Virus record (IMG/VR): IMGVR_UViG_2706794682_000011 | Origin: a virus | Taxonomy: Duplodnaviria > Heunggongvirae > Uroviricota > Caudoviricetes | DNA length: 4,331 nucleotides | Reading direction: 5' to 3' (one strand) | Shown: positions 1-4,331 of the stretch, piece by piece | Position numbering within the stretch: the stretch's first letter is position 1 | Layout of the letters: every line of letters begins with the position of its first letter | Notes under the pieces: model-generated | What the model saw: the letters and a program-made list of their open reading frames with translations, nothing else | Databases searched by the model: none | What the model was told of the DNA's origin: nothing | Position numbers and translations under genes: made by a program

Positions 1-114
1 TGGGTGAGCAATAATGTATACAAGATTAAGTAGTATATAAATTGCTACCGGAATGAAAATCATGCTCCAGTGTGTATCTTTTTTGGGAGGGATTGGCTGC
101 AAATAATCAGACAC
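1..114 (-). CDS. 5' part of a hypothetical protein with a hydrophobic, transmembrane-like N-terminus; gene continues beyond the left window edge
   Basis: Minus-strand frame has no stop from coordinate 180 down to 1 (60 codons) in about 30% GC DNA where stops are frequent. In-frame starts are GTG 114..112, TTG 102..100 and ATG 63..61. From the ATG the translation is MIFIPVAIYILLNLVYIIAHP, a hydrophobic helix-like stretch. It lies directly downstream of, and on the same strand as, the 125-aa gene. The start codon is uncertain: GGAG sits only 1 nt before the ATG, and GGAAAAA sits 6 nt before the GTG. Not in the ORF track because no stop is in the window. Confidence 0.35.
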   Translation of the reverse strand, partial: MSDYLQPIPPKKDTHWSMIFIPVAIYILLNLVYIIAHP

Positions 115-196
115 CGTTTTTCCATCAGTTTCAAGAAGAATTACTAGATCTCTTACTTCACCACTGACTTGAGTGCATCCTTAGTAGTAATGTTAA

Positions 197-574
197 TCAT
201 TTTTTCCCTCCAAATACGATGCCCTCTACGTCTTTGGAAGCTTTTTGTGATGACCACTCCTCTGAATCAGGTGATTTAATTAAAAATATTGTATCTCCAT
301 CAAAAATCGTATTTGTTCCGTAAAAATTCACATTTGATAGATCACCACCAAAAACCCTCTGCCCACTCGAGGTAATTGCCTCACCTAATTTAGTAAAATT
401 ACCAGCAATAGATGATTTTCTTTTTCCACTTCTATTCAAAGTGGCTTTAATTACACCACCACCATCCTTAGAGTTAAATAATTGAATGTCCACTCCAGCA
501 GTTGGTTGTATATATTTTGAAAGCTCTTTCTTGAACTTGTTAATATATTTATCTTTGTTTTCTTTGTTGGTCAT
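197..574 (-). CDS. hypothetical protein, 125 aa, no family recognised
   Basis: Complete ORF from ATG (574..572) to TGA (199..197). Sampled 60-nt stretches are about 30-33% GC, unlike the neighbouring prophage genes. The translation has no Cys or His, a Lys-rich N-terminus (MTNKENKDKYINKFKK) and a Gly/Ser/Asn/Thr-rich body. No signal peptide or recognisable catalytic motif. Divergent from the ybcN operon. Confidence 0.7.
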   Translation of the reverse strand: MTNKENKDKYINKFKKELSKYIQPTAGVDIQLFNSKDGGGVIKATLNRSGKRKSSIAGNFTKLGEAITSSGQRVFGGDLSNVNFYGTNTIFDGDTIFLIKSPDSEEWSSQKASKDVEGIVFGGKK

Positions 575-661
575 TGGTTAGATCCATAGTTCTGGCTGTG
601 ATTAGGTGAAAGTATACAAGGTTTTTAAAGCGAAGATCACTGTTTTGGCTTCAAGATAGTT

Positions 662-690
662 TTGATTTATCGTAATCAATCCGCCATAAT
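662..690 (+). promoter_or_regulatory. candidate sigma70 promoter (TTGATT, 17-nt spacer, CATAAT) directed towards the ylcH-like/ybcN operon
   Basis: -35-like TTGATT at 662-667 and -10-like CATAAT at 685-690 with a 17-nt spacer, about 55 nt upstream of the small ORF start at 747. Motif match by eye only. Confidence 0.3.
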
Positions 691-746
691 CCTCTCATCG
701 GAGCCTGAACAACTCCGGTGACTTCTGCGCATTTAAGGGGACTTAA

Positions 747-842
747 ATGCGACCACAATCTGAACTCATCACCTTGTCACAGATGCAGAAATGCACCTGC
801 GATTTTCTGCATTCTGCGGTTTCCGTTAGGGAGGCCGTATGA
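747..842 (+). CDS. ylcH: small protein (31 aa), YlcH-like position immediately upstream of ybcN
   Basis: ATG at 747 preceded by AAGGGG at a typical SD distance. Translation is MRPQSELITLSQMQKCTCDFLHSAVSVREAV. Its TGA stop (840-842) overlaps the ybcN ATG (839-841) as ATGA. K-12 has a small ylcH gene in this position; the sequence identity is not verified from memory. Below the ORF-track length cutoff. Confidence 0.45.
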   Translation: MRPQSELITLSQMQKCTCDFLHSAVSVREAV

Positions 843-1294
843 CTCTGCCAGTAGACGGCATCAAACTCCATCGCGGTAACTTCGCGGCCATCGGCCAGCA
901 GATTCAGCCATTGCTGGATGCCGGGCAATGCTTACGCCTGCAGGTTAAGCCGTGGCGCGAGAAGCGCAGCCTGTCGCAGAACGCGCTCAGCCACATGTGG
1001 TACACGGAGATCAGCGAATATCTCATCGCCCGCGGCAAGACCTTCGCTACGCCTGAGTGGGTCAAAGACGCGATGAAGCACACCTATCTCGGCTACGAAA
1101 GCAAAGACCGTGTAGATGTCGTGTCCGGCGAGGTCACCACCGTCCAATCCCTCCGCCATACGTCAGAGCTGGAAACCGGCGAGATGTACATCTTCCTGTG
1201 CAAAGTCGAAGCCTGGGCGATGAATATCGGCTGCCACCTGACAATTCCGCAGAGCTGTGAATACCAGCAGCTGCGCGATAAGCAGGAGGCGTAA
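839..1294 (+). CDS. ybcN: DLP12-type prophage protein YbcN (annotated in K-12 as a DNA base-flipping protein), 151 aa
   Basis: ORF-track translation MTLPVDGIKLHRGNF...LRDKQEA matches my recollection of K-12 YbcN in length and sequence. Strong SD AGGGAGG lies 4 nt upstream of the ATG. Gene order ybcN-ninE-ybcO-rusA is syntenic with DLP12. Confidence 0.9.
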   Translation: MTLPVDGIKLHRGNFAAIGQQIQPLLDAGQCLRLQVKPWREKRSLSQNALSHMWYTEISEYLIARGKTFATPEWVKDAMKHTYLGYESKDRVDVVSGEVTTVQSLRHTSELETGEMYIFLCKVEAWAMNIGCHLTIPQSCEYQQLRDKQEA

Positions 1295-1464
1295 TGGCTA
1301 CACCGCTTATTCGTGTCATGAACGGGCACATCTACAGAGTATCAAATCGTCGTAAGCGTAAGCCTGAGCTGAAGCCATCCGAAATACCAACACTGCTCGG
1401 ATATACCGCTAGCCTGGTTGATAAAAAATGGTTGCGACTGGCAGCAAGGAGGAATCATGGCTGA
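1294..1464 (+). CDS. ninE: NinE family prophage protein, 56 aa
   Basis: ATG at 1294 overlaps the ybcN stop (TAATG). AGGAGG lies 4 nt upstream. My manual translation is [56 protein letters not shown], ending at TGA 1462-1464, which matches lambdoid NinE as I recall it. Absent from the ORF track because it is under about 60 aa. Confidence 0.85.
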   Translation: MATPLIRVMNGHIYRVSNRRKRKPELKPSEIPTLLGYTASLVDKKWLRLAARRNHG

Positions 1465-1747
1465 TTTGAGAAAAGCAGCGCGTGGTCGGGAATGCCAGGT
1501 AAGAATCCCTGGCGTATGTAATGGCAATCCTGAAACGTCAGTACTGGCACATATCCGGCTGGCTGGATTGTGCGGTACCGGTATCAAACCGCCAGACCTG
1601 ATTGCCACCATTGCATGTTCTGCCTGTCACGACGAAATCGACCGCCGCACATATTTTGTCGATGCTGAGTATGCAAAAGAATGCGCGCTGGAAGGTATGG
1701 CGAGAACGCAGGTTATCTGGCTGAAAGAGGGGGTTATTAAGGCGTGA
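1457..1747 (+). CDS. ybcO: YbcO, Cys-rich putative prophage nuclease (DUF1364-type), 96 aa
   Basis: ATG at 1457 preceded by AGGAGG (1447-1452). Translation [24 protein letters not shown]...CSACHDE...KEGVIKA matches K-12 YbcO. The TTG at 1418 used by the ORF track is an upstream in-frame extension without an SD. Overlaps the ninE 3' end by 8 nt. Confidence 0.9.
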
Positions 1748-2106
1748 ATACCTACAGCATCACATTACCCTGGCCTCCGAGCAATAACCGCTATTACCGC
1801 CATAATCGCGGGCGCACACACATCAGCGCAGAAGGGCAGGCATACCGCGATAACGTCACCCGAATCATTAAAAACGCAATGCTGGATATCGGCCTGGCTA
1901 TGCCAGTGAAAATCCGTATTGAGTGCCACATGCCGGATCGCCGTCGCCGTGACCTGGATAATCTGCAAAAAGCCGCTTTTGACGCACTCACCAAAGCAGG
2001 TTTCTGGCTGGATGATGCTCAGGTCGTTGATTACCGCGTTGTGAAGATGCCTGTTACCAAAGGTGGGAGGCTGGAACTGACCATCACCGAAATGGGGAAT
2101 GAATGA
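1744..2106 (+). CDS. rusA: RusA Holliday-junction resolvase (crossover junction endodeoxyribonuclease), 120 aa
   Basis: Translation [26 protein letters not shown]...LTITEMGNE matches K-12 RusA. GTG start at 1744 overlaps the ybcO TGA stop (GTGA). Confidence 0.95.
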
Positions 2107-2243
2107 TGTTTGAGTTTTATATGGCAGAACTTCTTCGCCACCGCTGGGGGCATCTGCGCTTATATCGTTTCCCCGGTTCTGTTTTGACCGATTACCGAAT
2201 ACTGAAGAATTACGCCAAAACCCTGACAGGAGCAGGAGTATGA
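2103..2243 (+). CDS. ylcG: small prophage protein YlcG, 46 aa
   Basis: ATG at 2103 overlaps the rusA stop (ATGA). My manual translation is [46 protein letters not shown] with TGA at 2241-2243, consistent with K-12 YlcG. Same position between rusA and quuD. Confidence 0.75.
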
Positions 2244-2328
2244 AGTCAGAGATAACAATCAACTAATACTGTTTTGTTGATTTTTGCTTGTAATTGGCGT
2301 TCTGGTCTGATTTTTGTGGAGTAAGTTG

Positions 2329-2712
2329 ATGCGTGATATTCAGATGGTTCTTGAGCGTTGGGGAGCGTGGGCGGCTAATAATCATGAAGATGTGACCTGG
2401 TCGTCCATTGCCGCCGGTTTTAAGGGATTAATTACTTCAAAAGTAAAATCTCGCCCGCAATGTTGTGACGATGACGCGATGATTATTTGCGGGTGCATGG
2501 CCCGTCTGAAAAAGAACAACAGCGATTTGCACGATTTATTAGTAGATTATTATGTAGTCGGTATGACATTCATGTCACTGGCAGGTAAGCATTGCTGCTC
2601 TGATGGTTATATCGGGAAAAGGTTACAGAAGGCTGAGGGCATAATTGAAGGGATGTTAATGGCATTAGATATCCGGTTAGAGATGGATATCGTTGTTAAT
2701 AACTCTAATTAA
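2329..2712 (+). CDS. quuD: Q-like late-gene antiterminator QuuD (YbcQ), 127 aa
   Basis: ATG at 2329 with GGAG 7 nt upstream. Translation [24 protein letters not shown]...[16 protein letters not shown]...IVVNNSN matches DLP12 QuuD. The ORF-track TTG at 2314 adds 5 residues and was not chosen. Confidence 0.9.
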
Positions 2713-2745
2713 TATGCCAATTGTTTACTAAAAATTATTAAAAAT

Positions 2746-2763
2746 GGGGCGTTGCAACGCCCC
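2746..2763 (-). terminator. perfect 18-bp palindrome GGGGCGTTGCAACGCCCC flanked by A/T tracts; candidate intrinsic terminator, best oriented for minus-strand (porin) transcripts
   Basis: The palindrome is read directly from the sequence. On the minus-strand transcript it is followed by AUUUUUAAUAAUUUUU. On the plus strand it is followed by CAAAAAU, which is not U-rich, so plus-strand termination would be weak. Confidence 0.4.
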
Positions 2764-2829
2764 CAAAAATAAAGGGTAATATATAACAGAAGGTTTATAT
2801 AGTTAGAAGCAAGGTTGTGCTCCTAAAGG

Positions 2830-2890
2830 AAGTGGCTTGAGGGAGCCACTTATATGTTGGGGAGGCAAAGCCTCCCGCAACATATCTTTT
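2830..2890 (+). terminator. tandem stem-loops ending in a T-tract; candidate terminator for rightward (quuD or late-promoter) transcripts
   Basis: Hairpin A is 2830-2851 (AAGTGGCT / AGCCACTT, 6-nt loop). Hairpin B is 2852-2885 (ATATGTTGGGGAGGC / GCCTCCC-G-CAACATAT, 15 bp with one bulge, 3-nt loop) and is followed by CTTTT at 2886-2890. It lies immediately 3' of the porin stop on the opposite strand. Confidence 0.4.
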
Positions 2891-2900
2891 AGTAATCAAA

Positions 2901-3947
2901 TTAGAACTGGTAAACCATACCTACAGCAACGATATCATCGGTAGCAACGCCAGATGCTTTCGTGAAATCGCTCTTATCAATCAGGTTGATTTTGTAATCA
3001 ACAAAAGTGGACATATTTTTGTTGAAGTAATAGGTTGCACCTACATCAATATATTCAACCAGGTCCTGATCACCCCACGCACCCAAGTCTTTTCCTTTAG
3101 ATTGCAGGTAAGCAACGGACGGACGCAGACCGAAGTCGAACTGATATTGTGCAACTACTTCGAAGTTTTGTGCTTTGTTGGCAATATGGTTATTACCAAA
3201 AACAGTCATGTTCTGGGTTTCAGAATAGGTGGTAGCCAGATAGATGTTGTTCGCATCATATTTCAGACCAGCTGCCCATACTTCAGCATTTTGACCAGAT
3301 GCATTCAGGCTGTTGTTACCGTAGATAACCTGATTATTAGTGCGGTCAGATTTAGCATAGGTTGCACCTACACCGAATCCTTCATACTCATAAGTAGTGG
3401 AGAAACCGAAACCATCACCATTAGCTTCAGTTACGTCAGTGCGGTCATTTTTACCCTGATACTGAGCAGCAAAGTTCAGACCATCAACCAGACCAAAGAA
3501 GTCGTTGTTACGATAAGTTGCAACACCAGTGGTGCGACCAGTCATGAACACATCTGTTTGAGTCCAAGTGTCACCACCGAATTCTGGCAGGACGTCAGTC
3601 CACGCACCGATGTCGTATGCTACACCGTAGTTACGGCCGTAATCGATGGAGCCGTAGTCACCGAATTTCAGGCCAGCGAAGGCAAGACGGGTTTTATCTT
3701 TGGAGGAACCTTGAGATTCAGCGCGGTTGCCTTTGAATTCATATTCCCACTGACCGAAACCAGTCAGTTGATCGTTGATTTGGGTTTCACCTTTGAAGCC
3801 AAGACGGGCATAAGTAGTATCACCATCATCTGCATCATTAGAGGAGAAGTAGTGCTTAGCATTAACTTTCCCGTACAGATCCAGCTTGTTACTGTCTTTA
3901 TTATAAATTTCAGCTGCCTGAGCAGACATCGCCATCAGTACTGATGC
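2901..3947 (-). CDS. nmpC: outer-membrane general porin of the NmpC/Lc (OmpC/OmpF/PhoE) family; 5' end truncated by the N gap
   Basis: Translation has the mature N-terminus [17 protein letters not shown] and the canonical C-terminus ...VAVGMVYQF with a terminal Phe. The frame stays open above the ORF-track Met to the gap edge (..[11 protein letters not shown] is signal-peptide-like), so the true start lies in or beyond the Ns. Stop TAA at 2903..2901. The C-terminus is intact. Confidence 0.95.
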
Positions 3948-4043
3948 NNNNNNNNNNNNNNNNNNNNNNNNNNNNNNNNNNNNNNNNNNNNNNNNNNNNN
4001 NNNNNNNNNNNNNNNNNNNNNNNNNNNNNNNNNNNNNNNNNNN
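3948..4043. other. run of 96 N: assembly or scaffold gap of unknown true length
   Basis: Counted directly as 96 consecutive n characters. It removes the porin start codon, the first part of its signal peptide and the proximal promoter. Confidence 0.95.
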
Positions 4044-4117
4044 ATTAACGGCTGTTATTTATAAGTGCTCTATAATTTGAAGGTTCAATTTAAACCGGCT
4101 AAAAATAACACTGGAAA

Positions 4118-4139
4118 TTATTTGTTGGTTATTTGTTGG
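4118..4139. repeat. perfect tandem direct repeat, 2 x TTATTTGTTGG, with further ATTTG motifs just downstream
   Basis: TTATTTGTTGG at 4118-4128 and again at 4129-4139, followed by GATTTGCTTATGTATTTGTAG. It lies in the AT-rich region expected to be upstream of the porin gene. Confidence 0.5.
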
Positions 4140-4228
4140 GATTTGCTTATGTATTTGTAGTGGTGTTTTCAATACTCGGTAGCATTCTCGCAAATATCAT
4201 TTAGTGGTTTACGTACGTAAAAAATTGG

Positions 4229-4331
4229 GGTAATGACTCCAACTTATTGATAGTGTTTTATGTTCAGATAATGCCCGATGACTTTGTCATGCAGCTCCAC
4301 CGATTTTGAGAACGACAGCGACTTCCGTCCC
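4229..4331 (-). mobile_element. IS1 insertion sequence, right-end terminal 103 bp including the terminal inverted repeat; element continues beyond the window
   Basis: The reverse complement of 4229-4331 is GGGACGGAAGTCGCTGTCGTTCTCAAAATCGGTGGAGCTGCATGACAAAGTCATCGGGCATTATCTGAACATAAAACACTATCAATAAGTTGGAGTCATTACC, which matches the IS1 right end as I recall it. The terminal inverted repeat GGTAATGACTCCAACTTATTGAT starts at 4229. Confidence 0.85.
4244..4331 (-). CDS. insB: IS1 transposase InsB, 3' end only (C-terminus ...GRKSLSFSKSVELHDKVIGHYLNIKHYQ)
   Basis: Minus-strand frame ends at TAA (4246..4244) and encodes the recalled InsB C-terminus. The 5' part is outside the window. Confidence 0.75.
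   Translation of the reverse strand, partial: GRKSLSFSKSVELHDKVIGHYLNIKHYQ

Follow-up and report, generated by a model that had tools for sequence, protein, structure and literature searches.

The window analysed here, a stretch of 4,331 nucleotides, is part of a DLP12-type lambdoid prophage, and its left end (positions 1-659) holds most of a self-contained two-gene accessory cassette, or moron. The two genes, here called A and B, form a conserved operon that is found in marine, freshwater and sediment bacteria as well as in enterobacteria. The copy in the window is most likely a non-functional remnant in decay: its gene B is frameshifted, and the cryptic prophage around it is riddled with IS1 and degraded by it. 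For the intact pair, a role as a prophage-expressed phage-exclusion or abortive-infection module, composed of a sensor and a membrane effector, is proposed tentatively and with somewhat less than even confidence. This proposal is based on the structure of the operon, its conservation, the membrane architecture of B, the cargo context of the pair and a natural fusion of A to an HNH nuclease.

The cassette site in the prophage

The right-hand part of the window carries on its plus strand the genes ybcN (839-1294), ninE (1294-1464), ybcO (1457-1747), rusA (1744-2106), ylcG (2103-2243) and quuD (about 2329-2712). Next come an ompC/nmpC-type porin gene, on the minus strand from 2901 to past 3947, N-only sequence at 3948-4043 and, at 4230-4331, a terminus of IS1. 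The cassette was inserted in antisense orientation at the junction of the replication genes with the ylcH/ybcN-nin block. Its base composition differs sharply from that of the adjacent genes. In 200-nt windows, the GC content of positions 1-700 is 33-37%, compared with 50-59% for positions 801-2100. By segment, it is 34.1% in gene A and 36.2% in the available part of gene B, against 53.1% from ybcN to ylcG, and GC3 is 0.25 in gene A and 0.28 in gene B as opposed to 0.76 in ybcN and 0.58 in rusA. The compositional contrast at the left end that had been pointed out in the initial annotation was thus confirmed. An Rfam search of the whole window returned no match. An explanation of the intergenic region by svsR, a small RNA of prophage NC-SV, was rejected, since this RNA maps to the 3' end of cI and has no relation to the region.

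Homology to DLP12 of E. coli K-12 starts at window position 660, which lies 31 nt after the ybcM stop codon, and the cassette therefore occupies the ybcL-ybcM position. It had earlier been described as a replacement of ybcM on the same strand. The position holds, but the strand does not: K-12 ybcL and ybcM run with ybcN and are opposite to the cassette. DNA of the cassette (at least 99% identity) was found in 46 of 5,426 complete E. coli genomes, where all copies are single, chromosomal and annotated as two hypothetical proteins. The adjacent ybcN block occurs in 2,776 E. coli genomes, of which only 46 have the cassette alongside. Among five E. coli genomes sampled (K-12 and four others), four differing arrangements were found at the cassette site. 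It is occupied by emrE-ybcK-ybcL-ybcM in K-12 and STEC434, by emrE-ybcK in strain 122, by emrE-ybcK with a P22AR fragment and a hypothetical gene in EC93, and by ren with two hypothetical genes in 23CRST009; the occupants in all five are co-directional with the nin genes. The low frequency of the cassette, its foreign composition and these variable arrangements support the earlier view of a strain-specific replacement at a variable cargo site.

Gene A encodes a soluble protein

Gene A is an intact open reading frame on the minus strand (197-574) and is an annotated coding sequence in E. coli A7 and 536. Its product (WP_000182282.1) is, as first described, a complete protein of 125 aa that contains neither Cys nor His. 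It is soluble, with neither a signal peptide nor a hydrophobic segment. The protein matches over its full length the profile of phrog_18061 (E 9e-85), a PHROG annotated as "unknown function", and all 78 members of the wider A family match the same PHROG. An exhaustive HMMER profile search yielded 111 representatives of its relatives, nearly all of them 120-135 aa long, which share a conserved core of Y10, G39, F84-G-T-N, K100, W107 and D115. The AF2 model of A is poor (pLDDT 58.5, pTM 0.61). It predicts with low confidence an alpha-beta-beta-alpha-beta-beta-alpha fold, and fold searches with the model gave generic matches only and nothing specific.

The A domain is also found outside the two-gene arrangement. 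In the 447-aa protein P0104, a full-length A domain is joined to an HNH endonuclease (E 1.3e-12 for PF01844, which passes the cut-off), and this open reading frame was confirmed on two contigs. The fusion belongs to a single lineage and is carried on contigs of 1.7 kb.

Gene B encodes a small membrane protein and is frameshifted in the window

The 5' two-fifths of gene B lie on the minus strand at positions 1-200, as a frameshifted pseudogene with its start codon ATG at 200-198. The intact gene encodes 142 aa (WP_000608370.1) and is a complete coding sequence in E. coli A7 and 536. Its ATG overlaps the TGA of gene A as ATGA, a 4-bp overlap, and a start equivalent to that at 200-198 was found in 24 of 27 loci scored. 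A strong Shine-Dalgarno sequence, GGAGGG, read from the minus strand at 206-211, is located 5 nt upstream of this ATG. Since it falls within the end of gene A, it suggests that the two genes are translationally coupled.

The product of intact gene B matches phrog_16940 over its full length (profile match, E 2e-96), again a PHROG annotated as "unknown function". It is composed of a conserved N-terminal soluble domain of about 36-40 aa, followed by three hydrophobic helices and a polar tail. AF2 (pLDDT 74) models three long helices, in agreement with hydropathy, and at low confidence a small beta-hairpin-plus-helix in the N-terminal region. The positive-inside rule predicts a cytoplasmic location for the N-terminal domain and an HKHK loop and a periplasmic one for the C-terminal tail. 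A likeness of the N-terminal domain to the helix-extended-helix of SAP/HeH type was considered and dropped because no profile supports this match.

Alignment with A7 and 536 places a 1-bp deletion in the window copy at 176-177, where one C of a CC on the plus strand, and so one G of the Gly9 codon GGC on the coding strand, is missing. The frame shifts at codon 9, and translation from the true start would yield the truncated product MINITTKDALKSVVK, which ends at a premature stop codon at 153-155 on the minus strand. The out-of-frame remainder of the gene (1-114, minus strand) has two possible restarts. The first, GTG at 114-112, would open a frame of 113 codons and is annotated as a 112-aa partial protein (P0153). 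The second, ATG at 63-61, would give a product of 96 aa and corresponds to the internal Met47 of intact gene B. The initial annotation had reported a second open frame on the same strand that leaves the window. This frame does run on, but its start was misread and the frameshift missed: the transmembrane-like N-terminus taken for the beginning of the second gene is internal, at Met47.

The sequence to the left of the window is available from an independent IMG/VR contig (L023), which is 100% identical over the whole window and carries the same deletion. On this contig, the remaining frame of gene B does not close within a few codons of position 1; it continues for 228 nt beyond it, to the point at which the intact gene ends. 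A partial IS1 begins 108 nt after the end of this frame and is followed by more IS-like sequence, so that the replication genes have been lost. Eleven Shigella sonnei contigs carry an annotation of the GTG-restart remnant, and that of the ATG restart is annotated in E. coli. The intact N-terminus of gene B is present on other S. sonnei contigs, which indicates that the frameshift allele is polymorphic in that lineage. Taken with the identity of L023, these remnants and intact copies establish the frameshift as a real allele. Cluster names and the abundance of IS1 suggest an origin of the window in a Shigella sonnei-type genome. In the genome from which the window comes, the cassette probably does nothing.

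The cassette has the architecture of a moron

Lambdoid morons are independent units of promoter, gene and terminator, of which HK97 gp15, bor and lom are examples. The term names an architecture and not a function. Between the K-12 breakpoint at 660 and gene A lies a region specific to the cassette (575-659, minus strand), the putative promoter and 5' UTR of gene A. It contains a -10-like hexamer, TATACT (611-616, minus strand), about 35 nt upstream of the gene A ATG. In an alignment of cassettes, the same position is occupied by TATGAT or TATAAT in other versions (Klebsiella-type and L045). The hexamer was not listed by a promoter consensus scan and is not accompanied by a convincing -35 element; by its position and its recurrence, TATACT is a candidate promoter element of gene A. 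Directly 3' of gene B, a GCCATGC(G)-loop-(C)GCATGGC hairpin is conserved between cassettes.

Nucleotide homology between E. coli-type and Klebsiella-type cassettes extends only from the start codon of A to about 15 nt past the stop codon of B, and the -10-like element and the hairpin move with the genes between otherwise unrelated prophages. The architecture is that of a moron, with a putative promoter and a putative terminator. As in other lambdoid morons, the composition is foreign, the unit is present in some of a set of close prophages between conserved flanks, and the genes run against the flow of the surrounding operon, with what may be a -10 element of their own and a hairpin after the last gene. 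The cassette differs from these morons in that its promoter and terminator are read from sequence and its hairpin is without a clear U-tract.

Genes A and B are inherited as one unit

The pairing of the two genes holds in every locus surveyed. By contig, the partner gene lies immediately downstream on the same strand in 11 of 11 A relatives looked up, namely the Klebsiella-type one, in six prophages, and 10 others. Another 34 loci from metagenomes and IMG/VR all have a partner, 22 of them with the same 4-bp overlap. Of these partners, 31 are complete (125-143 aa); contig ends truncate two others, and the last is a short open reading frame of 101 aa. Their first hydrophobic segment nearly always begins at residue 38-54. 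A profile of the environmental partners matches enterobacterial gene B with an hhalign probability of 98% (E 2.7e-13), and this match extends over the membrane region as well as the N-terminal domain. Close homologues (at least 63% identity) are confined to the Enterobacteriaceae.

Pairwise distances of A and of B are strongly correlated over 32 pairs (Mantel r 0.86, p<=0.0002), which indicates joint inheritance and divergence of the two genes as a single unit. In comparisons among the versions of Escherichia, Enterobacter and Klebsiella, A has a dN/dS of 0.07-0.08 and B one of 0.07-0.19. Both genes are under strong purifying selection.

The pair is found in accessory cargo

The genomic contexts of the pair were surveyed in about a dozen neighbourhoods, an anecdotal sample without an enrichment statistic, and in every context inspected the pair was found in accessory cargo. 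It occupies the replication/nin junction of diverse lambdoid prophages, and in every lambdoid context it is antisense. It is also found in another type of prophage (L012/L013) and in a phage-like element (L053). At locus L055 it is part of the cargo of a conjugative element, beside a gene for a caspase-like Peptidase_C14 and near a DUF4238 gene. In a chromosomal island (L016), the gene directly downstream of the pair encodes a homologue of PD-Lambda-3_B (E 6e-83), a validated defence protein; the same island carries BrnA, Gp49/HTH toxin-antitoxin genes and an IS. A second chromosomal island (L040) has HigB/HigA and the gene of an Rce1-like CPBP protease near the pair, and in the lambdoid prophage L045 the pair adjoins a colicin-like and a colicin-immunity-like gene. 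No recognisable defence genes were found in the neighbourhoods L009 and L039.

A recurrent pair of this kind may be a toxin-antitoxin or addiction module, in which B would be a membrane toxin and A, encoded upstream, its antitoxin. Such a module would mainly serve to stabilise the prophage or island; a secondary anti-phage effect might or might not accompany this. Like type II toxin-antitoxin pairs with membrane toxins, A and B are two short, overlapping genes on mobile elements that are inherited together and diverge together. The putative antitoxin comes first, and genuine toxin-antitoxin pairs repeatedly lie beside A and B. Gene B has been disrupted independently in two lineages (that of the window and L023, and that of L031) and gene A is intact in 27 of 27 scored loci, as would be expected if the toxin could be lost without harm. 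Two disruptions that both fall in B are unremarkable, however, with a probability of about 0.28 by length alone. In E. coli CV839-06, moreover, IS1 interrupts gene A, the coding sequence of gene B is intact and the strain is viable. As the insertion probably also abolishes transcription of B through polarity, this case weakens a strict antitoxin role for A but does not decide against it. In contrast to type II pairs, A has no HTH, RHH or other recognisable antitoxin-type DNA-binding domain and B matches no toxin family; nor is the fusion of an antitoxin domain to an HNH nuclease typical. A toxin-antitoxin function is on this evidence unlikely.

The neighbourhoods also bear on a role in lysogenic conversion or host physiology unrelated to phage. 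The pair could serve an envelope or stress function, form a small transporter or channel with its regulator, or confer bacteriocin immunity. The site of the cassette holds emrE, ybcL and ybcM in relatives. The colicin-like and colicin-immunity-like genes at L045 are in keeping with such cargo, as is the CPBP protease adjoining the pair at L040, since Rce1-like proteases are of a type linked to bacteriocin self-immunity. One source (JGI) labels B as a "VIT1/CCC1 family predicted Fe2+/Mn2+ transporter". This label was not reproduced: no Pfam cut-off was reached, and the weak Pfam matches of B are dispersed among numerous membrane families with no relation to one another. A protein of 142 aa with three helices is, furthermore, small for a transporter, and both the fusion to HNH and the neighbouring PD-Lambda-3_B homologue suggest instead a conflict over nucleic acids or with phage. 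Host-directed cargo of this kind is judged improbable.

The pair among known families and collections

Searches of Pfam and NCBIfam returned nothing above cut-off for A or B, and PADLOC-DB v2.0.0 (5,027 models) gave no match at E<=1 for either protein. The same holds for their relatives. None of the 78 members of the A family reached a Pfam or NCBIfam cut-off, a lenient pass (E<=5) showed no recurring weak matches, and PADLOC gave only four isolated matches at chance level (E 0.002-0.009). The 32 members of the B family had no family match above cut-off. Sequence searches of the PDB with three profiles found no related solved structure. The first assessment of the 125-aa protein as belonging to no known family was borne out, in that no characterised family matches it. 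A search of the literature found nothing on the accession, UniProt or PHROG identifiers, and the accession numbers of A and B are absent from the text of the DefensePredictor supplements. A scan of species-representative genomes gave one marginal match, in Terriglobia, because this collection holds one genome per species. No A/B module was found by megablast and tblastn in 72,556 PLSDB plasmids.

These searches are also informative on a function in the lytic cycle of the phage, with B as a lysis-timing or holin-like membrane protein and A as its regulator, or with the pair as a replication accessory factor. The position of the cassette in lambdoid prophages, with replication genes on one side and nin genes on the other, would suit such a function, and B has three helices, like class I holins. 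The same megablast and tblastn searches, however, found no A/B module in 50,697 isolated phage genomes (GenBank), and B and its relatives had no holin match in Pfam or PHROGs. The lysis genes sit elsewhere in prophages with the cassette, where separate holins are annotated. The antisense orientation to the early-right operon in all lambdoid contexts, the small fraction of E. coli genomes with the ybcN block that carry the cassette (46 of 2,776) and the occurrence of the pair in non-phage chromosomal islands and a conjugative element also argue against a lytic role, which is very improbable.

A candidate phage-exclusion module

In the tentatively preferred phage-exclusion reading, the cassette would be expressed in the lysogen, with A as a cytoplasmic sensor or regulator. 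A would act, presumably by contact, on the cytoplasmic N-terminal domain of B. The latter, with its predicted N-in, C-out topology, would be the inner-membrane effector and would perturb the membrane or keep a superinfecting phage from entering. At least one lineage has the A domain fused to an HNH nuclease in place of a membrane protein. Swapping of effectors is typical of defence systems, and the association of one domain with either a membrane protein or a nuclease resembles this behaviour. The earlier suggestion that such a site may carry cargo for defence, exclusion or toxin functions agrees with this fusion, with the PD-Lambda-3_B neighbour and with the occurrence of the pair among toxin-antitoxin genes, in a conjugative element and in prophages.

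A precedent for a soluble sensor and a membrane effector encoded by a prophage is provided by RexAB-type systems (PMC12894663). These include RexA/RexB of lambda, gp30/31 of Sbash, gp44/43 of CarolAnn and RexABpp of P. putida, all of which are, like A and B, two-gene prophage modules. In both cases the gene for the soluble protein comes first and that for a small (about 140-aa) multi-pass inner-membrane protein second, and both occur as patchy cargo placed for expression independent of the lytic operons. The two may also share the logic by which a cytoplasmic sensor activates a membrane effector (PMC12894663). The likeness is one of organisation: homology of A or B to RexA, RexB or Ren was rejected as no similarity was found. 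A is not RexA-like by sequence or fold (lambda RexA, PDB 8TWQ), and the B profile matches lambda RexB with an hhalign probability of 1.4%. B has three predicted helices and an N-terminal soluble domain, whereas RexB is a four-helix membrane effector.

Defence functions in E. coli prophages and hotspots of mobile genetic elements have been shown to reside in small unannotated gene sets that are missed by defence-island enrichment (Vassallo et al., bioRxiv 10.1101/2022.05.12.491691). The A/B pair, a small unannotated gene set in prophage and mobile-element cargo, is similar in this respect to PD-Lambda-3 and other systems found by functional selection. It differs from PD-Lambda-3 in that neither gene matches the models of that system, and a PD-Lambda-3_B gene adjoins the pair in one locus only. 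A and B are a reasonable candidate for a new defence-type system, one of thousands of comparable uncharacterised candidates. A broader proposal is more doubtful, namely that they represent an unrecognised and widespread anti-phage family, deployed from the replication/nin junction of lambdoid prophages of Escherichia, Shigella, Enterobacter and Klebsiella, in which the A domain of about 125 aa would be a new sensor or adaptor with alternative effectors. The usual effector would then be a three-helix membrane protein of its own, equipped with a small cytoplasmic docking domain, and a fused HNH nuclease would take its place occasionally.

Should the intact cassette protect against phage, the defence repertoire would gain a new sensor domain and a new small membrane effector, neither of them homologous to any characterised protein, and the replication/nin junction of lambdoid prophages would be a further cargo site worth mining. 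The cytoplasmic domain of B and the A-HNH fusion together provide a testable hypothesis for how a soluble partner may be coupled to different effectors.

Defence-type and colicin-like genes that accompany the A/B cassette

In the toxin-antitoxin-rich chromosomal island L016, a strong homologue of PD-Lambda-3_B with a Hypoth_Ymh domain (5982-6557) is encoded directly downstream of the A/B pair. PD-Lambda-3_B itself is a validated defence protein. The same island also encodes BrnA, a Gp49/HTH toxin-antitoxin pair and two GNAT acetyltransferases, and carries an insertion sequence. In the lambdoid prophage L045, the cassette is adjoined at the replication/nin cargo site (5665-7348) by a colicin-like gene (377 aa, weak match to PF01024) and by a colicin-immunity-like gene (weak match to PF03857), and a DndB-domain gene is found among the replication-side genes. 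Among the cassette-bearing Klebsiella-type prophages, some (L006 and L008, 13685-14446) additionally encode a BstA-type defence protein (KilA-N and BstA_C) beside the repressor; the A/B cassette thus shares these prophages with a known defence system of prophages.

Fusion and extended forms of the A domain

The A-family domain also occurs as part of a larger protein. P0104 (447 aa), encoded at 246-1589 of contigs L051 and L052, joins an A-family domain at residues 1-120 to an HNH endonuclease at residues 191-231, and about 200 aa of additional C-terminal sequence have no family match; both contigs are too short to show neighbouring genes. Elsewhere, two N-terminally extended homologues of A are preceded by an additional gene. 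In the phage-like element L053, the upstream gene (258-1895) encodes a 545-aa protein, and in the conjugative element L055 it encodes a caspase-like Peptidase_C14 protein (3990-4760). Such loci could represent enlarged versions of the A/B module with three genes. The N-terminus of the 545-aa protein resembles the GHKL/Bergerat ATPase motif (…EVIDNGCGMN…), although no Pfam match is on record for this protein.

A natural disruption of gene A

In E. coli CV839-06, an IS1 lies within gene A (L046, 3440-4206) at a site equivalent to window positions 429-438, and gene B has been left intact despite this insertion. E. coli CV839-06 is a natural A-knockout strain that could be used in experiments.

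IS1 copies and the flanking genes

The right end of the window (4230-4331) is an IS1 terminus with 100% identity to positions 666-767 of IS1A. At the corresponding place, the otherwise identical contig L023 carries a full IS1 (1434-2200), which lies upstream of the masked region that precedes the porin gene, at a distance of about 190 bp. Another IS1, a partial copy with the same orientation (L023, 6910-7140), starts 108 nt past the gene B stop, so that direct IS1 copies flank a 4.7-kb segment extending from the porin gene to gene B.

The masked region is a run of 96 Ns in the window (3948-4043) and is shorter than the 241 bases that it replaces (L023, 2387-2627). These bases contain the start codon, signal peptide and 5' region of the ompC/nmpC-type porin. 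The prophage porin gene (nmpC/ompC-like; window 2901-3947, minus strand) appears intact with IS1 upstream, whereas its K-12 homologue nmpC is interrupted by IS5 near the 3' end; the insertion history at this gene thus differs from that in K-12.

On the plus strand, a ylcH-like small ORF (31 aa, window 747-842) directly precedes ybcN, whose start it overlaps. This ORF is part of the conserved flank and not of the A/B cassette. In K-12 the ORF carries the name ylcH; the annotation of 536 calls its product a hypothetical protein.

Follow-up and report, generated by a model that had tools for sequence, protein, structure and literature searches.

The DNA that directly follows the Q-like gene in the prophage stretch analysed here is very probably the 3' end of a convergent porin transcription unit, comprising the IpeX tail of the porin transcript and its terminator, and the late promoter PR' would lie beyond the porin gene. 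By locus identity, and on the review-level description of IpeX, this spacer is an allele of the ipeX locus, and the feature that it holds (ipeX together with convergent terminators) is already known. Our results are mainly a correction: the DNA right after Q in these prophages is the tail of a porin gene, encoding an RNA that represses host porins, and not the late switch. The latter is placed 1.6 kb further on, and an annotation made by analogy to lambda would mislabel both.

The spacer between quuD and the porin gene

The window (the whole stretch of DNA that was analysed, 4331 bp) represents the nin/Q region of a lambdoid prophage of the DLP12/PA-2 type and carries on its plus strand ybcN (NinB-like), ninE, ybcO, rusA, ylcG and quuD. 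The preliminary description of this DNA, made from its letters and open reading frames, had placed a convergent intergenic region after a Q-like gene, and both points hold: quuD (plus strand) ends at 2712, the porin gene (minus strand) ends at 2901, and the spacer between them (2713–2900) measures 188 bp. QuuD matches Pfam PF06530 (E = 3.5e-53) as well as the solved Q21 structures (E = 7.6e-7), and identical DNA in E. coli genomes carries the annotation quuD. The Q protein of the window belongs to the same family as the Q21 proteins whose structures were solved by Shi et al. and Yin et al. (2019), and over nucleotides 1–333 its gene shares 75–77% identity with Q of 933W-type Stx phages. The comparison with the PR'/qut region of phage 82 that the preliminary description had proposed was set aside, since QuuD falls in the Q21 family and not in the 82 or lambda families. 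The features on which the following sections rely are listed here by position.

2329–2712, plus strand: quuD, Q21-family late antiterminator of 127 aa, left neighbour of the spacer
2734–2900, minus strand: structured 3'UTR of the porin mRNA, putatively equivalent to the ipeX locus (sequence identity, location and span)
2734–2745, minus strand: U-tract AUUUUUAAUAAU after the terminator stem
2746–2763, minus strand: predicted intrinsic terminator hairpin of the porin/IpeX transcript (consensus scan), 7-bp G/C stem, 4-nt loop
2803–2826, minus strand: third 3'UTR hairpin, 9-bp stem, 6-nt loop
2830–2851, minus strand: second 3'UTR hairpin, 8-bp stem, 6-nt loop
2852–2885, no strand assigned: most stable hairpin, a 15-bp stem with one bulged nucleotide and a 3-nt loop, the 5'-proximal IpeX stem when read on the minus strand
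2901–3947, minus strand: porin gene of the nmpC/lc/OmpD type, a lysogenic-conversion gene (Pfam Porin_1, E = 2.6e-153)
4208–4228, plus strand: PR' remnant recognised by homology, −35 TTTACG at 4208–4213 followed by 15 nt of the −35/−10 spacer (presumed Q-binding region)
4229–4331, no strand assigned: end of IS1 inserted into PR', matching annotated IS1 ends of thousands of E. coli records at 100% identity

The porin gene has its stop codon at 2901–2903 on the minus strand, its 5' end is masked by a run of N (3948–4043), and in identical phages it is annotated as porin or OmpD. Many E. coli chromosomes, annotated with quuD plus porin at this place, and temperate phages such as PhiR34_1 and PhiR68_2 match the stretch 2300–2960 at 100% identity; a version of it occurs in 3668 of 5426 complete E. 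coli genomes (about two thirds), with a median of one copy each. The gene order is common to K-12 DLP12, 434B, PhiR34_1 and PA-2 and runs from Q through the spacer and the reversed porin gene to a gap of about 590 bp, the holin gene and the endolysin gene.

The hairpins that the preliminary description had seen in the spacer were confirmed. The sequences GGGGCGTTG/CAACGCCCC form a perfect 18-bp palindrome at 2746–2763, and two adjacent stem-loops, AAGTGGCT/AGCCACTT at 2830–2851 and ATATGTTGGGGAGGC/GCCTCCC(G)CAACATAT at 2852–2885, end in CTTTT (2886–2890). To these we add two further hairpins, one at 2803–2826 and a weak one made of A/U pairs only at 2780–2801. RNA folding energies, the calculation of which had been proposed in that description, gave −69.2 kcal/mol for the minus strand of the 188-nt spacer, compared with −36.4 ± 3.7 for shuffled sequences (z = −8.85; 0 of 200 as good), and −67.0 kcal/mol for the plus strand (z = −6.42; no shuffle as good). 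Individually, the hairpin at 2852–2885 reached −23.3 kcal/mol on the minus strand (z = −6.3) and −22.7 on the plus strand (z = −5.5), the hairpin at 2830–2851 (folded as plus strand) −13.5, and the palindrome −13.3 to −13.9, with −13.9 when it was folded as a minus-strand terminator. A perfect 18-bp palindrome is expected by chance about 0.02 times per 4.3 kb (4331/4^9). The hairpins of the spacer are non-random, and its structure is far above chance.

The spacer is 96.8% identical, over 186 of its 188 nt, to the DNA downstream of lc in PA-2 (J02580, a record of 1986), and shows the same 96.8% identity to the DNA downstream of the DLP12-derived nmpC gene in 434B, of which the K-12 copy is the same allele. 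IpeX is described as a 167-nt sRNA of the cryptic prophage DLP12 and of PA-2 (Castillo-Keller, Vuong and Misra, 2006). In the review-level account, ipeX corresponds to the untranslated 3' end of the porin genes nmpC (DLP12, qsr') and lc (PA-2), and the RNA is reportedly released from the longer porin transcript; it is reported to repress the host porins OmpC and OmpF post-transcriptionally, acting on ompC and ompF without simple complementarity and, for ompC, with no need for Hfq. The EcoCyc list of sRNAs places ipeX between chiX and sokE, which is consistent with the map position of the spacer. We predicted the ends of IpeX in the window from the "167 nt" of the review and coordinate arithmetic: counted from the base after the porin stop codon, such an RNA runs from 2900 to 2734 and ends inside the terminator U-tract, and it folds with −61.8 kcal/mol (z = −8.34).

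The window allele, 96.8–97% identical to the ipeX copies of K-12 and PA-2, agrees with them in its place directly after the porin stop codon, in strand (that of the porin), in hairpins, in terminator stem and in the 167-nt span. It differs from the K-12/PA-2 allele in the terminator loop (TGAG there and TGCA here, the latter completing the palindrome), in the loop of the first hairpin (AAA instead of AAC), in a G-U pair for an A-U pair in the third hairpin, and in the run that follows hairpin 2852–2885, which is CUUUU here and has one T more (CUUUUU) in K-12/PA-2. Moreover, the 3' end of the porin gene is intact in the window, whereas nmpC of K-12 carries IS5.

Regulatory sRNAs derived from 3'UTRs are a general class in enterobacteria, and IpeX resembles them in sharing the terminator of the mRNA and in its position right after the stop codon. 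Unlike the class, IpeX reportedly acts on ompC without simple base pairing and independently of Hfq, as far as the review-level account goes. Our own duplex search of IpeX against ompC and ompF, too crude to weigh for or against pairing, found no outstanding complementarity: over the whole length, the duplex energies could not be told from those of shuffled sequences (27/200 and 22/200 shuffles; ompA control, 108/200). No ipeX annotation is present in the RefSeq records, including NC_000913.3 (which lists micF), the deposited phage records leave ipeX unannotated, and neither the window nor its relatives gave a family in Rfam; hence automated readers will keep rediscovering ipeX. ORF1 of the 1986 PA-2 record was rejected as a conserved gene, as it starts in the first hairpin and a 1-nt indel leaves 12 codons of it here. 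This ORF1 is labelled "hypothetical protein" in some phage records.

Coding strand and boundary of the porin tail

A consensus intrinsic-terminator scan and a sigma-70-like promoter scan were applied to both strands. The sole terminator call in the spacer is the palindrome at 2746–2763, on the minus strand only, where seven pairs (six of them G-C) enclose a loop of 4 nt and are followed by ATTTTTAATA; on the plus strand the palindrome is followed by CAAAAAT. This agrees with the suggestion that the structures terminate the convergent porin transcript: the minus-strand consensus terminator coincides with what appears to be the 3'UTR locus of IpeX.

The variation of the spacer, compared in over 100 related copies from phages and prophages, bears on the strand as well. 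Variable columns make up 18 of the 102 paired positions versus 25 of the 71 unpaired ones (Fisher p = 0.012 with Escherichia albertii included and p = 0.017 without it). In hairpin 2852–2885 the loop reads AAA, AAC or AAT among relatives and the bulged base varies or is deleted, and the loop of the third hairpin (2803–2826) is also variable. The sole double-sided change is found in E. albertii, where the loop-closing pair of hairpin 2852–2885 is changed in a compensatory manner from C-G to U-A. Four one-sided changes, located in the strong hairpins and around the terminator, give G-U pairs that are workable on the minus strand only: for example, an A-U to G-U change in hairpin 2830–2851 of E. 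albertii keeps pairing only on the minus strand, and one pair of hairpin 2803–2826 alternates between G-U and A-U in relatives, where the plus strand would have an A-C mismatch. Two changes in the weak A/U hairpin (2780–2801) fit the plus strand better. Covariation was absent among the phage copies, and a scan of 120 viral loci added no informative variants; its scarcity follows from the 87–100% identity of the copies. Taken together, the strand evidence modestly favours an RNA made from the minus strand.

These observations also bear on three other readings of the hairpins. The strong hairpin at 2852–2885 with its CUUUU could at the same time serve as a plus-strand terminator of the Q/early transcript, which is compatible with the IpeX reading and which we hold to be possible, although somewhat short of an even chance. 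It is supported by the stability of the hairpin on the plus strand, by the U-run that follows (CUUUUU in K-12 and PA-2), by the UAAAAG that precedes the hairpin on the minus strand as a mirror image of the U-tract, and by the protection from antisense read-through that it would give to the porin gene. On the other hand, the U-tract is short (4–5 U, interrupted), the consensus scan made no call here, and the hairpin is equally well explained as the first stem of IpeX. The perfect palindrome might suggest a DNA site for a dimeric regulatory protein. It is, however, perfect only in this allele: its 7-bp arms are almost invariant in relatives (one G-C to G-U change), and most relatives break the symmetry of the four central base pairs, which read TGCA here and TGAG (K-12, PA-2), TGAA or GGAA elsewhere. 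Arms kept constant around four free central bases are the pattern of an RNA stem-loop and argue against a protein-binding DNA site, and the palindrome is flanked by a minus-strand U-tract, so that we regard an operator as highly improbable. A last reading, by which the hairpins would belong to a dispersed repeat (REP/BIME-like) with no locus-specific role, has in its favour that a REP-finding tool flags ipeX as "REP"-containing. Against this, E. coli genomes with the region carry it at a median of one place, in every case within this quuD–porin prophage context, its matches in phages and in the plasmid collection all adjoin a porin gene, and the window holds no second copy; a dispersed repeat is thus extremely improbable.

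The reading as a porin 3'UTR gains further support from the boundary of the conserved unit. A scan with the porin protein, for which each species was represented by one genome, brought up chromosomal OmpD-like porins of about 80% identity, with short, unrelated terminators, and one informative case: the E. albertii genome carries a porin 89% identical to that of the window, followed by a copy of the tail with 87% identity. There, the homology of the tail begins at the stop codon (2903) and ends at window position 2737, directly beyond the U-tract of the terminator: AUUUUU is retained directly after the terminator stem, and the homology stops just beyond. The E. albertii unit is flanked by a Bor gene and a gene for a CxxCxxCC-domain protein, with no Q. 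The occurrence of porin plus tail without Q suggests that the hairpin region belongs to the porin and not to Q. In phages the spacer is almost always beside quuD (113 of the 114 usable copies in the sampled phages and prophage contigs, the remaining copy having IS1 after the terminator), and hence the boundary argument rests on the single E. albertii genome.

Phage "morons" are accessory genes with their own promoter and terminator, and the porin gene resembles them as an accessory gene placed in reverse between phage operons. Given the sequence comparisons above, we consider it very likely, as part of the explanation as a whole, that a lysogenic-conversion module, made up of the porin promoter, the nmpC/lc-type gene, the 3'UTR and the terminator, has been inserted in reverse between Q and PR'. 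The PA-2 record carries annotated CRP sites ahead of lc.

Position of the late promoter

In lambda, PR', the Q-utilisation site and tR' lie directly downstream of Q. The preliminary description had accordingly expected the late promoter, qut site and tR' in the spacer, had found no convincing −35/−10 pair there by eye, and had allowed that the late promoter may lie beyond the porin gene; the latter two statements stand, and the expectation is not supported. The consensus scan likewise detected no sigma-70-like promoter on the plus strand of 2713–2900, and the best −10-like hexamers in the spacer, picked by eye, have no −35 at 16–19 bp. Local alignment of 2691–2900 with PR' blocks of the Stx-phage type was not significant, 38 and 275 of 500 shuffles being as good.

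As a reference we used the Stx-phage PR', which gives StxS and was mapped by dRNA-seq, with its terminator mapped by Term-seq 258 nt away (Sy et al., 2020). Shifted by +142 to fit the current Sakai record, these coordinates put the PR' start site at position 946 of our Sakai locus (L088), seven bases after TTTACG-N16-TATCAT, in a promoter that overlaps the Q stop codon. The transferred map agrees exactly with two published landmarks: GUAUU falls at +173, and the T-run of GCCAGCC...GGCTGGC ends at +258. In DLP12-type phages a homologous block, TTTACG-N16-TATGCT, is followed by AAGAGTGGTTAC and a tR'-like hairpin (AAACCCGCCGTCGAGCGGGTTTTT) that in the intact relatives stands before the holin gene. 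The DLP12-type block is 77–78% identical to that of Stx phages over 82 nt (E down to 9e-9), and in PhiR34_1 and K-12 it has the porin promoter region on one side and the holin gene on the other. This putative PR' lies 1.64 kb past the Q stop codon and 186 nt before the holin gene. Its coordinates are 5555–5582 in an intact relative (L002), about 7196–7223 in K-12 (L003) and 4208–4228 in the window.

A late control region in the spacer itself, with PR', Q-utilisation site and tR' as in lambda, would have in its favour the location immediately downstream of Q, the terminator-like hairpin plus CUUUU on the plus strand (2852–2890), and the related 933W and Sakai phages, in which PR' overlaps the end of Q. 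It nevertheless appears very improbable to us. The spacer lacks a plus-strand −35/−10 pair and does not align significantly with the PR' block that goes with this Q family; that block sits between porin and holin instead; the U-tract of the palindrome is on the opposite strand only; and the spacer travels with the porin in the E. albertii genome that lacks Q. As for a terminator on the strand of Q, hairpin 2852–2885 with its CUUUU may be one, with no promoter before it and the porin gene in place of lysis genes after it. The evidence thus favours a spacer that forms the end of the porin unit and a PR' on the far side of the porin gene.

Other phages agree with such a displacement of PR'. In POCJ13 a DnaD-like ORF is inserted after Q and the PR' block follows on its far side, 780 bp from Q, and in Lambda_ev203 a reverse-oriented lipocalin gene follows Q. 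On the gene orders compared, the gap from Q to PR' is a recurrent accessory-gene slot in this Q family, which makes a PR' "directly after Q" an unsafe expectation. The late cassette of the Q21/Q933 family consists of PR', a Q-binding element, a sigma-dependent pause and tR'; the window has a Q of this family and the left half of PR'. It departs from the family cassette in the 1.6-kb porin module that separates Q from PR' and in the IS1 that breaks PR'.

Several other positions for the promoter were considered and dropped. A promoter-like sequence inside quuD (TTTGCA-16-TATTAT, 2526–2553, plus strand), seemingly homologous to the Q sequence of Stx phages, was abandoned since the Sakai start maps after TTTACG-N16-TATCAT. 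A vestigial half-PR' in the spacer (AATTGTTTAC....TAAAAAT compared with AATAGTTTACGATCGTAAAAAT) had an alignment score no better than shuffles. A late promoter at about 4140–4200, suggested by repeats of the ATTTGTTG type and a TAGCAT pause, showed no convincing −35/−10 spacing by eye and was superseded by the PR' homology. In the part of the DLP12 literature that describes a reporter construct of "-121 to +650", the +1 maps about 524 nt before essD, next to the start of nmpC; we suspect from this description that the promoter concerned is the RpoE promoter and not PR'.

Predicted function of the module and IS1 in PR'

We propose that leftward transcription of the porin gene would pass the stop codon (2901–2903), run through the stable hairpins at 2852–2885, 2830–2851 and 2803–2826, and end at the Rho-independent terminator, whose stem (2763–2746) is followed by AUUUUU. 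The porin tail of about 167 nt would be the IpeX RNA, with predicted ends, and the hairpins presumably stabilise this tail and define the processed RNA. According to the published account in its review-level form, IpeX reduces OmpC and OmpF during synthesis of the phage porin, and the allele of the window may be expected to do the same. PA-2 uses OmpC as its receptor, and the IpeX module would on this view be an exclusion device.

The minus-strand terminator would at the same time shield Q and the nin genes from antisense transcription out of the porin gene, and on the plus strand hairpin 2852–2885 with CUUUU may plausibly halt rightward transcription that is not antiterminated, after Q. The Q protein itself is predicted to act not in the spacer but at PR', its loading site, which lies shortly before the holin gene and is separated from the spacer by the porin gene. 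Tail-to-tail intrinsic terminators are usual between convergent genes, and the spacer is similar in having one hairpin with a U-tract on the minus strand and another with a U-tract on the plus strand. It differs from a single bidirectional terminator in having two separate hairpins about 90 nt apart, and from plain tail-to-tail terminators in that a conserved structured RNA with a reported regulatory role lies between them.

Since the plus-strand hairpin falls within ipeX, and only about 35 nt separate the Q stop codon from the minus-strand terminator, the two transcripts would overlap by about 150–175 nt. We speculate that N-antiterminated rightward read-through of both hairpins on induction may yield an RNA fully complementary to IpeX and the porin mRNA and so switch the module off lytically, which we consider rather unlikely; if true, the overlap would serve as an intrinsic antisense switch by which the lysogenic-conversion module is silenced in lytic growth. 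Conversely, read-through of porin/IpeX transcription could damp Q.

In the window, this arrangement is interrupted. The PR' remnant was recognised by alignment with PhiR34_1, K-12 DLP12, POCJ13 and Sakai Sp5; the native sequence ends at 4228, and IS1 splits PR' at 4228/4229, taking the place of the −10, of tR' and of the lysis genes in the window, at least locally. With IS1 inside PR', QuuD is predicted to be unable to switch on the lysis genes from this window, which Q would no longer reach. The arrangement of porin and IS1 is rare, as two of the 5426 complete E. coli genomes cover at least 80% of window positions 3600–4331.

IS1 within the late promoter

The region from the masked 5' end of the porin gene to the right end of the window holds the following features:

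3948-4043, run of 96 N, hiding the porin promoter region, start codon and signal peptide
4118-4139, tandem repeat, two exact copies of TTATTTGTTGG with a period of 11
4141-4165, two looser repeat copies, ATTTGCTT and ATTTGTAG, following the TTATTTGTTGG pair at roughly helical spacing
4208-4228, remnant of the late promoter PR', with the -35 TTTACG and the spacer kept
4229-4331, IS1 end, inside PR' and two bases ahead of the expected position of the -10 hexamer

Given that IS1 lies within PR', we predict that the lysis genes of this copy can no longer be switched on by Q. The porin-IS1 arrangement is rare: among 5426 complete E. coli genomes, only two show 80% or more coverage of window positions 3600-4331. 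The repeats at 4118-4165, which are conserved in PhiR34_1 and K-12, are placed between PR' and the region of the porin promoter; a regulator of one or other of these divergent promoters could bind there. For the published DLP12 reporter construct, the '+1' is set some 524 nt ahead of essD in K-12, which falls at the K-12 site matching the masked bases.

Cargo between the Q gene and PR'

The slot that separates PR' from a Q gene of the QuuD/Q933 type carries different cargo among phages, two examples being:

Lambda_ev203 (L089) 1878-2560, reverse-oriented lipocalin (Blc) gene
POCJ13 (L090) 1881-2660, ORF with a DnaD-N domain

The porin-ipeX module is the third cargo type found there. Accessory genes seem to have been inserted in this slot repeatedly.

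Hairpins and promoter-like matches

Terminator-like hairpins near PR' and an ORF at the strongest hairpin of the window were located as follows:

Sakai Stx-phage record (L088) 969-995; intact DLP12-type relative (L002) 5613-5640; POCJ13 about 2715-2745, terminator-like hairpin near PR'
Window 2854-2892, plus strand, and 1986 PA-2 record (L086) 2428-2637, ORF1 of the PA-2 record, which certain phage records list as a 'hypothetical protein'

In Stx phages the PR' hairpin, with its T-run, occupies +24 to +50 of the transcript, although the published 3' end is +258 (Sy et al.); it may serve there as a pause, a partial terminator or a Q-loading aid. The homologous hairpin of DLP12-type phages is the sole terminator-like site ahead of the holin gene. 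ORF1 starts at an ATG within the strongest hairpin, and was rejected as a conserved gene because a 1-nt difference 3' of this hairpin leaves it only 12 codons in the window.

Two overlapping sigma-70-like matches lie inside quuD:

2549-2578, minus strand (antisense), GTGACA-18-CATAAT, 10/12
2526-2553, plus strand (sense), TTTGCA-16-TATTAT, weaker

The antisense match, the best in the entire window, is reminiscent of the lambda anti-Q promoter paQ. Promoter-like matches across the window are no commoner than in shuffled sequence (7 versus 8.4).

The left end

The A+T-rich left end (with 1-190) contains one ORF:

197-574, minus strand, 125 aa

Pfam and PADLOC returned zero matches for this ORF. 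Its counterpart position in K-12 is occupied by ybcM/ylcH. The ORF may be a further accessory gene or moron.

Follow-up and report, generated by a model that had tools for sequence, protein, structure and literature searches.

The porin gene carried on the minus strand of a 4,331-nt stretch of viral DNA (IMG/VR record IMGVR_UViG_2706794682_000011, Caudoviricetes; the whole stretch is hereafter called the window) is very probably an intact allele of the lambdoid-prophage porin described as lc in phage PA-2 and as nmpC in DLP12, residing in what remains of a DLP12-like prophage in a Shigella sonnei-type genome. The gene as such is already known, as identical proteins are present in public phage and genome records and the Lc/NmpC type is a long-known one. 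An earlier note on this DNA had recognized a porin with an intact C-terminus and had compared it with the disrupted nmpC of K-12; it was silent on the classic Lc/NmpC identity, on a 3' untranslated region matching the small RNA IpeX, and on an IS1 element between porin and lysis genes. The features of the window are as follows:

839-1294, plus strand: ybcN (NinB-like; Pfam NinB)
1294-1464, plus strand: ninE (Pfam NinE)
1457-1747, plus strand: ybcO (Pfam YbcO)
1744-2106, plus strand: rusA (Pfam RusA)
2103-2243, plus strand: ylcG, a nin-region gene
2329-2712, plus strand: Q antiterminator gene of the phage-21 family (PF06530, E = 3.5e-53), named quuD in relatives
2713-2900, minus strand: porin 3' UTR with terminator, putative IpeX region (near-invariance, fold and terminator match)
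2901-3947, minus strand: porin coding sequence of the Lc/NmpC type (PF00267; identity to Lc/NmpC and phage porins)
3948-4043, no strand: assembly gap of exactly 96 N (241 bp in identical genomes)
4044-4228, no strand: distal part of the porin-to-holin intergenic region, 185 bases at -206 to -390 from the porin ATG, AT-rich (31% GC), 97.8-100% identical to the E. coli loci L001 and L002, to K-12 and to L007 (CP049179.1)
4229-4331, no strand: outer end of an IS1, its terminal 103 nt (full 768-bp element in L007)

From 660 to 2939 the window shares about 92% nucleotide identity and the same gene order with DLP12 of K-12, and the nin-region genes at 839-2243 indicate that the porin is located in a DLP12-like prophage. 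The quuD product is a distant match to the Q21 structures 6p18 and 6jnx (E = 7.6e-7). The porin gene is convergent with quuD and separated from it by 188 nt. Lysis genes are absent from the window itself, and in genomes identical to it holin, lysozyme and Rz come next. The position claimed in the earlier note, opposite to the late genes and between Q and the lysis genes, was therefore recovered, with quuD on the plus and the porin on the minus strand. At the far end of the window, nucleotides 1-600 form a reverse-strand cassette of low GC content (35%) with an ORF of 125 aa (197-574, minus) and the start of a 142-aa partner at the window edge. The two ORFs correspond to PHROG families 18061 and 16940, gave no match in Pfam, NCBIfam or PADLOC, and stand in place of ybcL-ybcM of K-12 DLP12; this cassette may be another moron.

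On the minus strand, 2901-3947 constitutes a single open frame of 348 sense codons with a TAA stop at 2901-2903, which represents codons 13-360 of the porin plus the stop. Its product was matched by the Pfam family Porin_1 (PF00267) with E = 2.7e-153 over profile positions 1-337 of 337, and solved structures of OmpC, OmpF, PhoE and OmpK porins were matched with E = 1e-116 to 1e-137. All residues equivalent to those of the OmpF constriction (K16, R42, R82, R132, D113, E117 and D121) are conserved, and the same holds for the terminal Phe and for PEFGG, the motif of the constriction loop. The protein ends with ...AVGMVYQF directly before the stop, and this end, intact to the final Phe, aligns with the C-termini of OmpC, OmpF, PhoE and OmpN, in agreement with the GMVYQF terminus reported before. 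On the 5' side the end of the signal peptide and the mature N-terminus (AEIYNKD) are visible, followed by the N gap from 3948, in which codons 1-12 are hidden. An ORF scan gives 344 aa from the ATG at 3935, but this codon is an internal Met of the signal peptide and not the true start.

The complete protein is 100% identical in amino acids to the porins of the inducible phages PhiR34_1 and PhiR68_2 and of the E. coli loci L001 and L006, and 91.4% identical both to Lc of PA-2 and to K-12 NmpC with IS5 removed. Identity to the other K-12 porins amounts to 68% for OmpN, 65% for PhoE, 64% for OmpC and 62% for OmpF. Of 5426 complete E. coli genomes, 1214 contain 80% or more of window 2700-4331. In many genomes NCBI PGAP names the gene as the host's own ompC, relatives being 'porin OmpC' in RefSeq, and with the NCBIfam OmpC subfamily model (cut-off 484) the window porin indeed reaches 513.5 bits. 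However, this model is of the 'subfamily' type and not an equivalog, identity to K-12 OmpC is 64% against 91% to Lc/NmpC, and the gene sits in a prophage between Q and lysis genes, so that sequence identity and genomic context leave virtually no credence for ompC, which was ruled out. For annotation this means that the name should be NmpC/Lc-type prophage porin instead of OmpC, that the 344-aa call from the internal Met is wrong, and that the N gap conceals the start codon as well as the entire promoter.

What lies in the gap could be read from relatives. An exact match to the 125-aa ORF (197-574, minus) served as anchor, by which long assemblies with the same arrangement were retrieved. One of them, L007, matches 1-3947 and 4044-4331 of the window, the IS1 junction included, with 100% identity; for three others (L005, L010 and L014) identity amounts to 99.85-99.98% over 1-3947 and to 100% over 4044-4331. 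As L010 is assembly GCA_002073875.2, published as Shigella sonnei 4303, the window is assigned to an S. sonnei-type genome. At the gap position all four assemblies possess 241 bp (6387-6627 in L007), the same in L005, L007 and L014 and differing at two positions in L010. This fill consists of 205 bp upstream and the first 12 codons (ATG-KKLTVAISAVA), i.e., -205 to +36 from the porin ATG, and contains the ribosome-binding site and the PnmpC promoter region along with the CRP site that is annotated as proximal in PA-2. Completed with it, the porin is an uninterrupted precursor of 360 aa with a signal peptide of 23 aa and a mature part of 337 aa, and the signal peptide in the four assemblies is identical to the 23-residue lc signal peptide annotated in the PA-2 record. 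The earlier suggestion that the gene may be functional, made subject to the missing 5' end, is thereby strengthened: with the gap closed in silico, an intact ATG and signal peptide were found in the four nearest assemblies, where neither a frameshift nor a premature stop nor a missing start was seen, although this assembly may differ.

Judged by the nearest complete genomes, the 5' end is intact; this isolate could differ, as its N run does not match their 241 bp. The run of 96 N stands against 241 bp in every relative, flank-identical genomes included, hence the gap length is not faithful, and coordinates past the gap are offset by 145 bp. For the S. sonnei 4303 genome the use of a multi-draft scaffolder was described in its genome paper, and N runs set by scaffolders are often of arbitrary length. 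That length discrepancy would also suit a gene which in this isolate is a pseudogene, its signal-peptide or promoter region, hidden by the gap, having been hit by an IS, a deletion or a frameshift, and the lineage is rich in IS, with three IS1 copies and IS3, IS21 and IS4-type genes within 20 kb. Furthermore, the gap begins 9 bp from an exact IS1 site in the same gene of E. coli JNEC-KY204, an IS1-split porin occurs elsewhere too (H17), and the K-12 copy is interrupted by IS5. Such a hidden lesion is nevertheless very unlikely, since the intact 241 bp and the 360-aa ORF are found in four long assemblies, independent of each other, that share the rare IS1 junction and have flanks of 99.85-100% identity, neither gap edge is adjoined by IS sequence in the window, and the length of a scaffolder's N run is often arbitrary. 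We therefore retain an intact allele as the preferred reading. In JNEC-KY204 (L002, 7239-8006) a different IS1 lies inside the signal-peptide codons of the porin, at window-equivalent position 3938, 9 bp from the gap edge; although cut by this element, that porin is annotated in RefSeq as a 344-aa 'porin OmpC' from the internal Met, the same false start as given by the ORF scan of the window.

The 3' side of the gene is completely available in the window. The 188-nt spacer separating the stop codons of porin and Q (2713-2900) is near-invariant among the window, K-12 DLP12, PA-2 and other alleles, whereas the coding region beside it has diverged, with a synonymous divergence of 0.6-2.8 in the 3' half of the porin gene. 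Read on the porin strand, the spacer RNA folds into a series of stem-loops with -69.2 kcal/mol (z = -8.3), and 0 of 200 shuffled sequences folded as well; an intrinsic terminator on the minus strand (2746-2763 followed by a U-run) ends the porin 3' UTR. In reviews IpeX is described as a 167-nt RNA of DLP12, which is transcribed together with the porin from the promoter of the latter and represses ompC and ompF (PMC12197685, PMC5069750, PMC3333887). The putative IpeX region at 2713-2900 matches the location described for this RNA, assigned by position and by identity to the spacers of K-12 and PA-2. As a scan of the whole window against Rfam at E <= 1 gave no match, and hence no family for the 3' UTR, the assignment draws on this spacer identity together with the literature descriptions.

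Comparison of alleles strongly indicates that the porin is under purifying selection. Between divergent alleles dN/dS ranges from 0.07 to 0.12, and the window gene differs from those of L001 and L006 at seven and 16 synonymous positions, respectively, and at no nonsynonymous one. The first approximately 120 codons are near-identical to K-12 even synonymously, and the remainder shows a dS of 0.2-2.8; because dS against K-12 nmpC is 0.6-2.8 in the 3' two-thirds while between K-12 nmpC and lc it is 0.07, the window gene has to be regarded as a distinct mosaic allele. The purifying signal might stem from selection in phages rather than in the present host.

Regarding expression, the region of interest is PnmpC, which is wholly within the N gap of the window and is identical at 239 of 241 positions between L007 and K-12. 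Also conserved in the L007 fill is ATAGAGATCTACTTCACAAAT, the proximal CRP site of the PA-2 annotation. In K-12, where the transcription start was determined by 5' RACE, deletion of -199 to -1 abolishes the nmpC promoter, for which activation by CRP through two sites and repression by OmpR, IHF and MprA were reported (PMC11677980). Homologues of the porin are expressed as RNA and protein in CFT073 (PMC12890032), and in S. flexneri anaerobic conditions induce them (PMC4229854). Intactness alone does not imply expression, and in titles and statements of the literature nmpC is called 'quiescent' in some E. coli strains; together with a published opinion by which nmpC 'appears not to be useful' to K-12, and with a surrounding prophage of which the window lineage retains a remnant interrupted by IS1, IS3 and IS21, this could be taken for an intact yet physiologically silent gene, a recently decayed prophage passenger without current host role. 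We regard this as rather unlikely in view of the strong purifying selection, with zero amino acid changes against seven to 16 synonymous ones in close relatives, of the activity of PnmpC in K-12, and of the homologues expressed in CFT073 and induced in S. flexneri.

Between porin and lysis genes the window lineage has acquired an IS1. In L007 it is a simple insertion of 768 bp (5434-6201) with a called transposase gene and an 8-bp target duplication, CCAATTTT, and L006 provides the uninterrupted, empty site. The element parts the porin from the lysis genes, being located 390 bp upstream of the porin ATG, and thus outside the promoter region delimited by -199, 190 bp upstream of the holin ATG, and 45 bp upstream of an intrinsic terminator of the late strand, AAACCCGCCGTCGAGCGGGTTT with a T-run. 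An exact search for the junction in species-representative genomes found none, and among 5426 complete E. coli genomes one similar but non-identical junction was detected (MS20675, 91.5%); in S. sonnei-type genomes it is present.

The late-strand terminator also coincides with a mosaic boundary. In L001, an E. coli prophage with an Stx-phage-like late region, homology to the DLP12 type extends exactly up to this terminator and is followed by divergence, from which we infer that one mosaic module, extending from Q across the 3' spacer, the porin and the adjoining spacer as far as the terminator, moves as a unit. Besides Q itself, a Q-dependent cassette comprises a late promoter of its own with a binding element, a pause element and a terminator (bioRxiv 10.1101/651190). 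Given this layout, the kinship with Q21 and the mosaic boundary at the terminator, the late promoter pR' is plausibly located within the invariant block that immediately precedes the terminator, where it would be split by IS1. Consensus scans of the native porin-holin spacer (L006, K-12) revealed no promoter-like site, the candidate TTTACG-16-TATGCT scoring only 8/12, and the hybrid at the IS1 flank, TTGGCA-17-TATGCT, is at chance level (five found versus 6.5 expected). Alternatively, pR' may lie directly after Q and read antisense through the porin.

The same insertion, in a prophage lineage also cut by IS3 and IS21, invites the idea of domestication, that is, of a decaying prophage in which the porin-plus-IpeX unit was kept intact, while the IS1 within the invariant block uncoupled the lysis genes from Q, supplied an outward -35 element (TTGGCA-17-TATGCT) and shifted the distal CRP site annotated in PA-2 approximately 776 bp farther away from the porin. 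We consider this course of events quite unlikely. The outward -35 of IS1, if true, could drive the lysis genes or alter local regulation.

Apart from the IS1, the porin behaves as a self-contained insert, a moron convergent with Q, with a terminator of its own in the window and a promoter region of its own as seen in relatives. The moron status proposed in the earlier note thus finds agreement in this terminator, in the promoter of relatives, and in the fact that in phage 1H12 another gene occupies the same slot. In 1H12 (L021, 2879-3560), which possesses a related Q, a promoter-plus-terminator cassette directly after Q is followed by the lipocalin gene blc on the reverse strand in the porin slot, and in phage 434B (L016, 2978-3937) the slot after Q contains a reverse-strand gene for the lipid A deacylase LpxR. 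This suggests that the slot after Q may be a hot spot for envelope-modifying morons.

By homology, the product would be synthesized as a precursor of 360 aa and, after removal of its Sec signal peptide, form a 16-stranded trimeric general-diffusion porin, directed to outer-membrane assembly by a C-terminal signal containing the terminal Phe. The trimeric pore is predicted from the conserved constriction residues and from solved trimeric porins that share 62-68% of the sequence. Once PnmpC fires, the cell would make the phage-type porin, and the attached RNA of the IpeX region would lower OmpC and OmpF of the host, so that the set of surface porins would be swapped, with changed permeability and changed receptors for incoming phages as a presumable consequence. 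Expression, trimer formation, activity of IpeX and effects on receptors or exclusion are all proposed here from homology and from the literature. An intact phage porin with an sRNA region tied to the repression of host porins can alter permeability, antigenicity and the display of phage receptors in Shigella and E. coli; this would be textbook lysogenic conversion and involves no new mechanism. The receptor of PA-2 is OmpC, and PA-2 lysogens swap OmpC for Lc, the classic case of lysogenic conversion with superinfection exclusion.

Among known systems, Lc of PA-2 (protein 2; GenBank J02580) occupies the same slot in the same orientation between Q and lysis genes, has the same signal peptide of 23 aa and the same 3' spacer, and is identical upstream at 237 of 241 positions from -205 to +36, where the annotated proximal CRP site is shared as well. 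The N-terminal halves of both proteins are near-identical, with one substitution in the first approximately 150 residues, but the window-type porin is five residues shorter than Lc. It reads DRTDV---TEAN where Lc has DRSDFDNYTEGN and FGNNHI where Lc has FADHFV; another stretch has DTQVNAGKVLPEVF in Lc, and near the C-terminus Lc carries KNDFTKALGVST where the window-type porin differs. The differences, substitutions as well as indels, are concentrated in a few segments of the C-terminal two-thirds, which we take as surface loops, and clustered changes in such presumed loops are the pattern that would be expected of a surface protein selected by phages or immunity.

DLP12 of K-12 presents the same neighbourhood (ybcN-ninE-ybcO-rusA-ylcG-quuD-nmpC-essD-rrrD) and is identical to the L007 fill at 239 of 241 positions over promoter and 5' segment. 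The 3' disruption of K-12 nmpC by IS5, mentioned in the earlier note, is indeed present: in MG1655 the gene is split by IS5B after codon 346 into fragments of 1040 nt and 58 nt, and the nmpC::IS5 frame ends with ...DFTKEGANKSLI* at residue 355, short of the last beta-strand and of the terminal Phe, whereas the 3' end in the window is intact. The same nmpC::IS5 is carried by a laboratory isolate of phage 434, annotated as 'IS5 insertion after codon 346'. The window lineage further differs from K-12 by the IS1 located 390 bp upstream of the porin gene and by another cassette, of two genes, in the place of ybcL-ybcM.

Closest in the porin itself are the 'OmpD'-annotated porins of inducible temperate E. 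coli phages, with amino acid identities of 100% (PhiR34_1, PhiR68_2) and 98% (ev099). PhiR34_1 shows the ybcN...Q-porin-S-R-Rz-bor layout as found for the window, and phages of the PhiR34_1/PhiR68_2/ev099 type share the Q-porin-S-R-Rz module, yet they are complete phages that form plaques on K-12, in contrast to the IS-riddled remnant of the window lineage. In species-representative genomes the closest relatives outside prophages are the chromosomal OmpD-type porins of Salmonella, Citrobacter and Enterobacter with 76-79% identity, and NmpC has been treated in the literature as the E. coli counterpart of OmpD. These chromosomal porins have neither an adjacent Q nor an IpeX-like 3' UTR, both of which occur, among 80 species-representative loci, only in those of E. 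coli and E. albertii. More distant are OmpC, OmpF, PhoE and OmpN of K-12, which belong to the same Porin_1 fold family and share the constriction residues, PEFGG and the C-terminal YQF, but with 62-68% identity to the window porin are chromosomal core genes and not prophage-borne.

Follow-up and report, generated by a model that had tools for sequence, protein, structure and literature searches.

A close described counterpart of the locus analyzed here is the PR'-tR' cassette of Stx phages of the Sakai/Q933 type, the source of the small RNA StxS, in which the late promoter PR' follows the antiterminator gene Q and precedes the late genes; its landmarks are a start site mapped by dRNA-seq, an RNase E site (GU/AUU) at +173 and the 3' end of tR' at +258 (PMC7547250). 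Phage 21 has its Q-binding element between the -35 and -10 hexamers, and base pairs -21 and -13 are both required for antitermination (PMC6606751). The DLP12 prophage of E. coli K-12 has the gene order ybcN-ninE-ybcO-rusA-ylcG-quuD-nmpC-essD-rrrD-rzpD. DLP12 and phages PA-2 and 434 differ from the Sakai cassette in having a porin gene on the opposite strand between Q and PR', in having lysis genes ~120 nt past the first hairpin, and in lacking the 258-nt leader and second terminator of Sakai. DLP12 of K-12 carries IS5 in the 3' end of nmpC, and the IS5-in-nmpC form is present in phage 434. As for the insertion sequence considered below, IS1 prefers AT-rich targets and usually duplicates 8-9 bp of the target. 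Promoters of hybrid origin generated by IS1 were reportedly described by Prentki et al. in 1986; the ends of the element carry an outward -35 that makes a hybrid promoter with a properly spaced -10, as upstream of afaA in E. coli ST131 (PMC8764528).

The window (the whole 4,331-nucleotide stretch of DNA analyzed) is a lambdoid prophage segment with ybcN/ninB (839-1294), ninE, ybcO, rusA, ylcG and quuD on the plus strand, followed by a porin gene on the minus strand. Its gene order is that of DLP12-type prophages, to which it is ~91% identical at the nucleotide level and from which the RefSeq names ybcN, ninE, ybcO, rusA, ylcG, quuD, essD, rrrD and rzpD are taken; the last three are lysis genes that lie on the plus strand downstream of the insertion described below. 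Relative to DLP12 of K-12, the lineage of the window has an intact porin gene, an IS1 in the putative PR' instead, and a different left end. The features needed at this point are as follows.

2329 to 2712, plus strand: quuD, late-gene antiterminator Q of the Q21/Q933W family, cognate to the putative PR' (PF06530, E=3.5e-53; 78% identical to the Q of Sakai Sp5; distant match to Q21 structures)
2901 to 3947 (visible part), minus strand: prophage porin gene (nmpC/lc/OmpC-like), with its stop codon at 2901-2903 and its ATG at ~3983 inside the N-run; 360 aa in relatives, Pfam Porin_1, annotated as a porin in relatives
3948 to 4043, no strand: run of 96 N that replaces 241 nt (241-242 across relatives)
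4044 to 4228, no strand: AT-rich DNA between the porin gene and PR', of which the distal 185 nt are visible and the proximal part lies under the N-run; 100% match to relatives with an empty site, GC 27-35%

Two small, low-GC genes lie on the minus strand between the replication region and ninB, encoding a 125-aa protein (197-574) and a 142-aa neighbor (1-196, running off the left end of the window) with predicted membrane character. Searches for Pfam and PADLOC families gave no significant match to either protein, the sole match being a below-cutoff one of the 142-aa protein to 7TMR-DISM_7TM.

Relatives with the arrangement of the window were located by means of the exact 125-aa protein. This gave four NCBI assemblies (L005, L007, L010 and L014). 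Of these, L005, L007 and L014 are identical to the window; in L007 the identity is 100% to the left as well as to the right of the N-run. Read from L007, the N-run hides the porin start codon, 35 further nucleotides of signal-peptide coding sequence, the ribosome-binding site and ~205 nt of the proximal upstream region. Genomes without a single difference from the window on either side of the run also have the 241-nt spacing, and distances measured across the N-run of the window are 145 nt too short. In L007, in window orientation, the ATG codons of the porin gene and of the holin gene essD are at 13787 and 15136, which places the IS1 390 nt upstream of the former and 190 nt upstream of the latter.

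The last 103 bp of the window are 100% identical to other IS1 copies, and comprise the following features, listed with the adjoining direct repeat.

4221 to 4228, no strand: left copy of the 8-bp target-site duplication AAAATTGG, at positions -21 to -14 of the putative PR'; repeated after the IRL end in L007, L005, L010 and L014
4229 to 4331, minus strand: right end (IRR) of an IS1, of whose 768 bp the window includes only the last 103; 100% identity to IS1 copies
4229 to 4251, no strand: terminal inverted repeat IRR, GGTAATGACTCCAACTTATTGAT in direct reading, whose partner at the opposite end of the element in L007 is the IRL GGTGATGCTGCCAACTTACTGAT
4244 to 4330, minus strand: the C-terminal 28 codons of insB' plus the stop codon, with the translation GRKSLSFSKSVELHDKVIGHYLNIKHYQ before the stop

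The terminal inverted repeats of IS1 are ~23 bp long (GGTAATGACTCC.../GGTGATGCTGCC...), and both were found, IRR in the window and IRL in L007. The transposase genes point leftwards, on the same strand as the porin gene. Thousands of matches among 5,426 complete E. coli genomes represent IS-free relatives, which are identical to the flank through 4228 and diverge after it, so that the left boundary of the IS1 is right to the base. The full element occupies 14178-14945 in L007 (768 bp, window orientation), where the InsA and InsB' frames are open and the A6C programmed-frameshift motif is present; judged from these frames, the copy is apparently functional. The copy at the same site is 768 bp long in L014 and has a 304-bp internal deletion in L010. 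That of L005 (CP104423.1) is 769 bp long, with A7 in place of A6 in the frameshift motif, giving an in-frame InsA-InsB' fusion of 232 aa; this allele is explained either by a sequencing error in the homopolymer or by a constitutive fusion of the transposase.

In all four assemblies AAAATTGG stands on both sides of the IS1, and the flank to the right of the element continues exactly as in IS-free relatives, where AAAATTGG is present once. A viral-contig locus (L053) has the same insertion with the same 8-bp overlap. The event is a simple insertion of a complete IS1 with an 8-bp target duplication. An earlier note, made from the window alone, had proposed that 4229-4331 is an IS1 end with its inverted repeat and the InsB C-terminus, that it adjoins an AT-rich region, and that it lies inside the Q-to-lysis interval of a prophage. 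All of this stands, and the two comparisons that the note had called for have now been made: window-identical genomes supply the other IS1 end, completing a 768-bp element with its 8-bp duplication and thereby ruling out the short unrelated fragment that the note had allowed for, and thousands of IS-free genomes define a clean empty site with a single AAAATTGG. The distance of ~280 bp that it gave from the porin gene must be revised to 390 nt, since the 96 N stand for 241 nt. In its terminal repeat, InsB C-terminus, length of 768 bp, insA, insB', A6C motif, duplication in the 8-9 bp range and AT-rich target, the element is no different in structure from IS1 in general; the insertion site alone is particular.

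That the junction is an artefact of assembly, with the IS1 end joined to this flank by repeat collapse or a mis-join, was considered because the window stops in a multi-copy repeat and the length of its N-run does not match that of relatives. This is almost certainly not the case: both junctions, the same 8-bp duplication and collinear flanks recur in four independent NCBI assemblies and one viral-contig record, and three of the four assemblies are megabase-scale records with CP accessions (4.5-4.9 Mb). Also very unlikely is a composite unit bounded by IS1, with this copy as one arm and the nin-Q-porin segment as cargo. The reverse complement of L007 does have a 231-bp IS1 fragment at 9239-9469, 336 bp to the left of the window and in direct orientation; however, this left copy is a fragment without one of its ends, the 8-bp duplication flanks a single full IS1 and not a pair, and the gene order of the segment is the ordinary prophage order of IS-free relatives.

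The fragment at 9239-9469 is the IRL end of an IS1 and is followed by IS21 and sucrose (csc) genes. The absence of the replication/immunity half of the prophage is consistent with an IS-mediated deletion. The idea that the window is a repeat-bounded short-read contig does not strictly hold, as 336 bp separate the nearest IS1 fragment from its left edge.

The target of the insertion is an ~85-nt block that spans the insertion point and a hairpin and is conserved in three gene contexts downstream of genes for QuuD-family Q proteins. Each context has the same order: a QuuD-family Q gene, a differing insert on the opposite strand, the block, and late genes on the plus strand. The inserts are the porin gene in the DLP12, PA-2 and 434 types, two hypothetical genes in Stx2a_1447 and one hypothetical gene in PhiR40_1, and the block is followed either by lysis genes or by methylase-tRNA-stx2. 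The contexts cease to be homologous directly past the hairpin. An additional ~1.3 kb of DNA separates Q from the block in one viral-contig locus (L089). Within the block, four of the five aligned sequences have TTTAC(G/A) followed, at a spacing of 16 bp, by TAT(G/C)(C/G)T, the first hexamer being CTAACG in Stx2a_1447; sequence hardly varies from the -10-like hexamer through to the hairpin, and the same holds for the +1 to +45 region. The elements on the window side of the junction are:

4208 to 4213, plus strand: native -35 hexamer of the putative PR', TTTACG, conserved in DLP12-type, PA-2, PhiR40_1 and Sakai homologues
4216 to 4223, plus strand: spacer motif CGTAAAAA at positions -26 to -19, conserved and, by analogy with phage 21, a candidate Q-binding element; its C, G and A-run are invariant across the three contexts and it is also present in Sakai

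In the alignment the spacer motif has the pattern CG-AAAAA-T. In coordinates of the DLP12-type locus L001, the -35 is at 5165-5170, the -10 at 5187-5192 and the +1 at 5199.

The block is 77% identical over 83 nt to sequence at the 3' end of Q in Stx phages of the 933W/Sakai type, which enabled it to be aligned with a mapped promoter. The published Sakai coordinates (PMC7547250) refer to NC_002695.1 and were placed on version.2 by internal landmarks, with an implied shift of +142. A single placement fits all three landmarks, with GTATT at 1217 and the start site at 1046 of the Sakai locus (L181) and +258 falling on a clean terminator T-run. The start site is an A seven bases after TATCAT, and a consensus scan of the Sakai homologue independently gave TTTACG-16-TATCAT with 9/12 matches. 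Together with the 78% identity of the Q proteins, the landmark fit and the scan indicate that in this Q family the block serves as late promoter PR' and leader. By homology to the promoter mapped in Sakai, the insertion target would be PR', and alignment to Sakai puts the junction between 4228 and 4229 at PR' positions -14 and -13. The DLP12/PA-2/434-type PR' is thereby placed by homology to the PR' of a Stx phage, with which it shares a homologous Q, the -35, the spacer motif, the -10, the initial transcribed region and the first hairpin. An alternative -10, AAAAAT in the A-run, was rejected; its -35 region is unconserved, and the Sakai start site fits TATCAT/TATGCT. The spacer motif was also searched for a TGAGCA-like direct repeat, with none found, and no clear -10-like pause hexamer was seen; Rfam gave no family for the interval, its sole match being a sub-threshold Trp-leader (E=0.17). 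The literature searched gave no start-site, Q-binding or expression data for a DLP12-type prophage.

The hairpin is terminator-like, with an 8-bp GC-rich stem and a T-run (L001 5223-5244, 38 nt to the right of the insertion point), and is the only such match in the porin-essD interval. Its homologue in Sakai Sp5 (L181 1069-1097, against L001 5223-5250), at +24 to +45, is evidently read through without Q, giving the 258-nt transcript. The strength of the hairpin as a terminator in DLP12-type prophages is uncertain on that account, and considerable basal transcription may leak into the lysis genes, given that there is no second predicted terminator before essD in these prophages.

The insertion has split this putative promoter. 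A distance of 776 bp now separates the -10 (TATGCT), with the leader, hairpin and lysis genes that follow it, from the native -35 (TTTACG) and from five of the eight bases of CGTAAAAA. Spacer positions -26 to -22 (CGTAA) remain on the porin side, their place on the lysis side being taken by TCACC of IS1, and only the last three bases of CGTAAAAA are carried to the promoter side, by way of the duplication. In place of the native -35, an outward-facing TTGGCA in the IS1 left inverted repeat, 8 nt from its tip, lies 17 bp upstream of TATGCT. This putative hybrid promoter, TTGGCA-17-TATGCT, passed the consensus scan with 9/12 matches whereas the native site failed with 8/12, a difference that concerns geometry only, the match counts of these scans being no higher than in shuffled sequence. 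Like the IS1 hybrid promoters already described, it has an outward -35-like hexamer in the 16-18 bp range from a resident -10. Unlike in those, its resident -10 was already part of a working promoter, so that -35 and spacer are swapped and no silent gene is activated.

We consider it likely, on this evidence, that a complete IS1 in the PR' spacer of a DLP12-like prophage remnant has left the lysis cassette no longer Q-inducible, with basal transcription possibly kept. In the mechanism envisaged, a simple IS1 insertion into the PR' spacer lies upstream of essD-rrrD-rzpD, which the antiterminator QuuD would control. The hybrid promoter may still support basal initiation. Loading of Q would probably be impaired, since characterised Q systems have their Q-binding element between -35 and -10, and the cassette would then lose Q inducibility. 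Plus-strand transcripts from farther upstream would be blocked by the IS1 or would have to cross it; InsA binds the IS1 repeat and could repress the hybrid promoter. An example of such an upstream start is the "+1" of an earlier study, placed by its primers near L001 4844 (PMC7918800).

The earlier note had suggested two consequences, a change in porin expression through promoter disruption or read-through, and uncoupling of the late genes from Q. The second has fared better, and gains from the location of the insertion within PR' itself (-14/-13), although the loss of Q control would still have to follow from that location. By homology, the empty site lies within PR'. For the first, the position lends no support: at 390 nt from the ATG, the insertion leaves the proximal upstream region unchanged. 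The geometry is thus corrected to that of an element inside the late promoter rather than in the regulatory region of the porin gene.

A main effect on the porin gene, whether by displaced regulatory DNA, by relief of AT-rich silencing or by read-through from the transposase genes, nevertheless merits discussion, and we judge it unlikely. Transposase and porin genes are on the same strand, so that read-through into the porin gene is possible in principle; against this, IS1 transposase transcription is weak and autorepressed. The region is AT-rich, but the proximal 390 nt are unchanged, and include a CRP-like site 109-129 nt upstream of the ATG. Finally, a distal CRP-like site is now beyond the IS1. 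This site comes from the 1986 record of phage PA-2 (J02580.1), which annotates a "CRP binding site" upstream of lc at 1730-1750, equivalent to L001 5200-5220, beyond the right end of the window. It coincides with +2 to +22 of PR', a stretch conserved in phages that have no porin gene, which makes it an unlikely porin element; the annotation probably reflects the late-promoter leader and not porin control. With the proximal region untouched, any effect on the porin gene would be indirect and small.

An appreciable possibility is that the insertion into PR' has no consequence at all, being one of many IS1 copies in a decaying remnant in which PR' was already irrelevant because Q is unexpressed. 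The lineage represented by L005, L007 and L014 has lost the early region and has an IS1 fragment, IS21 and csc genes to the left; the missing early region means that Q may never be expressed in the lineage, which would make the insertion functionally silent. Supporting this possibility, the 20-kb neighborhood in these three assemblies contains several IS1 copies and fragments as well as IS21, IS3-family and IS4 elements, the replication/immunity region of the prophage is absent, IS1 and other insertion sequences have independently entered quuD, the porin coding sequence and this interval in other strains, and the AT-rich target fits the preference of IS1. On the other hand, quuD and the porin, holin and endolysin genes are all intact in the lineage; in L007 the holin and endolysin genes translate intact and an Rz/spanin gene is called. 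Moreover, PR'-type promoters have been reported to be constitutively active in lysogens (PMC7547250), and the DLP12 lysis genes to be expressed in K-12, with phenotypes (PMC7918800). With intact genes and such reported activity of the promoter and lysis genes, an insertion in the promoter need not be silent. Neutrality bears on the consequence alone and is compatible with the structural finding.

Independent IS insertions into this cassette occur in other strains as well. IS1 is found in quuD in strains MB22 and NMBU-W13E19, in the porin coding sequence in strain 3359 and in the porin signal sequence in JNEC-KY204. Three independent insertions fall within 24 bp of PR': that of the window (-14/-13) and two others.

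L101 (E. coli 3359), ~4949/4950: IS66-family element (ISEc23), at PR' -18/-17
L002 (E. coli MS20675), 5204/5205: IS1, at PR' +6/+7

Either a hot spot due to AT-richness or selection against the promoter could account for this apparent clustering. A bolder reading, which we regard as doubtful, is that the PR' spacer is a recurrent target where insertion sequences are retained as they disarm or rewire a still-lethal lysis cassette, with the -35 of IS1, which InsA could regulate, replacing control by Q. If true, this would be a case in which an insertion sequence has domesticated the late promoter of a prophage and has become fixed in a successful lineage of pathogens.

The IS1 junction occurs in none of the 5,426 complete E. 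coli genomes and in no record of the phage and plasmid collections searched, and an exact-junction scan of one-genome-per-species contigs gave no match. Among 76 viral-contig loci with an identical quuD and long enough to judge, 75 have the empty site and one (L053) the insertion. A search of viral contigs for relatives with divergent Q gave near-identical quuD genes only, which serve as a population sample and not for footprinting. For the exact 125-aa protein and its cluster, most source names are Shigella sonnei; these names, together with the absence of the junction from complete genomes labeled E. coli, suggest that the lineage is probably Shigella sonnei and that the allele is rare and lineage-restricted. 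Such an insertion is a well-known kind of event, and this allele and its position in PR' appear undescribed in the literature and data searched.

The lysis genes of DLP12 are linked to vesicle production and biofilm phenotypes, and homologous PR' leaders yield regulatory small RNAs in EHEC. A lineage, probably of Shigella sonnei, that carries this allele would have an intact holin-endolysin cassette whose native Q-dependent promoter is split and possibly replaced by an IS1 hybrid. The allele is a natural test case and involves no new mechanism, its origin being routine IS1 biology. Relatedly, in Shigella phage SfIV (KC814930.1) an IS1 end (35851-35959) is preceded by the same six nucleotides, AATTGG, and ~1.5 kb away, at 37511-37575, the PR' leader is present from -7 onwards without the upstream half of the promoter; the same promoter may have undergone a related rearrangement there, in association with IS1.
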